A DNA stretch of 64,000 bases from contig JAAZXB010000012.1 in the NCBI GenBank assembly GCA_014240375.1, positions 15,829-79,828 on the forward strand, in the 5' to 3' direction. The DNA comes from Planctomycetota bacterium. GTDB lineage: Bacteria > Planctomycetota > UBA8108 > UBA1146. Under the pieces are notes generated by a model. The model searched no databases, was not told the DNA's origin, and was given only the letters and a program-made list of their open reading frames with translations. The position numbers and the translations under genes are program-made. Positions 1 through 64,000 of the stretch are shown one piece after another (position 1 is the first letter of the stretch; each line of letters starts with the position of its first letter).

Positions 1-946
1 GGGATCCGAGTCCACCGTTCCAGTTGAGGCTGGTCGCGGCACCATCGGTGTCTCCGGTCAGCGTTCCTGCGACCGTCGAGTATCCCACCTCTGCCACCGT
101 CTCCTCGGCAGTGTAACTGATCGTCTCTGCTCCGATGAAGGAGTAGACACAGCCGATGGTGATCCCGTCAGGATAGATGCTGGACTCTGCGAAACTGGGA
201 CCGTTGCCACCATCGAGGGCGGCGACCGGGCCAACCAGAGTCACCGAGGTCGCCTCGAGAAGGGTGGAATCGTGCCCCAGTCCCATCGAGAAACCCTGAG
301 TGGTGTTGGGGAAAGGGGCTCCGAGGGCACTGTTGTCCGTCTCGGAAACCGAGAGATCGGCAGTGAATCCGGAGATCCCATCGTCGGGATTGTAGGCCGC
401 AGTGACATCGGCGGCGGCGTAAGTGAACGTCGGACCAGGAATGGCGATCACTTCCATGTTGCCGGCATTCTGGGTCGGAACCAGGGATGCGCCGCCGACC
501 ACGGCAACCGTTGTGACCACCGGAGATCCGAGACTGTTGCAGAACTGAACCGGGTAATTACCCGGATTTACAGCACTGTCGATGGCGTAATCGGCACTCG
601 ACATGGTCAGCGTCTGCCCCTCGGGAATCGGGTTACAGCCGGTGAAGCAAATCACCACTCCCTGGGTCCATCCCCCCGGGAAAATCGACGACTGATTGAA
701 ATCGACTCCGTCACTCTCTTCGTTGTGGACGAGGCTGACGCTTCCGATGGAACTGTCATGACACATGCCAAAGGACCAGCCCTGAACTGCACCTCCGGAG
801 CCGGAGTTGTCGAGGGTCGCAGTGATGTTCATGGTGCCACCCGCGGCTGCGGAATCACTTCCGGCGCTGAAGATCTGAGCCTGAAGTGTCGGTGAGCCGA
901 ACAGGCCAAACAGAAGCCCGATCGTGACAAAATACATGCGATACAT
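1..946 (-). CDS. Secreted hypothetical protein (3'-truncated by window edge)
   Basis: My reverse-complement translation from the CAT at 944-946 reads MYRMYFVTIGLLFGLFGSPTLQAQIFSAGSDSAAAGG... A GGAGG lies 7 nt upstream and the N-terminus looks like a signal peptide. The ORF runs off the window start, so the ORF track did not list it. The +strand ORF 272-895 is its antisense. No family recognised. Confidence 0.5.
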   Translation of the reverse strand, partial: MYRMYFVTIGLLFGLFGSPTLQAQIFSAGSDSAAAGGTMNITATLDNSGSGGAVQGWSFGMCHDSSIGSVSLVHNEESDGVDFNQSSIFPGGWTQGVVICFTGCNPIPEGQTLTMSSADYAIDSAVNPGNYPVQFCNSLGSPVVTTVAVVGGASLVPTQNAGNMEVIAIPGPTFTYAAADVTAAYNPDDGISGFTADLSVSETDNSALGAPFPNTTQGFSMGLGHDSTLLEATSVTLVGPVAALDGGNGPSFAESSIYPDGITIGCVYSFIGAETISYTAEETVAEVGYSTVAGTLTGDTDGAATSLNWNGGLGS

Positions 947-1127
947 GAGCAGGATTCCTCCCAGAGAATAACCGTTCGAGGTGCCTACGATACAGGACCG
1001 GCAGGCATAACAAAAACATACTAACCTAGACAATAGGCTTGTTGATAATAGTGCCGGGTGGAGGGTATTGGTGCAAGTAGTTAATGTTAACTTGTGGGCA
1101 CGGAACGGAAAATGGAGCGACATCGGC

Positions 1128-1805
1128 CTAAAATGTGCGAATTGACAGGTTTCTGAATTGCAGGCGGGATCCATGAGACTGCAATTCGATCGCTCCTTTG
1201 TTAATGATCGGCTTTTCTCGGTCCCAGTAGTTCTCCAGCACCACATCATCGACCACTCGTTGGCCGTTGAGATCGACCGTGACCCGCTCTCCCTCCATGC
1301 GGATGCGGAAGTGATTCCACTGCCCGGTGGGAAGGTCGGCGGCGACTTGGGGCCGCGATGCGCCGGACTGGTTGTTGTAGAGACCTCCGGAACCCTCCGG
1401 ATGTTGCGCAATATCCCAGATTTGCACCTGGGGAGAGCCTCTCAGGTAGATGCCGCTATCTCCCCCCGGTTCGATCAGCCACTCCAGCTGCAACTCGAAA
1501 TCGGTGAATTGCTCGATGGTGCACAGGTGCGAGCCGTGGCCATCGAAGATCAGCATCCCCTGATCGACGCTCCAGTGCTCTCTCATCTGCTGGTCTGCCC
1601 GCTGCTGCGCCTCCGCTCGCGCCTCGGGTGCCAGCTGGGCCCGGCTGTAGGGGTTCCCCACCAGCCCCTGCCAGCCGCTCAGCGATTGGCCGTCGAACAG
1701 TGGCTGAAATGGCTCAGAGCGCGGATCGGTGGCGCCGCATCCCACCAGCAGTGAGAGGATCCCGAGCCACAGCAGCGGTGATCGGGCAGCCGTTTTGATC
1801 TTCAT
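1128..1805 (-). CDS. DUF1080 / 3-keto-disaccharide-hydrolase-like family lipoprotein (LamG-like jelly roll)
   Basis: The internal Met start gives MKIKTAARSPLLWLGILSLLVGC, which reads as a lipoprotein signal. The C-terminal KGAIELQSHGSRLQFRNLSIR is the typical end of DUF1080 proteins. The upstream 33 codons of the tracked ORF look non-coding. Confidence 0.7.
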   Translation of the reverse strand: MKIKTAARSPLLWLGILSLLVGCGATDPRSEPFQPLFDGQSLSGWQGLVGNPYSRAQLAPEARAEAQQRADQQMREHWSVDQGMLIFDGHGSHLCTIEQFTDFELQLEWLIEPGGDSGIYLRGSPQVQIWDIAQHPEGSGGLYNNQSGASRPQVAADLPTGQWNHFRIRMEGERVTVDLNGQRVVDDVVLENYWDREKPIINKGAIELQSHGSRLQFRNLSIRTF

Positions 1806-2023
1806 GATGAGTGTCCCCCTGGAGGAATATGGCACGGGAAGCGCCGCGAGACCAGCCCGGTCAGTCGTGGCCCCTCGCGGTCCGATGGCGTACGATCCTT
1901 CCACCGGACTCGAATCCAGTTGCGTTGAACCCCTTCGGGAGGAGTGGTGTATTGTCCGAAAATGGCCATGACGGTGCCGTTCTAGCCCCTCTGGACGGGG
2001 GACTGAAGTTCCGCCTGTCGATC

Positions 2024-3307
2024 ATGATGTTTCTCCAGTACGCCATCTGGGGCGCATGGTTACCGCTGCTGTGGGATCTGTTGATGAACGCCAAGGGCTT
2101 CACCGGTGCCGAGGTGGGGAATATCTTTGCAGTCGGGGCGGTGGGAGCGATCTTCGGCCCCTTCATCGCGGGTCAGGTCGCCGATCGCTGGTTCAGAACC
2201 GAGAGATTTCTGGCCCTCAGCCATCTGATCGGGGGAGGGCTGGCGTGGAAGATGGCCTCGCTCGATGATTACAACACCTTCTTCTGGTACGCCCTGATCT
2301 ATGGCCTGATCTATTCCCCGACACTGGCGCTGACCAACAGCCTCTCCTTCCATCACCTTACCGATCGGGATCGAGATTTCGGCAAGATCCGGTTGTGGGG
2401 TACCGTCGGCTGGATCGTCGCCGGAATCGGCATCGGCCAGTGGCTGTTGCATATGCATGCCGGTGGATCGTCGGATAACGCCAAGGCGCCGGAGGTGTAT
2501 GCGGGCATGGCGGATGCCTTCAGGCTCAGCGGCATCTGCGGCATCACCATGGGTTTCTTCTGTCTGTTCGGATTGCCCAGTACTCCTCCGAGCAAGTCTC
2601 AGGATGGAGACAATGCCACGGTAAAGGCGCTGGGCGAGGTCTCTCGTCAGCCGCTGCTGACGCTGTTTCTCATCGCAGTCCCTGTTTCCTGTATCCACCA
2701 GTTTTACTTCGTTCATACCGCGCCTTTTCTCAACACCATTCAGAGTGAACTGGGTGGCTCCGGGCTGGCCGCGAGCCTCAACTCCATCTTCGGCATTGGC
2801 GGTGGCGGATTGATGACGATCGGCCAGATGTCGGAGATCTTCGTACTGGCGATGATTCCGCTGCTGGCGCTGACGCTGAGTCGCAAGAAGTTACTGATGA
2901 TCGGGTTGCTCGCCTATGCCGCCCGGATGGCGCTCTTCGCCTACGCTCCGATGCTAGGTGGTGTGTACGGCATGTCACTGGTGATCCTCGGGGTGGCGCT
3001 TCATGGATTCTGTTTCGGCTGCTTTATCTTCGTCGCCTTCATGGTGGTCGATGAGGAGTGCTCGACGGATGTTCGGGCCAGCGCCCAGAACCTGTTCAAT
3101 CTGGTGATCATCGGTATCGGCATCATCGTCGGTAGCAAGGTCGCCAGTTCGGTGGCCGAGTGGGCGAGTGCCCGGGTCGCCGATGGAGCCCCTTGGTATG
3201 CAAAGACCACCGAAATGTTCCAGGTACCGATGGCCGCCAGCCTGGTGTGTCTGGTACTGCTGGCTCTGCTGTACCCCTCGACCGGAAAGAAGGAGATGTC
3301 ATCATGA
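2024..3307 (+). CDS. MFS transporter, nucleoside:H+ symporter (NHS, NupG/XapB-like) family
   Basis: [16 protein letters not shown]...[15 protein letters not shown]...[13 protein letters not shown] aligns by eye with the XapB/NupG N-terminal motifs (FLQYxxWGSWL, IVADKW, IRxFGTVGFI). About 12 TM segments. The first 71 codons of tracked ORF 1811-3307 are Arg/Pro-rich and look non-coding, so the start is moved to ATG 2024. The start is uncertain. Confidence 0.7.
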
Positions 3308-4263
3308 GACCAGAAGATCCCAACTGGAATCGCCGAGAGTTTTTCGGATGGAGTGTTGGATCGTTGGCTGTCATGGCGAGCCTGACCGGCTGTGCAGGCG
3401 TCGGTTACGGCGTCGTGAGTTCCCGCTGGGGAGCCGCTCCGAAGCCGAACTTCGATGTTTCACTGGCGCAGTGGTCCCTGCATCGCACCTTGCGAAGTGG
3501 AACGATGACGAATCTCGACTTCCCGCGCGTGACCCGTGAGGTGTACGGACTGGGCGCGGTCGAATACGTCAATTCTTTCTTCAAGGACAAGGCCAACGAC
3601 ACTGCGTACCTGACCGACTTGAAGAAACGTTGCACGGATCATGATATCCAGAGCCTGCTCATCATGTGCGATGGCGAGGGACGACTGGGGGATCCCGATG
3701 CCGGTGCCAGGAATCAGGCGGTGAAGAATCATCACCGCTGGGTCGACGCTGCGAAGTTCCTCGGTTGCCACTCGATACGGGTCAATGCCGCGAGCGCAGG
3801 GAGTTACGACGAACAGATGAAACTGGCAGCGGACGGATTGTCGTCGCTGACCGAATACGGCGCGGCCCAGGGGCTCAACGTGATCGTCGAGAATCACGGA
3901 GGGCTCTCCTCCAATGGTGCATGGTTGGCCGGGGTGATGAAGATGGTCGATCAGCCTCGCTGTGGAACCTTGCCCGACTTCGGAAACTTCAACCTCGGAG
4001 GTGGCAAGAGTTACGACCGCTACCTCGGTGTCGAGGAATTGATGCCGTACGCCAAGGCGGTCAGCGCCAAGAGTCACGCCTTTGATGAGAAGGGCAACGA
4101 GACTGCGACTGATTACAAGAGAATGATGAAGATCGTCATGGATGCGGGATACAGGGGTTTCGTCGGAATCGAGTTCGAGGGGGGCGGGGATGAAAAAACC
4201 GGCATCCTGGCGACCCGGGACCTGCTGTACCGGATCAAGAACGAATACTCGAGCAGTAGTTGA
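3304..4263 (+). CDS. Tat-exported sugar phosphate isomerase/epimerase (xylose-isomerase-like TIM barrel)
   Basis: ATG 3304 overlaps the MFS stop (ATGA), with AAGGAG 10 nt upstream. [24 protein letters not shown] is a twin-arginine signal. VIVENHGG...LPDFGNF is typical of PF01261-type TIM barrels. Confidence 0.75.
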
Positions 4264-4345
4264 AATACTCGATCCGTCGGGCCACTCGATCAGTGGTGAC
4301 GGTCGTGAAGAAATAGCAACAGATCTACCTTGAAGAGGAGACGAA

Positions 4346-5686
4346 ATGAACGATGAAGAAACGATGAAGCCGGCAGGGAATGACCGCCGTGACTTCCTCA
4401 AAGGCGCAGCACTGGCAGCCGGTGCCATCGCCATCAGTGGGAACAGTTTGCTCGGCTCGGAGCGGATCGGTGCCAAGACCGGTGTCATCGGTAGAGCCGC
4501 TCGTCGCACCCCCCTGGGCGACGATGGAGTGGTGCGAATGGGAGTCATCGGGACCGGAGGGATGGGCGGTGGCCACATCGATTCCTTCCTCCGCTTTGCC
4601 ACCCGTGGCGAGGACAAGGTCAAGATCGTTGCAGTCTGCGATGTCAACCATAAGCGCCGCGCTGTTGCCGAGAGTAAGATCAACAAGGCGCAAGGGGATG
4701 AGTGCACCGTCTACAACGATTACCTGGAACTGCTCGCTCGCGATGACATTCACGGAGTGCTGATCGCTTCCCCGGAACACTGGCACGCCCAGATGGCTGA
4801 AGATGCGTTGATGGCGGGCAAGGATGTGTACCTCGAGAAGCCGATGACGCTGCGTTTGCCGGAGGCGTTGCGCCTGCGTCAGGTGGTTCTCAATAACCCC
4901 GATGTGCTGCTCCAGGTCGGTACCCAGAAGATCATGCTGCCGAAGTACAAGGCGGCTCAGGCGATGGTTGCAGAGGGCGCGATCGGCAAGCCGACCTTCA
5001 GTCAGACCTCCTACTGTCGCAACTCCAGAGATGGGGAGTGGAAGTACTACGGCATCGATCCCGAGTGGAAGCCGGGGGTCAATGTCGACTGGGATCGCTG
5101 GTGTGGCCCGGCCGGAGTTCGCGACTGGAACCCGGCATTGTGTGCTCGCTGGCGTCGCTACAAGGATTTCTCGACCGGCATCGTCGGTGACCTGCTGGTT
5201 CACGAGATCACTCCGTTGATGATGGCGCTCGATCAGGGCTGGCCCACTCGGGTGGTGGCCACCGGTGGCCATTACATCGACAAGGCGATGGAAAATCACG
5301 ATCAGGTCAACTTGCAGATCCAGTTCGAGAAGGGGCACACCCTCATCGTGGCGGGGTCGACCTGCAACGAGATGGGTCTCGAGACGATGATCCGGGGCCA
5401 TCAGGGCACCATTTACCTCAACGGGGGCAACTGCAAGATGGTCCCTCAGCGCTTGTTCGCCGACGATGTCGAACCGCAAGAGGTGATCTGCGAGAGCATC
5501 GGCAATGATCAGGATGCGCTTCGTCGTAACTGGCTCGATTGCATTCGCACCCGTCGTCAACCCGATTCCAATGTCGATCTGGGGACCAAGGTGATCGTTG
5601 CGGTCGACCTGGCGACCCGTTCGATGTGGGAGGGCAAGGCGTTCGAGTTCGATCCTTCCTCGATGACTGCCACGAGCATCGGCTAG
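4346..5686 (+). CDS. Tat-exported Gfo/Idh/MocA family oxidoreductase
   Basis: GAGGAG precedes the ATG. The RRDFLKGAALAAGAIA Tat motif is followed by a Rossmann fold (MGVIGTGGMGGGH) and the EKP motif (VYLEKPMT). Confidence 0.85.
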   Translation: MNDEETMKPAGNDRRDFLKGAALAAGAIAISGNSLLGSERIGAKTGVIGRAARRTPLGDDGVVRMGVIGTGGMGGGHIDSFLRFATRGEDKVKIVAVCDVNHKRRAVAESKINKAQGDECTVYNDYLELLARDDIHGVLIASPEHWHAQMAEDALMAGKDVYLEKPMTLRLPEALRLRQVVLNNPDVLLQVGTQKIMLPKYKAAQAMVAEGAIGKPTFSQTSYCRNSRDGEWKYYGIDPEWKPGVNVDWDRWCGPAGVRDWNPALCARWRRYKDFSTGIVGDLLVHEITPLMMALDQGWPTRVVATGGHYIDKAMENHDQVNLQIQFEKGHTLIVAGSTCNEMGLETMIRGHQGTIYLNGGNCKMVPQRLFADDVEPQEVICESIGNDQDALRRNWLDCIRTRRQPDSNVDLGTKVIVAVDLATRSMWEGKAFEFDPSSMTATSIG

Positions 5687-5705
5687 TCGGTCGCGGGGAT
5701 ACGAG

Positions 5706-6608
5706 ATGATGCACAGGGGAGCTCTCCCGGCGATGGGAACTCGATTCGAGATCGTCGCCGGGGGAGCGGATCCCGCTCTTCTACGTGCTGCAGTGGAGGA
5801 AGCCTTCGAGGAGATCTCCACCTGTCATCGGTTGTGGAATGTTTTTTCCAACGACAGCACACTGGCACGAATCGATGCCGAATCTGCCGGTAAACCGGTG
5901 ACCATCGATGGGCTGACACTGGAACTGCTGCAGATCTGTTCCCGACTTCATCAGCAGACTGGCGGTTTCTTTGATCCGGTCATCGGAGCGGACCTGGCGG
6001 CCGGGGATCCGCGTCGCGCTCCGATCTTCGGTGTCGCTCCTCGAGATGGTTTCGGGGGAATCGAACTCGATGCTGCGGCTTCCACTGTACGGCGACACGA
6101 TTCTCGATTGAGGTTCGACCTGGGGGGGATCGCCAAGGGCTTTGCCTGTGATCTGGCCGCCTCGATCCTGCTCGAAGCGGGAGTGGAGTGTGCGTTGATC
6201 CATGGCGGCACCAGTAGCGTGGTGGCGTTGGGAGCGGCTCCGGGAAGGCAGGACTGGTCGATCGAGGTGAAGGGTTACGAGGGGAAGCAGATCGGACTGG
6301 TCGACCGTGCGATGGCGGTCACCTCCGCCGGAGGCGGCGGCGCAGGGGGCCACCTCATCGATCCCTTCAGCGGCGATCGACTCGGGCGTGATCGCGGTGG
6401 AGCGATGGTGGTCGGAGACAGTGCAACCGACTGTGATGGCTGGGCCACCGCACTGACTGTGGCTGGCTTTGAAGGAGATGTGGCCCGACAGATTCCTGCA
6501 ACGATGCAGGGCTATCGGCTCAACAATGAAGAATCGACTCACATGAAACCGGAAGCTGAGGCATCCGTGGAAGAGGAACGATGGAAACGGACCGTAGAGA
6601 TTTCTTGA
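5706..6608 (+). CDS. apbE: FAD:protein FMN transferase ApbE (no signal peptide)
   Basis: The AMGTRFEI (MGT motif), DLGGIAKGFA and AVTSAGGG motifs are characteristic of ApbE. The N-terminus starts directly at the catalytic core with no signal peptide or lipobox. It overlaps the next gene by 28 nt. Confidence 0.75.
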   Translation: MMHRGALPAMGTRFEIVAGGADPALLRAAVEEAFEEISTCHRLWNVFSNDSTLARIDAESAGKPVTIDGLTLELLQICSRLHQQTGGFFDPVIGADLAAGDPRRAPIFGVAPRDGFGGIELDAAASTVRRHDSRLRFDLGGIAKGFACDLAASILLEAGVECALIHGGTSSVVALGAAPGRQDWSIEVKGYEGKQIGLVDRAMAVTSAGGGGAGGHLIDPFSGDRLGRDRGGAMVVGDSATDCDGWATALTVAGFEGDVARQIPATMQGYRLNNEESTHMKPEAEASVEEERWKRTVEIS

Positions 6609-7810
6609 TCCAGAGCGCAGGTGCACTGGCCGGGATGGCACTTCTTCCAGGACTGGAAGCGATGGCGACGAATGTCCCGAAAGGCTATCCGGTTGCCATC
6701 ATCGGCATGGGCCGACAGGGTCGAGCGATTGCCGCAGAGTTGCAGAAACTGGGAGCGGCCATCGTGGCGATCTGTGACCTCGATGAGCCGCGATTGAGAA
6801 GTGCCAGGAGGCGCGTCTCGGATGCCACTCCCTATGCCGATTCGGATTCGTTGCTGACGACCGAGAAGGGAGTGGAGGCGGTCTTCATCGCCACCCCGAC
6901 CCACCAGCATCGGGCGATTGCCGAGGCGGCAGTGGCGGCGGGCAAGCATGTCTACTGCGAGGCGCCGCTGGCACATACCCTCGAGGATGCTCGGGCCATC
7001 GCCTTGGCCGCCCGTTCCAATCCGCGAGTTTTCCAGGTCGGGTTGTTGGCGCGATCCAATCCGGTCTACTCGCTGGCTCGCTCCTTCTTCCGCACCGAGG
7101 CGTTCCTCAAGTTGGTCTCGATGCGCGCCCAGAACTCACGGAAAACCTCCTGGCGTCAAGCGGCCTCGACTGCCGAGCGGCAAGCTCGTCTCGACTGGCG
7201 TCTCGACCCCACCGTGTCGCTCGGATTGCCGGGAGAATGGGGCACCCATCAGTTTGATGTCATTCATTGGTTCACCGGGCAGTATCCCCATCGTGTGTCG
7301 GGAAATGGCGGAGTGTTCGTGTGGGAAGATGGGCGCAAGGTCGCCGATACCGTCAACTTGACCCTCGAGTTTCCCAAGGGCCAGAGTCTCCAGTACCAGG
7401 CGACGCTGGGCAATTCATATGGTGGCCGCTACGAGGTGCTCCATGGCGTCAACTCCGCATTCAAACTGGCCTGGAGTCATGGCTGGATGTTCAAGGAAGC
7501 GGATGCGGCGACGCAGGGCTGGGAAGTCTACGCCAACCGTCAGCGCTTCTTCAATGACGAGGGGATCACCCTCATCGCTGATGCGACCAAACTCGCCAGT
7601 CAGAACAAGTTGAAGGATGGGGTTGGACTCCCCAATGATTCTCTCCATTACGGTGTGGCAGATTTCCTGCTGAGTTGTGCAGAGCAGATGAAGGTCAAGA
7701 CGGGGGTCAGTGAAGGACTGCGAGCGACTGCCGTGGGGATCGCTGCACAGCGTGCGGTGGTCGAGGGTGGCGTGATCGAGATCTCACAGGACGATCTGAA
7801 GGAGGCCTAG
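6581..7810 (+). CDS. Tat-exported Gfo/Idh/MocA family oxidoreductase
   Basis: The RRDFLIQSAGALAGMAL Tat signal is followed by a VAIIGMGRQGRA Rossmann fold and a CEAPLA (EKP-variant) motif. Confidence 0.8.
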   Translation: METDRRDFLIQSAGALAGMALLPGLEAMATNVPKGYPVAIIGMGRQGRAIAAELQKLGAAIVAICDLDEPRLRSARRRVSDATPYADSDSLLTTEKGVEAVFIATPTHQHRAIAEAAVAAGKHVYCEAPLAHTLEDARAIALAARSNPRVFQVGLLARSNPVYSLARSFFRTEAFLKLVSMRAQNSRKTSWRQAASTAERQARLDWRLDPTVSLGLPGEWGTHQFDVIHWFTGQYPHRVSGNGGVFVWEDGRKVADTVNLTLEFPKGQSLQYQATLGNSYGGRYEVLHGVNSAFKLAWSHGWMFKEADAATQGWEVYANRQRFFNDEGITLIADATKLASQNKLKDGVGLPNDSLHYGVADFLLSCAEQMKVKTGVSEGLRATAVGIAAQRAVVEGGVIEISQDDLKEA

Positions 7811-7813
7811 TCG

Positions 7814-8611
7814 ATGGGATCAATGCCAATCGCTGGAGAGGGGCTCAGTTCTCAACCGATGGGCATCCGGACCGGGATCAGCGCCCTGATCGTGGTGCTC
7901 TATATCGGACTCCTCGCCAGTGCGACGCACATGGTGAGTCACTTCGAGAATCGTGATGAACGACCCGGTTTCACCCTGGATGATGTGACCGGCGCGTACC
8001 ACGGTATCGACAGCCCTGGATTGCTCGGTACAGCCCTCGAAAGGGGACATCCGGAGACGCTGCCTGCGGCGCAGAGGGAGTTGCTACTGAGCTGGCTCAC
8101 GGGTGGGCGTATCGTCGAGGATTACGACAGCCTCGACCTGGAAATCCCACCCGCCGAGATCATCGATCTGAGTTGCATCGAATGTCACACCAGGGCCGCC
8201 GGTGCCGCGACCGGCTCGGTGATCCCACCGCTGGAGTACTTCGACGATATCAAGGAGATCGCCTTCTCCCGCAAGGTGCTGCCCACGCCGGTCGAGGTGC
8301 TGGCCGCCTCGACCCATGCCCATGCCCTGGCGCTGTCGATCCAGGGATTGGTGGTGATCGCACTGGCGTGCATGACACGCTGGCGGCGCCGCTGGATCTC
8401 CTTATTGATCGCCATCATGGGGCTGGGACTGGTCGGCGATGTAGGGGGTTGGTGGTTGGCCCGTTTCAGTCCATCCTGGACGCTGTGCATCATCGTCTCG
8501 GGGACGGCATACAGCGTTTCTCAGGGGATCTTGCTCGCCTCGGTGCTGGCGGATCTCTGGTGGCCCGGGGCCAGTACGAGCGGAACAAAACAGCAAACGG
8601 ACACGGAATAG
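7814..8611 (+). CDS. Small polytopic membrane protein with one CXXCH (c-type heme) motif
   Basis: AGGAGG lies 9 nt upstream. I count four hydrophobic helices (ISALIVVLYIGLLASA, LALSIQGLVVIALAC, ISLLIAIMGLGLVG, TLCIIVSGTAYSVSQGILLASVL). SCIECH sits in the loop between TM1 and TM2. No family recognised. Confidence 0.6.
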   Translation: MGSMPIAGEGLSSQPMGIRTGISALIVVLYIGLLASATHMVSHFENRDERPGFTLDDVTGAYHGIDSPGLLGTALERGHPETLPAAQRELLLSWLTGGRIVEDYDSLDLEIPPAEIIDLSCIECHTRAAGAATGSVIPPLEYFDDIKEIAFSRKVLPTPVEVLAASTHAHALALSIQGLVVIALACMTRWRRRWISLLIAIMGLGLVGDVGGWWLARFSPSWTLCIIVSGTAYSVSQGILLASVLADLWWPGASTSGTKQQTDTE

Positions 8612-8616
8612 GAGTC

Positions 8617-9891
8617 ATGATGAGCCAGCAGAAGCCAGGTGCGAGCCGTCGAGAGTTTTTGAAGGGTGCTGCGGTCGCTTCAGCGGCGACCTTGTTGACC
8701 CCCTCACTGTTGCAGGGCAAGGCGCATGCCGATGGCTCGGATGTGATCCGGGTTGGATTGATCGGCTGTGGAGGCCGAGGATCCGGTGCCGCCAACAACT
8801 GCGTGAACTCCTCCGAAGGAGTCAAGATCACCGCGATGGCGGATCTGTTCCGCGACCGTCTCGACTCGAGTCGAAACAACCTCAAGGGGCTGGGGGATCG
8901 CTTCGATGTTCCCGAGGAGCGCTGCTTCGTCGGCTTTGATGCCTACCAGCAACTGCTCGACTCCGGTGTCGACATGGTGATCCTGGCGACGCCTCCCGGA
9001 TTCAGACCGATCCACTTCGAGGCGGCTGTGGCTGCGGGTAAGCATGTCTTCATGGAGAAGCCGGTCGCCACCGATGGGCCGGGAATCCGCAAGGTACTGG
9101 CTGCCGCCAAGGTCGCCAAGCGCAAGGGGCTGGCGGTGGTCGCCGGAACCCAGCGTCGTCATCAGAAGAGCTATATCGAAACGATGCAGCAGATCCACGA
9201 CGGTGCCATCGGAGAACTGGTCGGCGCTCAGGTCTACTGGAATCAGGGGGGACTGTGGGTGACGCGTCAAACCCCGCAGATGTCCGACATGGAGTGGCAG
9301 GTGAGAAACTGGCTCTACTTTGCCTGGGCCAGCGGCGATCACATCGTCGAGCAGCACATCCACAACATCGATGTGATGAACTGGGCCTTCGGTGGACCTC
9401 CCGAGAAGGCCAACGCCATGGGTGGCCGCCAGGTGCGTACCGGTCCGGAGTACGGCCATATCTTCGACCACTTCGCAGTCGAGTACGTCTACCCGGGTGG
9501 AGTGAGAACCCTCAGTGAATGCCGTCAGATCGACGGCTGCTGGAACCGGGTTTCGGAGAAGATCATCGGCACCAAAGGGGTCGCCAATCCCTCCGGACGC
9601 ATCACCGGCGAAAAGAACTGGAGCGCCCCTGGCGGTGGAAGAAACGCCTATGTTCAGGAACATGCCGATCTGATCGCCAGTATCCGCGCCAATGAACCGC
9701 TGAATGAGGCGGAGCGGGTCGCGATGAGTACCCTGACCGCCATCATGGGTCGGATGAGTGCTTACACCGGCAAGGAAGTCACCCTCGAGTTCGCACTCAA
9801 CTCGCAGAACAGCCTGCACCCCGAGAAGTGGCAGTTTGGTGATCTGGCGCTGCCTGCAGTTGCGATCCCCGGACGCACGGCTCTGGTCTAG
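8617..9891 (+). CDS. Tat-exported Gfo/Idh/MocA family oxidoreductase
   Basis: AGGAG is 4 nt upstream of the ATG. The SRREFLKGAAVASAATLL Tat signal is followed by a VGLIGCGGRGSGAA Rossmann fold and the FMEKPVA (EKP) motif. The tracked ORF 8173-9891 extends upstream as an in-frame read-through of gene 7814-8611 and was trimmed. Confidence 0.85.
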   Translation: MMSQQKPGASRREFLKGAAVASAATLLTPSLLQGKAHADGSDVIRVGLIGCGGRGSGAANNCVNSSEGVKITAMADLFRDRLDSSRNNLKGLGDRFDVPEERCFVGFDAYQQLLDSGVDMVILATPPGFRPIHFEAAVAAGKHVFMEKPVATDGPGIRKVLAAAKVAKRKGLAVVAGTQRRHQKSYIETMQQIHDGAIGELVGAQVYWNQGGLWVTRQTPQMSDMEWQVRNWLYFAWASGDHIVEQHIHNIDVMNWAFGGPPEKANAMGGRQVRTGPEYGHIFDHFAVEYVYPGGVRTLSECRQIDGCWNRVSEKIIGTKGVANPSGRITGEKNWSAPGGGRNAYVQEHADLIASIRANEPLNEAERVAMSTLTAIMGRMSAYTGKEVTLEFALNSQNSLHPEKWQFGDLALPAVAIPGRTALV

Positions 9892-9900
9892 GGGGCAGCG

Positions 9901-10821
9901 TTGGATCGCAGAAATTTTATCTCCGCGGCAGCTCTGGGAGTGGTCGGCAGTAGCTGGGTGGGTGCCATGAAACCGGGGGCAGAAATGTCGACCCCAGCGG
10001 ACTCTTCGCTTCAGCCTCGCCTCAAGAAGTCTCTCAAGATCGGCATGGCGAATGTCGGAAAGACACTGGAGGAGAAGTTCGAAATTCTCAAGGAAGTCGG
10101 ATTTGACGGAGTCGAACTCGATTCGCCTTCCGCTCTCGACTGGCGAGAAGTGTTGCGCGCGAAGGCGGCGACCGGTCTCGAGATTCCCGGAGTGGTGTGC
10201 TCCTCACACTGGGGAAAGCCACTTTCTGCGACGGACGAAAAGGTCCGTCAGCAGGGGATCGAGGGAGTCGAAACCGCGCTGAGAGATTGCCGCCTCTTCG
10301 GTGGCACCACGGTGCTGGTGGTGCCGGGAGTTTGCCGAGATGGAGTCACCTACGAGCAGGCGTGGAAACGATCGACCGAGGCGATTCATCAGTTGATTCC
10401 TCTGGCGGCAGAATTGCGCGTTCGAATCGCCTTCGAGAATGTCTGGAATGATTTCATCACCGATGCCGATGAAGCGGTGAAGTATGTCGATCAGTTCAAC
10501 AGTCCATGGGTCGGCTGGTACTTTGATACCGGTAACATCGTTCGTTATGGCAGTCCCCCCGAGTGGGTGAGAAAACTGGGCGCACGAACCATCAAGGTCG
10601 ACATCAAGGATTATTCCCTCTCCCGCAAGGAGAAGGATGGAGTGTGGGCCGGATTCGCCTGCAAGATCGGAGATCCGGACTCATCGGTTCAGTGGTCTGA
10701 AACGATGAAGGCGCTCGTGGAGATAGGCTACCGTGGTTGGGGGTCTGCCGAGGTGAGCGGCGGAGATCAAGAGCGCCTGGCCGATATTTCCCGTCGTATG
10801 GATGACGTGTATTCCAGGTAG
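9901..10821 (+). CDS. Tat-signal sugar phosphate isomerase/epimerase (xylose-isomerase-like TIM barrel)
   Basis: A TTG start sits 7 nt after a GGGGG run. RRNFISAAALGVVGS is a Tat motif. IAFENVW...WYFDTGNIVRYG...IKVDIKD is typical of the family. Confidence 0.7.
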   Translation: MDRRNFISAAALGVVGSSWVGAMKPGAEMSTPADSSLQPRLKKSLKIGMANVGKTLEEKFEILKEVGFDGVELDSPSALDWREVLRAKAATGLEIPGVVCSSHWGKPLSATDEKVRQQGIEGVETALRDCRLFGGTTVLVVPGVCRDGVTYEQAWKRSTEAIHQLIPLAAELRVRIAFENVWNDFITDADEAVKYVDQFNSPWVGWYFDTGNIVRYGSPPEWVRKLGARTIKVDIKDYSLSRKEKDGVWAGFACKIGDPDSSVQWSETMKALVEIGYRGWGSAEVSGGDQERLADISRRMDDVYSR

Positions 10822-10921
10822 TGGTTTCCCGTGGAAGCCTCTATCATCGAAGAGTACCCCCGACTCGTATCGGGACGAGAGAACCTGACCGCAGTATTGA
10901 TCCCCATGAGAGGTCATCTTC

Positions 10922-13900
10922 ATGTCTCTGACGACTAAAAGCGTGTTCCTGTTGCTTGCACTGTCCCTCTGCTCTGGCCTATCGGGACAGGTTAGCGCGG
11001 ATTCCTGGGTCAACTGGGAAAGCCCTCCTGTTCATCCACTGGAACTGGTTTCGGGCAGTGACCTGCTGCTGGCAACCAACACGGCAGATTCCCATCTGGA
11101 GATCTACAACATCAGTTCCGGTGTCCCGGTGCCGCTCATGTCGGTGCCGGTAGGACTCGATCCGGTATCGGTGCGAGCTCGCAATGCCACCGAGGCGTGG
11201 GTGGTGAATCGAATTTCAGACACCATCAGTATCGTCGACCTTCAAAATGGCTATGTCCGATGGACATTGATGACAGCGGATGAACCTGCGGATGTGATCT
11301 TTGCTGGCACGCCGGAACGCGCTTATGTTTCCTGCTCGGGAACCGATGAGATCATGGTGTTCGATCCATCCGATGTGACGGCCTCCCCCGAGATCATTTC
11401 CTTGGTGGGTGAGGAGCCTCGGGCACTTGCCAAGAGCCCCGACGGATCGATCGTCTACTGCGCCATCTTTGAATCGGGCAATGGCACCACCGTGCTCGGC
11501 GGTGGTTTCGATATCGGGGCCAATGTCATCGCTTTTCCGCCCAATGTCGTCAATGATCCAGCAGGGCCTTATGGTGGCGTCAATCCTCCGCCCAATTCCA
11601 ATGGCGAGTTTGAGCCACCAATTAACCCCAGCATCGGTACACCTCCACCCGTGGCACTGATCGTCAAGAAGATCGACCAGGATGTGTGGGTCGATGATAA
11701 CGGAAGTGACTGGGGAGATCTGGTCAGCGGGCCACAGGCAGGCCTCTCGGGTCGCCAGGTCGGCTGGGATCTGGCAGATCATGATGTCGCGGTCATCGAT
11801 ACCACCGACAACTCGGTCACATACATCCAGTCGCTGATGAACATCTGCATGGCGATCGGTGTTCGTCCGACCGATGGAGCCATCTCGGTGGTCGGAACAG
11901 AGGCATTCAATCACATCCGCTACGAACACAATCTCAACGGGAACTTCATCGATGTGCTGCATGCGATGATCGCCCCGGGAGGTGCGGCCATTGCGCAGAT
12001 TGATGATCTCAATCCGCATCTACCCGCCAGTGGTGTCAGTGTTCCCCTCGATCAGCAGTTGCTGAGCATAGGAGATCCGCGTGCCATCGTCTGGAATGCC
12101 GCAGGTACCGAGGCTTTTGTCGCAGGCAAGGGATCCGGGAATGTGGTCCGGCTCCAGGCGGACGGAACCCGGGATCTTGTGGCGGATCCCATCGACGTGG
12201 GTGCCGGTGCGACCGGTCTCGCCCTCGATGAATCGAGGGGAAAGCTCTACGTGCTGGAGCACTTCGATGCCTCGGTCGCTTCCATCGATATTCAGACCGG
12301 CACCGTCAGTGGTCGAGAGACCTATCACGATCCCACCGGAGCAGTGGTGCGCTCGGGTCGAAAGTTCCTCTACGACACACACCTCACCTCCGGAATGGGC
12401 CAGGTCTCCTGTGCTTCTTGCCATGTCGATGCGCGGACCGATCGCCTGGCGTGGGATCTGGGAGATCCGGCGGGAGAGGAGGCTCCATTCGTCGATGTCT
12501 GCAACATGGGTCTGCCGCTTCCGGGTGTTCCTCCGTGTGATGATTTCCATCCGATGAAGGGGCCGATGTTGACCCAGACATTGCAGGACATCATCGGGAA
12601 GGAACCTCATCACTGGCGTGGAGACAAATTTGGTATCGAGGCCTTTGGTGGCGCATTCATGTCGATCAATGGGGATGATCTCCCGGTCGGAGGGGTAGCG
12701 ATGCAGGAGTTCGAGGCATACCTCGCCAGCATCTATTTTCCGCCCAATCCGTTTCGCGGCATGAGAAATGAGTTGCCCACCGCATTGCCACTCGACGGCC
12801 ATTTCACGACCGGTCGCTTCGGTTCTGAAGGTGAAATACTGGGCAGTGGAAATGCAGAGACAGGGCTGGATCTTTATCGCAATGCTGGCCTCGATGGAGG
12901 TTTGCAGTGTGTGACCTGCCACGCGCTTCCCATCGGAATCGGACCCAACTCTGAATTCAGTTCTGGTTTTGTCATGGCAACGATTCCCGACGGTCCGATG
13001 GGGGAAAAGCACCATGGTATGGTCAGTGTCGACGGTTCCGTTCAGCGGAACATCAAAATCCCTCAGTTGCGAAACGTCTACAAGCGCACCGGTTTCAACA
13101 CCACCCAACTGCTCAATACAACCGGATTTGGATACCTGCACGACGGGTCGGTGGATTCTGTTGAACGCTTCATCAGTGAGCCGGCCTTCTCGGTGACCAA
13201 TGATCAACAGATTGCAGATCTGACCGCCTTCATGCTGGCATTCTCTGGATCCGACCTACCAGAGGGAAGTAACCAGACTCCCTTCGAACCACTCGGGTCG
13301 CCGAGCCAGGATTCGCACGCTGCAGTGGGGATGCAGATCACCCTGGACGAGACCAATAGAGATGACGCTGAAGTGCTCGCAGATGCGCAGATCATCCTCG
13401 ATGAGGCGAGTCTGGGCAGGGTCGGTGTGATCGCCAAGGCGTGGCAAGGCGGATTCCTTCGTGGATGGGTAATGGTGGGCGCCGGCACCGGTGTGTTCCA
13501 GTCCGACATCCTCGCAGAAGCCACCACCTTCACCGACCTTCGCAACTCGGCGGTAGCCGGTGCGGAAGTGACCTTCACCGTGGTTCCGACCGGTTCGGCG
13601 CTGAGGATGGGGATCGATCGCGATCTCGATGGTCATTTTGATGGGGACGAACGCCTTGCCTGTTCCGATCCTGCCGATGCACTGTCTCAACCTGGATCCT
13701 GCTCTGGCGTGTTCTTTGTCCGTGGCGACGGAAATGGCGACGGCGCACTTGATATCTCCGACGCTATTTCAACGCTAACGCTCCTGTTCAGCGGTGGCAG
13801 TTCCAGCACCACCTGTGAGGATGGTCACGACAGTAATGATGATGGGGCCATCGATATCGGAGACCCGATCGCTCTGCTCTCGTACCTCTTTGCTGGAGCC

Positions 13901-13984
13901 GCAGAGTTGCCGGCCCCGGGGGCCAACTGCGGTGAGGATCAGACGGGCGACACCTTGCAGTGTAGCGAGACCGTCTGTCCCTGA
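10922..13984 (+). CDS. Secreted fusion protein: N-terminal beta-propeller-like region, di-heme cytochrome c peroxidase (CCP/MauG)-like domain, C-terminal dockerin-like module
   Basis: The signal peptide is MSLTTKSVFLLLALSLCSGLSGQVSA. FLYDTHLTSGMGQVSCASCH matches the CCP-family first-heme signature, and a second CXXCH is present (CVTCH). The C-terminus carries two Ca-binding dockerin-type repeats (GDGNGDGALDISDAISTLTLLF, DSNDDGAIDIGDPIALLSYLF) and then a CGEDQTGDTLQCSETVCP tail. Confidence 0.8.
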   Translation: MSLTTKSVFLLLALSLCSGLSGQVSADSWVNWESPPVHPLELVSGSDLLLATNTADSHLEIYNISSGVPVPLMSVPVGLDPVSVRARNATEAWVVNRISDTISIVDLQNGYVRWTLMTADEPADVIFAGTPERAYVSCSGTDEIMVFDPSDVTASPEIISLVGEEPRALAKSPDGSIVYCAIFESGNGTTVLGGGFDIGANVIAFPPNVVNDPAGPYGGVNPPPNSNGEFEPPINPSIGTPPPVALIVKKIDQDVWVDDNGSDWGDLVSGPQAGLSGRQVGWDLADHDVAVIDTTDNSVTYIQSLMNICMAIGVRPTDGAISVVGTEAFNHIRYEHNLNGNFIDVLHAMIAPGGAAIAQIDDLNPHLPASGVSVPLDQQLLSIGDPRAIVWNAAGTEAFVAGKGSGNVVRLQADGTRDLVADPIDVGAGATGLALDESRGKLYVLEHFDASVASIDIQTGTVSGRETYHDPTGAVVRSGRKFLYDTHLTSGMGQVSCASCHVDARTDRLAWDLGDPAGEEAPFVDVCNMGLPLPGVPPCDDFHPMKGPMLTQTLQDIIGKEPHHWRGDKFGIEAFGGAFMSINGDDLPVGGVAMQEFEAYLASIYFPPNPFRGMRNELPTALPLDGHFTTGRFGSEGEILGSGNAETGLDLYRNAGLDGGLQCVTCHALPIGIGPNSEFSSGFVMATIPDGPMGEKHHGMVSVDGSVQRNIKIPQLRNVYKRTGFNTTQLLNTTGFGYLHDGSVDSVERFISEPAFSVTNDQQIADLTAFMLAFSGSDLPEGSNQTPFEPLGSPSQDSHAAVGMQITLDETNRDDAEVLADAQIILDEASLGRVGVIAKAWQGGFLRGWVMVGAGTGVFQSDILAEATTFTDLRNSAVAGAEVTFTVVPTGSALRMGIDRDLDGHFDGDERLACSDPADALSQPGSCSGVFFVRGDGNGDGALDISDAISTLTLLFSGGSSSTTCEDGHDSNDDGAIDIGDPIALLSYLFAGAAELPAPGANCGEDQTGDTLQCSETVCP

Positions 13985-14017
13985 AGAACTGTGAGCCGCT
14001 GAGGCGATCGGAACCGA

Positions 14018-15847
14018 TCAGGAATAGAGGGGCCAGAAGTAGGGGATCAAGGTCCCTGCGATGGCCCAGATGATCAGTACCAGCGGGGCACCCACCTTGG
14101 CAAAGTCACTGAAGCGGTAGCCTCCGGCACCGTAGACCAGTGTGTTGGTCTGGTAACCGATGGGGGTCAGAAACGACAGTGAAGCGCCGAACGCCACCGC
14201 CATCACGAAGGGGATCGGCGAGACATCTCGCTCCATGGCGAGTCCCAATTGAGTAGAGATCTTCAGTGCGACCGGAACCAGCACTGCGGCGACCGCTGCA
14301 TTGGAAATCATCTCGGTGAGTAATGCTGCGGCGACCAGCGTCACCACGATCAGTCCGTAGGGGCCGACGTAAGGTTGCAGGTGAAGCACCTGGTCTGCCA
14401 GCCAGCCGGCGGTCTGGGTCGTCTCCATCGCTTTCCCTAGCGCCAGCGTTCCAGCGATCAGCACCAGGACTTTCCACTGCACCGCCTCGTAGATCTTGGT
14501 TCCGCTGATGCAGCCGGTCACCACCATCGCCACGGCGCCTGCCAGAGCGACCGTGGCCATCGGCCAGATCTGGGTGGAGAGTAATCCGATGATGGCGATG
14601 AGGATCAGGATCGCCAGCGGGGCCTTGCCCTTGCGCACCACCACATCGTCGACCCCGGACATCAGGACCAACCCCTCCTCGCCGCGAATCCTATCGAGGC
14701 CCTCGGGAGTCCCCTGGATCAGCAAGACGTCGCCGATGCGCAGCGGGTGTTCGCTGATCTTGCTGCGCATGTGCATGCCGTGGCGTTGCAAGCCGATCAC
14801 GTTGAGCCCGAAGCGGCGGCGCAATTCGACAGAACCGAGTAACTGGCCCACATAGGGACTGCTCGGAAGTACCAGCAACTCCGCCAGTTGCGCCTCCTTC
14901 TGAGTGGTACTTCCCTGCGTCTCCGAGACGATCTCCGACAAACTGGCCACTCCCGTTTGATCTTGAACTTCCATCAGATCTTCGATGGTGCCGGAGATCA
15001 CCAGAGCGTCACCGAGATCGAGCATCTCATCATCGAGTGGTGGCCAAAGGATGTCTTCACCGCGGATGATCTGGAGGATACGAACCTTGCCAGCGGTGGC
15101 GAGGATGGTGTCGCCGAAGCGCTTTCCGATCAGTTCTCCACCGCGGATTTCGATCTCTGTGATGTACTCCCGGTGGCGACGATCGCCTCCCAGGCTGGCG
15201 AGGGAGGTGATTGTCTGGCGTACTGGAAGAAGTTTCGGAGCGACCGTGAGCAGATAGACCAGGCCCACTGCGGCGAGAATCGCACCCATCTTGGTGAACT
15301 CGAACATGCCGAGTTCGATGCCGGCACTCTCCCGCGCGATGGATGCCACCAGGATGTTGGTGGAGGTTCCGATCAGGGTACATGTGCCACCGAGGATAGC
15401 TGCGTAGGAGAGGGGAATCAGAACCGCAGATGGGTTCATGCCACTGCGCAGGCAAATTCCCAGAACCACCGGGATGAACATCGCCACGACCGGGGTGTTA
15501 TTGAGAAATGCGCTGGCGATCAGCACGATGATCAGGATCAACGCGGTCATGATTCGATGGCTTCCGCGACTCCACTCCTGCAAATGATTGGACAGGAAAC
15601 CGAGAGCCCCGGTACGGAGCAGCCCCTCACTGACGATGAACAGGGCGCCCACTCCGATCACCGCCGGATGGCCAAAGCCCTCCAGCGCGTCCTCGATGGG
15701 GAGGATGCCCCGAGTGGTGAGGTAGAGCAGCAGTGAGATCGCAATGACATCGACCGAGAGAACCTCACTGGCGAAGAGCAACAACGCGGCAGCGAGCAGG
15801 ATCAACACCTCGATGATCTGAGGATTCAGCACCAAATCAGTCGTCAA
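14018..15847 (-). CDS. SLC13/DASS family anion:Na+ symporter with two central TrkA-C (RCK_C) domains
   Basis: A TTG start (MTTDLVLNPQIIEVLILL...) is preceded by GGAAGGGAAG. About 12 TM segments flank two soluble TrkA-C-like inserts. The 5' 74 codons of tracked ORF 14018-16069 look non-coding. Confidence 0.75.
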   Translation of the reverse strand: MTTDLVLNPQIIEVLILLAAALLLFASEVLSVDVIAISLLLYLTTRGILPIEDALEGFGHPAVIGVGALFIVSEGLLRTGALGFLSNHLQEWSRGSHRIMTALILIIVLIASAFLNNTPVVAMFIPVVLGICLRSGMNPSAVLIPLSYAAILGGTCTLIGTSTNILVASIARESAGIELGMFEFTKMGAILAAVGLVYLLTVAPKLLPVRQTITSLASLGGDRRHREYITEIEIRGGELIGKRFGDTILATAGKVRILQIIRGEDILWPPLDDEMLDLGDALVISGTIEDLMEVQDQTGVASLSEIVSETQGSTTQKEAQLAELLVLPSSPYVGQLLGSVELRRRFGLNVIGLQRHGMHMRSKISEHPLRIGDVLLIQGTPEGLDRIRGEEGLVLMSGVDDVVVRKGKAPLAILILIAIIGLLSTQIWPMATVALAGAVAMVVTGCISGTKIYEAVQWKVLVLIAGTLALGKAMETTQTAGWLADQVLHLQPYVGPYGLIVVTLVAAALLTEMISNAAVAAVLVPVALKISTQLGLAMERDVSPIPFVMAVAFGASLSFLTPIGYQTNTLVYGAGGYRFSDFAKVGAPLVLIIWAIAGTLIPYFWPLYS

Positions 15848-15992
15848 TCGTTCTTCCCTTCCAGGGATCGTTGCGAGCCCGCATCTCTGATGTAGGCTGA
15901 GAGGATACCGGGGAGAGTGTCGCTCTCTCCAGTCGATTTCTGGAAGCGGGCCTCGAAGGCTCGCAGTTGGCACCCTGCACGAATGGAGCCCG

Positions 15993-17129
15993 ATGGCGCC
16001 GAGTCGGCGAGATGTCGGCCGTAACTGGCAACTGGTGATTGTCGGGGGCGGATTGGCGGGATTGGCCACTGCCGCCAGTTGTGCCCGCAGGGGGATCGGA
16101 CCGATTTTGCTGGTCGAGCAGGAATCGAGACCAGGAAGTCACTCCAGCGGCAGAAATTCCGGTCTGATCCGAAGGGTCGCGGAAAACCCCATCACCACCC
16201 GGCTCTGCATCGAGGGGGCCGATGAGATCGAATCGCTGTGGAGTTCCCGGCGAGAAAACTCCCCTTTTCGTAGGTGCGGATCGGTGATCTTTGACCCCTC
16301 GGGTGAGATCGCCGATGGTTGCTGGAGTCAGGTTTCGTTCAACCGTTGGGACGAAACCCAGTTTCGATCGATGTTTCCAGAGTTCCAGCAGCTGCCGGCA
16401 GGGGAAGCACGATTTGTCGAGGCGGACGGGATCCTCGAAGTCCCGGCGCTACTGGGTCACTTCGCAGCACAGGCCAGAGATGCCGGCGTGGAGTTGCGGA
16501 TGGGGTCTCTCGCTCATCATCCACGAATCGAGGGCGGTCGATTCACCTCGATCCACATCGATGGAATCGAGATGAAATCAGAGGCACTGGTGGTGGCGAG
16601 CGGGGCGTGGGCGGGTCAATGGTCGCAGGCGGCGGGTGTCCCCATCGAGATGACTCCGTACCTGCGAAGTTGTGTTCACTCCGATCCGATCGGCCACCCA
16701 CCACGTCTTCGACCGTGGATCTGGGCCCATGATCCAGGGTGGTATCTCAAATTTGGCAACGAGAATACGCTCTGGAGCGCTTGTGAAGAGATCGCCGATC
16801 AGCCGGGTCGAGCGACTGTTTGCGGCGATCCCTGGCAACGAGTGAAGGAACGGGTCGGCCCCTCGATCGACGCCATCGAGGATCTGGAGCCTCGTCATAT
16901 CTGGGCCGGACATCGGAACTTCTGTCGCGACCGTCAATTCCTCTTGGGTCCCGATCCGCGGATCGAAGGCTGGCACTGGGCGGTCGGTCTCGGGGGGCAC
17001 GGTGTGACCGCTTCACCGGCGGTGGGTCAACGGGTGGCGGCGGGAATCATCGAGGGACTCGACGGGCTCGAGCCGGAACTGTGCTGGAGTGAAGAGCGAT
17101 TCCCGATGAACCGTGCAGGAACAACTTGA
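15993..17129 (+). CDS. FAD-dependent oxidoreductase (DAO / glycine-oxidase-like family)
   Basis: N-terminal LVIVGGGLAGLATA dinucleotide-binding motif; size and layout typical of DAO-family flavoenzymes. Confidence 0.7.
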   Translation: MAPSRRDVGRNWQLVIVGGGLAGLATAASCARRGIGPILLVEQESRPGSHSSGRNSGLIRRVAENPITTRLCIEGADEIESLWSSRRENSPFRRCGSVIFDPSGEIADGCWSQVSFNRWDETQFRSMFPEFQQLPAGEARFVEADGILEVPALLGHFAAQARDAGVELRMGSLAHHPRIEGGRFTSIHIDGIEMKSEALVVASGAWAGQWSQAAGVPIEMTPYLRSCVHSDPIGHPPRLRPWIWAHDPGWYLKFGNENTLWSACEEIADQPGRATVCGDPWQRVKERVGPSIDAIEDLEPRHIWAGHRNFCRDRQFLLGPDPRIEGWHWAVGLGGHGVTASPAVGQRVAAGIIEGLDGLEPELCWSEERFPMNRAGTT

Positions 17130-17210
17130 GAAGTGGTCTGAAGTCCGGATGATCTGTCGGAGTGGTTCAAGCGATATCCGGAGTGCAACTGCAGTGAGTA
17201 AGGGGAAGAC

Positions 17211-18059
17211 GTGGTAGCCGAGGCGAAGAACAACAAGAAGAAGAAGAAGAACAAGAAGAAGAAACCCGATCGACAGGCTTTTCTGGCCAACAAGCACGAC
17301 CTTTACCAGAGAGCGGTTCAGGAACCATCGGCAGACAACGAGTTCATGTCCAAGCTCTTTGCGCAGAAGTTCCAACGAGATGCCATCGTGATGAGGGAAG
17401 ACTTCTGTGGTACCGGCCTGCTCTCGGCCACCTGGGTCGAGGAAGATCCGCAGCGCAAGGCGATCGGTTACGATCTGGATGTGGAGACGGTGGAGTGGGG
17501 CATCGAGAACAATCTCGCCAAGCTGGATGATGAACAGCGCTCCCGTGTCGACCTGCGAATCGCCGATGTCCTGGATGCCCCGAAGGATCCGGTCGACATC
17601 ATCTGTGCGATGAATTTCTCCTGGTGGATCTTCAAGAAGCGTCAGGAGTTACTCGAATACTTCAGATCAGTTCGGTCCAGCCTTCATCCAGAAGGGCTCT
17701 TCATTCTCGACATCTATGGCGGCAAGGAAGCCTATGAGGAGATGGAAGAGGAACACGAGAAGGATGGTTTCGATTACATCTGGGATCAGGATGCGGTGTG
17801 CGGGGTCAGTGATGAAATTCTCTGCCATATCTCCTTCCACTTCCCCGATGGGTCGAAGATGAAAAGGGCGTTCACCTACGACTGGCGTCGCTACGGTATG
17901 CGTGAAAGCCAGGAGATCCTCCTCGATGCCGGTTTTTCCAAGGTCGAGGTCTACTGGGAGGGCGTCGATGATGAAGGTGACGGTGACGGCGAGTTCACCC
18001 TCACCACTCGGGCGGAGAGTACCGATGCCTGGATCGCCTACCTGGTCGCCATTCCTTAG
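17211..18059 (+). CDS. Class I SAM-dependent methyltransferase with poly-lysine N-terminus
   Basis: FCGTGLLS (motif I-like) plus downstream acidic motifs. An imperfect (AAG/AAC)n tract at 17225-17264 encodes KNNKKKKKNKKKKPD. Alternative start ATG 17346 (MSKLFAQ...). Confidence 0.65.
   Translation: MVAEAKNNKKKKKNKKKKPDRQAFLANKHDLYQRAVQEPSADNEFMSKLFAQKFQRDAIVMREDFCGTGLLSATWVEEDPQRKAIGYDLDVETVEWGIENNLAKLDDEQRSRVDLRIADVLDAPKDPVDIICAMNFSWWIFKKRQELLEYFRSVRSSLHPEGLFILDIYGGKEAYEEMEEEHEKDGFDYIWDQDAVCGVSDEILCHISFHFPDGSKMKRAFTYDWRRYGMRESQEILLDAGFSKVEVYWEGVDDEGDGDGEFTLTTRAESTDAWIAYLVAIP
17225..17264 (+). repeat. Imperfect (AAG)n trinucleotide tract (in-frame, encodes poly-Lys)
   Basis: gaagaacaacaagaagaagaagaagaacaagaagaagaaa. 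Confidence 0.9.
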
Positions 18060-18907
18060 GGTGCCGTCGGAATCACGGCAGTCGAAGTTCCCGAACTCGC
18101 TCCACTGACGCTGGCGACCAGCCACAACACCACCGGATACCCTGCCGCTTCGAGGGCTGCGGTTGCCGCACCCATCGTGGCCCCGGTGGTCAGAACATCA
18201 TCGACCAGCACGATCGATGGAGCGGTGGGACTCTTTGGCGCGGCTCCACAGTAAAAAGCACGGGCCGCGAGTGCTCGCCGTCGATGTGCCGGGAGAGTGA
18301 CTTGCGCTCTACCTGGGTTCCTCCTCAGTAGCCTTCGGTACGGCAGACCGCGCTGACGAGCGATCGGGATTGCCAGCCGTTCGGCGAAGGAGAGCCCCTC
18401 GATCCAGCTTCGGCGCCAGTGTCTGGGTATCGCCACCACAGTCCAGTGGCTGCACTCCTCGAACTGCAAAGAGCGGGATGGGCACTCCAGCGAGCGCCAC
18501 CGATCGACCAGGGTGGACGCCAGTAGCCCGGCGATATCGTCCCTCTGTTGGCTCTTTCCCTTGAGGATCAGACCCCGCAGAGAACCTTCATGAGTCGAGA
18601 TGTGGATCAGCGGGCGTTGCGGAGCCGTATCGAGGCAGGCGGCACAGCGCCCCTCGAACCGCTCCTCTCGCTGGAGGCAGCGGGGGCAGGTGGGGGACAG
18701 CGGCGGCAGATCACCGAGGCAGGTGCCGCAGAGAGCCCTGGCGGGGAGAGGATTCCCACCACAGAGACGGCACTGCTCCGGCCACAGTAGTGCCGCCAGT
18801 GCGGCCAGTGCGGCCCAGGCCGGAGGCGGTCTCCGGCCGTCCTCTTGTCCAGAAGTGGACGGTCGATCTGGACAGCCAGCGCTTGTACCGCTATCGTCGG
18901 TGCCCAT
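18056..18907 (-). CDS. comF: ComF family phosphoribosyltransferase (ComFC-like)
   Basis: An N-terminal Zn-ribbon (CRLCGG...CGTC...CPRC) is followed by the PRT motif VLVDDVLTTGAT. The start ATG (MGTDDSG...) lies at 18905-18907, directly abutting the tRNA on the other strand. The longer tracked ORF would overlap the tRNA and was trimmed. Confidence 0.7.
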   Translation of the reverse strand: MGTDDSGTSAGCPDRPSTSGQEDGRRPPPAWAALAALAALLWPEQCRLCGGNPLPARALCGTCLGDLPPLSPTCPRCLQREERFEGRCAACLDTAPQRPLIHISTHEGSLRGLILKGKSQQRDDIAGLLASTLVDRWRSLECPSRSLQFEECSHWTVVAIPRHWRRSWIEGLSFAERLAIPIARQRGLPYRRLLRRNPGRAQVTLPAHRRRALAARAFYCGAAPKSPTAPSIVLVDDVLTTGATMGAATAALEAAGYPVVLWLVASVSGASSGTSTAVIPTAP

Positions 18908-18983
18908 GCCGGTGTAGCTCAGTTGGTAGAGCAAAGGAATCATAATCCTTGGGTCCGGGGTTCGAGTCCCTGCGCCGGTACCA
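18908..18983 (+). tRNA. tRNA-Met (anticodon CAU), elongator-like, CCA encoded
   Basis: I folded the cloverleaf by hand. The D arm is GCTCAGTTGGTAGAGC, the anticodon loop is AATCATAAT (CAT at 34-36), the T arm is GGTTCGAGTCC, and the acceptor stem is 7 bp with two G-U pairs. It resembles elongator tRNA-Met. Confidence 0.8.
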
Positions 18984-18997
18984 ATTTGCGATGTGCA

Positions 18998-19030
18998 CTC
19001 CCGACCGACCGGGTCGGTCGGGAGTTTTTC
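18998..19030 (+). terminator. Rho-independent terminator downstream of tRNA-Met
   Basis: CTCCCGACCGACC-G-GGTCGGTCGGGAG is a perfect inverted repeat followed by TTTTTCTT. Confidence 0.75.
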
Positions 19031-19143
19031 TTCGATATCAGCGCTCATTCGTTGCACCATCGCTGGCGAGGAACTCGGGGGGCACTGCAACTCGAGTACC
19101 GATGGATCGAAATCGATGAATCGAAATCGAGAGGGGAAGCGAC

Positions 19144-19503
19144 ATGGCACAAGATGGGCCTTCTCACCATCCTCGGCCGGATCCTGATCGACCGGTGATC
19201 GACGAGGCGCTGGTGCGAAAAACCGCTCACCTGGCGCGGCTGGAAGTCTCTGACGATGAAATCCCGGGACTGGTCGAGCACCTGGAAAAGATTCTTGATC
19301 TGGTCGATACACTGCGATCGGTCGAGATTCCCGAGGGCCATCGGTCCGATCTTCACGTCTCGCAAGCGACCGTCTCGATGACCCGTGAAGATCAATCCGC
19401 AACCCCGACCGATGCCGGTGGCCCCAGAGACCCGGCAGCGTTCGGCGGAAATGCTCCCGACTGGCGAGATGGTTCCTTTGTCACCCCAAGAGTCGTCGGC
19501 TAG
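19144..19503 (+). CDS. gatC: Asp/Glu-tRNA amidotransferase subunit C
   Basis: IDEALVRKTAHLARLEVSDDEIPGLVEHLEKILDLVDTL matches the GatC core. Alternative GTG start at 19195. Confidence 0.8.
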   Translation: MAQDGPSHHPRPDPDRPVIDEALVRKTAHLARLEVSDDEIPGLVEHLEKILDLVDTLRSVEIPEGHRSDLHVSQATVSMTREDQSATPTDAGGPRDPAAFGGNAPDWRDGSFVTPRVVG

Positions 19504-19509
19504 GGGATC

Positions 19510-20973
19510 ATGTCGAATCGATCATCCCTACCTCCGATGGACGCCACGGTCGGTGAAGCGCAGCAATGGCTCACCGATGGCCACTGCACCTCGCGTCAGT
19601 TGATCGACGGCTACCTCGAGTTTCTTCAGGGGGTCGGCCGGGAGTTGAACGCTGTGGTCGAGATCTTCATCGAGTCCGCGCAGCAAACTGCCGATCAGAG
19701 TGACCAGAGGCGAGCCCAGGGGAAGTGCTTTGGGCCACTCGATGGAATCCCCTTTACCGCAAAAATGAACATCACGACACAACTCGGCAGTAGCGATGCT
19801 TCGAGCCCGATGCTCCGAGGATTCCAGGCTCAAGAAGATGCCACTGCGGTTCGCCGCCTCCGTGCTGCCGGTGCAGTACTGGTGGGGAAGACCAGTTGTG
19901 ATGAGTTCGCCATGGGAGCTTCCAACGAGACATCTTCCCACGGTGTGGTCTCCAATCCGTGGGACCGAGAGCGGGTGCCGGGGGGGTCGAGCGGTGGTTC
20001 CGCCGCACTGGCCGGGAGTCACGGTTGGTCTTTTCATCTCGGCAGCGATACCGGCGGATCGATCCGCCAACCGGCGGCTTTTTGCAATGCCACTGCCATC
20101 AAGCCGACCTGGGGCCGGGTCTCCCGACGTGGCCTGATCGCCTTCGGCTCGAGCCTCGATCAAATCTGTCCGATTGCCCGGGATGCCGTCGATTGTCAAA
20201 GCGTCTTGCAGGTGCTGGAGGGGCACGATCCGCTCGATAGCACCAGTTTGCGCCTGGACAGCTCTTCTCTGCCACCGATCGGTCGCGTCGCCTTGATCAG
20301 CGACGGTCTCGGGCCGGGCATCGATGCTTCCATCGCCACGGCGGTACGATCTGCTGCACAGCAGATGGCCAGTCAGGGGATCGAGATCATCGAGAGGTCA
20401 TTGCCGCATCTAGAGGCTGCGAACGCTTGCTACCAGGTGATCTCCACCGCCGAGGCGTCGTCGAATCTGGCTCGCTACGACGGGGTTCACGTCGGAGTGC
20501 GAGGGCAATCTGAAGATCTCCAGCAACTGTACGAGACCAGTCGCCATCAAGGATTCGGCAGCGAGGTTCGTCGAAGAATATTGCTCGGAACCTTCGTGCT
20601 CTCGGCGGGGTATCAAGATGCGTATTACAACCGTGCACTGGCAGTACGAGAGTTAATCCGTCAAGGGATCGATCAGGTACTGGAAGAGTGTGATGCACTT
20701 CTGTTGCCGGTTTCGCCCTTTGCTCCCTTCCCCATCGGTGAGCGTATCGACGATCCATTGGCGTTGTACGCCTGCGATATCTTGACGGTGACCGCGAACT
20801 TGGCCGGAGTTCCGGCGCTGGCGTTGCCGTGTGATTTTGATGAAGAAAAATTACCGATCGGAATGCAACTGATGGGGGCCCACGGTAGCGACCATGCACT
20901 ACTGGAGTTTGGCCAGCGTTGGCAGCGCTGGAACGATAAGCATCGGGCACTCCCGCAAGGGAGCGCACGATGA
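19510..20973 (+). CDS. gatA: Asp/Glu-tRNA amidotransferase subunit A
   Basis: Amidase signature GGSSGGSAALAGS and the size (487 aa) fit GatA, and it sits between gatC and gatB. Confidence 0.9.
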   Translation: MSNRSSLPPMDATVGEAQQWLTDGHCTSRQLIDGYLEFLQGVGRELNAVVEIFIESAQQTADQSDQRRAQGKCFGPLDGIPFTAKMNITTQLGSSDASSPMLRGFQAQEDATAVRRLRAAGAVLVGKTSCDEFAMGASNETSSHGVVSNPWDRERVPGGSSGGSAALAGSHGWSFHLGSDTGGSIRQPAAFCNATAIKPTWGRVSRRGLIAFGSSLDQICPIARDAVDCQSVLQVLEGHDPLDSTSLRLDSSSLPPIGRVALISDGLGPGIDASIATAVRSAAQQMASQGIEIIERSLPHLEAANACYQVISTAEASSNLARYDGVHVGVRGQSEDLQQLYETSRHQGFGSEVRRRILLGTFVLSAGYQDAYYNRALAVRELIRQGIDQVLEECDALLLPVSPFAPFPIGERIDDPLALYACDILTVTANLAGVPALALPCDFDEEKLPIGMQLMGAHGSDHALLEFGQRWQRWNDKHRALPQGSAR

Positions 20974-22415
20974 GCGGGAAAACGACGAGCTGGAAAACGG
21001 TGGTTGGCCTCGAGATCCATGCCCAGATGTCGACACGGAGCAAGATGTTCTGTGCCTGTGTGCGATCGACGGGAACCACTCCGAACCAGCATCTCTGTCC
21101 GGTTTGCACCGGCTGGCCCGGTGCATTGCCGGTGATCAACCAGGCGGCGGTTCGCCGGGCGATCCGAGCCGCGATCAGCCTCGACTGCGGAGTTCAACGA
21201 GAGAGTCGATTCGATCGCAAGAACTACTTCTATCCCGATCTTCCCAAGGGCTATCAGATCAGCCAGTTCTATCGCCCTTATGCCCTCGGTGGCGCCATCC
21301 AATTTGAACGAGACGATGGTTCCCCCGGGGTTCTGCCGCTGGTCCGAATTCACATGGAGGAGGACGCTGGCAAGTCGGTCCATGCCGAAGATGGCACCAG
21401 TCGTATCGATCTCAACCGATGCAGCAGTCCGTTGCTTGAAATTGTTACCGAACCGCTGCAGATGAGCGGGATCGAGGCGGCACGCTGCGTCCGCTCGACC
21501 CGAGAACTGTTGCGCTGGATCGGTGTTTGCGATGGCGATATGGAGAAGGGAAACCTTCGTGCGGATGTCAATGTGTCGATTCATCGCGAAGGGGATACTG
21601 TCCTGGGAACTCGCACCGAACTGAAGAACCTCAATTCGTTCGTCTCCATCGAGAGATCGGTCGAAGTGGAGTCTGCTCGCCAGGCGGTGGTACTGGAAGC
21701 GGGAGGCATGATTCGTCAGGAAACTCGTCTGTGGGATCAGGATCTGGAGCAGACCGAGGAGATGCGTGGCAAGGAAGACTCTCCAGATTACCGCTACTTT
21801 CCCGATCCGGATCTGCCCGTACTGATCATCGAAGCGTCAGACATCGATCGAGAACGGGACTCTTTACCCGAGTCCATCGGTGCCAGGAGAACTCGATACA
21901 TCGATCAGTTGAAGATCGATGCGCGAGATGCCGAATCGATCCTGGCGCGGCGAGAGTTCGGTGACTTCTTTGATCAATTGCTGGCCGCTGGTCTCTCACC
22001 CGCCTCGGCATCGAACTGGTTTCGTGGCGAGGTCCTCAAGCACCTCAATGATCGAGAGGAATCGATCGAGGAGTACCCACTGACCGCGGCTTCCATCGTA
22101 GAGGTGGTCGAGGCGGTGGAGGGGGATCGGATCAGCGTGGCCAAGGGGCGAGAAATCCTTCAGGCGGCCCTCGACCAGGGCTGCTCTCCGGCGAATATCC
22201 TTGCACAAACGGGTGAGCAGGTCAGTGACGAGGCTGCGCTGATCGGTTGGGTCCAGCAGGTCGTGGATGCCAATCCCGATGCCGCGACAAAGATCCGCGC
22301 CGGCGACAGTAAGCCGCTCGGCTTCCTCATGGGACAGGTGATGAAGGCCAGCTCGGGGCAGGCCCACCCTCGCCGGGTTCAGGAGATCCTCCAGCGGTTG
22401 ATTCAACACGACTGA
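20970..22415 (+). CDS. gatB: Asp/Glu-tRNA amidotransferase subunit B
   Basis: N-terminal WKTVVGLEIHAQMSTRSKMFCAC...CPVCTGWPGALP matches GatB. The start overlaps the gatA stop (ATGA). Confidence 0.9.
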   Translation: MSGKTTSWKTVVGLEIHAQMSTRSKMFCACVRSTGTTPNQHLCPVCTGWPGALPVINQAAVRRAIRAAISLDCGVQRESRFDRKNYFYPDLPKGYQISQFYRPYALGGAIQFERDDGSPGVLPLVRIHMEEDAGKSVHAEDGTSRIDLNRCSSPLLEIVTEPLQMSGIEAARCVRSTRELLRWIGVCDGDMEKGNLRADVNVSIHREGDTVLGTRTELKNLNSFVSIERSVEVESARQAVVLEAGGMIRQETRLWDQDLEQTEEMRGKEDSPDYRYFPDPDLPVLIIEASDIDRERDSLPESIGARRTRYIDQLKIDARDAESILARREFGDFFDQLLAAGLSPASASNWFRGEVLKHLNDREESIEEYPLTAASIVEVVEAVEGDRISVAKGREILQAALDQGCSPANILAQTGEQVSDEAALIGWVQQVVDANPDAATKIRAGDSKPLGFLMGQVMKASSGQAHPRRVQEILQRLIQHD

Positions 22416-22442
22416 ACTTATGTCACCGGTGAGCACTGCGTC

Positions 22443-24566
22443 TCAGGGGGTCGGCAATACGATCGTTTCCGGACCCTCCGAGGTGATCACGAAGGTGCTG
22501 TACCTGCCGTTGGCTTCGATCCGGATCTGTCTCGATCCGAATGCGGGGACCTCGAGCCAGCCGGGTGGTATCAGCGTTTCACCGGAATCGAGGATCATTC
22601 GGGCCGGTGAACTGGTTTTTACCCGAACCGGAATCGTCAAGCCTGCGGTCGCGTCATTCGATGGGTACTGCTCGAGTAACTGGAAATTGATGCGCCTCAC
22701 CTCGGTCAGGTTGTGCTGGACCCGTGCCTCATCGGCTCGGCGGCGCAGTGCCGCGGCCTGATGATCTTGCGCTTCCCACTGCTCCCTCAAACTCCGGGTT
22801 TCGGCAACAGCACCGTATTGGCTCGCCAATTTCAACTGCTGGCGGACCGCCTCGGAGTTGCCGAGGATGCGGGCGCCCTTGGCGGCCAGGATGGCACTGT
22901 GGGCGAGAGTTGAGTAGTGGCTCCGACCGTCCTGTCTGCGCTTCTCGACCAGCGCTTCCGCACTGTCGAGACCTTCTTTCCACGGACCGGGGGGGAGCCA
23001 TTGGAGCCAGGGCTGGGCTTCTTTTTGCCACTGTTCCGGGGGCATGGTATCGGCAGTGGCGATCACATGTTGCAACGAAAACTCTGCATAGATGAGAATC
23101 ACTGCGGTGGCCAGGAAGGGTGCAAGCATGCAGAACCTGCGGATGTGGCGAAGTGCTTTCTGTCCCGTTCGAGCTTGTGTCTCCTCGACTCCTCTGTTTC
23201 TCCGTAGCACCCGTACGCTTTCTGCAATCTCTCGCGCCCTGTGGATGTTTCCCTCGGAGGCCTGGCGTGCTGCGAGGCGTTCGAGTGCCTGTTCGGAGGC
23301 CTGTTCCTCGCCATGGTCGAGCAGGAAGTCAATTTTAGCCTGTTGCATCTCGTGATCATCCGGGTGCAAAGCCTCGAGGCTATCGATGATTCTCAGCGCC
23401 CTGCGGCGGTGTGTCCCTCTGTGCAAGTGAGAAGCGACGCGAACTCCTTCGCGGATCTGCATCGAAGGAGTCTCATGGGTCGCGATCAGTTGGAGTCTCA
23501 GTTGGTCTTCATCGGAGACCTCGATGGCTCTCCTGAGGTAGCGCCTACCCTCCTCCGGTTGACTGCCACCGAGCAATTGTTCGGAGCGTTCGACGAGGAT
23601 CTCGATGCGAGTGTTGTGGGCCAGATCATCTTCGGGTGATTCCGTCAGGATCTGGTCGAGAATGGCGATGGCGGACTCGGGATCCCTGGCAGTTCGGTGG
23701 GCTTCGACGATGCGGATCTCCGCCGATCGCTTTGCATGGCGATCTCCGCTCAGTTGATGCAAATGCCGCAACTTCTCGAGAATCTTGATCGGTTCCGCTG
23801 CCATCGGTGTCGCCTGTTCCAGTTTCTCTACCAGTTCAGATCGGGAAGTTTCGTCGATCTGGTCGAGCCTGACCCGGGCCAGTTCGGGGAATTTCTTCTT
23901 GAAGAGCCAACCCTGGCGAGTTCCTCCTGCCAGGTAGTGCAGCGTCCAGATGGGAGAGAAGGGGGAGTCCGCTTCGATCTCCCGTATGGTCCTGAAACCG
24001 TCCACCAGCATGGCGATGCGAGCGAAGCACCAGTGACCCTGTTCGTCTCGAGCCTGGATCCCACCGGGAGAGAGCAGCACGAGTTCCTCAGGAGCCGGTA
24101 GTATACTTCTGGCTTTTTCCAGTATCGCCAACTGCTGATCCAACTGATCCATCAACGTCTTGGCGTCGATACCACTGGTGATCTCCACCGTGCTGCCCGA
24201 TTGTTCCTCGAACAGGAAACCCTCGCCATTTCCGGTGAAAGCGTGGATCAGGATCGAGACCGCCTGTTGTTGGCAGATCTTGTTCCGGACACCCTCATCG
24301 AGGTCCTTTACCGAGGATAGGATCACTTTCAGATCGCGACTTTCGGTGTACCAGAGAGCCAGCAGCGAGTCGAGTTGCTCCGGTGCCAGCACATTGGACC
24401 AGTCACTGACATCGGGGAAGTGCTGGGCGGTGGGCTCGGAATAAAACTGGAATAGAGTTCCATCGAAGAGGATCCTCTGGGCGTCTTGTCCACGACCCAG
24501 ATGGAATGTTCCGGCGGTCTTCTCTGCGACCTTTTGCTCGAGAATTTTTTTCAGATCGTCATTCAT
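22443..24566 (-). CDS. Hypothetical protein (N-terminal DUF4388-like region, TPR-like middle, one TM helix, C-terminal PEGA-like beta domain)
   Basis: Start MNDDLKKILEQ with GGGAG 9 nt upstream; the stop of the upstream gene is 2 nt before it (TGA-ac-ATG). The TM segment is FCMLAPFLATAVILIYAEF. Domain calls are tentative. Confidence 0.55.
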   Translation of the reverse strand: MNDDLKKILEQKVAEKTAGTFHLGRGQDAQRILFDGTLFQFYSEPTAQHFPDVSDWSNVLAPEQLDSLLALWYTESRDLKVILSSVKDLDEGVRNKICQQQAVSILIHAFTGNGEGFLFEEQSGSTVEITSGIDAKTLMDQLDQQLAILEKARSILPAPEELVLLSPGGIQARDEQGHWCFARIAMLVDGFRTIREIEADSPFSPIWTLHYLAGGTRQGWLFKKKFPELARVRLDQIDETSRSELVEKLEQATPMAAEPIKILEKLRHLHQLSGDRHAKRSAEIRIVEAHRTARDPESAIAILDQILTESPEDDLAHNTRIEILVERSEQLLGGSQPEEGRRYLRRAIEVSDEDQLRLQLIATHETPSMQIREGVRVASHLHRGTHRRRALRIIDSLEALHPDDHEMQQAKIDFLLDHGEEQASEQALERLAARQASEGNIHRAREIAESVRVLRRNRGVEETQARTGQKALRHIRRFCMLAPFLATAVILIYAEFSLQHVIATADTMPPEQWQKEAQPWLQWLPPGPWKEGLDSAEALVEKRRQDGRSHYSTLAHSAILAAKGARILGNSEAVRQQLKLASQYGAVAETRSLREQWEAQDHQAAALRRRADEARVQHNLTEVRRINFQLLEQYPSNDATAGLTIPVRVKTSSPARMILDSGETLIPPGWLEVPAFGSRQIRIEANGRYSTFVITSEGPETIVLPTP

Positions 24567-24568
24567 GT

Positions 24569-25672
24569 TCAGCGGCTCCCTCTGCTTTTGAGGACTTTCC
24601 ACGGGTGTTTTCTTAACTGTGTCGCTAGCGGTAACAGAGGGTCGGTAGTGTCGAGTTGGTCGATGGTTTCCCGCAGAAGTTGCCACGCACCGGGGGTTCG
24701 ACTACGAGCGAGTCCGAACATTGTTGCAGTTCGTATCTGGTCATTGGTCGAGAGCAATAGCGATTGCAAGGTGCTGCGAGATTCCATCTGGACGCAACTG
24801 GCCAGCGATTCGATGCAATTCCAGCGCAAACTTGGATGTTCCGAGGTGACACCCTGGAGTAGCCAAGGGCTTGCCTCCTCGAGAGCAAGGATGCGATACG
24901 CTTGGGCGAGTCGCTTCTTGCCGGTCAAGTCGCTGGCGGGCCAAGCCGTGACCAGTCGTGCCTTCTGGCGTACGGTGCCGCGATTTTTCAGGTATTCGAT
25001 CGTCAGCATCGACACCGCTGGGTCTTGCGAGTGGGGGATCAGATCAGCGATTCCCGGCGCAGCGAAGAGCCAGTTTTTCTGCAGGTACAGTTCGAGGTAG
25101 GAGCGTTGTACTGCCGGTGCGCTCTCGCGACCGAAGGCGGTATCGATGATCTTCAACTGCTGTGCATCGGGATCCGGCCCATACGTGCGCCACCAACCGA
25201 TGGCGATCCTACGTACCACCTCGTCGGTCGCTTCCAGCAGTGACAAGGCGATCGCTGGATCTGTTTTTGCCTGTAACAGTTGCTGCAGGGGCTGTAACAC
25301 CGAGGAGTCATTCACCCGTAGATATCCGCCGGGTAGGACCGTGGCATCTGCGGTTGAAAATTCTCCTTCGACCTCAGCGACCACGAGCCATGCCCCGCGT
25401 TGACCGATGAGGGCACCGATTCCCTCGGTGCCCTCTCCTTCCGGCTCTCTCAACCACCAACTATCACGACCAGCGACTCGCTGGCGATCGGTGGTGATGT
25501 GATAGAGACGGTCCCTCTCTCCTCCGAGCAGTTCGACCACGGTCCCGTGAAGGACCTGATCCGATCTGCGAAACAGCAGCCAGGGGTCTTCGGCCCCCAA
25601 CAGCGATGGTCCCAGCAGTTGGCTGCCGACGAGGAGTATCATGATTTTGAAAATCGAGTTTTTGTTGATCAT
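24569..25672 (-). CDS. Secreted hypothetical protein (signal peptide; alpha-helical repeat-like)
   Basis: Signal peptide MINKNSIFKIMILLVGSQLLGPSLLGA. The start ATG directly abuts the upstream stop (TAG-ATG). Confidence 0.55.
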   Translation of the reverse strand: MINKNSIFKIMILLVGSQLLGPSLLGAEDPWLLFRRSDQVLHGTVVELLGGERDRLYHITTDRQRVAGRDSWWLREPEGEGTEGIGALIGQRGAWLVVAEVEGEFSTADATVLPGGYLRVNDSSVLQPLQQLLQAKTDPAIALSLLEATDEVVRRIAIGWWRTYGPDPDAQQLKIIDTAFGRESAPAVQRSYLELYLQKNWLFAAPGIADLIPHSQDPAVSMLTIEYLKNRGTVRQKARLVTAWPASDLTGKKRLAQAYRILALEEASPWLLQGVTSEHPSLRWNCIESLASCVQMESRSTLQSLLLSTNDQIRTATMFGLARSRTPGAWQLLRETIDQLDTTDPLLPLATQLRKHPWKVLKSRGSR

Positions 25673-27778
25673 CTACGGCTCCAGGGTGGTCCACTCGGCG
25701 ATGTACGCCTCGTTCAGTTCGTTGAAACGGTAACCCGATTCACCCTCGACCAGTGCCGAGGTCAGGCCCAGTGCAGAAGACATCACATTCAGTCCAGGGG
25801 TGTCGACGTGATAAGCAGTGGTGAAGGGGCCGGTGAAGTCGGCACTCGAAACTCCGCCGAATAATCCGCTAGGTGGAGCTCCATTGGCGCACAGACCCAC
25901 GGCATGCCCTACCTCGTGTGCTGCGACCACTGCGACGATCCGACTCCATGCGTCGATGGCGTTCCAAACTCCGTCATAGCGCTGATTCTCAGCGCTGCTA
26001 TTGGTTGGATCGAGGCGCTCAAAGTTCTCCCCCAGTACCACAGCATCGATGGGGTGTTCTCCGACCGCCACTCCCAGTCCTGGGAGCACTTCCTCGAATC
26101 GATTCCGAAAGGTCCAGGAGTTCCAGTAGAACTGCACCATGTTGCTGGTGAAGACCCCTCGATTGGGGGCTCGTTCATCGTTGGTATTGCTGTTTCTGAA
26201 ATCGAAAGTGGCGCGGCCCAGTGCGTAACTGTTGCCATCCACGTCGTCTCCACCGATGCCGAGGGCGCTGGTCGAGTTGACCGGGCTGACCTGGAATTTC
26301 AGTTGTGGTTGCAGGTCTTGTCCGTCGAGCAGTGAGCCCTCGCCATAGAGGTACTGGATGCGCTCGAGGATCGATTGCTCGACCCAAAACTGCACTCTCA
26401 GATCACAACCGGCCGCTACCGCAGCCGTGGTGGGTTGATTCGATTGCAGCCCGATGGTCACCAGGTCCTGCTGGTGATCGGCGCTCCCATCTGCTCCGGT
26501 GTTGGCGAAGGGGACCAGATCTCCTACCGAGTCCAGGTGCCAACCGATGCTGTAATTGTCGCGGGAGAAGTCGAGGTTCCAGCGATCCTGCCAGTCGAAG
26601 GGCAGGGAAGCGGTCGACGCCGGGTGAACATGGAGCTGGTATTGCTGTGCTTCGGAAGGGTTACCCCGCACATCATCGATGACAGCGGTGATGGTGAGGG
26701 TGCCCGTGGGCAGCGATTGTGCGGCGGAGACTTGCCAGCTTGCCGAGCTTCCATCGATGGTGAACAGGTCCGCCAGGTTGGTGTTGGAATCTCGATTGGC
26801 CAGTGGCAGGTTCGCCACGATCGATAAGGTTTGCGCATCGGCGGCGGCTCCTCCAGCTCCTGCGCTCCAATTGACCTGGATCAGGGTACCGATGGCGGGA
26901 ATCGACAGGGTGAAGGGGATGGTTGAGGAGTTGTTGTCGATGTAAGGCTCGCTGCCATTGAGGTAGGGGGGGATCTCGCCGATGGTGATCGAGTTGACGA
27001 TCGGTGCGATGGTATTGAGTGCGATGTAGGGACTGACGGCGGTGGACGATCCGCTCGCATCGGAAGCCACCACACGAACCCTGGCGAAGGGACTCACTAC
27101 TCCGGGAGTATCGATGTGCGAGTTCCAGATCATCTCGACCTGGGAAATCCCCTTGTCGCCGGGAATCACCAGTTCGACACCCGTTTCGAGGGTGGCGATG
27201 TTCCACGGCTCGCTGCCGTCGAGAGACCATTCGAGATGGACCGTGAGAAAGTCCCCATCCGCATCCGAAATCAGGCTGTTGACCGGGATCGGGCCTCCCA
27301 CGGCGCCGGTCGGAATGGTCACCGAATCGACGATGGGAGGGGAGCCCTCTCCGATGGAGAGAGGGTCACTGCGTCGGAATGCATGAACATGGTCATCGAG
27401 ATCGAGCAGTCGTACTTCGAGCAAAATGTCTGCCTGTGGTAGGGTCGTGAGATCTCCGCGGAAGGACCATTCGGTCTGCACCGACTCGAAGGGTGGAGTC
27501 AATGAGATGATGCCATCACTTCCGGAGACTGGAGTGACCGAGTGCCACTGCTGGCCAAGATCGTCGCTGTAATAGAGCCAGGCGTCCCAGGTCCGTGCAG
27601 CGGGATCCACCACATCGAAGCCCACCACGGCGGAACTACTATGTATCTCTACGGTGAAGTTATCGATGGTCGGGGCAGCGGCCTGAGCGAAGACGCTCTT
27701 CTTCTGGCAGCCGCAGGTCAGCAACAGTAAACCGATGAAGAGCAGCCCGATGGTTCGGGAATGGAGGGGTTCGTGCAC
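25673..27778 (-). CDS. Secreted/lipoprotein-like putative zinc metallopeptidase (HEXXH)
   Basis: A GTG start gives MHEPLHSRTIGLLFIGLLLLTCGCQ (signal, possible lipobox), preceded by GAGG. A C-terminal AAHEVGHAVGL HEXXH motif is followed by NELNEAY, a possible gluzincin-type third ligand. The upstream 70 codons of the tracked ORF were trimmed. Confidence 0.6.
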   Translation of the reverse strand: MHEPLHSRTIGLLFIGLLLLTCGCQKKSVFAQAAAPTIDNFTVEIHSSSAVVGFDVVDPAARTWDAWLYYSDDLGQQWHSVTPVSGSDGIISLTPPFESVQTEWSFRGDLTTLPQADILLEVRLLDLDDHVHAFRRSDPLSIGEGSPPIVDSVTIPTGAVGGPIPVNSLISDADGDFLTVHLEWSLDGSEPWNIATLETGVELVIPGDKGISQVEMIWNSHIDTPGVVSPFARVRVVASDASGSSTAVSPYIALNTIAPIVNSITIGEIPPYLNGSEPYIDNNSSTIPFTLSIPAIGTLIQVNWSAGAGGAAADAQTLSIVANLPLANRDSNTNLADLFTIDGSSASWQVSAAQSLPTGTLTITAVIDDVRGNPSEAQQYQLHVHPASTASLPFDWQDRWNLDFSRDNYSIGWHLDSVGDLVPFANTGADGSADHQQDLVTIGLQSNQPTTAAVAAGCDLRVQFWVEQSILERIQYLYGEGSLLDGQDLQPQLKFQVSPVNSTSALGIGGDDVDGNSYALGRATFDFRNSNTNDERAPNRGVFTSNMVQFYWNSWTFRNRFEEVLPGLGVAVGEHPIDAVVLGENFERLDPTNSSAENQRYDGVWNAIDAWSRIVAVVAAHEVGHAVGLCANGAPPSGLFGGVSSADFTGPFTTAYHVDTPGLNVMSSALGLTSALVEGESGYRFNELNEAYIAEWTTLEP

Positions 27779-28059
27779 GATGTCATCTACCTCTCGATTC
27801 CATCCCCCCCCTCTCAAAACGGGAATGGTTTCGGTTTCTTCCGTTCGGCTGGGCCGAAATGGGTTCAGGCACGAGGCTGCCCGAGAAGCCAGTGACACGG
27901 GACATCCACAGGGATGCGATCCGTCAGAGAAGAATACGATAATCTGCTGCTGCAGCCCAATCGACAATGGTGGCAGGGTCCTATCCATCGGCCAATAACA
28001 CCTCTACAATGACCTCTGGTCGGAATTCAACGATTCCGCCTCCGGAAGGAAGCCCGGCG

Positions 28060-29466
28060 ATGTCCCACGCCCATTGCTCTCATCCGGCCTCACGATCCAG
28101 TGCCCTCCGTCGATCCGGAGTCGGTGCTCTTTGTGTGGCCATCCTGACCTTTTTCGCCTCGGTCTGGCTAATTCCAGCGACCACCGTCCACGGCGGAAGT
28201 GAGCGGAGCCTCGAGGCCTCCACCTCCGATGTCTCCCGTGCCAGGTCGCAACTGGCCGAGGCGATCCAGAAGGACCGCTTTGACGAGGCTTCCCGTGCGG
28301 TCGATGAACTGGTCAAAGATGGCAGCAAGAAGGCGATCAATGCGCTGGTCCAGGTCGGTCTCGGCGGCAAGTCCTACGGAATCGAACGCTACATCGGATC
28401 GAAGTTGGTGGGCATCCCGGCCGGCGCAGGACTCGATCAACTCTGTCATCTGGCGAACAAGGATAAGCGCTCCTCCGCGCGGATCATCTTGACGCTGGTG
28501 CTGTCCGCACGCTCGGAGAGCAACGCCTACAAGGCAGTTCTGACCAACTTGTACGATCCCGACGACTCGGTTTCCCTCACCGTCATCGAAGCACTGGAGA
28601 AGAAGGACGACCTCGGTTCGGTCGAGCACCTGATCACTGCGCTGGCTCGTCAAGAAAAAGCCGGTCGGGCAGAGACGTTGCTCGCTTACGAGATTCGCAA
28701 GTGTCTGCTGAAACTGGTCGGAGAAGATTTCAGGGCGGCTGCGGACTGGAAAAACTTCTGGGAGCCGCGAAAGCACGATTACAAGAGGCCTCCTCCAGGG
28801 GAACAGAAGCGAGGAGTGACATCGGTCAAGCGCGATCCTCCAGCCTTCTTCGGAATGGAAGTGGCGGCCAAGAATGTTGTCTTCTTGCTCGATGTGTCCG
28901 GCAGCATGGAAGTGATCGATGACCTCCCGGAAGATCCGGGCGACGGAGTCGGTGGGCGTCGCACCGGGGTCGGTGAAGAGGAAGAAAAACCGAAACCGAC
29001 CCCCAAGCAGCAGGAAGCTCGCCAGCGAATTCGACGGGTGCAGGATGAGTTGATCCGGACCATCGATAAGTTGCCGAGTGATGTTCGCTTCAACATCATC
29101 ACTTTCAATCACGAGGTGCATGCGATGTCGAAGGGGTTGATCGCTGCATCGTCTCGCCGCAAGAGGGAAGCGATTCAATACGTGAGGAAGTTCAGCGCTC
29201 AGGGGGAGACCTGGACCGATCACGCCCTGCGTGAGGCATTCGGTGCGCCCAACCTGAAGGCGATCTTCCTCCTCTCCGATGGCGCACCGCGGCGCGACAA
29301 TCAGCTGCTCGAGACAGCGCCGATCTTGCAGTGGGTGCGAGAGGCCAATCGATTTCGGCGCATCCGCCTCAATACCGTCGGGTTCGAGCAAGCAGGCAAG
29401 AAATTGCGCGCCTTCATGAAAAAACTCGCACTGCAAAATAATGGCGAATACATCGAGCTTCGCTGA
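28060..29466 (+). CDS. vWA domain protein with N-terminal membrane anchor/signal and HEAT-like repeats
   Basis: ATG 28060 follows GGAAGGAAG. The hydrophobic segment is VGALCVAILTFFASVWLI. A vWA MIDAS-like DVSGSM motif is present, and the C-terminal half has the expected vWA layout. Confidence 0.65.
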   Translation: MSHAHCSHPASRSSALRRSGVGALCVAILTFFASVWLIPATTVHGGSERSLEASTSDVSRARSQLAEAIQKDRFDEASRAVDELVKDGSKKAINALVQVGLGGKSYGIERYIGSKLVGIPAGAGLDQLCHLANKDKRSSARIILTLVLSARSESNAYKAVLTNLYDPDDSVSLTVIEALEKKDDLGSVEHLITALARQEKAGRAETLLAYEIRKCLLKLVGEDFRAAADWKNFWEPRKHDYKRPPPGEQKRGVTSVKRDPPAFFGMEVAAKNVVFLLDVSGSMEVIDDLPEDPGDGVGGRRTGVGEEEEKPKPTPKQQEARQRIRRVQDELIRTIDKLPSDVRFNIITFNHEVHAMSKGLIAASSRRKREAIQYVRKFSAQGETWTDHALREAFGAPNLKAIFLLSDGAPRRDNQLLETAPILQWVREANRFRRIRLNTVGFEQAGKKLRAFMKKLALQNNGEYIELR

Positions 29467-29666
29467 ATCCTCTCGAATTATATGCAAGTCCTGTTTCTGG
29501 CAAGACTTGGTTCAGGTCCGGTAGGGCCGATCCGGTTGCCGCCCATCGCCGTTTCTGGTAGAAGCACCTTTTCCGGATGAGCGGCACGCCCTGAGGGTTG
29601 ATTCTGCTCCGACGAGGCCTGATCCGCAGGGCTCGAGTTTCGACCGTTAAATGAAGGAGAACCAAG

Positions 29667-31784
29667 ATGGATTCGTGGGTGGACTACCTGACCAGCGATA
29701 AGGGTGCGATGCTCGGCATCGGCATCTCCGTGATTTCCCTGATCTATGCATTTTACCTCAACAGCTGGATCAAGAAGCAATCTGCCGGCACCGAGCGAAT
29801 GCAAGAGCTGGCTGGATTCGTCCAGCAGGGTGCGATGGCATTTCTCAAGACCGAATACAAGATGCTGGGAGTGTTCGCCGTTTGCGTGGCGATTGCCCTC
29901 AACTTCGGGGTCAACTCTCAAACCGCCATCTCTTACGTGGTGGGGGCTCTCGCCAGTGGCGTCGCCGGCTGGATCGGCATGAAGACTGCCACGGTCAGTG
30001 CAGTGCGTACTACCGAAGCGGCGAAGACCGGACTCACCGGAGCCTTGACCGTGGCGTTTCGCTCGGGAGCGGTGATGGGATTGACCGTGGTCGGCCTCGG
30101 CTTGCTCGGCGTCTCGACCCTGTTCATCTACTGGCACGGCAACACAGCCCCTGGAGGGAACTTCGTCCAGCCACTCTTTGGCTTCTCCTTCGGTGCCTCC
30201 AGCATCGCGCTCTTTGCCCGGGTGGGCGGAGGCATCTTCACCAAGGCTGCCGATGTGGGCGCCGACCTGGTCGGCAAGGTGGAGGCGGGAATCCCCGAGG
30301 ATGACCCGCGCAACCCGGCCACCATCGCGGATAACGTGGGTGATAACGTTGGCGACGTTGCTGGCATGGGTGCGGACCTGTTCGAATCCTATGTCGGTTC
30401 GATCATCGCATGCATGGCTCTCGGGATCGCGGCTTTTGCGACGGTCGAGGGTGCAGACATGGACGTGGATATCATGCCGTGGGTGGCACTACCACTGGTC
30501 CTCTGTGCTCTGGGAACCCTTTCCTCCATCATCGGCACCGCAGTGGTCAAGACCAAGGACGAGAACAAGGTTCACTCGGCGCTGTTCAATGGCCTGTTGA
30601 CCGCAAGCGTCATCTTCGCCGGATTGGCCGCCTTCGTCTTCAGCAAGATGCCAGGGGATAACCTGCCGTTTGCCGATGGCGCCACCAAGTGGGGTATCTA
30701 CGGAACGCTGGTCGGGGGCCTGCTGCTCGGGATCATCATCGGAAAGATCACCGAACATTACACCTCCGAGCAGGCGCCTCATGCGCGGAAGATCGCCGCC
30801 GATTCGGAACAGGGAACCGCCACCAACATCATCAGTGGACTGGCCATCGGAATGCAATCGACGGTGTGGCCGGTGATCTGGATCTGTGTCGCGATCTACT
30901 CCGCACATCACTTCGGAGGCCTCTACGGAATCGCTCTCAGTGCCGTCGGCATGCTCTCGACGCTGGGCATCTCGCTTGGCATCGACGCCTACGGACCGGT
31001 CGCTGACAATGCCGGCGGCATCGCCGAGATGGCGGGTTGCGATCCGGAAGTGCGTCAGCGCACCGATGCTCTCGATGCGGTAGGAAACACCACCGCCGCC
31101 ATCGGTAAGGGATTCGCCATCGGTTCGGCCGCCCTCACCGCTCTGGCCCTGTTCAACACCTACTCCAACGAGGTGAAGGCAGGACTCGATCGACTTGGTC
31201 TCGATCCTGCGATCTTCGAGAATCTCGACATCCTCAATGTCAACGTGACCATCGGACTGTTCCTCGGAGCGGCGATGACCTTCCTCTTCTCCGCCCTGAC
31301 GATGAAGGCGGTGGGCAAGGCAGCGGGCTCGATGATCGAAGAGGTGCGGCGTCAGTTCCGCGAGATTCCTGGAATCCTCGAAGGAACCGGAAAGCCTGAC
31401 TATGCCGCCTGCGTGGAGATCTCGACCAAGGGATCGCTGCGCGAGATGGTGTTACCCGGATTCCTCGCCATCGTGGTGCCGGTCGCGGTCGGCTGCTGGT
31501 CGATGCAGGTGCTCGGCGGACTGTTGGCGGGATCGCTGGCTACCGGGGTGCTGTTTGCCATCTTCATGTCGAATGCCGGTGGCGCCTGGGACAATGCCAA
31601 GAAGTACATCGAAACGGGACAGCATGGCGGCAAGGGCTCCGAGGCTCACAAGGCTTCGGTGGTCGGCGACACCGTGGGCGATCCGTTCAAGGATACCAGC
31701 GGGCCTTCACTGAACATCCTGATCAAGTTGATGACGATTGTCAGTCTGGTGTTCGTGCCGCTGTTCCTGAAGATGGCCGGGTAG
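29667..31784 (+). CDS. hppA: Membrane-bound H+-translocating pyrophosphatase (K+-stimulated type)
   Basis: [22 protein letters not shown] and the other PPase motifs are present, with 15-16 TM segments. [10 protein letters not shown] has Ala at the K+-dependence position. AAGGAGA precedes the start. Confidence 0.9.
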
Positions 31785-31810
31785 ACCGATTTGTTCTGAT
31801 CGATCCTCGA

Positions 31811-31850
31811 GGGGCCGCCCGCCGGTTGCCGGTGGGCGGCTTCTCTTCAT
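31811..31850 (+). terminator. Probable intrinsic terminator after hppA
   Basis: GGGGCCGCCCGCCGG-ttgcc-GGTGGGCGGC hairpin (one G-U pair) followed by TTCTCTTCAT. Confidence 0.5.
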
Positions 31851-31906
31851 CTGGACTTGTGGCAGGGGATTGGCCTGATACTCTCTGTAGGATCGAAAGG
31901 TATCGA

Positions 31907-32329
31907 ATGGATCTGAACATGAACTCGGAAGCAAGCCAGGGTGTGGAACAGCTGGAGTTGATCGCTGCCGATACGGCTCGTTTTCTGTTTGATCAGAAGG
32001 CGGACCAGATCCTGGTATTGCGTGTACGAGAGATGATCCACATCTCTTCCTACTTCATCCTCGCTTCCGGACGCTCGGCGCGTCAGGTCCGAACGATGGG
32101 GGACTCGGTCGAACGATTCCTCAAGCCGATGCACTTGCCCCGGATCGGCTTTCACGGCCGAGACGACTCCCGCTGGTATTGCCTGGATCATGGTGAAATT
32201 GTTATTCACCTGTTCGAGGAGGAAGCACGGGAATATTACGACCTGGAAAATCTATGGGTGAAGGCCCCTCGCCTCGAGGTGGATTTCATGAGTCGGGCGA
32301 TCACTTCGGAGCCTGAAGACGCCGCCTAG
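31907..32329 (+). CDS. rsfS: Ribosome silencing factor RsfS (Iojap family)
   Basis: ADTARFLFDQKADQILVLRVREMIHISSYFILASGRSARQVRTMGDSVERFLK...IVIHLFEEEAREYYDLENLW is the Iojap signature. The ATG at 31907 sits inside the TTG-initiated tracked ORF. Confidence 0.8.
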   Translation: MDLNMNSEASQGVEQLELIAADTARFLFDQKADQILVLRVREMIHISSYFILASGRSARQVRTMGDSVERFLKPMHLPRIGFHGRDDSRWYCLDHGEIVIHLFEEEAREYYDLENLWVKAPRLEVDFMSRAITSEPEDAA

Positions 32330-32350
32330 GGCGTGGATTCGCCGGGGAGT

Positions 32351-34516
32351 TTAACGCCCATCTTTGGCCTCCTCAGAGACTTCTTCCTGAGCATTTTGCT
32401 GGGCTTCATCCTGGGCTCCATCTTGGACTTCATCCTGTTGCGGGATCGGTCTCACCAACTCGATCACACTGCTCGATGGCATCGACTGATCGGCGCGTCG
32501 TGCGATCAGCAGTTCACCACCCTCGAGCGGCAGCGGCGTGCCTCCCCTCGAACTCTCCGGCCACGGTAGAATTGCCAACGCGGAACCATCGCGCAGCGAG
32601 TGGACCTCGATACCGGCAGCGGAAGGGATCCAGATACGGCCGGAGAAGATCCTCGGTTGGCCCCTCAGCAGTGGCTCCTGGAGAGACGTGGGATCATCCT
32701 TTTCTGTCATCGATTGTGCCGCCAGGGCGATGGCCCACGGTCCCGCCACTACCTCACCATTGCGTGGGTCGAGACCGGTCAGGTGAATCGTACTTTTCCC
32801 CACCCCGATGCTCCCATCGAACAGCCAGGCGATGCCATCGACGATCCCCAGCAGCGAGGTCTGGCGCCCCGCCGGATGGCTCCAGCGGATGTGCCAGGAA
32901 TCTTTCTCGAGGGCGATCAACATCCGTCCATCTGGCGGCAATAGAAGCCACGGGATCGACTCATCCTCCGGCACCTGGATCGGTGAGTTGGAACGGGGTC
33001 GTAATCCCGGGTAGGCAAGGAAACGCTGGTTGCCCCAACGAATATCACTGAGGCTCGGCAACTCCTCGAAGCGCCATCGTGGCAGATAGAAGGTGGCACG
33101 GTGTGCTCCGCTACTGGCGGACAGGCATTCGATGGCTCCGCCGGAACGACTCACCAGAAGATCATCTCCAGATCGTGCCAGCGAAGCGGAGAGGATCTTG
33201 TCGCGAAGGTCATTGAGAGAGTGGGCTTCCAGTTCTCGTACCTCGAGTTGACGTCGCCACAATTCCTTGCCGTGGGCCAGATCGAAGGAGAATACCCACG
33301 TCTCGAGGGTCGACCACCCGCGTGTCGCCAGCAGCCATAGCCGATCGCCTTCGATCAGCGGCACCGGACAGGCACTGAATCCTTCGCTGGCGATGGGGGC
33401 GACCCAGGAGGAGCTGGGAGGTTTCTGAGGATCTGGAATTTCGAGCACCACCGCTTCCAGCCAGCCAAGATCTTTCCACGGCCCGCTCTCGATAATGATG
33501 TTGGTGGAAGGTCGCTGATATTGGCGTGGCGTCCGAAGCAGGAAGACGCAGCGATCACCGCTACTGACCGGAATCTCGGGAACACTGATGAACGGCAGTT
33601 GGGTGCGACCGGGGGACTCATCGGGGCGTGGGACCTGCCATTGCCACGCTTCTCGGGTCGGTTCATCGAGATCGATCGCCACTACACGATGGCCGTTGCC
33701 GAAGAGTGCCGTCCTCTGGCCCAGTAGCGGGAACAGGTCCGACAGCGGATGGCGCCGCGTCCACACCCGGGCTTTGCGATGGGCGGTCGCCTCCGGACCT
33801 GTCTCCGGCATCGGGATCGCCAGTGAACCCTCGACGCGGCTTGCCGCCGACTGTACCGGTGGTTGGATCAACGGTCCGTCACTGCGTCTCCAGGGCCCTT
33901 CCAGCGGCGGCGTACCCGCCAGCCAGCGCAGCCAATTGGGGTCGATCCCTGCACCAATTCCAGGTCGCTGCAGGAGTGCCCAGGCGGCACTTCGATCGGC
34001 TCGCTCGAGCGCCTCTTGCAGGGCACGATTTGCCTCGATCGCTCGATCGGGTTGCCAGACCAGCGGATGGGCTCCATCGATGGGAATCGGACCGAGTCGT
34101 TTGAGGGCCACATCGAGAAAGCCATCCGGCAGCGACCGGCCAAATCGTTCCAGTTGCCGAGAGGTACGCCCGATGCGAAGGGTTCCACGGCTGCCGATCG
34201 AGATGGTCCGCAGTGGAAAGATCAGCGATCCATGCCGCGTCTCGAGCCAGTCTTGCAACTGCTGGGCTGCCGCGGCAGGATTCTCGCCGGCTCGTCGGGA
34301 GATCTGCAACAGCGAATCCACATCTTGGTGATGAGGGATTCGCCCGGGGCCAGCGGCGGGGGGGCCAGGCAACTCGTACTCCTGTGGAACTACCGCCTGT
34401 GGATCAGCCTGTGGATCAGCCTGTGGATCAGCCTGTGGATCGGCACTCCACACGGTCAGCAGTGGCAGCAGCAGCCACGTCACCAGCAGCAGGGTGAACT
34501 TCAAGCGGAAAACCAT
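32351..34516 (-). CDS. Secreted hypothetical protein with (ADPQ)4 repeat after the signal peptide; possible beta-propeller
   Basis: Start MVFRLKFTLLLVTWLLLPLLTVWS is a signal peptide, followed by ADPQADPQADPQADPQ. A C-terminal acidic QDEVQDGAQDEAQQNAQEE tail is present. No family recognised. Confidence 0.65.
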   Translation of the reverse strand: MVFRLKFTLLLVTWLLLPLLTVWSADPQADPQADPQADPQAVVPQEYELPGPPAAGPGRIPHHQDVDSLLQISRRAGENPAAAAQQLQDWLETRHGSLIFPLRTISIGSRGTLRIGRTSRQLERFGRSLPDGFLDVALKRLGPIPIDGAHPLVWQPDRAIEANRALQEALERADRSAAWALLQRPGIGAGIDPNWLRWLAGTPPLEGPWRRSDGPLIQPPVQSAASRVEGSLAIPMPETGPEATAHRKARVWTRRHPLSDLFPLLGQRTALFGNGHRVVAIDLDEPTREAWQWQVPRPDESPGRTQLPFISVPEIPVSSGDRCVFLLRTPRQYQRPSTNIIIESGPWKDLGWLEAVVLEIPDPQKPPSSSWVAPIASEGFSACPVPLIEGDRLWLLATRGWSTLETWVFSFDLAHGKELWRRQLEVRELEAHSLNDLRDKILSASLARSGDDLLVSRSGGAIECLSASSGAHRATFYLPRWRFEELPSLSDIRWGNQRFLAYPGLRPRSNSPIQVPEDESIPWLLLPPDGRMLIALEKDSWHIRWSHPAGRQTSLLGIVDGIAWLFDGSIGVGKSTIHLTGLDPRNGEVVAGPWAIALAAQSMTEKDDPTSLQEPLLRGQPRIFSGRIWIPSAAGIEVHSLRDGSALAILPWPESSRGGTPLPLEGGELLIARRADQSMPSSSVIELVRPIPQQDEVQDGAQDEAQQNAQEEVSEEAKDGR
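34397..34444 (-). repeat. 12-bp tandem repeat x4 (encodes ADPQ x4)
   Basis: +strand ctgtggatcagc x4. Confidence 0.9.
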
Positions 34517-34731
34517 GCCTCTCTCTAGACCTCTTCTTGCCACTTCTGGCGATTGAAAGCGTTATCGAACTGGATCACTGAACTGCGGCGATCGCGCTGT
34601 GCGGATGACTCGAAGTCTCCGTTTGGGCCCACATCACGACCCCATCCTTGCGTGTGAAACGGCTTCGCGCTACCAGGGTTGTTCCCGATACAGGTGCCCG
34701 ATAGGCTCGCCGTTTCGGAAAGGCAGATACC

Positions 34732-35220
34732 GTGACCGAATCCAAAACTCCATCGACGCGGCTGATGCTCGCCTCCGAGGCCCAGACCGAGGCGCTAGGT
34801 GAGCGGATCGGCGCTGTGGCCCGGGCCGGCCTGGTGGTGGGCCTGTACGGGGATCTGGGAGCTGGAAAAACGGCTCTGGTGCGTGGTCTGGCCCGGGGAA
34901 TGGCTCTCGATGGCCGGGTTCGCAGCCCTACCTTTACCATCGCCTCACTCCACCGAGGAGTGGTGCCACTGCTTCATGTCGACGCCTATCGCCTTGAGGA
35001 TCCCACCGAACTGGCGCTTCACGGCTGGCAGGAATGGCATCAAGAGGGGGTGATCGCGGTGGAATGGGCGCAACGGGTCGAATCGATGCTCCCACCGCGA
35101 CATCTGAGGATCGAACTGTCTCATCGGGGTGAGGAACTTCGTCAGGGCCACATCCAGGTGCGGGGAGAGGGGCAAGACGATGCGGTGGAGCAGGCTTTTC
35201 TTGCCGCGATCGTTTGCTGA
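34732..35220 (+). CDS. tsaE: tRNA t6A37 biosynthesis ATPase TsaE
   Basis: GDLGAGKT P-loop, RSPTFTI and HVDAYRL motifs. GTG start; alternative ATG 34765. Confidence 0.8.
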   Translation: MTESKTPSTRLMLASEAQTEALGERIGAVARAGLVVGLYGDLGAGKTALVRGLARGMALDGRVRSPTFTIASLHRGVVPLLHVDAYRLEDPTELALHGWQEWHQEGVIAVEWAQRVESMLPPRHLRIELSHRGEELRQGHIQVRGEGQDDAVEQAFLAAIVC

Positions 35221-35305
35221 AGCAACTTGAAAGCAATCTCGTGGGCTTCACAATCAGTGGGCCCGACATTTCCATTTCCCCAGACCCGGGCAGGATCGAG
35301 AAACG

Positions 35306-35578
35306 ATGCCGAGACGCCGCCATGGTGGAGCCGGGAGAGGCTCCGAACCCGATGACGCCACCGATCAAGATGCCGCAGGCTGGCTTCTCGATGGCCTGGC
35401 GATCCGTCCGCCTCTCGAGGAGTTCCGGCGACTGTTCGAGATGAAGAAGAGAGCTTTTGAAGGCAAGGTCGATGCCGAGAGTTTACGCAAGTACGAGCAG
35501 GCGCGTCGTCTCGGAGAGAAATTCATCGCAGAGCAGGACTACGACCAGGAGACGGGTCCGAGGGGGGCGTCTTGCTGA
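35306..35578 (+). CDS. Small hypothetical ORF (doubtful)
   Basis: 90 codons with no recognisable family and rare codons (tta, aga). It overlaps the likely ribosome binding site and start of the next gene. It may simply be a 5' UTR. Confidence 0.2.
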   Translation: MPRRRHGGAGRGSEPDDATDQDAAGWLLDGLAIRPPLEEFRRLFEMKKRAFEGKVDAESLRKYEQARRLGEKFIAEQDYDQETGPRGASC

Positions 35579-38500
35579 TTCGCAGCCTTCGAGCCGAGGG
35601 ATTCTTGAAGTTCAGAAAACTTCGTATCGATAATTTTCCCCGTCGCGCCCTGATCGGAATTGTCGGACCCAACGAGAGTGGCAAATCGAGTATCGGGCAA
35701 CTGTTCCAGTTCGCTCTCTTTGGTTCAACCCATCACATGGTGCGCGGTTCGATCACCGACTTGATTCACTGGGACGATGATCATTGTGTGGTCGAACTCG
35801 ATTTCGAACATGCCGATGAAGGGTATCGGATCTGGCGCGAGATGGACCGCTTCGGCACCTCCTTTGCGCGACTGGTTCGGATCGACAAGTCGGGGGGGCC
35901 GCCGGGTGAAGAGATCGCCTCGGGAGCACTCCAGGTGCAGCGAGAAGTGCAGAGACGCTTTCACCTCGGCGCCGGAGAAACGATGCACTCCTTCTACCTG
36001 GCAGAGCGGGAATCGGTCACCACCCCGGAGCAGTTCAGATCCTTCCTCGATCGGGTGGCGGGAATCGATGTGCTCCAGGGAGCACGGGGAGAAGCGAGTC
36101 AGGCCCTCGATCTGCTGGAGAAAGATTTCACCTCGGTGCAGGAAGAGATCCACCGCAATGACCTGCACATTCAGCGTCTACAACCCAATATCGACAAGAT
36201 TCCAGATCTCGAAGAGGAACTGAAGGTCAGAGATTCCAAGGTCGAGGAAGCTCGCGCTCACGGGCGTGAGATGCAACGACTGGTGGAGCAGGAACTGAAA
36301 AAGCGTGACGAGGTTCAGAAGATCCAGCTCGAATTGCGATCCATCGATACTCTGATCGCTTCCGAGTCGCTGAGAAAGAGCAATGGCTTGATCGGGTTGC
36401 TACAAGCGGACCTGGCTCCGGAGCCTTTGCGCGACCAGGATTCCATCATCACTCCGCTGCGCGATGGATTGGAGCAGGTCTCCGATGCATGCAAGATCCG
36501 CGCAGAACTCGAGCAATGCGTGATCGACTCCATCGAGTCGTTAAAAGCACGTCTCGAAGGAGATCAAGAGGGGTCGATTGGCACCGAGAAAGAACTCCAG
36601 GAGCAAGAGATTCGCAACTCCTCGACCTCGCGGGTGCGCCATCGCGCAGGAGCCTTGGTGCTCTTCATCGCTGGCTTGGTGGGGATGGTGCTTGGCCTCG
36701 ATCTTGAACTGGACTGGGGAATCGGCCAGAAGATTCAATTCCTGGCCCAGATGGAGCCGGAAAAGGGGATCGGATTTCTGGTGGCTGCATTCTTTGCCTT
36801 CCTCTTCGTCGCTGCCTGTTGGTTGTCGACCCGCGCATCTCAATGTCTTCAGAAGACCTTCGATGCTCAGGGCATCCTGTCGCGATTGCAGATGGAGCAG
36901 AATGTCGGAAACAGTTCACTGGAAGCGGCGAGGGCGCATGTGTCCCGTTCATCGGGTGGGCTCGATCCTGGCGACGACATCGGAGAATGTCGGGTCCGTT
37001 CTGTACAAGAACACCTGGAATCTTTACGTGCTGCTCGCCGTGAGATCCACGGAGTCATGGGCGATCTGCCAGGCGAATTCTTGGCGGGGAAGTTGAAGAG
37101 TGCACTCGATCGAGTGCGCGCGACCCTCAAGGAGCGTCGTAAGTCGATGGATGAGTCCAGTGACTCGGTCAAACGCCTACGCTCCAAGAGTGATCGCATC
37201 CAGTCGGAGATTCGTGAGTATCAGAATCAGGACGGGCGTCGCCAGGCGTTGTCCGAGGTTTCTGACGGGAGTCGCAAGAAGTCACTGGCGATTCGCGATG
37301 AGATGGACATTCATCGACTGCTGGTCGAGTTGCTCGATGAAACCATCGAGTCGGTGCGGATGCGTGCTGGTCCCAGTCTTGGCAAGGGACTGTGCCGACT
37401 GCTGCCGCATCTGACCGGCGGCCGCTACCGTGATGCTCAGGTGACGCCAGAGTTCGAGATCCGTCTCTTCACTGGAGATAAGAGTGATTTTCTCCAGACT
37501 CATGAGCTTTCAGGGGGCACCTTGCAGGGGCTTTCCTTTGGCTTCCGTCTCGCCTTTGCCCAGGCTTTTGTGCGGGCGGTCACGGGTGCGCCACAGTTCC
37601 TCTTCCTCGATGAACCGTTCCCAGCGATGGACCGTGAGCGAGTCTTGCGAACCCTCCAGGCACTTCCACGTTTGAGTCAAGAATTGAGCCAGGTGATCGT
37701 TGCGCATCCCGATCTGGATCCCGCAGCTCGTCAGAGTTTTGATCTGTTGATCGAGACCGATCAATCTTCCGACCGGCTCGAGATCGATCTGGAGGATATG
37801 TCTCTGCCAGAGGTCTCTGCCCCTCGACGAGAACCGGTACAGATGAGCCCCACGATCCCCAGAAGTGAACCTGCCGCTCGTCGGGAGTCCGCGTCACGTC
37901 GAGAGTCCAGACCACGTCGCGATTCTGCTCCGCATCGCGAGTCTGCGCCACGTCGCGATTCTGCTCCGCATCGCGAGTCTGCTTCGCGAGGAGAGTCTGC
38001 GCCACGTCGGGAGTCTGCGCCACGTCGGGAGTCAGCGCCGCGTCGCGATTCTGCTCCGCGAGGAGAGTCTGCGCCACGTCGGGAGTCTGCGCCACGTCGA
38101 GAGTCTGCGCCACGTCGAGAGTCAGCGCCGCGTCGCGATTCTGCTCCGCGAGGAGAGTCTGCGCCGCGAGGAGAGTCTGCGCCGCGTCGCGATTCTACTC
38201 CGCGAGGAGAGTCCGCGTCACGTCGGGAGTCTGCTCCGCGTCGAGAGCCTTCTCCGCGTCGCGATTCTGCTCCGCGTCGAGAAGCCGGTTCCGGTCGAGA
38301 GTCCGCGGGACCACCGATCGAGTCGGATGACACCACTCGGCCCGCCAGATCCAGCGGCGACGATGGTCGCCGCCGTAGAGAAGCACGCAGTAACGAAGCA
38401 CGCAGTAACGAAGCACGCAGTAACGAAGCACGCAGTAACGAAGCACGCAGTAACGAAGCACGCAGTAACGAAGCACGCAGTAACGAAGCACGCAGTAACG

Positions 38501-39150
38501 ACCGACGAGAGCCTTCGCAAACGGCTCCATCGGACAAAGCAGTCGACGATTCGAGGAGACGTCGGAAGCCGCAGTCGCCCGCCGCATCGTCCGCCGCATC
38601 GTCCGCCGCATCGTCCGCTGCATCGTCGGCAGAATCGTCGGCAGAATCGTCGGCAGAATCGTCGGCAGAATCGTCGGCAGAATCGAAACGTGAAATGAGT
38701 TCGCGTAAGCCTGTCCGGGATGGCCGATCGAACGCCACTCCCGAGAGGAGGGGATCCGCGGCCCGCGAACCGCAACCCCAGACCACGGAAGATGCCGCCG
38801 AGTCTGGTACGCGCCGCCCGGCAAAACCGTCGAAACGACCTGCAGAGAAACGACCTGCAGAGAAACAATCTGCAGAGAAACGACCTGCAGAGAAACAATC
38901 TGCAGAGAAACGACCTGCAGAGAGACGACCATCCCCCGACTGGCCGAGTTACGCCGACTCGAAGCGAGGGCCCGACCCGGAGGCGAAGCCTCGTTCGCCT
39001 GCGGCGGCGAAGCCTGCCCGCAAGGAGTCGCGACAGCAGAAGCCTCCCGCTGCGGCACCCGAGTCCCCTCCGGCGGCCTCGACCCCTCCGCCAAAACGAT
39101 CTGCCATCAGCGACTTCAAGCCCGATGACTGGACGATTCCGGAAGCATGA
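35572..39150 (+). CDS. Rad50/SbcC/SMC-like ABC ATPase with transmembrane hairpin in the coiled-coil region and a ~400-aa low-complexity repeat tail
   Basis: TTG start with GAGGGGGG 6 nt upstream. The N-terminal head has LKFRKLRIDNFP...IVGPNESGKSS (Walker A, AAA_23/SMC_N-type). The C-terminal head has THELSGGTLQG (signature motif) and FLFLDEPF (Walker B/D-loop). Between them are coiled-coil-like segments and two hydrophobic helices (ALVLFIAGLVGMVLGL, IGFLVAAFFAFLFVAACWL) near nt 36640-36840. The tail is encoded by four tandem-repeat arrays: ESAPRR-like about 24 times, EARSN 8 times, AASS/AESS 9 times, KRPAEKQSAE about 3 times. Confidence 0.8.
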   Translation: MLIRSLRAEGFLKFRKLRIDNFPRRALIGIVGPNESGKSSIGQLFQFALFGSTHHMVRGSITDLIHWDDDHCVVELDFEHADEGYRIWREMDRFGTSFARLVRIDKSGGPPGEEIASGALQVQREVQRRFHLGAGETMHSFYLAERESVTTPEQFRSFLDRVAGIDVLQGARGEASQALDLLEKDFTSVQEEIHRNDLHIQRLQPNIDKIPDLEEELKVRDSKVEEARAHGREMQRLVEQELKKRDEVQKIQLELRSIDTLIASESLRKSNGLIGLLQADLAPEPLRDQDSIITPLRDGLEQVSDACKIRAELEQCVIDSIESLKARLEGDQEGSIGTEKELQEQEIRNSSTSRVRHRAGALVLFIAGLVGMVLGLDLELDWGIGQKIQFLAQMEPEKGIGFLVAAFFAFLFVAACWLSTRASQCLQKTFDAQGILSRLQMEQNVGNSSLEAARAHVSRSSGGLDPGDDIGECRVRSVQEHLESLRAARREIHGVMGDLPGEFLAGKLKSALDRVRATLKERRKSMDESSDSVKRLRSKSDRIQSEIREYQNQDGRRQALSEVSDGSRKKSLAIRDEMDIHRLLVELLDETIESVRMRAGPSLGKGLCRLLPHLTGGRYRDAQVTPEFEIRLFTGDKSDFLQTHELSGGTLQGLSFGFRLAFAQAFVRAVTGAPQFLFLDEPFPAMDRERVLRTLQALPRLSQELSQVIVAHPDLDPAARQSFDLLIETDQSSDRLEIDLEDMSLPEVSAPRREPVQMSPTIPRSEPAARRESASRRESRPRRDSAPHRESAPRRDSAPHRESASRGESAPRRESAPRRESAPRRDSAPRGESAPRRESAPRRESAPRRESAPRRDSAPRGESAPRGESAPRRDSTPRGESASRRESAPRREPSPRRDSAPRREAGSGRESAGPPIESDDTTRPARSSGDDGRRRREARSNEARSNEARSNEARSNEARSNEARSNEARSNEARSNDRREPSQTAPSDKAVDDSRRRRKPQSPAASSAASSAASSAASSAESSAESSAESSAESSAESKREMSSRKPVRDGRSNATPERRGSAAREPQPQTTEDAAESGTRRPAKPSKRPAEKRPAEKQSAEKRPAEKQSAEKRPAERRPSPDWPSYADSKRGPDPEAKPRSPAAAKPARKESRQQKPPAAAPESPPAASTPPPKRSAISDFKPDDWTIPEA
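37870..38930 (+). repeat. Four adjacent in-frame tandem repeat arrays (18-bp x~24 at ~37870-38300; 15-bp gaagcacgcagtaac x8 at 38379-38500; 12-bp gccgcatcgtcc/gcagaatcgtcg x9 at 38581-38686; 15/30-bp cctgcagagaaacga/caatct at 38836-38926)
   Basis: Read directly from the sequence. The unit lengths are all multiples of 3. The long minus-strand ORFs across this region are repeat artifacts. Confidence 0.9.
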
Positions 39151-39911
39151 GCCCATCAGGAACTGCCACGGTGATCGATTCGACATCCACTCGTCGATGC
39201 ATCATCGCAGCGGACTTGCACTGCGATGGGTCGGCGCGGCGGCTGGCGATGCTGGAGGCTCTTTTGCGCAGCTGTCGCCAGCTGGATGCGAGTTGTTACC
39301 TGCTCGGAGACCTGTTTGACGTCTGGCTTGGACCGGGACAGTTGGCTCTCCAGCAGACGCGTCGGGAAGTGGAAGCCTTGCAACGTGCGGTGGCTGCGAA
39401 CATCGATGTGGTGGTGATTCCGGGAAATCGCGACTTCTTGCTCGACGAAGCGTTCGAACGTGCCACCGGGGTGGTTGTCGGGGGCGATCATCTATTGCTC
39501 GAGACCGGCGATCAACGGTGGCACCTGTCCCATGGAGACCTGTTCGGTACAGCCGATGTCGGATACCAGCGCCTTCGCAAGATCTTGCGAAGCGGACCGT
39601 TCCGAATGCTGGTTCGCCACATGCCGCTGCTGTTGTGTCGCGCCCTCGCCACTTTTTTGCGTCGTCGTTCTCGCAAATCTTTGCAGCGCAAGGATCCGGC
39701 GCGGATTCAGCCGGACCTGCAGGTGATCGGGCAACTGGTGGAGAGCGGTTTTGACCAGGTGGTGTGTGGCCACTACCATCGACCCAGTGAGGAATTTCTG
39801 GAGCGGGGGGGGAGTTGCGGAATCTTCACCGTTCTCGAGGCGTTCGAGGATCGCGGGGCCCATCTCTTCATCGAGGACGGAGTGGTGGAACTCCGATACC
39901 TTCCGTCATGA
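39147..39911 (+). CDS. LpxH-like calcineurin-type metallophosphoesterase (UDP-2,3-diacylglucosamine hydrolase family)
   Basis: The motifs are AADLHCDG, LGDLFDVWLG, GNRDFLLDE, SHGDLF and GHYHR. The GDLFDxW plus GNRD pattern matches LpxH rather than SbcD/Mre11, which have GDxFD plus GNHD. The start overlaps the ATPase stop (ATGA); an alternative GTG lies about 24 nt downstream. Confidence 0.7.
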   Translation: MSPSGTATVIDSTSTRRCIIAADLHCDGSARRLAMLEALLRSCRQLDASCYLLGDLFDVWLGPGQLALQQTRREVEALQRAVAANIDVVVIPGNRDFLLDEAFERATGVVVGGDHLLLETGDQRWHLSHGDLFGTADVGYQRLRKILRSGPFRMLVRHMPLLLCRALATFLRRRSRKSLQRKDPARIQPDLQVIGQLVESGFDQVVCGHYHRPSEEFLERGGSCGIFTVLEAFEDRGAHLFIEDGVVELRYLPS

Positions 39912-39948
39912 GCCGTGCAAGAATGCCTTCGGTGGCACGGAACCGCCG

Positions 39949-40944
39949 ATGATCGGACTCAAGGCTCCACCACTGGCGGTCATCGTCGCAGGACCGACTT
40001 GCGGTGGCAAATCGCAACTGGCGCAGAAGATCGCCGAGCAGATGAACTGGCCGGTACATGTGATGGACTCGATGAAGGTCTATCGAGGTATGGATATCGG
40101 CAGCGCCAAGCCGTCTGAGGAGCTACGGCAGGGGCGTCCCTTCACGATGGTTGATCTGGTCGACCCCTGGCAAGAGTTCACCGTGTTCGACTGGTTACAG
40201 GCGTTGGCCGCCCAGGTCCCCACCGATCAGCCCTGGCTCTTCAGCGGTGGCACCAGTTTCTATCTACACGCCTTGCGAGAGGGGATCTTTGCCGGGCCCG
40301 GGTCCGATCCGCAGATCCGTCAACGTCTCGCCCACCAGGGACAGACCTCACCTGCGGGTACTCTCCATCAGCGCCTGGTGGAGGTCGATCCGGAAGTCGC
40401 ACGACAGATCCACCCCAACAACCACAAGCGCATCATCCGGGCGCTGGAGGTGTATGAGATCAGTGGCGAACCGATCACCGTGTGGCACCAACGACGGGTT
40501 CCCATCATCGATGCCCGGCGGACACTTCTACTGGGGGTGCATCGCCAGCGAGAAGAGATCCATCAGAGGATCGCTCGGCGCATCGAGGCGATGTTCGAGG
40601 CGGGTTGGGTGGCGGAGGTGGAGCAGTTACTGGCGAATCACGATCCTCCCTGGAGTCATACCGCGGCCCAATCGATCGGGTACCAGCAAATCGCCAAGGC
40701 ACTACAAGACGGCACCGACCCCCACCAACAAGTTGAATCGATCCAGGTCAAGACTCGTGCGCTGGTTCGATCCCAGATGGCCTGGGCTCGCAAGTTGCCC
40801 ATCGAATGGTATTCACCTGAAGAGGCAGCACTCGCTCTCGAGCGAGTGCAACAGGTGATGTCCGAGGTGGAGTCAGGAGGCGAGATCACTGCCGCTCCCG
40901 CCAGCCGATTGAAGTTGCATGAGAATCAGGAGAATCAGGATTGA
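39949..40944 (+). CDS. miaA: tRNA dimethylallyltransferase
   Basis: VIVAGPTCGGKSQLA P-loop, VMDSMKVYRGMDIGSAKP, and the overall MiaA layout. The upstream 66 codons of the tracked ORF were trimmed. Confidence 0.85.
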   Translation: MIGLKAPPLAVIVAGPTCGGKSQLAQKIAEQMNWPVHVMDSMKVYRGMDIGSAKPSEELRQGRPFTMVDLVDPWQEFTVFDWLQALAAQVPTDQPWLFSGGTSFYLHALREGIFAGPGSDPQIRQRLAHQGQTSPAGTLHQRLVEVDPEVARQIHPNNHKRIIRALEVYEISGEPITVWHQRRVPIIDARRTLLLGVHRQREEIHQRIARRIEAMFEAGWVAEVEQLLANHDPPWSHTAAQSIGYQQIAKALQDGTDPHQQVESIQVKTRALVRSQMAWARKLPIEWYSPEEAALALERVQQVMSEVESGGEITAAPASRLKLHENQENQD

Positions 40945-40988
40945 CGATTCTGCCGCGCATCTCTGCTGCTGGATCTCGCGATATAATC

Positions 40989-41038
40989 AGGCACGATAAA
41001 AAAACAGGCACAAAAAAACAGGCCCGGATGCTTGAGCA
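40989..41038 (-). terminator. Intrinsic terminator for the minus-strand lipoprotein gene
   Basis: On the minus strand a CAGGCCCGG/CCGGGCCTG hairpin (11-nt loop) is followed by TTTTTTTGTGCCTGTTTTTTT. Confidence 0.6.
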
Positions 41039-41081
41039 CCCGGGCCTGAGTCGATCGCTACTGGCCGACGAAAACGTGCGA

Positions 41082-41309
41082 CTAGTACTGTTCGATCGGA
41101 CGGTCGTCGAGATCCCAGACGATGCGGTCGATGTCGGTGCGTGCAGCCCGCAGGTCATCACCCATCTGACGGAAGACTCGCTTCCAGTACAGGCTCGAGG
41201 CCACGGTACTCTTGGGGCCCGAGGAACAGCCGGCGAAGGCCAGGGTCATTCCAAGGCACAGGAGCAGGACGAAAGTACGTGTAGTTCGACGATTGGAGTT
41301 AGGACTCAT
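41082..41309 (-). CDS. Small secreted/lipoprotein-like hypothetical protein (75 aa)
   Basis: Strong GAGGGAGGG Shine-Dalgarno before the ATG. Signal peptide MSPNSNRRTTRTFVLLLCLGMTLAFAGC. A terminator follows. Confidence 0.55.
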   Translation of the reverse strand: MSPNSNRRTTRTFVLLLCLGMTLAFAGCSSGPKSTVASSLYWKRVFRQMGDDLRAARTDIDRIVWDLDDRPIEQY

Positions 41310-41659
41310 GGTCCCTCCCTCATTTCTCTCTCTGGCGGCCGGACGCTGGACCGGAGTATACGGTCCAGTTTCGGCGGGTTTTCTTTCCGAGGCTCCCTCG
41401 ATACCGCTGAAGGCATCGCTAGGAAGGGAGAAGAGTAAGTGCCACCGGCCTCGAAGTCAACGAACCCGATCCGGTCTCTTTGACCCCTGTGGCTGAGCGG
41501 GCTAGGATCCGGGTAATAGCGGACCGGATCTCTTCCCACCGGGGGGGCTGGAGCGGTCCGCACCTGGCCGTACCAGGCTGCTTTTGGCTGCATCCGGCCA
41601 GAGATCATGCCTGGTCAGGGACTGTACAGGCTGTACCGGAGCTGGAGACAGGGGGAATC

Positions 41660-43189
41660 GTGTCTGAGGAGCGGATCCGCGAGATCAAGATCGAGAAGAT
41701 CCAGAAGTTGCGAGATCAGGGGATCCAACCGTATCCGGAGCGCTGGGAACGGACCCACACACCGGAGCAGGCTGCACGGCTCGAGCCGGAGGTGACAGGA
41801 GTTCGTGTCTGTGGACGGATTGTCAGCCGCCGAGATTTTGGCAAGTTGACCTTCTTTGACCTGCAAGATGCCAATGGACGCATCCAGTGTTCGCTCCAGC
41901 GAGATGGCATCGGCAAGGAGTCCTATTCTGATTTCATCAAACTGGTCGATGTCGGAGATTTCGTCGGCATCGAGGGAGAGACCTATCACACCAAGATTGG
42001 TCAGTTGACGGTACGAGGAGCGAGCTGGCAGCTGCTCGGCAAGATGTTGCGTCCGATGCCAGAAAAATTCCATGCCATTTCCGATCGAGAAATTCGCTAC
42101 CGTCGTCGCTACCTCGACCTGATTACCGACGAGCAGTCGCGCGCGCGCTTCCGTTTGCGCCGCGATTTCATCCGGGGACTTCGTCAGGGTCTGGAAGAGG
42201 CTGATTTCGATGAGGTCGAGACGCCGGTGTTGCAGACCAAGCCATCGGGAGCGTTGGCGACTCCCTTCGAGACTCACCACGCAGCTCTCGACATGCCGGT
42301 ATACCTGAGGATCGCTCCAGAGACTTATTTGAAGCGCTGCGTGGTGGCGGGTTTCGACCGTGTTTACGAGTTTGCACGGGTGTTCCGCAACGAGGGAATG
42401 GATCCCTCTCACCTGCAGGACTTCACGATGCTCGAGTATTACGCGTCCTACTGGAACTACATCGACAACATGGACTTCACCGAGAAGTTGCTCAGTACGG
42501 TGATCGAGCAATGCACTGGATCGCTCCAGGTGCCTCATGCCGCCGGTGAGATCGATTTCTCAGGGCCGTGGCCACGGCGATCGCTGCTCGAGTTGATCGA
42601 GCAGAGTACTGGCATTGCCGTTGAATCCTGCCCCGATGCAGATTCGTTGCGATCGGCACTCGAGGCGGCCGGAATCCACATCGATGGGGCACCAAAGCTG
42701 GGTCGAGGCGCACTCATCGATCAGTTGTACAAGAAAACAGTTCGTCCCAGCATCACGCAACCGACCTTTATCACCTCGCATCCGGTGGACCTCTCGCCGT
42801 TGGCCCGCAGGAACGATGATGAACCGACCATCTCCGACCGTTTCCAGCTGGTGATCCACGGCTGGGAGGTGATCAATGCGTACTCCGAACTGGTCGACCC
42901 GATCGACCAGCGGCAGCGTCTTGAAGAGCAGGCCAAGCTCAATGCCGAGGGCGACGATGAGGCGATGATGATGGACGAGGACTATCTGCTGGCGATGGAA
43001 CATGGGATGCCACCCATCTCCGGCTGGGGGATGGGGATCGACCGCATCGTGGCACTGCTCTGCGGTGCCGAGAATCTGCGCGATGTCGTGCTGTTTCCAT
43101 TACTCAAGCCTGAAGAGGGCAGCGCCATCGATGATGCGATCCTCGAAGCGGGCGAGGAGGCTCCCGCCATCGAGGGGGCAGAGGCCTGA
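41660..43189 (+). CDS. lysS: Lysine--tRNA ligase (class II)
   Basis: GTG start with AGGGGGA upstream. N-terminal anticodon-binding OB fold (RVCGRIVSRRDFGKLTFFDLQD) and class II motifs (FRNEG, GWGMGIDR). The upstream 60 codons of the tracked ORF were trimmed. Confidence 0.85.
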   Translation: MSEERIREIKIEKIQKLRDQGIQPYPERWERTHTPEQAARLEPEVTGVRVCGRIVSRRDFGKLTFFDLQDANGRIQCSLQRDGIGKESYSDFIKLVDVGDFVGIEGETYHTKIGQLTVRGASWQLLGKMLRPMPEKFHAISDREIRYRRRYLDLITDEQSRARFRLRRDFIRGLRQGLEEADFDEVETPVLQTKPSGALATPFETHHAALDMPVYLRIAPETYLKRCVVAGFDRVYEFARVFRNEGMDPSHLQDFTMLEYYASYWNYIDNMDFTEKLLSTVIEQCTGSLQVPHAAGEIDFSGPWPRRSLLELIEQSTGIAVESCPDADSLRSALEAAGIHIDGAPKLGRGALIDQLYKKTVRPSITQPTFITSHPVDLSPLARRNDDEPTISDRFQLVIHGWEVINAYSELVDPIDQRQRLEEQAKLNAEGDDEAMMMDEDYLLAMEHGMPPISGWGMGIDRIVALLCGAENLRDVVLFPLLKPEEGSAIDDAILEAGEEAPAIEGAEA

Positions 43190-43201
43190 GGGTCTCAGTC
43201 A

Positions 43202-44191
43202 CTACTGTTGCAGGTGGAACGGATCCCACCCTTGGGTTTCGCGCTGTAACGTTGCTCCGCCCAGTCGCACCTGCACCCGATCCGTGGTGATCGGCGCTCT
43301 GTCGGCGGAATCGATCACTCCAATCTGGTGCCAGCGTGTCGAATGTTGCACAGCGATCTCTGCAAATCGGTCGATGGCGTCGGGCTCGATCGCCATCAGT
43401 AACTCGTAATCTTCTCCACCCGCCAGCACCTGATCGGCAGTCGGGGCCAGGGCAGTGCCGACCAACGCATCGATGTCGATGGTGGCGCGCTGGCCACTGG
43501 CCTGGCAAAGGCGTTCCAGATCGATGTGAAGTCCGTCACTCACATCGATGGCCGCGTTGACGATCGGGCCATCGACTTGCGCCTGCGCCAGTGCCCGGGC
43601 AACATCGAGGCGCGAGATCGGCGAACTCCAGCGATCTTCACCGTGCGGGGGGAGATCGACTCCACCGCCGCCCGCAATTTTCTCTCGTGCCTGGGCAGCC
43701 ATGCCCGGGTCACCGGTCACCAGCAGCAGATCACCCTCCTTGGCGCCGCTGCGGCGCCATTCGCGCCCGCTCTGGATCCGTCCAAGGCAGGTACAGTGGA
43801 GCGAGAGGGCGCCGTCGCTGGCGGTGACATTGCCCCCCAGTAGGCGGATTCCGAGGCGCGCGCACTCCTCGTCGATGGCTCGCCAAAACCGATCACCCAG
43901 TCGGCCAGGAAGGCGCGGTGTTGCGACCGATAGCAAGAATCCGACGGCGCTCGCTCCCATTGCGGACAGGTCGCTGAAGCTGCAGCGAAGCAAGCGACGC
44001 GCCAGCGTTTCATCGTCGAGCCAATCAGCGATGAAGTGTTGCCCCTCGACCATCGCATCGACGGTCAGAACCGGTGAATCGGTGGCCAGAGGGGGGCCGA
44101 CGGCAGCGTCGTCACCGGGTCCGAGGAAGGAGCGAGAGGGCTCACCGCTGCGTGGCAGGATGTAAGTCTCGATCCACTGCGATTCGGTCAT
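43202..44191 (-). CDS. thiL: Thiamine-monophosphate kinase
   Basis: AIR-synthase-related fold with the ThiL-typical GEDYELL and DAMVEGQHF motifs. Confidence 0.8.
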   Translation of the reverse strand: MTESQWIETYILPRSGEPSRSFLGPGDDAAVGPPLATDSPVLTVDAMVEGQHFIADWLDDETLARRLLRCSFSDLSAMGASAVGFLLSVATPRLPGRLGDRFWRAIDEECARLGIRLLGGNVTASDGALSLHCTCLGRIQSGREWRRSGAKEGDLLLVTGDPGMAAQAREKIAGGGGVDLPPHGEDRWSSPISRLDVARALAQAQVDGPIVNAAIDVSDGLHIDLERLCQASGQRATIDIDALVGTALAPTADQVLAGGEDYELLMAIEPDAIDRFAEIAVQHSTRWHQIGVIDSADRAPITTDRVQVRLGGATLQRETQGWDPFHLQQ

Positions 44192-45828
44192 GACGAGGCT
44201 CTCGCGCCGTCGCCACCGGGGACCGGATCGGGGAACTCTTCCAGCAGTAACTGATCGATTTCCGCCTGCACATCTTGCAGCGCTTCGTCGGATAGGATTC
44301 CTTCTCGATAGGCCTCTTCCACCGCAGATCGCTGACGATGGAGCAGCCGGATCACCACATCCCTGACCTGTTCTGCCGCGAATTCGGGGTGATCTTCCAG
44401 CACTTGTTTCAGATCCTCGCGGATCGAATCACGAATCGACAGCAGGCGATCGCGCAAAGACTCGATGCGTTGCGGATCGATCTCGGTGCTGGAGACCGCA
44501 TCGGCGAGCTCCTCGATGGCGGTCTCGACGGCGATCGAACGCGCCTGGTGTCGTTCCCAACGCCTTCTCGCCTCGAGCGGACGAACGATCTTGAGCCGTC
44601 TCAACAGCCACTTGAGTGAGGTGCCCTGGATCAACATCGATAACATCACGACCCCTGCGACGATGGCTTGGAGCCGTGGTGCCACATCGATGAGGGCGAT
44701 CGAGCCGGTCAGGCCGAGCGCCAGTGCCACCGGCACCGTGCCCTTGAGGCCGCCCCAGTGAATGATGTGCAGCCACGATCGCGGATAGGTGCCACGCACC
44801 GCCTGATCGACACCGCCGATGGCGTAGGTCATCAATGCTCGCGCTGCAGTGGCGGCGAGCCAGACCAGTAGAACCAGGTGGAAGTTCTCGACCACCAGCA
44901 CCGGATCGACCGCAAAGCCGATGGCGATGAAGGCGAGCGAGTTGGCGATGAAGGCGATGACCTCCCAGGTCAAGCCGAGGCTCAAGATGGCGGTGGCACT
45001 CATGGCGGTCTGGCGACCGACATTGCCGACCATCAATCCGGCAAACACCACGGCGATCACCCCGGAAGCCTCGAATCGTTCCGCCAGCATGTAGGATCCA
45101 TAGGCGAGCAGGATCGAGAAGAGCACCTCGATCAGATGCTCGTCGATCCGTTCGATCAGCCAGTTGACCAGCGAGCCGAGCGATAACCCCACCAGCGCTC
45201 CGACTCCAATCATGTGGACGAAGGTGAGCAATCCCTCCGCGACGGTGATCTCTTGCCACCCCTGTTCCAGGCCACGCATCAGCAACAGGTAGAGCACCAC
45301 CACCAGGCCATCATTGAACAGTGATTCCCCCTCGACGATGGTCGAGAGTCGCTTTTCAACAGCCTGTTCACGGAAGATCGCCAGTACGCTGACCGGATCG
45401 GTGGGACTGACCATCGCTCCCAGGAGTAACGACAGATCCCAGTCCCAACCGGTCAAAGAACGGATCGCCGCGGTGGTGAGCAAGATGCAACCCAAGGTGC
45501 CGAGCAGCGCCATGGTGGCGATCAGCGTGCCATTTTCCTTCAGTTTCGAGAAGGCGGTGTTCATCGCCCCTTCGAAGAGCAGAGGAGGCAACAGGATCAG
45601 CAGGATCAGTTCCTCGGTCAGTGCGAAGTGGTCGGCACCACTCGGGAGAGCGCCCTGATGACGCAAGAATCCGATCGCTGCACCGGCGACCACCAGCCCA
45701 ACGGTGTAGGGGATGCGCAGCCTACGGGTGACCAGGGCCACCAGCATCGCCCCCAGCAGCAGCAGCACCAGGTCATCGAGCAGTGGCAAGGATTGGCTCG
45801 CCAGGGCCAAACTGTGGACCGAGATCAT
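44188..45828 (-). CDS. Na+/H+ antiporter, CPA1 (NhaP-type) with C-terminal cytoplasmic regulatory domain
   Basis: Start MISVHSL with GGAGGAG 6 nt upstream. About 12 TM segments and a FNDG motif. The stop overlaps the thiL start (ATGA). Confidence 0.85.
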   Translation of the reverse strand: MISVHSLALASQSLPLLDDLVLLLLGAMLVALVTRRLRIPYTVGLVVAGAAIGFLRHQGALPSGADHFALTEELILLILLPPLLFEGAMNTAFSKLKENGTLIATMALLGTLGCILLTTAAIRSLTGWDWDLSLLLGAMVSPTDPVSVLAIFREQAVEKRLSTIVEGESLFNDGLVVVLYLLLMRGLEQGWQEITVAEGLLTFVHMIGVGALVGLSLGSLVNWLIERIDEHLIEVLFSILLAYGSYMLAERFEASGVIAVVFAGLMVGNVGRQTAMSATAILSLGLTWEVIAFIANSLAFIAIGFAVDPVLVVENFHLVLLVWLAATAARALMTYAIGGVDQAVRGTYPRSWLHIIHWGGLKGTVPVALALGLTGSIALIDVAPRLQAIVAGVVMLSMLIQGTSLKWLLRRLKIVRPLEARRRWERHQARSIAVETAIEELADAVSSTEIDPQRIESLRDRLLSIRDSIREDLKQVLEDHPEFAAEQVRDVVIRLLHRQRSAVEEAYREGILSDEALQDVQAEIDQLLLEEFPDPVPGGDGARASS

Positions 45829-45870
45829 CGAGACTCCTCCCGGCAAGAGAGTGCCCCGTGACGGCGCTGT

Positions 45871-45888
45871 GAGCAAGGAACCTTGCTC
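45871..45888. promoter_or_regulatory. 18-bp perfect palindrome (candidate operator) in divergent intergenic region
   Basis: GAGCAAGG-aa-CCTTGCTC lies between the nhaP start (45828) and the downstream +strand gene. Confidence 0.35.
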
Positions 45889-45909
45889 CAACGATCTCGA
45901 TACGATCTG

Positions 45910-47058
45910 ATGGTGCGGAGAAGGAGGCGCGAGTTGTTACCATCAGGTCCATCGATCGGTCACGGGTGGAGGAGATGTGCAGTTCAGCAATGGCTGATCT
46001 GGCCCATCTTCTCGTTGCTGATCGGCTGCACCCCGTCCATCCCGCTCGATCCAGCAGCGACCTTTTCGTCGAGGATCCTTGATGCGGGACTCGCCAGCAC
46101 CGATCCCTGGGCTGGGGCTCACCTGATGCTGGCATTCCCCGAAGCGAACCGTCTCGCAGCAGTTCGGGCGAGGTGGATCGGACAGATCGAGGATGAAGAG
46201 GTGCAGATCCCCTTACATGGTGCCGATGGTCACCGTGGGGAGCAGCACCCTCACCTGCTCCTTCGCACCGCCGCCTGGGTGCTTCCATCGACTCACACTC
46301 CACATCTGAAGCAGCGAATTGAGCGTGCGCTGGCCGCCACCCCCATGCCCACCCACTGGAAGCAGATCAACGATCTCGCCTGGTTGGTCGAGGCGGCGGC
46401 GGTGTTGAAACTGCCCGCCACGACCGCCACCGCCGATGCCGATCTTGCGACACTGGCCCGAACGCTGCTCGATGCGGTCGAACAATCGGACCGGGTCGTG
46501 CACCGCTGCCTGGAGGAGGGGGGGCGTCCCGATGGATCCCTGGGTCCGGAACAGTCGGGCACCTGGGCCTACACCTGTGGCGGATTGCATCTCTTTTCTG
46601 CGCTGGTCGAGTCGGTCGGAGCGGGCTACCTGAGCGCTGCAGATCGACTGCGTTTGATCGATGGATTGTTACTGACGACCCGGCGCATCTCCTGGGAACT
46701 GCAGTTTCGACTCGATGAGGAGCAGCGAGCGCTGGCGGCAGGAGTCTCTCCTCGCCGGGCGGCGCGCCATGCGCTGTTGGCGCGCATGAAATTGGCGGGG
46801 CATGGGCTCGACCTGTTCGGTCGCTGTCGTGCCCTCGACCTGCTCACCGCCCAGCAAGTTGAACTCGCTGTCGAGCAAAGCCTGGAGGCGGCGAGCCAGA
46901 TCCAGACCCGCCTCCTCGAGGTGGTGGATCCGCAGGGAAAACTGCTTTCGGCGCAAACCGAGACGCAGGACCGAGAGACCTGGGAACGAACTTTCGGGGA
47001 TGGCTGTCATCTGTTACGAGGTCTGAGGATCTGGCAGGCCAACTCGGCTCGCCCTTGA
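45910..47058 (+). CDS. Hypothetical lipoprotein-like protein
   Basis: The tracked ORF begins with a TTG inside the palindrome. The first ATG gives MVRRRRRELLPSG...WLIWPIFSLLIGC, a hydrophobic stretch plus LIGC lipobox. No family recognised. The start is uncertain. Confidence 0.45.
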   Translation: MVRRRRRELLPSGPSIGHGWRRCAVQQWLIWPIFSLLIGCTPSIPLDPAATFSSRILDAGLASTDPWAGAHLMLAFPEANRLAAVRARWIGQIEDEEVQIPLHGADGHRGEQHPHLLLRTAAWVLPSTHTPHLKQRIERALAATPMPTHWKQINDLAWLVEAAAVLKLPATTATADADLATLARTLLDAVEQSDRVVHRCLEEGGRPDGSLGPEQSGTWAYTCGGLHLFSALVESVGAGYLSAADRLRLIDGLLLTTRRISWELQFRLDEEQRALAAGVSPRRAARHALLARMKLAGHGLDLFGRCRALDLLTAQQVELAVEQSLEAASQIQTRLLEVVDPQGKLLSAQTETQDRETWERTFGDGCHLLRGLRIWQANSARP

Positions 47059-47166
47059 CCGGGAGCAGGGTCACGATGAGGGTTGAGTCCCTTGCTAGCG
47101 ACCCTCTTCGCGACCAGTATCAGCGCAGTTCCCCGACCTGGTGAGGACCAACCGGAGAGGATGACG

Positions 47167-48345
47167 ATGGGTATCGGATCGAACAGGATCTCCAGTATAG
47201 GCACCTATGCGATGGCCGCTGTTCGCCAACGCACCGAGGAACTACGGGCCAAGGGGCTCCATCCGGTCGACTTTGGCATGGGCGACCCTTCGGCAGCCAC
47301 TCCCGAGTTCATTCGCCGCGCCTGTGCCGAGGGGATCGAGCGACATGCAGCCAGCGGCTATCCACCCTTTGCCGGGAGTCAGCCTTTTCGCCAGGCGGTG
47401 ACCGATTGGTTTGAAGGTCGTTTTGGTGTCTCGATCGATGCCGAAACTGAAATCGTGTCGTCGGTCGGTTCCAAGGAATCGATTTTTCACCTGCCGGAAG
47501 CATTGCTCAATCCAGGTGACGTGGCGATTTGTCCCGATCCTGGTTATCCGCCCTATGGCGGTGGAACCTTGTTTGCCGAAGGGGTGCCTTATTTCACGCC
47601 GATCCAAAAAGCGACTGATTTCTTGCCCGATCTCGATTCGATTCCAGATGAAATCGCAGAGCGAGCCAAGATCTTCTGGTTGACGACACCTTCGAGCCCC
47701 TCGGGTCGGGTCGCTTCGCCACAGTTTTTGAAACGGTGGGTGCAGTGGTGCCGTGATCGAAACATCATCGCCTGCAGCGATGAGGCCTATTCCGAGATCT
47801 ACTTCGACGAGCCGCCACATTCGGCGCTCGAAGAAGGGAAGGAGGGGGTGTTGGTCTTCAACTCTCTCTCGAAGCGATCGGCCATGACCGGATACCGGGT
47901 GGGGTGGGTTGCCGGTGATCCTGAAGTGATCGCTCTCTATCGCAAGCTGAAGGCCAATATCGACACGGGGACTCCCTGGTTCATCCAGGAAGCCGCCATA
48001 GCGGCCTATTCGGACGAGTCCCATGTGGCCGAGATGCGAGCGGGCTATCGAAAGCGACGCGATCTGTTTGTGGCGGCGTTTGAACAGGCCGGACTGCCGA
48101 GAAGTGAACCTGAGGCGAGCCTCTATGTGTGGCAAAGAGCGCCGGAAGGAATCACCAGTACACAGCTGTCGGAAGCCTTGCTCGATGAAAAAATCCTGGC
48201 CGTGACGATCCCTTCGGCGGCGTTGGTCGGGGATCCGGATCAACACGGTCCGGGGGAGCAATTTGTTCGTCTATCGATGGTCGCTAGCTGGGAAGAAAGT
48301 GAAAGAATCGCCTCTGCCATTTCGCAATATTTGAAACTGGGGTAA
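47167..48345 (+). CDS. PLP-dependent aminotransferase, class I/II (LL-DAP/aspartate aminotransferase-like)
   Basis: FNSLSKRSAMTGYRVGW is the class-I PLP-lysine motif. GGAGAGG lies 6 nt upstream of this ATG. The tracked ORF started further upstream. Confidence 0.8.
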   Translation: MGIGSNRISSIGTYAMAAVRQRTEELRAKGLHPVDFGMGDPSAATPEFIRRACAEGIERHAASGYPPFAGSQPFRQAVTDWFEGRFGVSIDAETEIVSSVGSKESIFHLPEALLNPGDVAICPDPGYPPYGGGTLFAEGVPYFTPIQKATDFLPDLDSIPDEIAERAKIFWLTTPSSPSGRVASPQFLKRWVQWCRDRNIIACSDEAYSEIYFDEPPHSALEEGKEGVLVFNSLSKRSAMTGYRVGWVAGDPEVIALYRKLKANIDTGTPWFIQEAAIAAYSDESHVAEMRAGYRKRRDLFVAAFEQAGLPRSEPEASLYVWQRAPEGITSTQLSEALLDEKILAVTIPSAALVGDPDQHGPGEQFVRLSMVASWEESERIASAISQYLKLG

Positions 48346-48353
48346 ATAGATTC

Positions 48354-48881
48354 GTGACGAAATCTCATTCAAACATGCTTCCGGTCCGAGTGATGGTTCA
48401 TGACTCGATGCAAGAGGGCTACATTTATCAGCGGACAGTCGCCGTGGGGAAGAAGTTCGATCCTGAATTTGAACCGGAACTGACACCTCGACAGATGCTG
48501 GAACTGGGGGTTTTCGGTGGCTGTTACATGACCGATTGTCGCGACGAGTTCCCGGACTCGTGGTTTCGAAAGGCCAAGTTGTCGCCCGGGATTCCCGATC
48601 CTCAACTCAATTTGTTCAAGATTCGTGCCTCGCAGCCTCTACGCGAATGGTATGTCCGTGGCTGGATAGATGAGAATGATCCGCGCGGTTGGTTCCAGTG
48701 GTATTGCAGGTACTACATGGGGCGTCGTGGCGAAGATGACGCCCGACAGATTCGTCGTTGGCGACAGATGCGTCGTCATCGTAGTCAGGTGGTCAAGAAC
48801 TGCGCGCCGGGTGACCTGGATTGTCGTCCCCGCCAACGACAGGCACTTCTTCACTGGGCCTATGATTCGCGCCAGTTCTGA
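48354..48881 (+). CDS. Hypothetical conserved-looking protein (Trp/Arg-rich, 175 aa)
   Basis: Long ORF with coding-like composition. GTG start; alternative ATG 48375. No family recognised. Confidence 0.45.
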   Translation: MTKSHSNMLPVRVMVHDSMQEGYIYQRTVAVGKKFDPEFEPELTPRQMLELGVFGGCYMTDCRDEFPDSWFRKAKLSPGIPDPQLNLFKIRASQPLREWYVRGWIDENDPRGWFQWYCRYYMGRRGEDDARQIRRWRQMRRHRSQVVKNCAPGDLDCRPRQRQALLHWAYDSRQF

Positions 48882-48899
48882 TGGAGTTGGAGCCGCAAC

Positions 48900-49538
48900 T
48901 CAGTGATCGGGTTGGTCCTTGAGGGTCAATTGGCGCAGCAATTCGCGGCTCGCTTCCAGTACTTCTGGGTGTGCTAGCGGTTCGAGCGAGTCGAGTAGTT
49001 CCTTCAGTTCGGACGCTTTTACGCCGGTTCGTAATGCGCCGCGAAGATGGGAGTGCAACGGGCTCATTCGCCCCTGGCCGATCAGCGAGGCGACCGCCAG
49101 CGATTCGATCTGGGCGGCTCCGAACCACGACGAGTCCATCACCGTCTGGTAGGCGAACTGTTCGATCCAGGATTCGAGATCGGGGTGTCGCTTTCGAAGT
49201 GAGTCGAGAACCCGTTCTCGTGCAGTTCCGTAGACGCTGTCGAACAGACCTGTAGCCCTTGCTGAAGAAGTGGGGCGTTGTGAAGATGCTGTGGGGTAGC
49301 GCTCTCGAAGCCAGCCGAGTGCTTCCACCGCAGCAGGAAAACCACTGTAGGGGATCGATTGAAGAATAGTTTCTTCCACTTCTTCGGCGGTGTGATGATG
49401 AAGAGAGCGTGAAAGGGCGGTTTGGACTGCCAGCCGCTCGGGGGCAGCGAGGGCAAAGGATAAGTGGCAGCAGCTGAGGTTCTTCATGCAGAAAGAATAA
49501 TCAGCGATGCTCGCCACATCCAGAGTTGTGGATCCCAC
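48900..49538 (-). CDS. Hypothetical protein (possibly carboxymuconolactone-decarboxylase/AhpD-like helical fold)
   Basis: ORF of 212 aa. ILQSIPYSGFPAAVEALGWL is reminiscent of CMD-family helices. The codon usage is somewhat atypical, so this is a weak call. Confidence 0.35.
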   Translation of the reverse strand: MGSTTLDVASIADYSFCMKNLSCCHLSFALAAPERLAVQTALSRSLHHHTAEEVEETILQSIPYSGFPAAVEALGWLRERYPTASSQRPTSSARATGLFDSVYGTARERVLDSLRKRHPDLESWIEQFAYQTVMDSSWFGAAQIESLAVASLIGQGRMSPLHSHLRGALRTGVKASELKELLDSLEPLAHPEVLEASRELLRQLTLKDQPDH

Positions 49539-49600
49539 TTGCTGAAGACACTGCAGCGGTTTAGTCTCATCGAACGGGCTGGGGAAAGAGGGGGGAGTGA

Positions 49601-50428
49601 ATGTCGAATCGACGTCGAGATGTTAGGATTGCATTCATCAACCAGAAGGGCGGTGTCGGCAAGACGACGCTGACCCTCAACTGTGCGGTGGGTTGGGCGA
49701 GACTCGGCTATCGCGTGTTGATGATCGACCTCGACCCCCAGGCGCACCTGACTCTCTCCCTTGGCGATTCTCTGGCCGAGGGCAGCCTCGAACGAATTGA
49801 ACACAACACCATCGAGTCGGCCTTGCGACGTGAGAAACCACTGGCGGAGTGTATCTTCGAGGTCGCTGGCGAGGGGGTGTCGCTGGTACCGTCCCATATC
49901 GACCTTTCCGGTGCCGAGGGGGAACTCTCGCAGGAACTGGGTCGCGAAATGTTGCTTCGCGATGCTCTCGACACCCTCGAAGATGACTTCGATCTGATAC
50001 TTCTCGATTGTCCTCCCTCCCTTGGTCTGCTGTCGCTCAACGCACTTGCCGCCGCAGACGAGGTGGTCGTTCCGGTGCAGGCGGAGTACCTGGCATTACA
50101 GGGTATGGCTCAGTTGATGAAGATCATCACGCTGGTCCAGGAGCGGCTCCATCCCGGCCTCAAGTGGAACGCGGTGGTGCCGACGATGGTCGATCCTCGC
50201 ACGCGACTTTCGCGCGAGGTGGTCGAGGAACTCCGACGCCATTTCCCCGATCAGTTGACCCGCACGCAGATCCCTTCGCGGGTCAAGGTGGCGGAGGCAC
50301 CATCTTTTGGAGTGTCGATCTTTGGTCATGACCCGCACGGTCCCGCTGCCGGTGAGATCGAGGACCTGTGTCTGGAGCTGGTCGAGCGGTTATCGCTCAC
50401 CCTGGCCGAGCGAGATATCGTCATCTGA
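49601..50428 (+). CDS. ParA/Soj/MinD-family P-loop ATPase (orphan ParA)
   Basis: Deviant Walker A (INQKGGVGKTT), Walker B (LILLDCPPS), and a Soj-like length. No ParB gene is adjacent. Confidence 0.85.
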   Translation: MSNRRRDVRIAFINQKGGVGKTTLTLNCAVGWARLGYRVLMIDLDPQAHLTLSLGDSLAEGSLERIEHNTIESALRREKPLAECIFEVAGEGVSLVPSHIDLSGAEGELSQELGREMLLRDALDTLEDDFDLILLDCPPSLGLLSLNALAAADEVVVPVQAEYLALQGMAQLMKIITLVQERLHPGLKWNAVVPTMVDPRTRLSREVVEELRRHFPDQLTRTQIPSRVKVAEAPSFGVSIFGHDPHGPAAGEIEDLCLELVERLSLTLAERDIVI

Positions 50429-50509
50429 CCCTTCAGTTCTCACTTCGGAAGACCGAAGAGTGGTGTAGAGACTCACACACCACCCGGAACAGATCAGTCA
50501 GGAGGCCAC

Positions 50510-50743
50510 GTGGCCAAGTCACTCAATCAAGAAGAACTCGAGTTTGTCCGCGCCATCGAGGAATACAAGAAGCAGAACGATAAGTTGTTCCTTTCCTGGA
50601 CAGAAGTGCTCGGAATTGCCAAGCGATTGGGGTACAGCCGCCCGGTCCAGTCACGAACCGGATCCGCCCGATGCGGCGCCGCGCCGACCAAGGCTACCCG
50701 CAAGGCGGCGGCCAACGGAGACGGCAGCAAGAAAGCGTCCTGA
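50510..50743 (+). CDS. Small protein (77 aa), helical N-terminus plus basic disordered tail; candidate ParA partner
   Basis: GTG start with AGGAGG 6 nt upstream, 81 nt after the parA stop. The sequence is MAKSLNQEELEFVRAIEEYKKQNDKLFLSWTEVLGIAKRLGY followed by a K/R/A-rich tail. Confidence 0.5.
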   Translation: MAKSLNQEELEFVRAIEEYKKQNDKLFLSWTEVLGIAKRLGYSRPVQSRTGSARCGAAPTKATRKAAANGDGSKKAS

Positions 50744-51045
50744 AGCGGGAACCCCACCATCCCCACCCTGCTTCTTCCCTGAACCTCTGGATCGCTTTGG
50801 CCCCACCGGGTGCCAGAAGCGCTCCAGAGGCTCTTTTTAGCCCCTCCACCGTCGATTTCGGTAAGTCGTTACCTTGGCAGGGGAAAGGGCAATTCTGCTC
50901 GTTGCGGGAGCGTCCACTGCGTGCTAGCCTCGATTGTCACAAACCCGTATGCCACAGGGGTCTACAGGATGAACCCCTGAATTCAAGGTGGCTCGATCTC
51001 GACGGTCGATGGGGCGGGTGTATTGTTGAAGAAGGAGCTCGCTCC

Positions 51046-51381
51046 ATGAATACCATCACCAAGCGTGATCTGGTCCAGCGGATCTCCGAAAATACCAAAG
51101 TCCAGCAGCAGAAGGCCAAGGAAGTGATCCAGGGTTTTCTCGATGAAATCATCAAGGAACTGGCTTGCGGGAATCGTCTCGAGTTCCGAGACTTTGGCGT
51201 CTTTGAACCGAAATCAAAAGCACCCCGCACCGCTCGGAATCCGCGCACTGGTGCCCGTATCCAGGTGCCCGAGAAGGTCACGGTCAAGTTCAAGGCGGGT
51301 CGCATGATGAAGGAAAAGATGCAACCGGCTACCGAGAGCGGGTCAGACCCTTCCAGTCCTCCTGCGCCACCGGCTGTTTAG
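51046..51381 (+). CDS. HU/IHF family DNA-binding protein with Pro/Ser-rich C-terminal extension
   Basis: GAAGGAG 8 nt upstream. MNTITKRDLVQRISE...GFGVFEPKSKAPRTARNPRTGARIQVPEKVTVKFKAG has the HU arm motifs. The tracked ORF was trimmed by 125 codons. Confidence 0.85.
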   Translation: MNTITKRDLVQRISENTKVQQQKAKEVIQGFLDEIIKELACGNRLEFRDFGVFEPKSKAPRTARNPRTGARIQVPEKVTVKFKAGRMMKEKMQPATESGSDPSSPPAPPAV

Positions 51382-51384
51382 AGG

Positions 51385-52569
51385 GTGACACCGGTCGAGG
51401 ATCGCCCGCTGATTCCCGAGGTAGCCCCTGCGGGAGCAAAGGGTGTGGTTCATCCCTGGCGCATCGCTCTTTCATCTCCGGATATCGATCACCACGACCG
51501 TGCTGCCGTCGATGCCGTTCTGCGGAGTGGCCGACTCGCGGGTGGTCCTGCCATCGGGCAACTGGAACAACTCGCCTCTGACACCTTCCGTCGACCCACC
51601 GTCTCCTGCAGTAGTGGCACCGCAGGTCTGATACTGGCCTTGCGTGCACTCGGTGTTTCGGGGGGGGAGGTGATCACGCCGGCTCTCGGATTCATCGCCA
51701 CGGCCCACGCCATTCGTGCCGTCGGTGCCACGCCGCGCTTCTGCGATGTCGATCGCGAGACGCTCTGCGTCGGCCTCGAGCAACTGGAGGCGGCCTGGAG
51801 TGATGATGTCAGTGCGGTGATTCCCGTCGATCTGCTCGGAGTCCCGGTGCCCATCGACGCCATCGTCGAGTGGGCGAAACAGCGCGCTGTTCCGGTCATC
51901 GAAGATGCCTGCGAGGCGCTCGGGTCTCGTCACGGTGACAGTCCTTGCGGCGCTGCCGCCGATGCCGCGGTGTTCGGTTTTTACCCCAACAAGATCATCA
52001 CGATGGGCGAGGGGGGGCTGGTCAGTTGTCGCGATCAGCCGCTCGCCGATCGGGTGCGGCAACTGGCCAACCAGGGCCGCACCGCCGCCGGCTTCTGCTT
52101 CGAGGGGGAGGGCTACAACTTCCGCCTGACCGAGATGCAGGCGGCGCTCGGTGCCAGCCAGTGGCTTCGTCTCGACGCTCTGATCGAGCGACGGCAGCAG
52201 CTGGCCCAGTTGTATCTGGAGCGGATCGAGGCGATCCCGGGAGTCATTCCTGCACCGGCACCGACCCGCATCGATGAGGGGGACCGCCGCAGTTGGTTCG
52301 CCTTTGTCGTGCTGCTCGAAGATTCTCGCTGGCGGACTCCGTTACGCGATGCGATGGCCCAGCACGGCATCGAGACCGGTCTCTACTTCCCCTCCATCGC
52401 CACCTTTACTCCCTACGACGAGGCTCCAGCGGCAGCGCTTCCCGTCACCGAACAGATCTCGCCGAGGATGCTCGCCTTGCCGCTGCATCCGCGATTGAAG
52501 CCGGCCCAGATCGACGAGGTGGTGGCGACGCTGGAGGAATCGCTGGGGCGCATCCGGCTCGAGGGGTGA
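51385..52569 (+). CDS. DegT/DnrJ/EryC1/StrS family PLP-dependent sugar aminotransferase
   Basis: DAVLRSGRLAGGP, the AVFGFYPNKIITMGEGG region, and the overall length. GTG start 3 nt after the HU stop. Confidence 0.75.
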   Translation: MTPVEDRPLIPEVAPAGAKGVVHPWRIALSSPDIDHHDRAAVDAVLRSGRLAGGPAIGQLEQLASDTFRRPTVSCSSGTAGLILALRALGVSGGEVITPALGFIATAHAIRAVGATPRFCDVDRETLCVGLEQLEAAWSDDVSAVIPVDLLGVPVPIDAIVEWAKQRAVPVIEDACEALGSRHGDSPCGAAADAAVFGFYPNKIITMGEGGLVSCRDQPLADRVRQLANQGRTAAGFCFEGEGYNFRLTEMQAALGASQWLRLDALIERRQQLAQLYLERIEAIPGVIPAPAPTRIDEGDRRSWFAFVVLLEDSRWRTPLRDAMAQHGIETGLYFPSIATFTPYDEAPAAALPVTEQISPRMLALPLHPRLKPAQIDEVVATLEESLGRIRLEG

Positions 52570-52705
52570 CATCTTCTGAATCCTCACCGAAGTGGCCAAC
52601 CTGCCCTTGTTCCGTCGTCGCCAAAACGCCATCCTGTGCTGCTGGCCTCATCGAGGGGGCCACACTGGAACGAGGCAACTGGAACTGGAACGATAAGGGA
52701 TCGGT

Positions 52706-52779
52706 GGGTCCTTAGCTCAGCTGGTTAGAGCGACGGACTCATAATCCGTTGGTCGCAGGTTCGAGTCCTGCAGGACCCA
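52706..52779 (+). tRNA. tRNA with CAU anticodon, most similar to lysidine-type tRNA-Ile2 (alternatively Met)
   Basis: The hand-folded cloverleaf has a perfect 7-bp acceptor stem (GGGTCCT/AGGACCC) and the anticodon loop CTCATAA. The sequence closely tracks E. coli ileX as I recall it (UUAGCUCAG..GGUUAGAGC..ACUCAUAAU..UUGGUCGC.GGUUC.AGUCC). CCA is not encoded. Confidence 0.75.
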
Positions 52780-52898
52780 CACCTTTATCCAACCCCATCT
52801 GGTGAGTGGTCGACATTTTACGTCGTTCGCAGAGCGATCCTGTAGGACCCACACCTTTTTCGCTTCTTGCTGCACCCTGCGAGAGAGGATTCCTCGGT

Positions 52899-54077
52899 AT
52901 GAATATTCTGGCCAGTAGGAGGAGCCGCAGTTTTCTGGCCATTGCTCTGTGGTCAGTGTTGCTGATTTTCTTGGGATTCTTTCTTCTCGATCGATACCGC
53001 ACTGAAAATCAACGTCTCACGGTAGAGATTCATCAGTTGCTCGGTGCCAGTAGTGTGGCGCAGCACATCGGAAACATCTCTGCTGGGAGAGATCCGAGAT
53101 ATTTCCCGCTGCTCCATCGGATGGCCCTGCTCGATTACCTCGCTTCAAATCCGTCAACGTTGACGCCAGAGCAGGAGGTCGAAGGGGTTCCTTTTCAGGT
53201 TTTTATCGATCGATACGAGGCGATCTGGGCGTTGACCCATCAGCCACAAGCCAGAAAAGCGCGCACCGTTCAGCAGTTTGGCTCCGGTGCGAATCAACTG
53301 TTCGCGCTGAATCCAGAATTCGAGAGCATGAACAGTTTGTCGATTCCTTTCTCGGGTAACGCTCTTTTGCTGGAAGAGCGAGTGGAGTGGGCGGCTCGAT
53401 CTCTTGAATGTATCGAAGGGTACACAGGAGGAAGCTTCCTGATCGATGAAACGACCCGTATCGGGCTGATTTCCGATTGGATCAACAAGTGCAGATTCTC
53501 GCTGCTCAAACTGAAAAGCGTGGATCACTTGCGGCGACTTCTGGTCGCTCTGGATGGTATCGAGCCGCCAGTCGTGGCGTTCCGGAGCGCGATGAAAATG
53601 GAATACGTCGCTACGATGGGAGTGCTTCAGACTTCTCGCAACGCAGCGCCGGGTGGGTCGATGCCATTATATCGTGAGCCCGAGCTTCACTATGTACTCT
53701 CTCATCTTAAAACCAGAATCCTCGATCTCGCCGAGCCAGTGGAGCCGTTGGATTCACCCTGGTATGGCACTCTCAACGAGGTCATTGATTCCAACACCCG
53801 CTACGGAATCTACACGTATTATGACGGCTGGTACGATGACGAGTTCATCAATCACACACTGGCATTGAGTCATGAACTGGCCGATGGAATCAAGTTCTTC
53901 CGAGAGGCGCTCAGATATCGTATCGCCCGTCTCGAACTGGGGGATCTGGCAATCCTTCGAGAGGACTTGACGGTGGACTCCCTGAACTCGGGGCAGATTC
54001 GCGTGACCTGGGTCGGTAAGCGGGTCACAACTCCGACACTGCCGGAGCTGTTCGACCCCTATCTTTTTCCAGAGTAG
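52899..54077 (+). CDS. Hypothetical membrane-anchored protein (lower GC than surroundings)
   Basis: Start MNILASRRSRSFLAIALWSVLLIFLGFFLL is an N-terminal TM anchor. The first about 400 nt are visibly AT-richer than flanking DNA. No family recognised. Confidence 0.55.
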   Translation: MNILASRRSRSFLAIALWSVLLIFLGFFLLDRYRTENQRLTVEIHQLLGASSVAQHIGNISAGRDPRYFPLLHRMALLDYLASNPSTLTPEQEVEGVPFQVFIDRYEAIWALTHQPQARKARTVQQFGSGANQLFALNPEFESMNSLSIPFSGNALLLEERVEWAARSLECIEGYTGGSFLIDETTRIGLISDWINKCRFSLLKLKSVDHLRRLLVALDGIEPPVVAFRSAMKMEYVATMGVLQTSRNAAPGGSMPLYREPELHYVLSHLKTRILDLAEPVEPLDSPWYGTLNEVIDSNTRYGIYTYYDGWYDDEFINHTLALSHELADGIKFFREALRYRIARLELGDLAILREDLTVDSLNSGQIRVTWVGKRVTTPTLPELFDPYLFPE

Positions 54078-54352
54078 GTCTTTCCTATCCCCTCTCAGTA
54101 CCACAGGAGTTTCCGGCTGACCTACGATGCATCCTCGAGAAAAGGTGTATGCAACTCGCCAGGCGAGGATCCGTCGCTACCCGCTCGGTTTGCAGCTCTC
54201 GTATTTCTCTTCAGGTATTCTTCTCCGCGTTCTGGCCAGCCCCGACCTGTACATGTGCCTGTTGGTAATTGTCATACGATGCACTTAGTCCTGGGTAGGG
54301 CATGGTGAAAGACTTGAGCGATGAATCGTGCGACAATGGCGGGGGAGGACTC

Positions 54353-55777
54353 ATGAACGTTCGATACACACTTCTCGCCCTGCTGACGGCGGCGCTATTG
54401 CCCGCAACTGGCCAATCTCAGCAGGCTGCCATCGAATTTGCCCCGCCCGTATCGGTCGTGATGGCGGACAAGGTCAATGCCGTCAAGATGGCGGACGTCG
54501 ATTCCGATGGCCACCTCGACATCATCGCCTTGCAGGGGGAGCCGGCACTCACTTCGGGGATGTTCGTCGCTCTCGGCGATGGCAGCGGCAATTTCGATGC
54601 CCCCGTCTTCAACGCGATCTCCATCAACTGGCCCTGGGCGATCGATTTCGGCGACATCAACGAGGATGGAGTCATCGATGCGGTCGTGACCGATTTCCTG
54701 AGCGGCCAATTTGCCTACATGGAAGGAAACGGCGACGGAACCTTCAGCGAACAGCCGAGGTTGGTGCCCGGCTGGGGAGGCGGAAATCCGCAGGTACAAC
54801 TCGCCGATATCGACGATGATGGGCACCTCGATGTGATCGCCGTCGAATTGTTCGGTTCGCGGTTACAGGTGGCATGGGGCACAGGAATCGATGATCCGCT
54901 GGCAGCGTTTGACGGTCTGTCGTCGATCCTGCTGACGGGATATCCACTCAGCTTTGATATCGCCGATCTCGATGGCGATGGCGACCTCGACCTGTGCTGC
55001 GGATTCAACGCCGGCAGCGGCGGTGGGGTGGCGACCAGCCTCTACCTGGGGGGCAGAACCTTCTCCGCCGAGGAACGCTCGATCGGCGGGCTGACCGATT
55101 CTCACTGGTCGACGATCGCCATCGATCTCGATGGCGGACTGCCAGAGATCGTGACCGTCGAGGAGGGGCTGGGGAACCTTGGAATCTTCACCGTGGCTGC
55201 AGGGATTCCCCAGGCCGGAATCCCGATCTTCACCGGATCGAATCAGCGCCATGTGGACGGTGGGGATCTCGACCTCGATGGCATCACCGACCTGGTGATC
55301 AGAAACTACTCTTCCGGAGATCTTGTCATCCTGCAGGGTATCGGCGCCTTGGAATTCCTGGATGTGTGGACCCTCGACGGATCGGTTTCCTTCTCGGGGC
55401 TGGAGCTGGTCGATGTGAACGGGGATGGAGGTCTCGATATCGTCGTCGGCAACTACGATCAATCGACCGTCTCCTACTACCTGAATCTGACGGTCAGCGG
55501 AGCCTTCAGGCGCGGCGAACTCAACGGCGATGGCAACACCAACATCGCCGATGCCGTGTTCCTGCTCGCCTACCTCTTCAACAATGGGTTCACGCCGGGT
55601 TGTCTGGATGCCGCCGACACCAACGATGATGGGGGGGTCAACATCTCCGATGCGGTGACGTTGCTGGCGGTTCTCTTCAGCGGGGCCCCGCCACTGCCGG
55701 AGCCGATCGGCTCGTGCGGTCCGGATCCGACCGATGATGCGCTCGAGTGCGAAGATTCAGGAGATTCCTGCCTGTGA
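54353..55777 (+). CDS. Secreted FG-GAP/VCBS-repeat (integrin-alpha-like beta-propeller) protein with C-terminal dockerin-like module
   Basis: GGGGGAGG 5 nt upstream. Signal peptide MNVRYTLLALLTAALLPATG. Repeated Dx(D/N)xDGxxDhhh motifs are present (DVDSDGHLDIIAL, DINEDGVIDAVVTDF, DIDDDGHLDVIAV, DLDGDGDLDLCCG, DVNGDGGLDIVVGN). The C-terminus has GELNGDGNTNIADAVFLLAYLF and DTNDDGGVNISDAVTLLAVLF, then a CGPDPTDDALECEDSGDSCL tail. Confidence 0.8.
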   Translation: MNVRYTLLALLTAALLPATGQSQQAAIEFAPPVSVVMADKVNAVKMADVDSDGHLDIIALQGEPALTSGMFVALGDGSGNFDAPVFNAISINWPWAIDFGDINEDGVIDAVVTDFLSGQFAYMEGNGDGTFSEQPRLVPGWGGGNPQVQLADIDDDGHLDVIAVELFGSRLQVAWGTGIDDPLAAFDGLSSILLTGYPLSFDIADLDGDGDLDLCCGFNAGSGGGVATSLYLGGRTFSAEERSIGGLTDSHWSTIAIDLDGGLPEIVTVEEGLGNLGIFTVAAGIPQAGIPIFTGSNQRHVDGGDLDLDGITDLVIRNYSSGDLVILQGIGALEFLDVWTLDGSVSFSGLELVDVNGDGGLDIVVGNYDQSTVSYYLNLTVSGAFRRGELNGDGNTNIADAVFLLAYLFNNGFTPGCLDAADTNDDGGVNISDAVTLLAVLFSGAPPLPEPIGSCGPDPTDDALECEDSGDSCL

Positions 55778-55815
55778 GGGCGATCGCCGCAATGCCGGAT
55801 CCCATCGACTCCTTC

Positions 55816-55869
55816 CACCTTGTCGACCTCATGCACCTTGTCGACCTCATGCACCTTTTCGACCTCATC
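55816..55869 (+). repeat. 18-bp tandem direct repeat x3 (imperfect) in long non-coding leader
   Basis: caccttgtcgacctcatg x2 then caccttttcgacctcatc. Other direct repeats are nearby: gcgcccccctccaac at 55883 and 55915, and tgagggcgctggcaatt x2 at about 56290-56325. Confidence 0.85.
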
Positions 55870-56101
55870 GGTACCCTGGCAGCGCCCCCCTCCAACTTCC
55901 GAGGGTAGGCTCCTCGCCCCCCTCCAACGGGCGTCATTGGGCCCGTAATGGGCTCCAGGCGCTGCTAGCAGCGCCCCTCAGAACCTATTTGAAATAATCG
56001 GTCCGGCCCCCCCGGTGAAGCGGATCACCCAGTAGCGGGCATGAGCCTGCTGGGCCGCCGGGACCCGCCTCCGGAGTCTAGAGAATGAAAGTTGGTGAAA
56101 C

Positions 56102-56215
56102 ATGACAGCAATCGTCAAACGCTTCGGAGTCTGGGGTCTGATCTTCTTCACGGTGAAGGGCCTCTTGTGGTTGGCAGTGCCGAGCATGGCCGTTTATCTG
56201 GGAATCGGTGGCTAG
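56102..56215 (+). CDS. Unannotated 37-codon ORF encoding a hydrophobic peptide (candidate small membrane protein)
   Basis: The ORF reads atg aca gca atc gtc aaa ... ggc tag, giving MTAIVKRFGVWGLIFFTVKGLLWLAVPSMAVYLGIGG. It is below the 60-aa cutoff of the supplied ORF track. The Shine-Dalgarno is weak (GGTGAAAC). Confidence 0.3.
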   Translation: MTAIVKRFGVWGLIFFTVKGLLWLAVPSMAVYLGIGG

Positions 56216-56542
56216 CCGCACCGATCGGGTACCCACTGATTCCTCGGAAAGTGGCCTCCACGCCCTCTACTGCCGGATCTCACGGGAGTTGAGGGCGCTG
56301 GCAATTGAGGGCGCTGGCATTTGAAGGCTGCAGATCCGCGGGCTCTGCCAGGAGCAGGAAACTGTAAAACCACGCGTATCGCCACTAATCAGCGATTTAT
56401 ACCAATTCCGACCCCATTTCTCGATCTACAGAAGTTTTCCGGTCCGGTGATCCCCTGGCTACGGATAGATAGGTAGCGGGCGAGCGCCCGCAGGGTGAGC
56501 GGGCCCGCACCCCGCGACTTCTGGACCAAAAGGTGGTGAATC

Positions 56543-57334
56543 ATGACCGAGATCAAGAACAACGAAATCGAGCGCGAGACCGAGTCGAACGAGAAGGCCA
56601 AGCAGTCCGGCAGCGGACGCGTCGACGCTCCCACCAGAACAGAGGAAGAGGTCACCTTCGCTCAGAGGCTTCGGTCCGAGACCGCCCAGGCACACCGCTT
56701 CGCCGAGTCCACCAACTTCATCAAGGGGATCCTGAAGGGCGTCATGGACCTCGAGAGCTTCGGTAACATGCAAGCGGGGATGTACCTCGTGTACGAGGCG
56801 CTGGAAGAGGAACTCGAGCGCCACAGGGATCACCCTCTGCTGGGCCAGATCTACTTCCCCGTACTCAGCCGCAAGGCTTCACTGGAAACCGATCTCGAGA
56901 GTCTCTACGGGGCTCACTGGCGCAGCCAGGTGCGCAGCACTCCCGCTCGCAGCGAGTATGTCGACCGCATCCACTGGCTCGGCGACAACGACCCCACCCT
57001 GCTGGTCGCCCACAGTTACACACGATACCTCGGAGACCTTTCCGGCGGTCAGGTGATCGCCAAGATCGCTCGACGCTCGTTGAATATCGAGGGGAGCATC
57101 GGCCTCACCTTCTTCCAGTTTGACGAGATCGAAGATGGCAAGGCGTTCAAGAACGAGTTCCGCAACCGGCTCAGCGCCCTGCCACTCGACGAGGATCGTG
57201 CTCAGGAGGTGATCGAAGAGGCCAAGGAGGCCTTCGCCTTCAATCAGCGCATCTTCGAGGAGCTGGAAGGCAGTTGGATCCGCACCCTCGCGAACTTCCT
57301 CCCACTCGGTTTTAATAGGCGCAAGCGGGCTTGA
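56543..57334 (+). CDS. Heme oxygenase (HO-1/HmuO/PbsA family)
   Basis: AGGTGGTGA Shine-Dalgarno. [28 protein letters not shown] closely matches the HO-1 distal-helix region ([28 protein letters not shown]). A proximal His-containing helix ([14 protein letters not shown]) is also present. Confidence 0.85.
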   Translation: [263 protein letters not shown]

Positions 57335-57447
57335 TTCTGCGCCCCGGCCACAGGGTCCGGGCGCTCGGGTCCGAGGATGTCAGCCCGTTCAATATTCAAC
57401 AGGACGAAATTCAACAGGGCGAAGAGTTGAATCAGGAGTGTGAATCG

Positions 57448-58638
57448 ATGGAAATCGTAGAACTGGGCGGTGAGACCGCCTCGCAAGATGCAGATCATGG
57501 CTTCGACCCCGAAACCTTCAAGGATTTCATCTCCTTCGATGTGGGGGACGGCGAGCCGATCTATTACCACAGTGTCGGTAAACTCTATCGCCAACCCGGT
57601 GGAGAGATCATCGCCGGAGTCGAGGCGCTGGTGAGTAACCGACTGGTGAAGATGGAAGGGAACCAGGCGGAAGCGGTGTGTCGGACGCTGGTGATCTATC
57701 GTGATCCCGATACCGGCGAGATCTTGCAGGATGAAGATGGTAGCCACATCATCCGCGAGTATCCCTACATCGTCGCTCAGTTCGAATTGAAGAAGAACCG
57801 GGTGGTGATCCATACCGAGGGCCTCAGTGGGCCGCACCAGAATGGGCTCTACGGCCTCGCAAGGGTCAGCAATGACAAGGTCTTTGCGCAGCGCTCCGGC
57901 GACACCACCTTCTTCTACTGGACCCTCTACGGCGAGGTCGAGACCCCCATCGGCAAGGTCTGGTTCAACGAGGCCTACAACGGCTCGACCGCTCCCGGGG
58001 TGCCCGATGTGATGGTGATGAACCGCTACGGCACGCTGCCGGCATTTGCCGGGATGGGAGACGGTTTCATGCAGACCACCGCCGCACGTATCGACTCCTA
58101 TGATGATCTGCCTGAGCACCTGCGCGAGTATGTTGCAGAGTACGCGCCTTCGCACTGCGGGCCGCCCGCCGACGATGCGGAGATCGAAGCCCTCAAGGAG
58201 CAGTACCTCGGCGATCATCCGCCCGAGGCACCGAAATCAGCGGCCCCCGAGCAGTTGAGCAAGGAGCAGATCGCCGAGGTCGTGGGCGGATACTTCTCGT
58301 GCCTTCGCAACATGCAGGTCGACGAGTTGCTCGAACTCTTCAGTGAAGATGCACTGAGCTGGGATCCGGTCGGCACGCCGCCGCTGCTGGTCCGCGACAA
58401 GTCGACCAACTACTTCAAGGCACTCTCCGGCTTCTTCGAGAAGATGGCCTTGACCGAGGATGACATGTTCGTGGCGGGTAACGAGGCCGCTGTCCGGTGG
58501 ACCGGTGTCGCAAAGTTGCGCAAGAAGGAGAAGGAACTCACCTTCGAGGGAGTCTCTGTCTTCACCGTCAATCCCGATGGATTGATCTCCTGCGTCCGTT
58601 CCTACTGGGACAAGAAGACGCTGATGTCGAGTCTTTGA
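57448..58638 (+). CDS. Hypothetical two-domain protein: ~280-aa uncharacterised N-terminal domain plus C-terminal SnoaL/NTF2-like domain
   Basis: AGGAG 10 nt upstream. The C-terminal roughly 120 aa (SKEQIAEVVGGYFSCLRNMQVDELLELFSEDALSWDP...TFEGVSVFTVNPDGLISCVRSYWD) have an NTF2-like/SnoaL-like pattern. I cannot place the N-terminal domain confidently. Confidence 0.65.
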   Translation: MEIVELGGETASQDADHGFDPETFKDFISFDVGDGEPIYYHSVGKLYRQPGGEIIAGVEALVSNRLVKMEGNQAEAVCRTLVIYRDPDTGEILQDEDGSHIIREYPYIVAQFELKKNRVVIHTEGLSGPHQNGLYGLARVSNDKVFAQRSGDTTFFYWTLYGEVETPIGKVWFNEAYNGSTAPGVPDVMVMNRYGTLPAFAGMGDGFMQTTAARIDSYDDLPEHLREYVAEYAPSHCGPPADDAEIEALKEQYLGDHPPEAPKSAAPEQLSKEQIAEVVGGYFSCLRNMQVDELLELFSEDALSWDPVGTPPLLVRDKSTNYFKALSGFFEKMALTEDDMFVAGNEAAVRWTGVAKLRKKEKELTFEGVSVFTVNPDGLISCVRSYWDKKTLMSSL

Positions 58639-58649
58639 GGAGGAATGCG

Positions 58650-59303
58650 ATGAGTGAAGCCGCCGACAATCCAGTGCTAGTCGATCCCGAAAAGTACGCC
58701 GCCGTTGCGGATAATTTCGTCTATGTCCACCGTGCCCTGCGTCGGGATCTGGCGCGAATCATCGGCGGCGGAGACGAGCTCTTCGCCAGCGACTTCCTGC
58801 GTTTTGCGCGGATCCTCGAGAAGCACTCGGAACTGGAGGACACGCTCTTCTTTCCACCGCTGGAGGAGCGCGCGCCCGGATCGACCGGTGCCAGCGTCGA
58901 TCAGCACCGTCAAATCGAAGCCCTCGTGACCACTCTATCAGGCGGCAATTCCACCGACATCCAGGGCGACCTGGCGAAACTGCAGGAACTACTGCTGACT
59001 CACCTCGATGATGAGGAGCAGCAGATCATGCCGGCGATGATGAAGCACTTCGAGGCGGCCGAGATCTGGGCCCTCGACGGCAGGATCATGGAGTTCTGCT
59101 CGCCGGAGTTCATGCAGGAGATGATGCCGTGGTGGTTCACCCACATCGATGCCGCCGATCGAGTCTGCGTCGCCCAGAACATACTTGCTGGGGTTCCCCC
59201 GGAGTTTCTGCCGGTGCTGAGCCAGTGGATCGCGAGCGGTCTCGATGAGACGCAGTGGAACGAGTTGGTCGGGCAAGTTCCTGCGCTGGCCGCGACCGCC
59301 TGA
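58650..59303 (+). CDS. Hemerythrin-like (HHE cation-binding) domain protein
   Basis: GAGGAGG 7 nt upstream. Two H...E...FP-type helices are present: VYVHRALRRDL...ILEKHSELEDTLFFPPLEER and LLTHLDDEEQQIMPAMMKHF. Confidence 0.7.
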   Translation: MSEAADNPVLVDPEKYAAVADNFVYVHRALRRDLARIIGGGDELFASDFLRFARILEKHSELEDTLFFPPLEERAPGSTGASVDQHRQIEALVTTLSGGNSTDIQGDLAKLQELLLTHLDDEEQQIMPAMMKHFEAAEIWALDGRIMEFCSPEFMQEMMPWWFTHIDAADRVCVAQNILAGVPPEFLPVLSQWIASGLDETQWNELVGQVPALAATA

Positions 59304-59318
59304 GTCGCGTCTGCAGTT

Positions 59319-59705
59319 CTATCGCTCCGGTGAGAAGGGCGCGGTGGGATCCCGGAGCATCGCCGATTCGAGCAGGATATTCCCTTCCTCACATTCTTTT
59401 AGAATGCCGTCGACAAAACAAATGTCACCGGGCTTCTTGCTTTGTGCCATCGCGGGTAAACGGCTGAAATCGCAACGGATTCCGTTTCCAAGATGGATCC
59501 ATCCGGCTTGCGGGTCGCTGACATCGGTCCGGGTCACGGTTCCTTTGATGGTGATTTTCTTGCCCAGATATTTCTGTCCTAGTGCTGCCACATCCTTTTC
59601 CAGAAACTGCGCTGCAGGCTGCCCATAGTCCATCTTCAACGCCTGGCACCCGACACTCAGGCTGACCAGGATCAAGATTGACATCTTCAGGAGTGTGCTT
59701 TTCAC
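59319..59705 (-). CDS. Hypothetical lipoprotein
   Basis: Signal plus lipobox MKSTLLKMSILILVSLSVGC. 128 aa. No family recognised. Confidence 0.55.
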   Translation of the reverse strand: MKSTLLKMSILILVSLSVGCQALKMDYGQPAAQFLEKDVAALGQKYLGKKITIKGTVTRTDVSDPQAGWIHLGNGIRCDFSRLPAMAQSKKPGDICFVDGILKECEEGNILLESAMLRDPTAPFSPER

Positions 59706-59801
59706 TGAGAGATCCTTTCGTGGAGTTCCCTGGTAGAAGGGCTGGAATCCACTCTATCGGAGTCCTACTCGATGACAACGAGGAGTCGATAGGATCTCGG
59801 C

Positions 59802-61385
59802 TCACTCCAACGACTTGTCGAGAAGCCGTTGATAAGCCTTTGTTCCCACCAGCATCTTGTTTTTCTTGGCGTAGTCGATCGCCATCTTGCCGTCGTTGTT
59901 GCGGGCGAGGGGATCGGCGCCCTTGTCGAGGAGTGCCTGAACGATCTCGGGGCTGGAGGAGAACTGAGCGGTGTACATCAGCGGGGTCATGCCGAGTGGA
60001 TCGGCGACATCCAGCCCAGCGCCGCTGTCGATGAGCAGCTTCACGATCTCGGGGGGCGAGGAGTTGCCGGTGGCGAAAAGCAGCGGCGTCATGCCGAGCG
60101 GATCACTGGCATCCAGTTCAGCGCCGCTGTCGATGAGTAACTTCACGATCTCGGCGCTGGTGGAGTGCGCTGCGGCGACGATCAGCGGGGTCATGTCGAA
60201 CTTGTTTCTGGCTTCCAGTTCAGCGCCGTTGTCGATGAGCAACTTGACGATCTCGGGGGTCGAGGAGTAGGCTGCGGCTTGCATCAGCGGGGTCGAGTCG
60301 GCACTGGAGGATGGGTCTCTGGCGAGCATCTGCGGGATCTTGTCGTCGTTGTTGTTGGCGTTGTTGCCCCTGGCTTCCAGTTCAGCGCCCTCATCCAGGA
60401 GAACTTTTACGATCTCGGGGCTGGTGGAGTGACGGGCGGCGATCATCAACGGGGTCGCGCCGGCGTTGCTCCTGGCTTCCAGTTCAGCGCCGCCGTCGAT
60501 GAACCGCTTCACGATCTCGGCGCTGGAGGAGTGTGCTGCGGCCAACATCAGCGGTGTCCTGCCCGAGCCGTCGTCAATCCTGGCTTCCAGATCAGCGCCC
60601 TTGTCGATGAGCAGCGTTGCGATCTCGGCGCTGGAGGAGTAACGAGCGGTGTACATCAGCGGAGTCATCCCCTTGTTGTTCTTGACCTCGACCCGGGCAC
60701 CCCTGTCGAGGAGCATCTGAACGATCTCGGGTTCTGAGGATCGCGCCGAGGCGAAATGGAGCGGCGTCATATCAATATTACTGCTGGTCTGGACATCGGC
60801 GCCCTTGTCGAGAAGCAGCTGAACGATTTCTGGCATGTAGGAATGCTGTACAGCGAACATCAACGGCGTCATGCCGCCCTTGTTTCGGTCGACGATCTGG
60901 GCACCGTGATCGAGCAGCATCTGAACGATCTCGATGGTCCTGGAATGTGCGACGGAGTACATCAATGCGGTCCCGCCCCCGTCGCTTCTGTTGTCGATCC
61001 TGGCGCCCCTGTCGAGCAGTAATTGAACCATCTCTGGAATATGGGATCGTGCTGCGGCAGCCATCAGCGGGGTCCCACCATCCGGGCCTCTGGCATCGAT
61101 CTGGGCACCCCTGTCGAGCAGGTACTCTGCGATCTTCGGGTTTGAAGAGCGTTGAGCGGCAAACCACAGCGGCGTCAAACTGTTCTTGTTCCTCGCATCG
61201 ATCACCGCACCCTCATCGACCAGCTGCTGGACCAGGGCTAAATTGTGAGTGCTGGCGGCGATGTGCAGTGGAGTGTCGTTGAAGCGGTTGGGTTCCTGAG
61301 CTTCAGTGGTGGCGACGAGGAATAGCATTGCCAGTAAGCAGGTCTGGGCTCGATCGAAAATTCGACTCTCGCTCTCTGGTTTCAT
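59802..61385 (-). CDS. Secreted ankyrin-repeat protein (~14 ANK repeats)
   Basis: Signal-like N-terminus (CLLAMLFLVATTEAQ), then reiterated 33-aa units of the form G(M/A)TPL(M/H).AA....S.EIV(K/Q)LL(I/L)D.GA.(L/I)(D/E)A(R/S). The strongly periodic DNA gives many overlapping spurious ORFs on both strands. Confidence 0.85.
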   Translation of the reverse strand: MKPESESRIFDRAQTCLLAMLFLVATTEAQEPNRFNDTPLHIAASTHNLALVQQLVDEGAVIDARNKNSLTPLWFAAQRSSNPKIAEYLLDRGAQIDARGPDGGTPLMAAAARSHIPEMVQLLLDRGARIDNRSDGGGTALMYSVAHSRTIEIVQMLLDHGAQIVDRNKGGMTPLMFAVQHSYMPEIVQLLLDKGADVQTSSNIDMTPLHFASARSSEPEIVQMLLDRGARVEVKNNKGMTPLMYTARYSSSAEIATLLIDKGADLEARIDDGSGRTPLMLAAAHSSSAEIVKRFIDGGAELEARSNAGATPLMIAARHSTSPEIVKVLLDEGAELEARGNNANNNDDKIPQMLARDPSSSADSTPLMQAAAYSSTPEIVKLLIDNGAELEARNKFDMTPLIVAAAHSTSAEIVKLLIDSGAELDASDPLGMTPLLFATGNSSPPEIVKLLIDSGAGLDVADPLGMTPLMYTAQFSSSPEIVQALLDKGADPLARNNDGKMAIDYAKKNKMLVGTKAYQRLLDKSLE

Positions 61386-61741
61386 GATGGCAGTGGTCGC
61401 TGGATTTTATTCGAGTAGCCGATGGAGATGAACCAGGGTGCTGCAGTATAAGCACAGCCCTGGGGCCCTTTGCCCGAGTCAGAGGTGGTGCAGATCTGGT
61501 CAGCAGTGTAGGGCGTGACCGAATCCGCTACTGGGCACCTTCCTATAACCCATGGAGGACCGGATATGGTCCTGTGGAGGCTCTAGTCACCACTATCGGA
61601 ACGGTCCTTTGAGGTCGAACTCCACGATCTGGTGGAGGGCGGGCAAACCCTGATTTGGAGCCACTTCCTGGACCCGTTTGGTAGGAAGTCGCACGGTTGC
61701 GGTATAAACTTGATCACTGGGTCCTCAGTGGTAAGGGAGTA

Positions 61742-62641
61742 ATGATGAACAGTCCCAGTAGTTTTGTTCGGCGGCACGGAGGATTACTCTTCGCAGCGCT
61801 GCTTCTATCCGGGTGCTCTTCGGAGGTGCCCGGTCCAGCCGCATCTACCGTGACTGAATCGGTGGAGACTCCCCAGAAGCAGGTCAGATCCATGACCTTT
61901 GGCATCGTCCCGCAGCAATCGGCGAGCAAACTTGCTCGATTGTGGATTCCCATCATGGAGCAACTGAGCCAAGAGGTCGGCGTTCAACTGGTATTTCAGA
62001 CTGCACGCGATATCCCTGAGTTCGAAAAGAACTGCAGGGATGGGAAATATGACATCGCTTACATGAATCCGTTTCATTACACCCAGTTTCATGAGGATCC
62101 AGGCTACGTTGCGGTGGGCAAACAAAAGGGCAAGAAGATTCAGGGGATCCTGGTCGCTCGAAAAGATCTGGAGACCGATGAGCAGTTGAAGGCTCTCCAC
62201 GGCCAGACTCTGGCGTTCCCCGCACCAGATGCGTTTGCAGCGACAAAACTGCCCGCCAAGGACCTGGAAAATAAGAAGATCGAATTCTCGCGGAAGTACG
62301 TGTCTTCCCATGATTCGGTCTACCGCAGTGTCGCCCAGGGGCTCTACATCGCAGGTGGGGGGATCGTTCGAACTTTCAAGAATGTGGACAAGGTTGTTTC
62401 CGACCAACTCCACATCATTCACAGGACAGCCAAGTACACTCCACATGCTTTCGCGGTCCATCCTTCCGTCGACGAGGAGACTCGAAATCGGCTCGCAGCG
62501 GCTCTGATGGGTCTCGGAAATTCCGAGGTTGGCCTTCAATTGCTGGAGAGTATCAAGTTTGCCGGTATCGAGTCCGCAGTGAACGAGGATTGGAAAGATG
62601 TACGAGATCTGAATCTGGCACCGAGCGAATTGAGTGACTGA
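61742..62641 (+). CDS. PhnD/SsuA-like periplasmic substrate-binding lipoprotein
   Basis: AAGGGAG 7 nt upstream. Lipoprotein signal MMNSPSSFVRRHGGLLFAALLLSGC. Type-2 periplasmic-binding-protein-like layout (FGIVPQQSASKL...). Confidence 0.7.
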   Translation: MMNSPSSFVRRHGGLLFAALLLSGCSSEVPGPAASTVTESVETPQKQVRSMTFGIVPQQSASKLARLWIPIMEQLSQEVGVQLVFQTARDIPEFEKNCRDGKYDIAYMNPFHYTQFHEDPGYVAVGKQKGKKIQGILVARKDLETDEQLKALHGQTLAFPAPDAFAATKLPAKDLENKKIEFSRKYVSSHDSVYRSVAQGLYIAGGGIVRTFKNVDKVVSDQLHIIHRTAKYTPHAFAVHPSVDEETRNRLAAALMGLGNSEVGLQLLESIKFAGIESAVNEDWKDVRDLNLAPSELSD

Positions 62642-62675
62642 TTGAGTTCCTTCCCTGTGCTTGAAAGAGTGTGAT

Positions 62676-64000
62676 ATGTCTTTCCGTCTCAAGACCGTTC
62701 TTGGGATTGCCGCCATCGAGGGTTTCTTACTACTGCTACTCGTCTGGAGCAGCAGTCAAACCCTTGAGGATTCAACGCTTAAAGAACTGGAGAAGCGCGG
62801 AGAGACAGCGGTTGAATTACTGGCCACCACTGCCAAGACCCCGATTCTTGAGCATGATCTGGCGACTCTCGTCGAGTTCGTCAACTCCGTGGTGACCAAT
62901 GAAGGATTTGTCTACGCTCGCATTCTTGGTCGTGATGGCATCGAACTCGCATCTGCGGGCGATGAGCAGTACTTCTCCGTGGCGAGGAAAGTGGATCTGA
63001 AACCCGAAGATGTCGATGATGGCATCTACGATTTGAGAAGAGAACTGCCGGAGTCCAATCAGGTGCTCGGAGTGATCGAACTCGGCATCTCTACCGATGC
63101 ACTGGACAGGCTTCAAAAAGATGCTCTACAGCGGCTCGGCCTCATCGCTCTGGTCGAGATGATCCTGGTGGCGCTGTTTTCGCTGGCTCTAGGGAATTAC
63201 CTGACGGGTGAACTGGCAAGACTCGAAACAGCAACCCGTACCGTTGCCGAAGGTGATCTGGGCCACCAGGTGGAAGTCACAGGCACCGATGAGATCGCTC
63301 GTACCATCCGTAGTTTCAACGACATGTCTCGTCGGGTTGAGGGTTCCTACCGGGAACTGCAGCAGAGTGAACTGCTGTACCGCTCCAGCCAACAACGCCT
63401 CGATGGGCTGGTGGCTTCGCTGCTGGAAGGTGTTTGTCTGCTCGATGATCAGCAACGAATACTGTTCATCAATCCGGCGGCAAGAGATCACATGCAGAAA
63501 CTGGGTAATTCGAGTGTCGAGATTGGGGCCACGGTTCAGTTTCCCGATCTGAAGCGGGAGCAGATAATTGTCGACAGTGGATTGACGGGCTTCGAACTGA
63601 CCACCACCTGGAATGACATCCCACATGTCTTCGAATTGACATCTCGCCTGGTTCCAAACCAGCAGGACCAGCAGAAGGAGTATGTGGTGGTGCTGCGAGA
63701 TGTCACCGATTTTCGAAAATCGCAGAATGCTCTCTTGAAACATCAAGAGTTGACCACGGTTGGTCAACTCGCAGCCGGAATTGCTCACGATTTCAACAAC
63801 ATTCTCACCGTGATCCTGGGCTACAGCGAACTCACCTTGAAGTCTGAAGAGCTACCGGAGCTGGTGCGCGAGTACTCCAATCGAATTCTGCTGCAGGGCG
63901 AGCGAGCAGCCCAGTTGATCCGTCAGATCCTCGATTTCAGCAGGAAAGTGGATGCCGAGAGTGAGCGAATCGATCTCGTGGAGTTCCTTCCCGAGGCGGT
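62676..64000 (+). CDS. Sensor histidine kinase (TM, periplasmic region, HAMP, PAS, HisKA), 3'-truncated by window end
   Basis: MSFRLKTVLGIAAIEGFLLLLLVW is TM1. LIALVEMILVALFSLALG is TM2, followed by a HAMP-like segment (TRTVAEGDLGHQVEVTGTDEIARTIRSFNDM). A PAS-like region follows, then the H-box LAAGIAHDFNNILTVILGYSEL. The ORF runs off the window end, so it is not in the ORF track. Confidence 0.8.
   Translation, partial: MSFRLKTVLGIAAIEGFLLLLLVWSSSQTLEDSTLKELEKRGETAVELLATTAKTPILEHDLATLVEFVNSVVTNEGFVYARILGRDGIELASAGDEQYFSVARKVDLKPEDVDDGIYDLRRELPESNQVLGVIELGISTDALDRLQKDALQRLGLIALVEMILVALFSLALGNYLTGELARLETATRTVAEGDLGHQVEVTGTDEIARTIRSFNDMSRRVEGSYRELQQSELLYRSSQQRLDGLVASLLEGVCLLDDQQRILFINPAARDHMQKLGNSSVEIGATVQFPDLKREQIIVDSGLTGFELTTTWNDIPHVFELTSRLVPNQQDQQKEYVVVLRDVTDFRKSQNALLKHQELTTVGQLAAGIAHDFNNILTVILGYSELTLKSEELPELVREYSNRILLQGERAAQLIRQILDFSRKVDAESERIDLVEFLPEA

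Follow-up and report, generated by a model that had tools for sequence, protein, structure and literature searches.

The gene at positions 10922–13984 of the window (the whole 64-kb stretch of Planctomycetota DNA that was analysed) encodes a typical member of a conserved protein family that carries no family-specific annotation, and the product is tentatively interpreted here as a stand-alone, partner-independent extracellular di-heme oxidative enzyme that would be exported and then displayed on the cell surface or released. The domain order is signal peptide, YVTN propeller, CCP/MauG-like di-heme region, alpha/beta domain with a calcium loop, and dockerin-type anchor (Table 1). The signal peptide, propeller, two CXXCH motifs, and two dockerin-type calcium loops described in a first-pass annotation of this DNA were all borne out in the 1020-aa open reading frame, and the proposal of a secreted oxidative heme enzyme is still the best reading of the domain order.

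Table 1. Features of the gene and its product, with window coordinates, strand, and basis of assignment
Feature	Coordinates	Strand	Basis
Whole gene, single ORF	10922..13984	+	ORF list; 1020 codons plus stop, 1020 aa
Sec-type signal peptide, residues 1-26, probable cleavage after VSA	10922..10999	+	Read from sequence; pLDDT <50 for residues 1-25
YVTN-type beta-propeller, residues 27-470, probably seven blades	11000..12331	+	Profile and fold matches
Conserved Pro/Trp-rich insertion within propeller, residues 193-285	11498..11776	+	Invariant residues across phyla; pLDDT lower, 57-89
Di-heme c domain, CCP/MauG superfamily, residues 471-800	12332..13321	+	Pfam CCP_MauG, family profile, hhalign
Heme 1 attachment motif CASCH (C497, C500, H501)	12410..12424	+	72/73 orthologues (exception reads X); within CCP_MauG signature GRxxLYDxxxxSGxGxxSCxSCH
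WDLGD motif after heme 1, common to HZS-gamma	12452..12466	+	HMMER alignment; W511-G514 invariant
HPMKGPM...HHWRGD block	12548..12625	+	H543, M545, M549, H564, W565 conserved 97-100%
Heme 2 attachment motif CVTCH (C663, C666, H667)	12908..12922	+	73/73 orthologues; aligns with BccP CVSCH
His697, candidate sixth ligand of heme 2	13010..13012	+	71/73 orthologues
bCCP-type C-terminal motifs IPQLRN, LHDGS, then Pro754	13058..13189	+	Aligned with KVPTLRN, FHDGS, and invariant Met of bCCPs
Conserved alpha/beta domain, residues 801-897	13322..13612	+	
TSP3-like Ca-binding loop DRDLDGHFDGDE, residues 899-910, ends conserved core	13616..13651	+	R895, D899, R900, D901 invariant
Dockerin-like module, two Ca loops, each with a helix	13718..13891	+	Profile match, helices in model, paralogous module
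Cys-rich C-terminal tail (ELPAPGANCGEDQTGDTLQCSETVCP)	13892..13981	+	Pattern also in close orthologues L008-L010 and ORF 54302-55777

Members of the family, whose relatives number roughly 1700, occur in no fewer than 596 species genomes and 340 clusters at 50% identity, with hosts among the Planctomycetota, Verrucomicrobiota, Myxococcus, Lysobacterales, Acidobacteriota, and Bacteroidota that are mostly aerobes and include obligate aerobes such as Myxococcus. Full-length orthologues (51-90% identity) are approximately 1000 aa long, and the architecture is fixed, with the heme domain beginning at around residue 460-530 in almost every complete relative. One architecture, always exported, is found at >50% identity across Planctomycetota, Verrucomicrobiota, Myxococcota, Gammaproteobacteria, and Acidobacteriota, and the combination of both building blocks of HZS beta-gamma in aerobic heterotrophs bears on the origin of the anammox enzyme. 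Since some hosts are in culture (Myxococcus spp., Corallococcus, Marinicella meishanensis), the function of the family is directly testable. The conservation counts given below refer to 73 orthologues from several phyla.

The N-terminus, read from the sequence as MSLTTKSVFLLLALSLCSGLSGQVSA before the probable cleavage point and DS after it, resembles a Sec signal peptide. The propeller-like repeats noticed downstream of it at first pass correspond to a YVTN-type match, with the S-layer propeller 1l0q found at E 2.9e-13 using the single sequence and at E 1.8e-28 using the family profile, which also matches HZS-beta (5c2v_B; E 4e-12) and YncE (E 6e-12). The AF2 model is confident at residues 28-470 (propeller pLDDT mostly >90), and a Foldseek search of the PDB with the propeller model places HZS-beta (5c2v_B) at the top (E 7e-15; TM 0.77 relative to the target). 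Within the insertion at residues 193-285, P216, N221-P223, N225, P232, W256, D258, D259, W264, R278, and W282 are invariant across phyla.

By sequence, the heme region shares ancestry with the di-heme peroxidases of bacteria but has diverged from them. The first-pass assignment to CCP_MauG was upheld marginally, as the full protein scores 26.8 bits against a gathering cut-off of 25.6 bits for PF03150, a narrow margin on a match confined to residues 479-504; taken alone, the domain reaches 31.2 bits, and in orthologues profile positions 2 to 76-78 are matched, beyond the HPMKGPM...HHWRGD block. When the family profile was compared with the PDB, the heme domain matched Shewanella BccP (3o5c; E 9.9e-5), HZS-gamma (E 0.004), and MbnH (E 0.012). 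Comparison by hhalign with bCCP C-terminal half-proteins, which covers the second heme domain alone, gave a probability of 94.4% (E 8.9e-8; 113 columns). H564/W565, H543, M545, M549, H697, H740, and both CXXCH motifs are each conserved in ≥97% of the orthologues. Apart from the two CXXCH motifs, the heme domain has no conserved Cys. The heme domain model has a pLDDT of 69 (<50 in the heme regions), the heme cores were not modelled by AlphaFold, and none of the Foldseek matches is significant.

The likeness to bCCPs (e.g., Shewanella BccP and Pseudomonas CCP) lies in two c-type hemes approximately 165 residues apart, the N-terminal GRxLFYDxxLSxxxxxSCxSCH signature, and a C-terminal CXXCH, VPxLRN, and (F/L)HDGS in the same order, with a conserved Trp between the two motifs. 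The first-heme motif here is FLYDTHLTSGMGQVSCASCH (residues 482-501, nucleotides 12365-12424), and the spacing from C497xxC500H501 to C663xxC666H667 is 166 residues, within the CCP_MauG superfamily range of ~145-200. The differences are an insertion of ~20 aa after heme 1, a middle part of the di-heme domain that cannot be aligned by HMMER, fusion to a 440-aa propeller, an alpha/beta domain, and an anchor, a likely extracellular location, and the loss of the Met sixth ligand of heme 2. The position of this Met in bCCPs, ~14 residues past the HDGS His, is Pro754 in this protein; it is Pro in 57 of the 73 orthologues and otherwise D, R, or G, and the five commonest residues in the column do not include Met, His, or Tyr. 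The refuting check proposed at first pass, on the ligands of the second heme and on a CCP fold, turned out half against the assignment: the Met ligand of bCCPs is replaced, and the predicted structure speaks neither for nor against a CCP fold. Homology to the CCP superfamily nevertheless holds at the profile level.

In the proposed mechanism, heme 1 (C497/C500/H501) would be the catalytic heme and would face the propeller, while the invariant HHW565 block would form the electronic link from heme 1 to heme 2 (C663/C666/H667). W565 probably corresponds to the Trp that lies between the hemes of bCCP and MauG, an assignment based on motif order and not on residue-level alignment. Heme 2 would not be His/Met-coordinated as in bCCPs but probably bis-His via His697, with the replacement of the bCCP Met by this residue being a guess from conservation; heme II of HZS-gamma is bis-His (PMC12607021). 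An extracellular location is indicated by the signal peptide together with the T9SS tails, CBM, and discoidin modules of orthologues. Because there is no extracellular cytochrome donor and no conserved partner gene, H2O2 or O2 would probably be used to oxidise a substrate bound where propeller and heme meet, in a mode like that of MauG (peroxide-driven) or RoxA (dioxygen-driven) and not as cytochrome-fed H2O2 detoxification. The dockerin would serve only to position the enzyme.

Both of these reference enzymes resemble the family in part. MauG and MbnH (3l4m, 6e1c), which are driven by peroxide and modify a partner protein, have the heme 1 superfamily signature, a non-Met second heme, and a conserved Trp in common with the family; however, no MbnP, preMADH, or mau operon gene is linked to it, no counterpart of MauG's Tyr ligand is evident, and the NCBIfam model TIGR04039 matches only weakly (17.7 against a cut-off of 362.85). 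The rubber oxygenase RoxA (4b2n) is an extracellular di-heme c enzyme with a bCCP-related structure, in which the N-terminal heme is the active site and which is independent of an electron donor and without peroxidase activity (PMC6797691). Unlike the family, RoxA has no propeller, and there is no sequence-level match between the two; acid-base residues are missing at heme 1 of RoxA.

A classical di-heme cytochrome c peroxidase of the periplasm or cell envelope, receiving electrons from cytochrome c or a cupredoxin at heme 2 and reducing H2O2 to water at heme 1, with the propeller and dockerin as scaffolding, is an unlikely alternative for which the CCP_MauG signature at heme 1, the bCCP-type motifs and profile matches of the C-terminal half, and the exposure of the mostly aerobic hosts to H2O2 nevertheless speak. 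The exchange of Met for Pro754 at the ligand position of the electron-accepting heme argues against it, as does the insertion between heme 1 and the Trp, with the bCCP alignment stopping at ~30 residues. In addition, a scaffolding role does not readily account for a strictly conserved 440-aa propeller whose loops hold many invariant residues, and the T9SS tails and carbohydrate-binding modules of orthologues point outside the cell, where there is no cytochrome donor. Since a Sec signal peptide alone reaches only the periplasm in a diderm, the copy at 10922-13984 could itself be periplasmic with a soluble cytochrome donor.

It is rather improbable that the catalytic site lies in the propeller, at a metal, organic, or protein-derived cofactor, with the di-heme domain serving just to conduct electrons, as it does in cytochrome cd1 nitrite reductase or the quinohemoprotein dehydrogenases. 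Invariant polar loop residues (e.g., D362-L-N364-P-H366, D258/D259, D286/D288, and R278) and the presence of NirS and NirF among the fold matches are consistent with such a site, but there is no conserved His/Cys cluster for a metal centre (only H366 is conserved), no cofactor-biosynthesis genes are linked to the gene, and the YVTN/lactonase-type matches are generic. The heme 1 region also retains a CCP_MauG signature of the catalytic type, which sets it apart from an ordinary class I cytochrome. The propeller as a binding site for heme d1 or PQQ was rejected for lack of a conserved ligand set; hosts such as Myxococcus are not known to have heme-d1 or PQQ pathways.

The resemblance to HZS raises the question of nitrogen-oxide chemistry, in which heme 1 would bind and reduce NO (or another N-oxide, or hydroxylamine), electrons would pass via a bis-His heme 2, and the propeller would gate a substrate tunnel. 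HZS beta/gamma (5c2v) and its fused environmental homologues (PMC12758564) share the order of domains, with a YVTN propeller of seven blades ahead of a CCP-like di-heme domain. HZS-beta is the best fold match of the propeller, and HZS-gamma ranks second among the PDB sequence matches of the heme domain, where HMMER aligns SCASCHvdARMDRLAWDLGD with SCASCHYERGQTTGLIWDLGD of HZS-gamma (SCASCH...WDLGD in common). The NCBIfam models hydrazine_BC, hydrazine_beta, and hydrazine_gamma match weakly, in the order seen in the fused subunit, and distant beta-gamma-like fusions, in which a Trp replaces gamma-His144, are common in environmental bacteria (PMC12758564), W565 being invariant here. This reading is nonetheless very improbable, given that the scores for NF052342, NF052340, and NF052341 (40.6 bits against 1250, 35.4 against 560, and 14.7 against 625) are far below the cut-offs, that gamma-His144 and the third heme link, gamma-Cys165 (PMC12758564, PMC12607021), are both absent, with no conserved Cys at the expected position of the latter, that no HZS-alpha-like neighbour occurs in the window neighbourhood or among the conserved neighbours at 69 loci, that the hosts are aerobic, including obligate aerobes, and that family proteins bear extracellular tags. 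The beta-gamma homologues described in the literature form a separate family of 610-680 aa, and membership of the present protein (~1000 aa, against 610-690 aa for HZS beta/gamma and its fused homologues together) in it was rejected on length and scores; Myxococcus, Marinicella, and Corallococcus are absent from the tables of PMC12758564.

The preferred reading, that of a partner-free extracellular oxidative enzyme, can be extended to a bolder and quite improbable proposal, namely that the family is an unrecognised class of partner-free extracellular di-heme oxygenase/peroxygenase in which an HZS-beta-like propeller provides a substrate channel to a MauG-like heme pair, and that it represents an aerobic sister lineage of the module recruited by anammox bacteria as HZS beta-gamma. 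In a more radical variant, drawn by analogy with MauG, which acts in trans, the heme pair may install a protein-derived cofactor in its own propeller, where four Trp residues (W93, W256, W264, and W282) are invariant.

The genomic neighbourhood offers no stable partner, as no gene family recurs in more than seven of the 69 loci that have enough flanking DNA. The suggestion of a role as terminal electron sink for the Tat-oxidoreductase cluster immediately upstream (Gfo/Idh/MocA-ApbE-TIM-barrel) was not supported, and a functional link to that cluster was rejected, since gene and cluster lie side by side in close relatives alone (e.g., P0003, 74% identical) and no longer do so in four distant genomes at 51-55% identity; the cluster also carries its own CXXCH membrane protein (7814-8611). 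A promoter and terminator scan around 10922-13984 returned no sites, a result that is uninformative for the phylum Planctomycetota.

Beyond the conserved core, the C-terminus differs among orthologues, with anchors that comprise a dockerin, none, a CBM/discoidin module, or a T9SS tail. The modules observed include T9SS sorting tails, discoidin/F5-8C, CBM_4_9, PKD, Ig-like, and TSP3 domains, others being dockerin-like, and orthologues without a C-terminal module stop 15-34 aa past the calcium loop at 899-910; Myxococcus eversor and Corallococcus are among the hosts of such anchor-free versions. In the present protein, the dockerin-type loops are DGNGDGALDISD (936-947) and DSNDDGAIDIGD (970-981), with helices at 945-956 and 980-990 in the AF2 model. 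The dockerin 2y3n_B matches the family profile at E 0.0058; Pfam Dockerin_1 (PF00404) falls below threshold for the copy at 10922-13984 (E 0.79) and passes in orthologues. Non-cellulosomal Planctomycetota dockerins (PMC6461901; NCBI 'GC-type dockerin domain-anchored protein') are alike in that a secreted protein ends in two calcium loops, each with a helix, but differ in that the present copy is below the Dockerin_1 threshold; no cohesin partner was identified within the 64 kb. The dockerin was earlier thought unusual on such an enzyme, a view that finds no support in the interchangeable or absent C-terminal module of orthologues, in the cohesin/dockerin modules already reported from Planctomycetes (PMC6461901), or in the same module on a second protein in the window. 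The dockerin tail is a common, swappable anchor, routine and lineage-specific, and within the 64-kb window the gene is otherwise ordinary, a typical family member with such an anchor. The second protein, an unrelated FG-GAP protein (ORF 54302-55777), ends in the same dockerin and Cys-rich tail (45% identity; E 3e-24), and its module passes Dockerin_1 with a score of 23.2 against a threshold of 22.9.

The open reading frame at 10922-13984 (forward strand), a single long frame of the window with a Shine-Dalgarno-like GAGAGG 7 nt upstream of its ATG, encodes a 1020-residue protein whose N-terminus looks, from its sequence, like a Sec signal peptide with an AXA-type cleavage site (VSA/DS). All motifs quoted in the first-pass annotation were found at their positions in this frame. 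The family to which this protein belongs, as a typical representative, is widespread and uncharacterised: a variant of the CCP/MauG superfamily (CCP, cytochrome c peroxidase) fused to a propeller resembling the beta subunit of hydrazine synthase (HZS). A first search recovered more than 3870 relatives, the best 120 of which are all ~1000 residues long, 51-90% identical, and from Planctomycetota MAGs; relatives carry generic names ('beta-propeller fold lactonase family', 'YVTN', 'YncE family', 'GC-type dockerin domain-anchored'). Scanned exhaustively with HMMER, the heme domain yielded 340 clusters (50% identity) at E<=1e-30 and 1725 at E<=1e-3, and in complete proteins this domain almost always starts at residue 460-530, i.e., after the propeller. 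Confirmed relatives in GTDB species genomes number at least 596, and the hosts of the best 80 (52-94% identity over the heme domain) include Phycisphaerae, Planctomycetia, Verrucomicrobiota, isolates of Myxococcus and Corallococcus, Marinicella meishanensis, Lysobacterales, Pseudoxanthomonas, Alcanivoracaceae, Thermoanaerobaculia, and other Acidobacteriota; the closest among the matches listed (locus L008, 94%) is from a marine Planctomycetota MAG. The gene also occurs at two loci (L049 and L077) whose label reads 'MAG: Akkermansia muciniphila'; since the C-terminal tails there are similar to the tails of environmental Verrucomicrobiota (L065, L083), these MAGs may be taxonomically misassigned.

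Coordinates of features in the studied protein (residues) and in the window (nucleotides)
Feature	Location	Strand	Remarks
Heme 1 signature FLYDTHLTSGMGQVSCASCH	residues 482-501	+	motif read in ORF 10922-13984
Heme 2 motif CVTCH	residues 663-667	+	motif read in ORF 10922-13984
Dockerin-type loops, two	residues 936-947 and 970-981	+	
Third Ca-type loop	residues 899-910	+	absent from the first-pass annotation
Co-directional cluster	window 4346-10821	+	three Gfo/Idh/MocA (two with Tat signals), ApbE flavin transferase, xylose-isomerase-like TIM barrel
265-aa ORF inside the Gfo/Idh/MocA-ApbE cluster	window 7814-8611	+	N-terminal TM segment, single CXXCH (CIECH, residue 121), several C-terminal TM segments
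Downstream syntenic block	window 15993-17129; L004 (locus of a relative) 9181-10338		
Secreted FG-GAP/VCBS-repeat protein, 491 aa	window 54302-55777	+	Dockerin_1 23.2 bits, passes

Pfam gives weak lactonase/YncE propeller matches, and the NCBIfam matches (PQQ_ABC_repeats, hydrazine synthase beta, beta-gamma fusion and gamma, YncE, and MbnH) are all sub-threshold. Against PDB sequences, the propeller as a single sequence matched the archaeal YVTN S-layer propeller 1l0q (E 2.9e-13), while a 45-sequence family profile matched 1l0q (1.8e-28), then HZS-beta (4e-12) and YncE (6e-12). The full-length AlphaFold2 model (pLDDT 78, pTM 0.82) is confident over the propeller (28-470) and an alpha/beta domain (~801-897), places dockerin helices at 945-990, and loses confidence precisely at both heme motifs, as expected because it is an apo model; its top Foldseek match in the PDB was HZS-beta 5c2v_B (E 7e-15, target-relative TM 0.77), with 1l0q a close second. 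In the heme region, Pfam CCP_MauG covers only residues 479-504 of the full protein (26.8 bits, cut-off 25.6), scores 31.2 bits on the isolated domain, and in orthologues extends to profile position 76-78, beyond an invariant HHW565RGD block. A profile built from just the heme domain (residues 468-800, 25 sequences) matched, among PDB sequences, the Shewanella bacterial di-heme peroxidase (bCCP) BccP, 3o5c (E 9.9e-5), across the heme-1 signature and with CXXCH, KVPxLRN, and (F/L)HDGSV of the second half in register, followed by HZS-gamma (E 0.004, SCASCH...WDLGD aligned) and MbnH (E 0.012); hhalign against 22 bCCP C-terminal halves gave a probability of 94.4% (E 8.9e-8, 113 columns). Foldseek with a model of the heme domain alone (pLDDT 69) returned no significant matches; structure therefore gives no independent support, and it is on profile evidence that the region is assigned to the CCP/MauG superfamily, as a divergent branch.

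The dockerin module is real but ordinary in this setting, contrary to its initial description as unusual. Its own Dockerin_1 score falls under the Pfam threshold (E 0.79). Alignment with the module that ends the FG-GAP protein gives 45% identity (E 3e-24), and the two proteins have a Cys-rich tail in common as well; together these likenesses suggest that the organism has a family of dockerin-tagged surface proteins. Cohesin/dockerin modules are known in Planctomycetes (PMC6461901). Of the 78 orthologues whose 3' ends are complete, surveyed past the conserved DRDxDG loop, 24 have a dockerin/EF-like tail, 23 a different extension of 140-270 residues, and 7 a short tail that has no Ca loop; 14, including every Myxococcus copy, have no tail, and 10 are unclassifiable. 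In long members of the family, discoidin/F5-8C, CBM_4_9, PKD, He_PIG, Ig-like, and TSP3 modules are present, as is a T9SS sorting tail. The interchangeability of these C-terminal tags argues for a cell-surface or extracellular location. The upstream genes encode three Gfo/Idh/MocA oxidoreductases, ApbE, two TIM-barrel proteins of the xylose-isomerase-like type, and a membrane protein that has a single CXXCH; downstream is a convergent CitMHS transporter. This arrangement is retained in a relative with 74% identity and gone in those with 51-55%. When the flanking ORFs of 69 loci were clustered, no neighbour family occurred in more than seven. Since its neighbours are unconserved, the gene is a stand-alone unit, and the idea that it serves the upstream Tat-oxidoreductase module as electron sink finds no comparative support. 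The first-pass annotation holds for domain content and for a secreted oxidative enzyme, and fails for the operon link and the unusual dockerin.

In bCCPs an invariant Met ligates the electron-accepting heme, whereas Pro754 aligns there in the studied protein (Pro in 57 of 73 orthologues, otherwise Asp, Arg, or Gly). His697, kept in 71 of the 73, is a plausible sixth ligand of heme 2, which would make this heme bis-His, like heme II of HZS-gamma (PMC12607021). The protein also differs from bCCPs in a ~20-residue insertion downstream of the heme 1 motif and in the WDLGD past heme 1, common to it and HZS-gamma; H543, M545, M549, H564, and W565 are 97-100% conserved in orthologues. Export, two conserved heme c sites within a CCP/MauG-type domain and with an invariant Trp block between them, a heme 2 lacking the Met ligand, a rigidly conserved propeller, and the absence of conserved partner genes point, tentatively, to an extracellular oxidative enzyme independent of a cytochrome donor. 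The oxidant would be H2O2 (MauG-like) or O2 (RoxA-like; RoxA is extracellular, CCP-related, and without peroxidase activity, PMC6797691), catalysis would take place at heme 1, at the interface with the propeller, and heme 2 would hold the second oxidising equivalent or pass it on. A classical periplasmic peroxidase, consistent with the register shared with BccP and at odds with Pro754, is unlikely. A catalyst centred on the propeller, with the hemes as a wire, is less likely still. N-oxide chemistry, suggested by the HZS-gamma likenesses, is very doubtful. The family is a separate branch, more remote than the distant homologues of fused HZS beta-gamma that are common in environmental bacteria (Hagglund et al. 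2025, PMC12758564). Those homologues are 610-680 residues long, match Scalindua beta-gamma at ~1e-45, and have Trp at the gamma-His144 position (PMC12758564), whereas the studied family is ~1000 residues long, has no conserved Cys that could form the third heme link of HZS and no HZS alpha gene beside it, and against the hydrazine_BC model the studied protein reaches 40.6 bits (cut-off 1250). The family merits experimental work; the locus itself has no exceptional features.

The upstream co-directional cluster, apparently a module for the oxidation of sugars or inositol in the periplasm, is kept as a block, plus an MFS transporter, in the 74%-identical relative (L001-L003). The 265-aa ORF within it, whose L001 orthologue is tagged PF27139 Aq_1264_TM, may be a membrane cytochrome, one that could take electrons from the Tat-exported oxidoreductases. 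In a relative of 55% identity, genes for a DAO-family FAD oxidoreductase, a methyltransferase, a phosphoribosyltransferase-like protein, and GatCAB are syntenic downstream of the propeller-diheme gene, with the CitMHS transporter interposed on the opposite strand in the window; this linkage is probably backbone synteny, not a functional link.

Follow-up and report, generated by a model that had tools for sequence, protein, structure and literature searches.

A Rad50/SMC-like ABC ATPase of Planctomycetota with a predicted membrane hairpin at its arm apex and a small upstream partner

A 64,000-nucleotide stretch of DNA from a Planctomycetota bacterium (GCA_014240375.1 JAAZXB010000012.1:15829-79828; hereafter the window) contains a gene for a large Rad50/SMC-like ATPase that overlaps a phosphoesterase gene, and it raises the question of what function such an ATPase has if it is embedded in the membrane at the place of a zinc hook or hinge. 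Our preferred reading, with a probability of roughly 0.45, is that the ATPase acts with a small upstream partner as an ATP-gated clamp tethering nucleic acid to the inner membrane, the downstream lpxH gene being a bystander. The genes concerned are the following:

34732..35220, plus strand: tsaE, upstream neighbour in the conserved cluster (Pfam TsaE, 5.9e-35)
35227..35254, plus strand: sigma-70-like promoter match (TTGAAA, 16 nt spacer, CACAAT), possible operon promoter; weak, from a consensus scan only, in a group whose promoters are poorly known
35306..35578, plus strand: small partner gene, 90 aa, read from the DNA
35572..39150, plus strand: Rad50/SMC-like ABC ATPase gene with predicted membrane hairpin, TTG start, 1192 aa
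39147..39911, plus strand: lpxH (UDP-2,3-diacylglucosamine diphosphatase), 254 aa
39949..40944, plus strand: miaA (tRNA isopentenyltransferase; Pfam IPPT, 1.9e-63), start at MIGLKAPP...

The ATPase reading frame given in the initial annotation was recovered with the same limits and TTG start, and the motif strings quoted there, FLKFRKLRIDNFP among them, were all found in the translation. Its description as a Rad50/SMC-like ABC ATPase was also confirmed: the protein matched Pfam AAA_23 (5.9e-13) and SMC_N (3e-10, over aa 3-711), its NCBIfam matches went to Rad50/SMC heads, Rad50 was its top match in a PDB-sequence profile search, and Foldseek, run with an AF2 model of moderate quality (pLDDT 74.6, pTM 0.38), returned Rad50 first (7zr1, 8.6e-16). 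The head is split into two halves:

35572..36066, plus strand: ABC head, N-terminal half, aa 1-165
35665..35688, plus strand: Walker A, GPNESGKS, aa 32-39
37408..37806, plus strand: ABC head, C-terminal half, aa 613-745
37507..37521, plus strand: ABC signature, LSGGT, aa 646-650
37597..37614, plus strand: Walker B, FLFLDE, aa 676-681

Of the head motifs, both Walker boxes, the signature and the D-loop (AMD, in the C-terminal half) were present and invariant across the aligned homologs. The Q-loop position, aligned with the Rad50 glutamine, is occupied by a glutamate (E145, in FYLAERE), a replacement that holds for the ATPases of the window's clade, and alignment to M. jannaschii Rad50 placed an invariant proline (Pro713, adjoined by His712) at the position of the H-loop histidine. 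Because of these two substitutions, the ATPase cycle may be atypical. Four arginines of the N-terminal half (R86, R89, R93, and R100) were invariant in the homolog alignment columns, and in the alignment to Rad50 chains R100 fell on K99 of T. maritima Rad50, which we take to be a DNA-contacting residue.

Between the head halves lie two helical arms and a central hydrophobic region:

36067..36645, plus strand: N-terminal helical arm, aa 166-358
36646..36705, plus strand: predicted TM helix 1, AGALVLFIAGLVGMVLGLDL, aa 359-378
36706..36768, plus strand: predicted short external loop between the TM helices, aa 379-399, acidic, few K/R
36769..36825, plus strand: predicted TM helix 2, IGFLVAAFFAFLFVAACWL, aa 400-418
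36826..37407, plus strand: C-terminal helical arm, aa 419-612

Each arm is about 190 aa long and helical (AF2 helices 165-208, 210-257, 263-276, 290-329, and 336-380 in the N-terminal arm; 401-459, 476-496, and 509-614 in the C-terminal one), and the two halves of the protein are predicted to fold back along the arms into one cytoplasmic head. Antiparallel pairing of the arms and dimerisation via the hairpin are assumed here by analogy with the family fold. The N-terminal arm carries a conserved joint motif at aa 194-214 (RND-x-x-I-x-R-L-Q-P-N-I-x-K-I-P-x-L-E), with N196, P205, I210, P211, and E214 invariant in the homolog alignment, and the C-terminal arm a strongly conserved motif at aa 538-562 (S-K-R-D-R-x-Q-S-E-I-R-E-Y-Q-N-Q-D-G-R-R-x-A-L-E-E), with S538, D541, R542, E549, Y550, Q553, G555, R556, L560, and E562 invariant.

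A transmembrane hairpin at the arm apex had been proposed in the initial annotation, and several observations agreed with it. TM helix 1 has a mean Kyte-Doolittle value of 2.27 over 19 residues (aa 360-378) and TM helix 2 one of 2.55 (summed Hessa-scale dG of -3.0 kcal/mol); outside these segments the Kyte-Doolittle scan found no hydrophobic 19-mer in the ATPase (maximum 1.16). In the AF2 model TM helix 1 is unbroken with the arm (helix 336-380), and helix 401-459 extends from TM helix 2 into the other arm. The position of TM helix 1 is kept in all core homologs, its G368 is invariant, and an Arg-rich flank (SRVRHR) precedes it. Of the 161 long family proteins retrieved (at least 590 aa), 143 had two hydrophobic segments in their centre, neither more nor fewer, with flanks of positive-inside type. 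Of another 71 full-length metagenome loci, 64 had the hairpin as well. Its position is conserved across the family and its sequence is not; it lacks charged residues in 92 of the 143 members, and its loop has a median length of 23 aa. Across the family, K+R per residue comes to 0.30 and 0.25 in the two flanks versus 0.064 in the loop, a positive-inside distribution that speaks for an N-in, C-in topology. No C-x-x-C (zinc hook) is present in the entire 1192-aa protein, nor any Pfam match to the SMC hinge family. The apex is thus predicted from the sequence to be a pair of TM helices, joined by an external loop of about 20 aa, in place of a zinc hook or hinge.

The small gene upstream of the ATPase gene was absent from the initial annotation. 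Its TGA stop lies inside the TTG start region of the ATPase gene (gtcTTGCTGA), giving a 7-nt overlap. The N-terminus of the product is basic and disordered, and its conserved part consists of two helices, for which the alignment of homologs gave I-x-P-P-L-E-E-F-R-R-x-F-x-x-K-x-R-x-F-E-G (helix 1) and Y-x-x-A-x-x-L-G (helix 2); no family match was found in Pfam, NCBIfam or PADLOC. Homologs across the family are helical proteins of 60-100 aa, encoded directly upstream of the ATPase at 74 of 83 loci and at 60 of 65 further metagenome loci, across phyla. This arrangement indicates that the 60-100-aa protein is the universal partner of the hairpin ATPase, presumably coupled to it in translation.

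By profile search (371 sequence clusters at E<=1e-30), the ATPase belongs to a broad, unnamed bacterial family, with members in Planctomycetota (including Kuenenia) and in many sulfur-oxidising Gammaproteobacteria. The tsaE ... miaA-lysS synteny is conserved around the gene, its position among housekeeping genes is fixed across distant lineages, and no copies were found in 72,556 plasmids, 50,697 phages or IMG/VR contigs. The module is chromosomal and housekeeping, and it comprises two genes, for the 60-100-aa helical partner and for the Rad50/SMC-type ABC ATPase; neither a nuclease nor a kleisin partner of the ATPase is present. Neighbours in other lineages include genes for RNase II, HrpB helicase and SSB, and dnaG-rpoD; these RNA/DNA genes may represent plain synteny within single clades.

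The C-terminal head half is followed by a tail, as had been described (about 400 aa), with four tandem-repeat arrays and a terminal peptide:

37807..39147, plus strand: disordered tail, aa 746-1192, 447 aa
37879..38282, plus strand: tail repeat (RRESAP)n
38380..38501, plus strand: tail repeat (EARSN)8
38575..38685, plus strand: tail repeat (AASS/AESS)n
38832..38930, plus strand: tail repeat (KRPAE/KQSAE)n
39112..39147, plus strand: C-terminal peptide motif DFKPDDWTIPEA, end of tail

Its 447 residues include R 84, S 79, A 73, P 61, and E 51, with a net charge of +29. Tail length among relatives ranges from 0 to 447 aa, that of the window being the longest seen, and the tails cannot be aligned apart from the C-terminal peptide: relatives of about 60% identity or more still end in F-x-P-D-D-W-[TV]-I-P(-E-A), and more distant relatives show the related forms FLAGIFD, EEWTLP, and DIFATP.

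Direct reading of the DNA confirmed the reported ATGA overlap of the ATPase TGA with the lpxH ATG, and the assignment of the phosphoesterase to the LpxH type rather than to SbcD/Mre11 held in NCBIfam, PDB and NCBI naming. In NCBIfam it matched LpxH models only (PRK05340, 122.4 bits versus a cutoff of 134; TIGR01854, 102.2 versus 190); that the PRK05340 score lies just under the equivalog cutoff is expected for a distant phylum. All nine of its PDB sequence matches were LpxH, near full length and including the lid; P. aeruginosa LpxH (5b49) aligned with aa 21-239, lid included (4.4e-22). NCBI names the identical protein LpxH, and the metal-binding and substrate motifs were invariant in the relatives' alignment, with D23, H25, D55, N94, R95, H129, D131, D137, Y140, R144, H209, and H211 as invariant residues of the calcineurin-type metal site and the lid. 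The product is predicted to be a normal lipid A enzyme that shares the operon and stands outside the machine.

In the mechanism that we propose, the hairpins would anchor the ATPase in the inner membrane, probably pairing two protomers there, and ATP binding would cause two heads to engage. The engaged heads and the small partner, which would sit close to the conserved arm joint or to the head, would jointly clamp a cytoplasmic polymer, most likely DNA and possibly RNA, that would be held or processed at the membrane surface. The planctomycete tail and its C-terminal peptide might act as a flexible tether recruiting a further partner. A nucleic-acid ligand is favoured because of the four invariant head arginines (R86, R89, R93, and R100, the last at the Rad50 K99 position), and because of the RNase II, HrpB, SSB, and dnaG-rpoD neighbours together with the precedent of SbcE (PMC2811018). 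These arginines could serve a function other than nucleic-acid binding. We put forward only tentatively that the module is an as yet undescribed machine of two components, spread widely across bacterial phyla and unlike every known SMC-like system in its role. If so, it might be an ATP-gated tether fixing the chromosome or the RNA-processing machinery to the inner membrane or, alternatively, an ABC-ATPase analogue of mitofusin/dynamin-type membrane tethers, and planctomycetes would have added to it an Arg/Ser-rich tail, possibly regulated by phosphorylation, that ends in a docking peptide.

Other explanations have to be weighed against this clamp. ATP-driven head engagement between ATPases of the same or apposed membranes might cluster, tether or shape those membranes, with no nucleic acid involved. 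The head-arm-hairpin-arm architecture would suit this role, as would the short external loop, which suggests an anchor rather than a sensor, and Planctomycetota, the anammox bacterium Kuenenia and Chromatiales, where the family features prominently, are lineages known for internal membranes. We nevertheless consider it unlikely, given that the head is specifically Rad50-like and keeps a basic patch where Rad50 binds DNA, that the resemblance to dynamin-type proteins is one of design only, and that no membrane-remodelling genes are conserved nearby. A role in envelope biogenesis had been suggested in the initial annotation from the coupling of the two genes and from the tsaE/miaA/lysS neighbours. 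The ATPase would then scaffold or regulate the peripheral membrane enzyme LpxH, made in a fixed proportion set by translational coupling. LpxH acts on the cytoplasmic side of the inner membrane, where the ATPase is also placed, and in addition to the ATGA overlap in the window, lpxH is tight against the ATPase gene in every locus of the core clade, a deep planctomycete clade, with enough DNA. The order ATPase-lpxH even persists at locus L086, although its LpxH is only 35% identical, which leaves room for a functional link. The linkage does not extend to the family, however: no LpxH was found within about 5-6 kb at about 45 loci of distant genomes or at 80 from metagenomes, making more than 120, and lpxH is missing from the syntenic ortholog L040 (tsaE-small-ATPase-miaA-thiL). 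Next to lpxH, every core-clade locus has miaA, and 4-nt overlaps of the two are frequent. In relatives lpxH thus overlaps miaA, encoding an unrelated tRNA enzyme, in like manner, so that the overlap with the ATPase gene reflects operon compaction, and a more distant LpxH homolog, outside the ATPase context, stands alone. LpxH adjacency therefore appears as a trait of one planctomycete clade and not of the ATPase family, and because of this and of the miaA overlap the envelope role is weak, and in our judgement quite improbable.

There is even less to recommend a double-strand-break nuclease of SbcE/SbcF or SbcCD type with the phosphoesterase as an Mre11-like nuclease, to which we give a very slim chance. 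Such a reading is invited by a gene pairing that sbcCD and yhaO-yhaN also show, an SMC-like ATPase beside a phosphoesterase of calcineurin type, by the automatic name 'SbcCD ATPase subunit' of some relatives, and by the hydrophobic central domain of SbcE (PMC2811018). The phosphoesterase, however, matches LpxH models and structures only, from end to end and with the lipid-binding lid included, and all its LpxH motifs are conserved; most of the family has no such phosphoesterase; the ATPase lacks a CxxC hook; and Pfam AAA_27 gave 16.6 bits against a cutoff of 22, in the P-loop region only. An SMC-like anti-phage or anti-plasmid ATPase of Lamassu, MADS or Pbe type, a defence role entertained in the initial annotation, seems the least probable. 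It has behind it weak PADLOC matches (mad3, 7e-20 on the C-terminal head; LmuB, 1.3e-15; PbeC) and the presence of LmuB and JetC among the Foldseek matches, but these PADLOC matches represent generic head similarity and an effector gene is absent. The fixed housekeeping synteny across distant lineages and the zero matches in plasmids, phages and viral contigs contradict it.

When the ATPase is compared with known systems, Rad50/SbcC gives its best sequence and structure matches. In both, the ABC head is split and carries the two Walker motifs, the signature and the D-loop, the helical arms are long and antiparallel (predicted here), and a basic residue is conserved where T. maritima Rad50 has K99. 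In contrast to Rad50/SbcC, the apex is a predicted TM hairpin without a CxxC zinc hook, Pro replaces the H-loop His and, in the clade, Glu the Q-loop Gln, and there is no Mre11/SbcD partner, the adjoining phosphoesterase being of LpxH type and absent from most relatives; the best NCBIfam Rad50 model gave 58.5 bits versus an equivalog cutoff of 1000.

The statement in the initial annotation that no SMC-like ATPase embedded at its apex had been described overlooked B. subtilis SbcE/YhaN, an SMC-like ATPase without CxxC whose central inter-arm domain is hydrophobic and insoluble, though not termed transmembrane in its paper (PMC2811018). SbcE forms foci at the cell pole and functions there in DNA repair and in competence, and its gene lies beside that of the metallophosphoesterase SbcF/YhaO and near the exoribonuclease gene yhaM (PMC2811018). 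The hairpin ATPase, too, has an SMC-like head and a hydrophobic centre between arms, which makes SbcE/YhaN its closest work-alike. By Pfam the two are not of one sequence family: AAA_27, which we take to be the YhaN family, aligned with the hairpin ATPase below cutoff over aa 3-55 only, distant family members reaching at most 22.3 bits, also in the P-loop only. The partner of the hairpin ATPase, moreover, is a 60-100-aa helical protein and not an SbcD-like nuclease, the adjoining phosphoesterase being LpxH, with full-length similarity to 5b49, 8qjz, and 6ph9 and with the DxH, GDxFxxW, GNRDFL, HGD, D-x-x-Y-x-x-x-R (lid), and GHxH motifs.

SMC, MukB, and JetC, which are among the Foldseek matches, share the head-arm architecture and ATP-driven head engagement; the hairpin ATPase differs from them in lacking a hinge domain and recognisable kleisin/KITE partners, in its predicted membrane embedding, and in arms of about 190 aa versus 300-400 aa. 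Mitofusin, atlastin and bacterial dynamin-like proteins combine a head whose dimerisation depends on nucleotide with a helical stalk, a two-helix membrane hairpin, and a return helix or tail. Their head is a GTPase of unrelated fold, and the likeness of the hairpin ATPase to them would be one of mechanistic analogy and not of family.

Translation of the window gave the ATPase as an ORF with a TTG start, and all the motifs quoted in the initial annotation were recovered in its product. The genes and sites considered here are the following:

35306–35578, + strand: small partner gene (90 aa), whose TGA stop lies inside the TTG start region of the ATPase gene
35572–39150, + strand: ATPase gene (1192 aa)
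~36004–36006, + strand: codon for aa 145 of the ATPase, at the Q-loop Gln position
37705–37710, + strand: codons for aa 712–713 of the ATPase, at the H-loop His position
37879–38282, + strand: repeats with RRxS sites in the ATPase tail (aa ~770–905)
39147–39911, + strand: lpxH

Pfam searches with the ATPase matched AAA_23 (5.9e-13) and SMC_N (3e-10), the latter over aa 3–711, a span characteristic of an ABC head that is split, with a long insert between its halves. The top NCBIfam matches were archaeal Rad50 models, far below threshold (58 bits against a cutoff of 1000). When the family profile was compared with PDB sequences, Rad50 of M. jannaschii ranked first (5f3w, 2.9e-21), and a Foldseek search with the AF2 model of the ATPase (pLDDT 74.6, pTM 0.38) also placed Rad50 first (7zr1, 8.6e-16), followed by Smc5/6, MukB, LmuB, and JetC. 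The Pfam, PDB-sequence, and Foldseek matches thus supported the earlier assignment to Rad50/SMC-like ABC ATPases.

The initial annotation had also proposed a membrane-spanning hairpin at the apex of the arms. Two segments of the window protein (aa 360–378 and 400–418) reached 19-residue Kyte–Doolittle means of 2.27 and 2.55, and no such mean exceeded 1.16 in the rest of the protein. In the 17 closest relatives (35–89% identity, all from Planctomycetota MAGs) the position and hydrophobicity of the segments were kept and their sequence was not, G368 being their sole invariant residue. Among 143 retrieved proteins with two such segments, 92 had no charged residue in either one. The loop between the segments had a median length of 23 aa in these 143 proteins, and the frequency of Lys plus Arg per residue, calculated with 15-residue flanks, was 0.30 before segment 1, 0.25 after segment 2, and 0.064 in the loop. 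This distribution follows the positive-inside rule and, as read from sequence, corresponds to a hairpin with both termini inside and a short external loop. The segments being uncharged, unique in the protein, conserved in position but variable in sequence, and positive-inside across the 143 proteins, their interpretation as buried amphipathic coiled-coil helices was rejected, and the membrane hairpin was borne out. No CxxC motif was found on scanning the whole ATPase. In the AF2 model, helices 336–380 and 401–459 extended without a break from the arms into and through the hydrophobic segments; antiparallel pairing of the arms was assumed from the family fold and from their equal length (~193 aa each).

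A core profile (alignment A4) was searched against 1.84 billion cluster representatives, retrieving 371 proteins with E ≤ 1e-30 and 1678 with E ≤ 1e-10. Of the 161 retrieved proteins of at least 590 aa, 143 had exactly two hydrophobic segments in their central region, and most of the remainder had one segment slightly below the threshold. A genome scan extended the family to other Planctomycetota, Kuenenia among them, and to about 40 Gammaproteobacteria with shorter proteins (607–646 aa), including Sedimenticolaceae, Candidatus Thiodiazotropha, Chromatiales, and a Solemya symbiont; all of these relatives carried the hairpin. Another 80 loci came from a metagenome scan that used distant members as seeds, and 64 of their 71 full-length genes encoded two segments. 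On sequence grounds, the hairpin ATPase is a family and not an isolated curiosity. In the gammaproteobacterial proteins the arms were unequal, with ~90 aa from the N-terminal head to the first segment and ~180 aa from the second to the C-terminal head, and one of them, P0104 (644 aa), had its TM segments at positions 257 and 306; in these short forms the C-terminal arm may double back or contain an extra element. Clear planctomycete- or gammaproteobacterial-type orthologs were also found on QNYK01000010.1, JAFMMO010000141.1, and JAIVTC010000112.1, deposited as MAGs of a "Bacillota bacterium," a "Proteobacteria bacterium," and a "Candidatus Bathyarchaeota archaeon," respectively, and these contigs are probably mis-binned or mislabelled.

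A homolog of the small partner occupied the same overlapping position upstream of the ATPase gene at 74 of 83 loci, and again at 60 of 65 additional loci with enough upstream DNA, in both Planctomycetota and Gammaproteobacteria. The homologs shared a two-helix core (P-x-E-E-F ... R/E-R ... F-D ... A-x-x-L ... L), and searches of the small partner gave no match to a Pfam, NCBIfam, or PADLOC family. The arms of the ATPase contained two strongly conserved stretches (aa 194–214 and 538–562) at a similar height above the head, which would plausibly form a docking site for the small partner.

Alignment to Rad50 revealed changes at catalytic positions. The Q-loop Gln was replaced by Glu across the planctomycete core clade (FYLAERE) and was kept in distant family members (FYLAQRE). 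The H-loop His position was an invariant Pro, with His712 adjacent to it in the window protein; I-T-H was retained at this site in a few distant members. The invariant R100 of the ATPase aligned with K99 of T. maritima Rad50, a DNA-contacting residue, and R86, R89, and R93 were likewise invariant. The Q-loop Glu and the H-loop Pro suggest an altered hydrolysis step, and the pattern as a whole would fit an ATP-binding, head-engaging protein that has kept its basic surface and whose hydrolysis is possibly slow or modified.

The disordered tail of about 400 aa described earlier was found as 447 aa following aa 745, rich in Arg, Ser, Ala, Pro, and Glu, with a net charge of +29, and consisting largely of four tandem-repeat arrays. 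About 22 RRESAP/RRDSAP repeats contained 16 RRxS sites, RRxS being the classic consensus of basophilic kinases. A gene for a Ser/Thr protein kinase was located directly upstream of the small-partner gene in several related genomes, and the related loci tied to this observation were:

L003/L004, 4397–5647
L005, 4362–5579
L086, 990–2291

No kinase gene occupied that position in the window. The RRxS sites and the adjacent kinase genes hint at phospho-regulation of the tail. The tail of planctomycete relatives ended in a conserved peptide, F-x-P-D-D-W-[TV]-I-P (DFKPDDWTIPEA in the window protein). An SSB-tip or a clamp-binding motif was considered for this peptide and fitted it poorly, given two extra residues after I-P and the lack of QLxLF.

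Downstream, the stop codon of the ATPase gene shared nucleotides with the start codon of the following ORF (gcATGAgc), confirming in the DNA the overlap reported earlier. This ORF matched only LpxH models in NCBIfam (122.4 bits against a cutoff of 134); its nine PDB sequence matches were all LpxH, near full length and including the lid; the catalytic and lid motifs of LpxH were all invariant among its orthologs; and the identical protein is named UDP-2,3-diacylglucosamine diphosphatase at NCBI. By these sequence comparisons it would be a genuine LpxH, as the initial annotation had proposed, and its reading as an SbcD-like nuclease was rejected from the NCBIfam and PDB matches. A role of the ATPase as an LpxH scaffold was considered from this adjacency. 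The order small ORF–ATPase–lpxH–miaA was present at every core-clade locus with enough DNA, and also in L086, where LpxH was only 35% identical and the ATPase had no tail. However, a syntenic ortholog in a planctomycete labelled UBA1146, like several core-clade MAGs (CAUZHA010000023.1, 4860–11081), showed tsaE–small ORF–ATPase–miaA–thiL without lpxH, and its ATPase was only 30% identical and had no tail; the same synteny without lpxH showed a gain or loss of lpxH at exactly that spot. No LpxH was found within ~5–6 kb in ~45 distant genome loci or in the 80 metagenome loci, and a more distant LpxH homolog outside the module (small partner plus ATPase) stood alone among tRNA synthetase genes. 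The coupling proposed in the initial annotation was thus kept within one clade and was not a property of the family. Since the adjacency is clade-limited and lpxH overlaps miaA as well in the relatives, the ATPase–lpxH overlap was read as operon compaction and not as evidence of a complex; for annotation purposes, the LpxH linkage is no functional signature.

The same annotation had suggested a defence role. The neighbours of the module were housekeeping genes at all loci examined: in planctomycetes, rsfS, tsaE, miaA, and lysS; in many Gammaproteobacteria, the exoribonuclease and helicase genes described below; in L084, an SSB gene upstream; in L083, ccm genes; and in L062 and L066, dnaG–rpoD. 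Searches of 72,556 plasmids, 50,697 phage records, and the IMG/VR contigs yielded no copies, and the PADLOC matches of the ATPase (mad3, LmuB, and PbeC) reflected generic head similarity. A defence role is therefore unlikely, and this reading was rejected on the context and the absence of mobile copies. In many Gammaproteobacteria (L042–L082, L105–L166) the module was flanked on the same strand by an RNase II-family exoribonuclease gene upstream (RNB, 1.5e-48) and a gene for the DEAH helicase HrpB downstream (HrpB_C, 2.5e-55). The yhaN gene of B. subtilis also adjoins an exoribonuclease gene, yhaM (PMC2811018), and this flanking could be a synteny coincidence or could point to a connection with RNA. 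Other conserved features were observed near the module in the window:

32351–34543, − strand: 730-aa secreted-looking protein with a DPQA tetrapeptide repeat near its N-terminus; its sole Pfam match was sub-threshold (PQQ_2/BamB-like, 24.1 bits against a cutoff of 27.6), and relatives had a ~707–713-aa protein without Pfam match in the same rsfS–tsaE gap
41019–41048: strong GC-rich terminator-like hairpin with a T-run, after the following gene
~41085–41290, − strand: conserved small putative lipoprotein gene between miaA and lysS, with a signal peptide, a lipobox-like AGCSS, and then conserved YWKRVFRQMGDD...DRIVWDLDDRPIEQY; the L001 copy was 86% identical, and the gene had no Pfam annotation in related loci

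The analyses established a Rad50-type head, helical arms, an apex TM hairpin, a small partner coupled to the ATPase, and a chromosomal setting among housekeeping genes. We propose that the ATPase would dimerise, probably via hairpins in the membrane and ATP-engaged heads, and would hold a polymer in the cytoplasm, DNA most likely but possibly RNA, clamped against the inner membrane. The small partner would bind the joint (the conserved arm stretches) or the head, and the planctomycete tail would act as a flexible arm whose C-terminal peptide recruits another factor. Besides the LpxH scaffold and a defence system, a mitofusin-like membrane tether and an SbcEF-type nuclease complex are rival explanations to this membrane-anchored clamp.

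The accepted picture of SMC/Rad50-type ATPases is that of soluble machines whose arms close via a hinge or a zinc hook. In at least several hundred sequence clusters a membrane anchor takes the place of this closure and the ATPase is paired with a dedicated mini-protein, which implies a conserved, little-studied way for an ATP-gated clamp to be coupled to the inner membrane. The function of the family is probably a basic cell-biological one, for example nucleoid–membrane attachment, membrane-proximal nucleic-acid handling, or membrane organisation, and many of its sulfur-oxidising gammaproteobacterial carriers are symbionts. Its members are publicly named only "AAA family ATPase" or "SbcCD ATPase subunit," labels that mask a distinct membrane protein family. 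Literature searches on membrane-anchored SMC- or Rad50-like proteins, which covered ABC-ATPase classifications incompletely, found only SbcE and no description of the hairpin family; a paper on the PSP system turned out to be unrelated. The nearest work-alike of the family is SbcE/YhaN of B. subtilis, which is SMC-like, forms polar foci, has a phosphoesterase as its neighbour, and contains a central domain that is hydrophobic and insoluble (PMC2811018). Unlike SbcE/YhaN, the hairpin family does not reach Pfam AAA_27, has another partner, and has LpxH as its phosphoesterase neighbour; it provides a point of comparison for SbcE, which is itself poorly understood.

Follow-up and report, generated by a model that had tools for sequence, protein, structure and literature searches.

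Within the 64-kb stretch of Planctomycetota DNA analysed here (the window), four in-frame tandem repeat arrays build most of the long C-terminal tail of a Rad50-like ATPase, and we consider it probable that this tail is a slippage-prone, length-tolerant, cytoplasmic disordered linker that presents a conserved C-terminal candidate docking peptide. The protein carrying the arrays is a Rad50-like ATPase, with a predicted membrane anchor, of an uncultured marine Planctomycetota lineage, and its tail would be an ordinary, if extreme, variable linker. An earlier, sequence-only reading of this DNA had described the repeat tail, which was confirmed, and had left unmentioned the 1192-aa ATPase that bears it, the features of which are as follows.

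35572..39150, + strand: complete gene (TTG start, TGA stop) for a 1192-aa Rad50/SbcC-like ABC ATPase, predicted to be membrane-anchored, with a long C-terminal tail (ORF listing, Pfam, NCBIfam)
35572..36219, + strand: ATPase head, N-terminal lobe, aa 1-216, with Walker A GPNESGKS at aa 32-39 (phmmer against PDB: Rad50 chain 5f3w_B, 1e-11)
36646..36825, + strand: two hydrophobic helices, aa ~359-378 and ~399-418, a predicted membrane hairpin at the coiled-coil tip (Kyte-Doolittle, AF2)
37306..37773, + strand: ATPase head, C-terminal lobe, aa 579-734, with LSGG at aa 646 and Walker B FLFLDE at aa 676 (PDB Rad50 C-lobe matches)
37792..39147, + strand: charged, low-complexity C-terminal tail, aa 741-1192, largely predicted disordered (AF2, composition)
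39115..39147, + strand: C-terminal peptide FKPDDWTIPEA, aa 1182-1192, a candidate docking motif (conservation among orthologues)

The head is of the Rad50/SbcC type, with Walker A, signature and Walker B motifs in two lobes that are split by a coiled coil. It was matched by AAA_23 (5.9e-13) and SMC_N (3e-10) in Pfam and by the Rad50 models of NCBIfam with values down to 3e-16, the top score of 58.5 bits lying far below the cut-off of 1000, and the top Foldseek hits of the ATPase were Rad50 structures. The family to which it belongs comprises ~250 clusters at 50% identity, and all orthologues of the protein share the N-terminus MLIRSLRAEGF.

Between the lobes, the Kyte-Doolittle profile (19-residue window) peaks at 2.27 and 2.55 in the two hydrophobic segments, the AF2 model has unbroken helices at residues 336-380 and 400-459, and two such segments occur at matching positions in most of the distant homologues scanned. 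A motif scan of the whole protein found no CxxC zinc hook, and the predicted hairpin would occupy the zinc-hook position of Rad50, as it would in the family members checked. Because the tail follows the ATPase head, on the same side of the two-helix hairpin, we infer that it is cytoplasmic, and the logic that applies to surface antigens would therefore not apply here.

The arrays are real and coding. Tandem Repeats Finder (TRF) placed all four within 37879-38930, inside the ORF at 35572-39150 (+), with a best score of 435 and 736 bases covered; across 100 dinucleotide-preserving shuffles the score never exceeded 47 and coverage never exceeded 72 bases.

37879..38310, + strand: array 1, an 18-bp unit present 24 times in 17 distinct DNA variants, encoding R-R/G-E/D-S-A-P, with a 54/72/90-bp higher-order structure (TRF and in-register reading)
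38380..38501, + strand: array 2, eight perfect 15-bp units encoding EARSN (TRF, 8.1 copies, 100% identical)
38575..38685, + strand: array 3, nine units of 12 bp, four of the Ala type (AASS) followed by five of the Glu type (AESS) (TRF, 9.2 copies)
38832..38930, + strand: array 4, ~6.6 units of 15 bp encoding KRPAE/KQSAE (TRF)

For array 1 the TRF call itself covers 37879-38282 (22.4 copies of an 18-bp period at 76% matches, 54, 72 and 90 bp appearing as higher-order periods), and exact self-matches of 47 bp at an offset of 90 and of 43 bp at an offset of 72 were found within it. Its hexapeptides include RRESAP (six times), RRDSAP (five) and RGESAP (four), along with single variants. The four repeat units and their approximate numbers (about 24, eight and nine for the first three arrays), like the statement that all unit lengths (18, 15, 12 and 15 bp) are multiples of three, had been given correctly in the sequence-only reading. 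Its picture of back-to-back arrays does not hold, as unique spacers of 69, 73 and 146 bp lie between them and a further 220 bp, stop codon included, follows array 4; and the charged, low-complexity tail that it had put at ~400 aa is real but measures ~452 aa, of which the arrays account for 254. The ORF ends in ...PPKRSAISDFKPDDWTIPEA*.

The units of array 1 differ mainly at third codon positions (54 of 75 minor-allele counts), and synonymous changes make up half of the codon differences between pairs of units in the frame of the ORF vs. ~10% in four other frames. This signal is also common to the antisense frame that shares the third positions; the choice of frame rests on the continuity with the head and on the conserved terminus.

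Comparison with related loci, which the sequence-only reading had proposed as a check on its idea that copy number may change without a frameshift, revealed differences in array content and, even at 99.25% DNA identity, in copy number. Counts of hexapeptide, EARSN, A[AE]SS and KxxAE units are 24/8/8-9/6-7 in the window, 22/0/2-3/3 in L023 (97% core identity), 16/0/~0/12 in L024 (95%) and 17/0/~0/15 in L004, where all of the sequences compared seem to be metagenome assemblies or MAG contigs and the numbers, above all the eight EARSN units, are to be read as assembled. L004 and L024, the pair at 99.25% identity, are set apart by a single 18-bp unit and three 15-bp units, and in another pair (L028 and L029) cores that are 99.67% identical are joined to tails with large indels; L010 and L026, whose tails lack arrays, are 99.3% identical with no gaps. 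At 95-97% core identity, close relatives retain the unique anchors and differ in copy number, some of them carrying other arrays instead, and whole arrays are swapped (EARSN vs. xxDK vs. RPSD); the EARSN array itself is absent from the relatives compared in this range (L023, L024 and L004). Past ~89-95% identity the repeat sequences are no longer conserved, and the tails of other orthologues have unrelated arrays (e.g. RPRPPRQKEES, DPKPV, SEDRSI/SERPSR or PAAKQ) or none.

Some of the differences between assemblies could be assembly noise, and one might go further and take the arrays or their lengths as artefacts of short-read assembly, produced by expansion, collapse or chimeric joining, with the variation being noise throughout. 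Six related contigs do end inside arrays (L002, L003, L005, L025 and L030 in array 1, L038 in the EARSN array), and the EARSN array, a perfect repeat of 122 bp, is close to the spanning limit of reads with an assumed length of 150 bp. We nevertheless regard this explanation as very unlikely. In the window, L023, L024 and L004 alike, shared unique anchors flank an array 1 of 16 to 24 units, and L038, a separate contig that is 99.95% identical with no gaps, repeats all 24 of these units base for base and in the same order; moreover, the 17 distinct unit variants offer enough internal markers for assembly. Collapse or expansion cannot yield swaps of whole arrays, and every complete case stays in frame as far as the conserved terminus.

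The tail is most readily explained as four minisatellites with units of 12-18 bp that build most of its length and that would grow, shrink, appear and disappear, most likely through replication slippage or unequal recombination. With unit lengths all divisible by three and no fold in the region to disrupt, such changes would be tolerated, and the tail would most likely serve as a flexible tether, tolerant of change in both length and sequence. Copy-number polymorphism among close strains (L004/L024 and L028/L029, as assembled) is also what marks classical contingency loci, and slippage might accordingly be thought to switch or grade a surface or immunity-related protein under diversifying selection. 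The head does show weak similarity to SMC-like anti-phage defence ATPases, a group that comprises Lamassu LmuB, mad3 and PbeC (mad3, 2.9e-23 over aa 518-731; LmuB, 3e-16), which is of a generic kind, and this reading strikes us as extremely improbable: the tail comes after a cytoplasmic head and an even number of membrane helices and would be unexposed, the gene belongs to a conserved block of housekeeping genes rather than to a mobile island, and no defence-system partner genes were found at the locus, where the neighbours are housekeeping genes. An ON/OFF phase-variable switch was rejected, as units that are all multiples of three and lie inside the coding region make switching by frameshift impossible. 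Hence, of the two roles suggested in the sequence-only reading, the linker of variable length agrees with the length differences between close relatives and the phase-variable module falls away.

In accordance with the reading as a flexible linker, AF2 gave pLDDT values of <50 for residues 751-932 and 977-1192, and, measured from the FDxxIxT anchor, the tail consists of 91% disorder-promoting residues and 4% W/F/Y/I/L/V/C/M, with a fraction of charged residues of 0.39 and a net charge of +24. The exception is the EARSN array, modelled by AF2 as a helix at 932-975 (pLDDT 65-90 in 10-residue block means), so that disorder may not extend through the whole tail. The median tail length in 163 N-terminally complete homologues is 7 aa, and in 107 of them the tail does not exceed 20 aa, the 452 aa found here being the longest seen; the tail is therefore a lineage-specific add-on that has grown in this lineage. 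Neither its length (79-463 aa) nor its net charge (-30 to +25) is conserved among orthologues, which fits a passive tether and fits equally well a tail with little function beyond its tip.

The repeats themselves might instead be functional, as a multivalent basic polyelectrolyte whose valency is tuned by copy number and which might bind nucleic acid, polyphosphate or acidic lipids, form condensates, or be a multi-site substrate of a Ser/Thr kinase. RRxS is a consensus of the basophilic-kinase type and the tail has 17 such sites; it is strongly basic, as are the tails of the closest relatives (net charge +20 to +25); and the RRESAP peptide seems to be maintained, to judge from the synonymous variation among units. 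Furthermore, in four more distant loci the gene immediately upstream of the ATPase and the small ORF paired with it (see below) codes for a Ser/Thr kinase, an arrangement seen in most of the distant lineages examined, and one of the four loci also has an FHA-domain gene nearby. All the same, we think this reading unlikely. The loss of the repeat sequences past ~89-95% relatives, noted above, speaks against it, net charge flips sign across the family, most family members are tailless, and no kinase gene was found at the corresponding position or anywhere else in the 64-kb window; the synonymous signal is shared with the antisense frame, and conservation inside the array could also stem from recent duplication and not from selection.

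Each locus that reaches the end of the gene has a single copy of the motif [DE][DE]W[TV][IL]P, either right before the stop codon or two residues earlier, and in complete orthologues the terminal DDW[TV]IP(EA) is invariant down to ~58-61% core identity, although the tails are otherwise unalignable. Nothing in the tail is conserved besides this terminal peptide, whose conservation fits a docking motif of the partner-binding kind suggested in the sequence-only reading; the single conserved job of the tail would then be to present F-x-P-D-D-W-[T/V]-I-P(-E-A) either to a partner or to the head of the same protein. At 43% core identity one homologue (P0025) likewise has [DE][DE]W[TV][IL]P at its extreme C-terminus. 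The clade at 37-46% identity mostly lacks DDW[TV]IP and has (S)xFLAGIFD near the end instead, and the putative docking element is therefore not universal.

The gene neighbourhood points to a small protein that may act together with the ATPase.

35306..35578, + strand: small conserved ORF of 90 aa, overlapping the start of the ATPase gene by 7 nt (conserved upstream position)

A matching small ORF lies directly upstream of the ATPase in every locus that extends that far, in distant clades with the same 7-nt overlap and 42% identity over 48 aa, and it likely encodes a co-translated partner of the ATPase; searches of Pfam, NCBIfam and PADLOC returned no match for it. The locus forms a conserved housekeeping block (TsaE - small ORF - ATPase - LpxH-like - MiaA - LysS) that is syntenic across the lineage. 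The top models of the downstream Metallophos gene are LpxH (PRK05340, 1.6e-35, below the cut-off), and in a distant member (P0052) the adjacency of metallophosphoesterase and ATPase has been lost. Conceivably, the small ORF and the hairpin-anchored ATPase form a membrane-tethered SMC-type machine of Planctomycetota, which could for instance tie the chromosome, or some other polymer, to the membrane, and one marine lineage would have gained a fast-evolving, RRxS-rich disordered arm whose invariant DDW[TV]IP tip recruits a partner and whose reach or valency is tuned by repeat number and phosphorylation; as a whole we hold this scenario to be distinctly unlikely.

Overall, the tail offers a clear natural case in which in-frame minisatellites have built and rebuilt a bacterial linker, predicted to be disordered and cytoplasmic, within a very short evolutionary time while its terminal peptide stays fixed, and is useful as a case study in the evolution of such linkers. 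It is also a warning that regions of this kind break metagenome assemblies and gene calls. The conserved C-terminal peptide provides an experimental handle for finding a partner, and the host ATPase, with its predicted hairpin in place of a zinc hook and its conserved small upstream ORF, is arguably more interesting than the tail.

Rad50 and SbcC are SMC-like ABC ATPases of DNA double-strand-break repair, and they are the best match of the present protein in both sequence and fold, sharing the two-lobe head with Walker A, LSGG and Walker B and the long antiparallel helices between the lobes. In contrast to them, it has hydrophobic helices where they have the CxxC zinc hook, and no gene for their nuclease partner, Mre11/SbcD, was found beside the ATPase, the adjoining metallophosphoesterase being LpxH-like. 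Neither Rad50 nor SbcC is known to us to carry a comparably long, disordered C-terminal tail that ends in a motif. As for eukaryotic RS/SR domains, to which the sequence-only reading had likened the hexapeptide array, they are similarly Arg/Ser-rich, repetitive and disordered, yet the likeness is superficial and was rejected: the repeated unit is RRESAP, and RS/SR dipeptides number four across the 144 aa of the array and 20 across the 452 aa of the tail.

Closer in architecture is SbcE (YhaN) of Bacillus subtilis, an SMC-like protein nearest to SbcC and without CxxC, in which a hydrophobic, insoluble central domain separates the coiled coils (PMC2811018). This domain between coiled-coil arms matches the hairpin predicted here as an analogy of architecture only; a disordered tail, such as the ATPase has, is not mentioned for SbcE in that paper (PMC2811018). 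Membership of the SbcE/YhaN family was rejected, since AAA_27, the Pfam model of that family, reached 16.6 bits over aa 3-55 only, with a cut-off of 22, and no gene for an SbcF/YhaO-type nuclease partner was found at the locus.

The candidate tip DDW[TV]IP bears a loose resemblance to the tip of SSB, which in E. coli reads ...DDDIPF; the essential terminal Phe of the SSB tip is absent here, and the protein has no OB fold. SSB carries a low-complexity disordered linker, and the acidic and hydrophobic tip at its extreme C-terminus recruits partners (PMC7145534). In FtsZ, a folded NTPase core is followed by a variable, poorly conserved disordered linker and then by a short conserved C-terminal peptide (PMC9586301; bioRxiv 10.1101/171280). 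The tail follows the plan of the FtsZ CTL and the SSB IDL, being predicted disordered and of low complexity, varying in length and sequence and ending in a conserved peptide, although FtsZ and the ATPase are unrelated proteins. Unlike the FtsZ linker, the one described here is built of recent tandem repeats and varies even between near-identical strains.

The repeats of the Rad50/SbcC-like ATPase gene lie within a single open reading frame (35572-39150, + strand, 1192 aa) that contains all four arrays. The sequence-only reading had described four tandem arrays in this region, and this was borne out by Tandem Repeats Finder, with a top score of 435 for the real sequence at 37800-39150 vs. a maximum of 47 across 100 dinucleotide-preserving shuffles:

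37879-38282, + strand: array 1, 18-bp units (22.4 copies, 76% matches; higher-order periods of 54, 72 and 90 bp)
38380-38501, + strand: array 2, perfect 15-bp units (8.1 copies; EARSN x8)
38575-38685, + strand: array 3, 12-bp units (9.2 copies; four Ala-type and five Glu-type A[AE]SS)
38832-38930, + strand: array 4, 15-bp units (6.6 copies; KRPAE/KQSAE)

The arrays are not back-to-back as had been stated, since successive arrays are set apart by unique stretches of 69, 73 and 146 bp, and array 4 is followed by another 220 bp, stop codon included. Read in register, array 1 comprises 24 hexapeptide units (RRESAP x6, RRDSAP x5, RGESAP x4, the rest being single variants) encoded by 17 distinct DNA variants. 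The proposed analogy to RS/SR domains fails, as array 1 (144 aa) has only 4 RS/SR dipeptides, and phase variation of the ON/OFF type is untenable because every unit length is a multiple of 3. Other tandem repeats in the 64-kb window are few and short, with the exception of one region in a different gene (59941-60666; 102-108-bp period, Tandem Repeats Finder scores 296-365), which probably encodes a protein repeat domain of ~34-36 residues. The neighboring BamB/PQQ-like gene (32351-34543, − strand), the product of which has an acidic, Q/E-rich C-terminus, carries near its N-terminus a perfect in-frame 12-bp repeat (34395-34441, ADPQ x~4), and therefore short in-frame repeats are not exclusive to the ATPase in this genome.

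An open reading frame of 341 aa also occurs on the opposite strand (37761-38786, − strand). Among the 24 array 1 units, 54 of the 75 minor-allele counts fall at codon position 3, and of the codon differences between pairs of units about half are synonymous when read in the frame of the ATPase vs. ~10% when read in four other frames. An equally good score is obtained for the antisense frame, because it shares third codon positions with the frame of the ATPase, and this test alone is not decisive. The + frame, however, is unbroken from the conserved head across 1.3 kb of repeats and up to the C-terminal peptide, thereby joining the head to a terminus conserved in orthologues with unrelated tails, while the antisense frame does not continue into any conserved domain; we therefore regard the latter as a shadow ORF. 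A non-coding RNA or a CRISPR-like element was likewise rejected, as an Rfam scan of 35000-40000 returned no family at threshold and the arrays contain no spacers.

The first ~740 residues of the protein constitute an SMC-type ABC ATPase (matches to Pfam AAA_23 and SMC_N), with Walker A at aa 32, LSGG at aa 646 and Walker B at aa 676. Rad50 models were the top NCBIfam matches, at scores far under their cut-offs, Rad50 head lobes in the PDB matched aa 1-216 and 579-734, and Foldseek with the AF2 model ranked Rad50 first, followed by Smc5/6, MukB and JetC. The CxxC zinc hook is absent from the 1192-aa protein. In its place, two segments of strong hydrophobicity (aa ~359-378 and ~399-418) lie between the long helices; they are predicted to form a membrane hairpin at the coiled-coil tip, an arrangement that recalls the hydrophobic central domain of SbcE/YhaN from B. 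subtilis (PMC2811018). Since the membrane helices are even in number and the ATPase head is cytoplasmic, the tail should be cytoplasmic as well. An exact-sequence look-up found no record of the full 1192-aa protein, and the literature searched yielded nothing relevant on SMC-like or Rad50-like proteins with a membrane anchor from Planctomycetes; the family is uncharacterised, Rad50-like and, by prediction, membrane-anchored. A very distant SMC-like protein, P0030 (925 aa, 92 bits), combines a hydrophobic stretch midway along its coiled coil with the lack of a disordered tail; SMC-like ATPases with a membrane hairpin may extend beyond this family.

An exhaustive HMMER search recovered 244 representatives at E <= 1e-30, and the two central hydrophobic segments are present in most of the 45 homologues scanned. 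The median tail length of the 163 homologues with a complete N-terminus is 7 aa (<=20 aa in 107), the 452 aa of the window protein being the longest seen. This makes the tail an appendage specific to the lineage, fast-evolving and driven by repeats. Disorder prediction, which had been proposed as a check, gave AF2 pLDDT <50 at aa 751-932 and 977-1192 in a full-length model based on an alignment of 22 sequences. For the EARSN array the model has a helix (aa 932-975; 10-residue block means of pLDDT 65-90), a prediction to which we give little weight because the repeat is perfect and the alignment shallow. With the FDxxIxT anchor as its starting point, the tail carries a net charge of +24; disorder-promoting residues make up 91% of it and W/F/Y/I/L/V/C/M 4%, and the charged fraction is 0.39.

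The close relatives in a word-indexed protein search were uncultured Planctomycetota proteins only, and scans of genome and metagenome contigs yielded 31 loci. Three close relatives with complete or nearly complete tails were compared with the window, and the arrays replacing EARSN and A[AE]SS were identified in the translated tails.

Repeat units in the tail of the window ATPase and of three related contig loci (core identity to the window ATPase in brackets)
Window: hexapeptide 24; EARSN 8; A[AE]SS 8-9; KxxAE 6-7; other arrays none
L023 (97%): hexapeptide 22-23; EARSN 0; A[AE]SS 2-3; KxxAE 3; xxDK x~6
L024 (95%): hexapeptide 16; EARSN 0; A[AE]SS 0; KxxAE 12; SSDK x3, RPS[DN] x6
L004 (95%): hexapeptide 17; EARSN 0; A[AE]SS 0; KxxAE 15; other arrays as L024

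The window and these relatives can be aligned well across the unique anchor segments that separate the arrays, and the indels are whole arrays. L004, whose contig stops short of the C-terminal motif, is 99.25% identical to L024 over 5.4 kb and differs from it by exactly one additional 18-bp unit and three additional 15-bp units, so that the anticipated copy-number variation among related strains is indeed found. Within a clade at 61% identity, L028 and L029 have cores 99.67% identical and large indels in their own, different arrays; L010 and L026, whose tails lack arrays, align at 99.3% identity without a gap. Repeats unrelated to these occur in more distant orthologues, among them RPRPPRQKEES, DPKPV, SEDRSI/SERPSR, TRDSK[PT] and PAAKQ. 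This comparison of sequences argues for the hypervariable linker with a terminal motif that had been suggested.

The sequences compared all seem to be contigs of metagenome assemblies or MAGs, and five related contigs end within array 1. A separate contig of the same strain (L038) is 99.95% identical to the window without gaps, has all 24 array 1 units exact, and breaks off within the perfect EARSN repeats. There is good support for the presence of array 1 and for its rough length, and the 8 EARSN units are the least certain count. Where assemblies disagree by a few units, assembly noise could in principle be responsible, but it cannot account for differences in which arrays exist. At ~3041 of L038 (window 37612-37614) the Walker B glutamate codon reads TAA instead of GAA (FLFLD*P), and the gene was accordingly called there with a product of 680 aa (P0001); the change may be a sequencing error or may truly inactivate the gene.

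The gene resides in a block syntenic across the lineage: BamB-like (−), TsaE, a small ORF, the ATPase, an LpxH-like metallophosphoesterase, MiaA and LysS. Its immediate neighbors are:

35306-35578, + strand: small ORF, 90 aa, no family match, 7-nt overlap with the ATPase start
39147-39911, + strand: LpxH-like metallophosphoesterase, start codon overlapping the ATPase stop codon as ATGA

Every locus with enough upstream sequence has a counterpart of the small ORF directly 5' of the ATPase, also in clades whose ATPases are 30-46% identical, and the product of this ORF is probably a co-translated partner subunit. The 7-nt overlap and the upstream TsaE are kept in the distant clades examined, where a Ser/Thr protein kinase gene, absent from the 64-kb window, immediately precedes the small ORF and ATPase pair:

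L033, 3395-4651: Ser/Thr protein kinase gene
L035, 3362-4579: Ser/Thr protein kinase gene
L037, 3400-4647: Ser/Thr protein kinase gene
L039, 3198-4538: Ser/Thr protein kinase gene, with an FHA-domain gene also nearby

The ATGA overlap suggests translational coupling of the ATPase and the metallophosphoesterase. The phosphoesterase is LpxH-like, and its adjacency is not kept in the distant clades examined, being missing in the distant member P0052; an SbcCD-like nuclease pair was therefore rejected. A mobile defence island is argued against by the lineage-wide synteny, and a defence system was rejected as well, PADLOC having detected generic head similarity only.

The tail of the window ATPase (+ strand) ends in ...SDFKPDDWTIPEA. 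The motif [DE][DE]W[TV][IL]P occurs once per locus containing the gene end, always at the extreme C-terminus (F-[DN]-P-D-D-W-T-I-P-E-A, ...DSDDWTIPGA or ...FNPDDWVIP), and was seen nowhere else in the window or the fetched loci. P0025 (43% identity) ends in ...EEWTLPPEE, and in the other members of the 37-46% clade (S)xFLAGIFD, close to the end, takes the place of the tip. In L006, an orthologue at 82% identity, ...FDPDWIRS... is read at ~2690-2762 where ...FDPDDWTIPEA is expected; this apparent frameshift immediately before the tip is probably an assembly error. A single conserved peptide that closes an otherwise unconserved, disordered region is what marks a docking motif, and the tip is a candidate for one. 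The tail itself is of modest interest, and the ATPase family is the better target for follow-up. Cumulatively, the tail is most likely an extreme, fast-evolving form of a familiar kind of feature, the variable-length disordered tether with a conserved tip, and resembles FtsZ, with its linker and C-terminal peptide (PMC9586301), and SSB, with its linker and acidic tip (PMC7145534), both precedents for a docking tip at the end of a disordered linker.

Follow-up and report, generated by a model that had tools for sequence, protein, structure and literature searches.

Which protein serves a ParA ATPase that has no ParB gene beside it? To our knowledge, a ParA ATPase depends on a partner to specify what it moves, and few kinds of partner other than ParB have been described. 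The question is raised here by a stretch of 64,000 nt from an uncultured Planctomycetota bacterium (GCA_014240375.1, JAAZXB010000012.1:15829-79828; in the following the window), in which the gene of a chromosomal, vertically inherited Soj-type ParA without adjacent ParB is predicted to share its transcript with a gene from a large unannotated family. An earlier note on this DNA had read the two genes as an A/B-type positioning pair; as argued below, a nucleoid protein is the likelier reading of the small product, and a partnership with ParA is possible but unproven. The Planctomycetota include FtsZ-less budding bacteria in which, as far as we know, chromosome segregation is essentially unstudied, and we know of essentially no planctomycete nucleoid proteins other than HU. 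Planctomycete nucleoids are unusually condensed (PMC3440768). The locus is composed of the following features.

48900..49538, minus strand: CMD-family gene, upstream of parA
49601..50428, plus strand: parA, encoding a 275-aa Soj-type ATPase with deviant Walker A motif (Pfam AAA_31, 1.2e-53)
50500..50505, plus strand: AGGAGG Shine-Dalgarno motif, read from the sequence, 4 nt before the GTG of the small gene
50510..50743, plus strand: small gene, 77 aa, GTG start at 50510; residues 1-44 two-helix domain, residues 45-77 disordered Lys/Arg/Ala/Ser tail
50781..50833 (hairpin) and 50834..50838 (TTTTT), plus strand: intrinsic-terminator-like hairpin with U-run between the small gene and the HU gene
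51046..51381, plus strand: HU/IHF-family gene (hup), 111 aa (Pfam Bac_DNA_binding, 3e-28), with a short Pro/Ser/acidic C-terminal tail

The complete ParA/Soj ATPase described in the earlier note, the distance of 81 nt between the parA stop and the small gene, and the AGGAGG motif were all recovered in the sequence, and Pfam agrees with its assignment of a CMD-like gene and HU as flanks. The HU gene starts 302 nt downstream of the small gene; further neighbours are an aminotransferase gene and DegT. The GC content of the locus is native and matches that of the window. A mobile, phage or defence origin of the small gene was considered and rejected, with no match in PHROGs or PADLOC, no phage match and native GC.

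Taken by itself, the ATPase is ordinary. Its Pfam scores are 182 bits for AAA_31 (cut-off 27) and 84.5 bits for CbiA (cut-off 25.4; 7.9e-24), it lies above the curated family-profile threshold in a test for the ParA/Soj superfamily, and PHROG 164, annotated as 'ParA-like partition protein', matches it at 5e-60. The deviant Walker A motif NQKGGVGKTT at residues 14-23 has the KGGxGK[ST] form including the signature lysine, which is needed for the ATP sandwich dimer. Among solved relatives, 8RAY (deposited as 'ParA family protein') ranks best with 182 bits, followed by Thermus Soj 1WCV with 175 bits and then by an M. smegmatis-type ParA and H. pylori Soj, the latter with 134-138 bits; the cargo and plasmid types McdA (53 bits) and ParF (48 bits) are found far below these Soj types. 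The Arg-containing segment 'VDPRTRL' is aligned to 'YDGRTLL' of Thermus Soj, the region in which Soj has its DNA-binding arginine. Judged by sequence conservation, ATP-dependent dimerisation and non-specific DNA binding are predicted for this protein. With every defining feature open to testing present, it is a member of the ParA/Soj family.

The best 120 ParA homologues in the database are 46-100% identical, and all source names given for them belong to the Planctomycetota. In a neighbour-joining tree, the planctomycete ParAs form one clade beside the anammox ParAs, and the ParB-linked ParAs of other phyla are placed elsewhere. ParAs linked to the small gene fall into two groups of this tree, between which the ParAs of loci L030, L032, L068, L071, and L154 are located; these belong to the same clade and have no small gene within 6-10 kb. 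A second ParA-like ORF was not found in the 64-kb window.

The lack of ParB and of an oriC-type context, as reported in the earlier note, was borne out. An HMM built from eight ParB genes located beside other ParAs of the same scan recovers its eight source ParBs and one paralogue, and finds no ParB in the 64-kb window nor in any planctomycete locus examined. Matches to parS (TGTTNCACGTGAAACA-like) with up to three mismatches do not occur in the 64 kb, and between 48800 and 51500 no iterated centromere repeats were detected, only short two- or three-copy repeats at chance level. Neither a gid nor an oriC context is present at the locus, and no organelle or receptor-array cargo genes were seen among the neighbours of the pair, i.e., the CMD-family, aminotransferase, HU, and DegT genes. 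A literature search on ParB and nucleoid proteins in Planctomycetes yielded nothing that settles the presence of ParB in this lineage.

As to the small ORF, three observations make it a real gene, namely its homologues, its substitution pattern and the size of its family. The N-terminal 44 aa are almost invariant across 14 close homologues, with a variable Lys/Arg/Ser/Thr/Ala tail, and codons 2-44 show dN/dS values of 0.04-0.15 at dS near or above 1, i.e., with synonymous sites near saturation. In relatives, the in-frame translation upstream of the small gene ends in '..GG.', which fits a purine-rich motif of the GGNGG type in the same place as the Shine-Dalgarno motif of the window. The short helical N-terminus and the disorder of the Lys/Arg/Ala-rich tail, both described in the earlier note, are reproduced by AlphaFold2: based on a 101-row alignment, helices are predicted at residues 7-23 and 30-40 with a pLDDT of about 96, residues 45-77 reach a pLDDT of 57-67, and no secondary structure occurs after residue 44. 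The 33-residue tail contains seven K/R and one acidic residue.

The small protein is a member of an unannotated, Planctomycetota-specific family of two-helix domain proteins. A profile search over 1.84 billion representatives (E <=1e-3) retrieved 1349 representative clusters, and the broader profile A2 retrieved 2999 clusters at 90% identity. The few A2 clusters with a source name are labelled hypothetical or uncharacterized and none has a Pfam domain; the organisms named are all planctomycetes (Caulifigura, Planctomicrobium, Thalassoglobus, and Planctopirus). The domain of about 40 aa occurs in one or two copies per protein and follows the consensus [ED]-E-[LF]-E-F-[VIL]-x-A-[IV]-[ED]-x-[YF]-K-[KR]-x(4,5)-[KR]-x-F-[PL]-[ST]-W-[ST]-E-V-L-x-[VI]-x-x-x-L-G-Y-[RK]. 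It is slightly acidic with nearly invariant Glu residues; the regions outside the domain are net positive in 69% of 273 family proteins, the median share of K+R being 21%. An Arg-rich 'DRRxGxDRR' N-terminus precedes the domain in many of the family members listed. In one member, P0143, the domain is preceded by STAS and sigma-70 region 2, a fusion which hints at a transcription-related role and speaks against a nucleoid function.

Within this family the window protein belongs to a subfamily defined in this analysis (alignments A1 and A3) and termed FLSW, whose N-terminal 44 aa or so match the pattern M-x-x-x-[LF]-x-x-[ED]-E-[LF]-x-F-[VIL]-x-A-[IV]-E-x-[YF]-K-x(5)-K-x-F-L-S-W-[TS]-E-V-L-x-[IV]-x-K-x-L-G-Y and are followed by a short low-complexity tail. 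The window protein carries this pattern and scores 1.3e-41 against the A1 HMM, which was built including it, and 6.4e-24 against the A2 HMM. No match to the small protein was obtained in Pfam, PHROGs, or PADLOC, and no solved structure in the PDB resembles it by sequence or fold. Neither a helix-turn-helix nor a ribbon-helix-helix (RHH) motif is recognisable by Pfam, in the AlphaFold2 model or by fold comparison; the resemblance to ParG/RHH folds that the earlier note had raised found no support, since the model has no N-terminal strand and Pfam gives no RHH match. In the alignments of the small protein, the N-terminus also shows neither a conserved basic peptide nor a ParA-activating one like that of ParB: K, R, or N is found at position 3, and members of the wider subfamily begin with 'ML(D/E)SLS'. 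Basic or 'LGxGL'-type N-terminal peptides are present in ParB and in small partners beside other ParAs of the same dataset.

Compared with chromosomal ParABS, the ATPase is aligned over almost its full length with Soj of Thermus thermophilus (1WCV/2BEJ) and shares with it the deviant Walker A motif with signature lysine, an Arg-containing 'D-x-R-T' segment, a similar size and the lack of an N-terminal HTH. Unlike ParABS, the locus has no adjacent parB, no parS in the window and no gid/oriC context, and the downstream gene encodes a 77-aa two-helix protein instead of a ParB CTPase of about 290 aa. Since both adjacent ParB and parS were looked for and are absent, this is not a canonical ParABS locus. 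The type Ib pairs ParF-ParG of TP228 and delta-omega of pSM19035 likewise combine, in one operon, a small ParA-type ATPase with a following protein of less than 100 aa consisting of a compact folded module and a flexible charged tail. In contrast to these pairs, the flexible tail of the window protein is C-terminal and not N-terminal, its fold is not RHH, iterated repeats are missing around the operon, the context is chromosomal and syntenic, and the ATPase is much closer to Soj types (175-182 bits) than to ParF. Lacking both the RHH fold and centromere repeats, the two genes do not belong to the type Ib ParA-RHH class.

The third comparison concerns McdA-McdB, which positions carboxysomes, and likewise the cargo systems PpfA-TlpT and PomXYZ, where an orphan ParA-type ATPase is also combined with a small, partly disordered, charged protein. 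As far as we know, type 1 McdA proteins lack the Walker A signature lysine, whereas it is present in the window ParA. McdB has no similarity to the small protein in sequence or fold, and the small gene tracks HU and not an organelle operon. Due to the lack of cargo genes near the pair and the low similarity to McdA, the locus is not an McdAB-like cargo pair. The likeness to all three systems is one of general build only, that is, a small ParA and a small, partly disordered, charged protein. Small nucleoid-associated proteins with a dimerisation module and a basic tail offer another parallel, namely the predicted helical module, the Lys/Arg-rich disordered tail and the position of the gene beside HU; unlike the described families of this kind, the window protein has no homology to any of them (no Pfam or PDB match and no above-threshold NCBIfam match).

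The transcription units of the locus could be delimited from the sequence. A simple scan found no terminator-like site between parA and the small gene. The hairpin behind the small gene was missed by the same scan because its loop exceeds 8 nt; the 107-nt segment 50744-50850 that contains it folds with -40.7 kcal/mol (z = -4.4 vs shuffles). Relatives have a GC-rich hairpin in the same position, differing in sequence and often with a T-run. The lack of a terminator between parA and the small gene together with the conserved terminator behind the latter therefore argues for a parA-small bicistron in the clade of the window, with hup as a separate unit. Thus parA and the small gene form a genuine two-gene operon with predicted co-transcription. 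A conserved element is situated upstream of the HU gene; it is clade-specific and confined to the clade of the window, whereas the small/HU gene pair is much older.

The earlier note had named conservation of the small gene beside parA in relatives as a check of its reading, and the answer depends on the depth of the comparison. In close relatives the small gene is indeed located beside parA, about 80-150 nt downstream, in 12/12 species-level genome loci with ParA at least 76% identical; further metagenome contigs show the same order. This tight operon is seen in the clade of the window (ParA at least 76% identical) and, among the deeper relatives, at least in L124. Across the rest of the subfamily the two genes are more commonly separated, and some loci have lost parA. 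In case of the sister clade (L019-L026, ParA 56-59% identical), a gene of about 430 aa lies between parA and the small gene; it encodes a secreted TPR/peptidase protein that begins with a hydrophobic stretch and contains TPR repeats as well as a Peptidase_MA_2 domain.

A scan of metagenome contigs with alignment A3 of the wider FLSW subfamily gave 61 loci, which were screened with HMMs for ParA, HU, TPR/peptidase, ParB, and the small domain. The arrangement of the window is parA(+) small(+) hup(+). The commoner arrangement is parA(+) TPR/peptidase(+) small(-) hup(+), also found in L066 with a ParA of 46% identity; in this order the small gene and hup diverge from a shared intergenic region of 300-500 nt. 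HU adjoins the small gene in all 39 informative loci of the subfamily (39/39), where informative means at least 0.7 kb of sequence on the HU side; in another six loci, in which HU is not seen, no more than 0.64 kb is available there. ParA is found nearby in 17 of the 21 subfamily loci with enough flank. It is likewise part of the neighbourhood in all genome loci whose ParA reaches 56% identity or more, and in L066. Four loci, L108, L115, L123, and L126, have kept the small gene and HU and lost parA. In detail, L115 and L123 retain the order hup-small-TPR/peptidase with ThiL directly following, L126 shows CMD-small-hup, and L108 is reduced to hup-small.

The HU core is visibly near-invariant across the loci, and most copies have an acidic or Pro-Ala-rich C-terminal tail. 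Because HU is always adjacent in both gene orientations, the link between the small gene and HU must have survived an inversion. Most sampled members of the whole family are not located near ParA, and the synteny is seen in the FLSW subfamily only: P0215, P0207, P0187, P0275, and one Aquisphaera plasmid member, sampled from other subfamilies (two-domain and Arg-rich FPTW types in Caulifigura and Planctopirus, and further members in other MAGs), are near neither ParA nor HU. Relatives share the gene order of the entire block that extends from ThiL to DegT, for which reason part of the linkage could be inherited gene order and not function. The adjacency of parA and the small gene as such holds and is ancient.

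In our favoured reading, to which we assign a probability of about 0.45, the small protein is an HU-linked nucleoid-associated protein that was drawn into the parA operon in the clade of the window. The older neighbourhood would have consisted of parA, the secreted TPR/peptidase gene, the small gene, and hup, with the small gene and HU as its invariant link, and the operon of the window would represent a clade-specific tightening. The small protein may act as a nucleoid-associated factor and probably dimerises into a four-helix bundle, because a helical hairpin of 40 aa is too small to fold alone. Its Lys/Arg-rich tail may touch DNA or the acidic tail of the HU encoded next to it, or the two together. 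ParA would dimerise on ATP and bind the same nucleoid, and it may use the small protein as a local partner or activator, a step which the evidence does not require. Along with the constant HU neighbour, which is kept more strictly than ParA, this reading is in agreement with the presence of ParA in most of the neighbourhoods, the operon layout, the two helices and basic tail, the family-wide positive charge, the acidic or Pro-Ala tails of most HU neighbours, the Soj-like ParA, and the native origin of the locus. Since the domain is slightly acidic with near-invariant Glu, DNA binding would have to rest on the poorly conserved tail.

Somewhat doubtful, and less probable than a nucleoid protein, is a true A/B pair in the sense of the earlier note, with the small protein as dedicated ParA partner, i.e., adaptor and ATPase activator, that replaces ParB and marks the chromosome (DNA or HU) or a cargo to be positioned over the nucleoid by ParA. 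What stands of that proposal is the conserved pair in close relatives, the tight operon without an intervening terminator, the persistence of a neighbourhood with ParA down to about 45% ParA identity, and the lack of ParB beside the planctomycete ParAs examined. The gene of a ParA partner usually lies beside parA, and such partners, e.g., ParG and McdB, commonly join a dimerising module to a disordered basic tail. Several observations speak against it: the constant neighbour is HU and not ParA, in the commoner arrangement parA and the small gene differ in strand and are separated by an unrelated gene for a secreted protein, four loci have lost ParA, and five ParAs of the same clade have no small gene within 6-10 kb. 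Due to these observations and to the missing basic or 'LGxGL' peptide, the adjacency is weakened as evidence for a partnership; the lack of centromere-like repeats and of evident cargo genes, and the location of the other sampled subfamilies away from ParA, count against it as well. In a fused-chain AlphaFold2 model computed with a ParA-only alignment and read out by pLDDT alone, ParA reaches values above 90, the helices of the small protein about 80, and the linker less than 50.

Unlikely, and behind the partner hypothesis, is a split canonical system, in which the window ParA would be an ordinary chromosomal Soj with ParB and parS elsewhere in the genome and the small gene, unrelated to partition, would merely be co-transcribed. 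The closeness of the ATPase to 8RAY and to the chromosomal Soj proteins of Thermus and H. pylori is in agreement with such a system, as is its place within one Planctomycetota-wide ParA clade; none of these ParAs has an adjacent ParB, and therefore a split arrangement may be the norm of the phylum. Cultured Planctomycetia are presumably annotated with ParB/Spo0J genes, which we count in its favour. It leaves unexplained, however, why the small gene persists near ParA across deep divergence and why an operon was formed; the missing parS in 64 kb is weak evidence against it. A role in transcription without a structural nucleoid function, be it regulation of the adjacent HU gene or that of a sigma/anti-sigma accessory, appears very improbable. 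The intergenic region shared by divergent small/HU pairs, the conserved element upstream of HU and the fusion in P0143 could be explained in this way, but the protein has two helices only and no recognisable HTH or RHH, the upstream element is limited to the clade of the window although the gene pair is much older, and the fusion is a single example.

Regardless of the choice between the nucleoid protein and its rivals, three points are new: the unannotated two-helix domain found across the Planctomycetota, the invariant pairing of one of its subfamilies with a housekeeping HU gene, and the entry of the domain into a parA operon that has no ParB beside it. It is tempting to speculate that one large Planctomycetota lineage has a ParB-independent partition or organisation module, with a Soj-type ParA acting on DNA that is marked by the small protein and an acidic-tailed HU, although we consider this quite unlikely. 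If it were true, the domain of about 40 aa would represent a novel type of nucleoid protein or ParA adaptor, of which the phylum has thousands of paralogues. Should the small protein bind DNA or HU and communicate with ParA, it would provide a handle on planctomycete chromosome organisation and segregation; if not, the domain is still new and conserved, and both it and the robust gene pair with HU are worth annotating.

A homology of the small protein to the last 32 residues of form II RuBisCO was considered and set aside: the E-value for 5C2C changed from 0.0018 with the narrow profile to 0.015 with the broad profile, the sole NCBIfam match is form II RuBisCO at a sub-threshold E of 0.01, and we regard the match as accidental or as due to a helical hairpin that arose by convergence. 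Rfam elements were not found in the intergenic regions of the locus; the Rfam matches in the window are two tRNA-Met genes only. The sole plasmid match to the small-protein family belongs to Aquisphaera and is not located beside ParA.

The HU/IHF-family protein encoded next to the small gene (51046-51381 in the window; relatives at loci L091-L143) is unusually conserved among distant lineages. Its C-terminal tail is of low complexity, being either acidic or composed of (A/P/E) repeats that reach a length of up to about 90 aa. The charge of this tail is opposite to that of the tail of the small protein. Upstream of the HU gene, a conserved element of the form TCGGTAAGTC-N(about 14)-AGGGGAAAGGG is situated 165-188 nt 5' of the HU start, in the window at about 50855-50893. 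It occurs in 23 loci, which comprise the clade of the window and deeper window-type relatives, e.g., L124, and was not found in the remaining 46 HU loci having enough upstream sequence. This element may represent a hup promoter or leader element.

A further conserved member of the neighbourhood is the gene that separates parA from the small gene in the sister clade (L019-L026) as well as in L066 and L096-L128. The encoded protein of about 430-485 aa is hydrophobic at its N-terminus and contains TPR repeats as well as a Peptidase_MA_2/DUF1570 domain; the gene is absent from the clade of the window and from the 64-kb window itself. At their C-termini, the ParAs of the sister clade are extended by long stretches of low complexity, so that the whole proteins measure 294-532 aa; the window ParA (275 aa) is devoid of such an extension. 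The planctomycete arrangement of ParA and small gene was also observed on two contigs with other taxon labels, namely L012 (QNYK01000010.1, “Bacillota bacterium”) and L025 (JAFMMO010000077.1, “Proteobacteria bacterium”), whose ParAs are 89% and 58% identical to that of the window, respectively. Both bins are probably mislabelled or mis-binned.

Putative partners other than ParB were also observed next to more distant ParAs. In anammox planctomycetes (L036-L064, Scalindua/Brocadiaceae), with ParAs of 37-41% identity, the gene directly downstream of parA encodes a protein of 150-220 aa with the N-terminus M(Q/A)KK(N/S)xLGxDP(L/F)xWLK. In loci of Atribacterota, Actinomycetota and Ignavibacteria, ParA is followed by a small protein with the N-terminus MAKKERLGSDPFKGGSLGWIQDT. 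Besides the anammox loci, this observation covers L028, L031 and L033-L035. Both types of N-termini look like ParB-type ParA-interaction peptides situated on non-ParB partners.

Residues 7-38 of the small protein (window 50510-50620) align to the C-terminal 32 residues of form II RuBisCO (5C2C), with E-values of 0.0018 for the narrow profile and 0.015 for the broad profile of the domain family. The likeness is probably due to chance, but the pattern common to both, F-x-x-A-x-E ... DKLF-x-x-W-x-E-x-LG, is striking. In P0143, a family member of 345 aa, a STAS domain is followed by sigma-70 region 2 and then by the two-helix domain, which occupies the place of sigma regions 3/4.

Elsewhere in the window, the following features were annotated:

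35572-39911, + strand: AAA_23/SMC_N/SbcC-like ATPase (1192 aa), then metallophosphoesterase (254 aa)
18908-18983, + strand: tRNA-Met (CAT), first copy
52706-52780, + strand: tRNA-Met (CAT), second copy

The ATPase and the metallophosphoesterase constitute an SbcCD-like pair. The second tRNA-Met gene is located about 140 nt past a DegT-family gene, which itself is next after HU.
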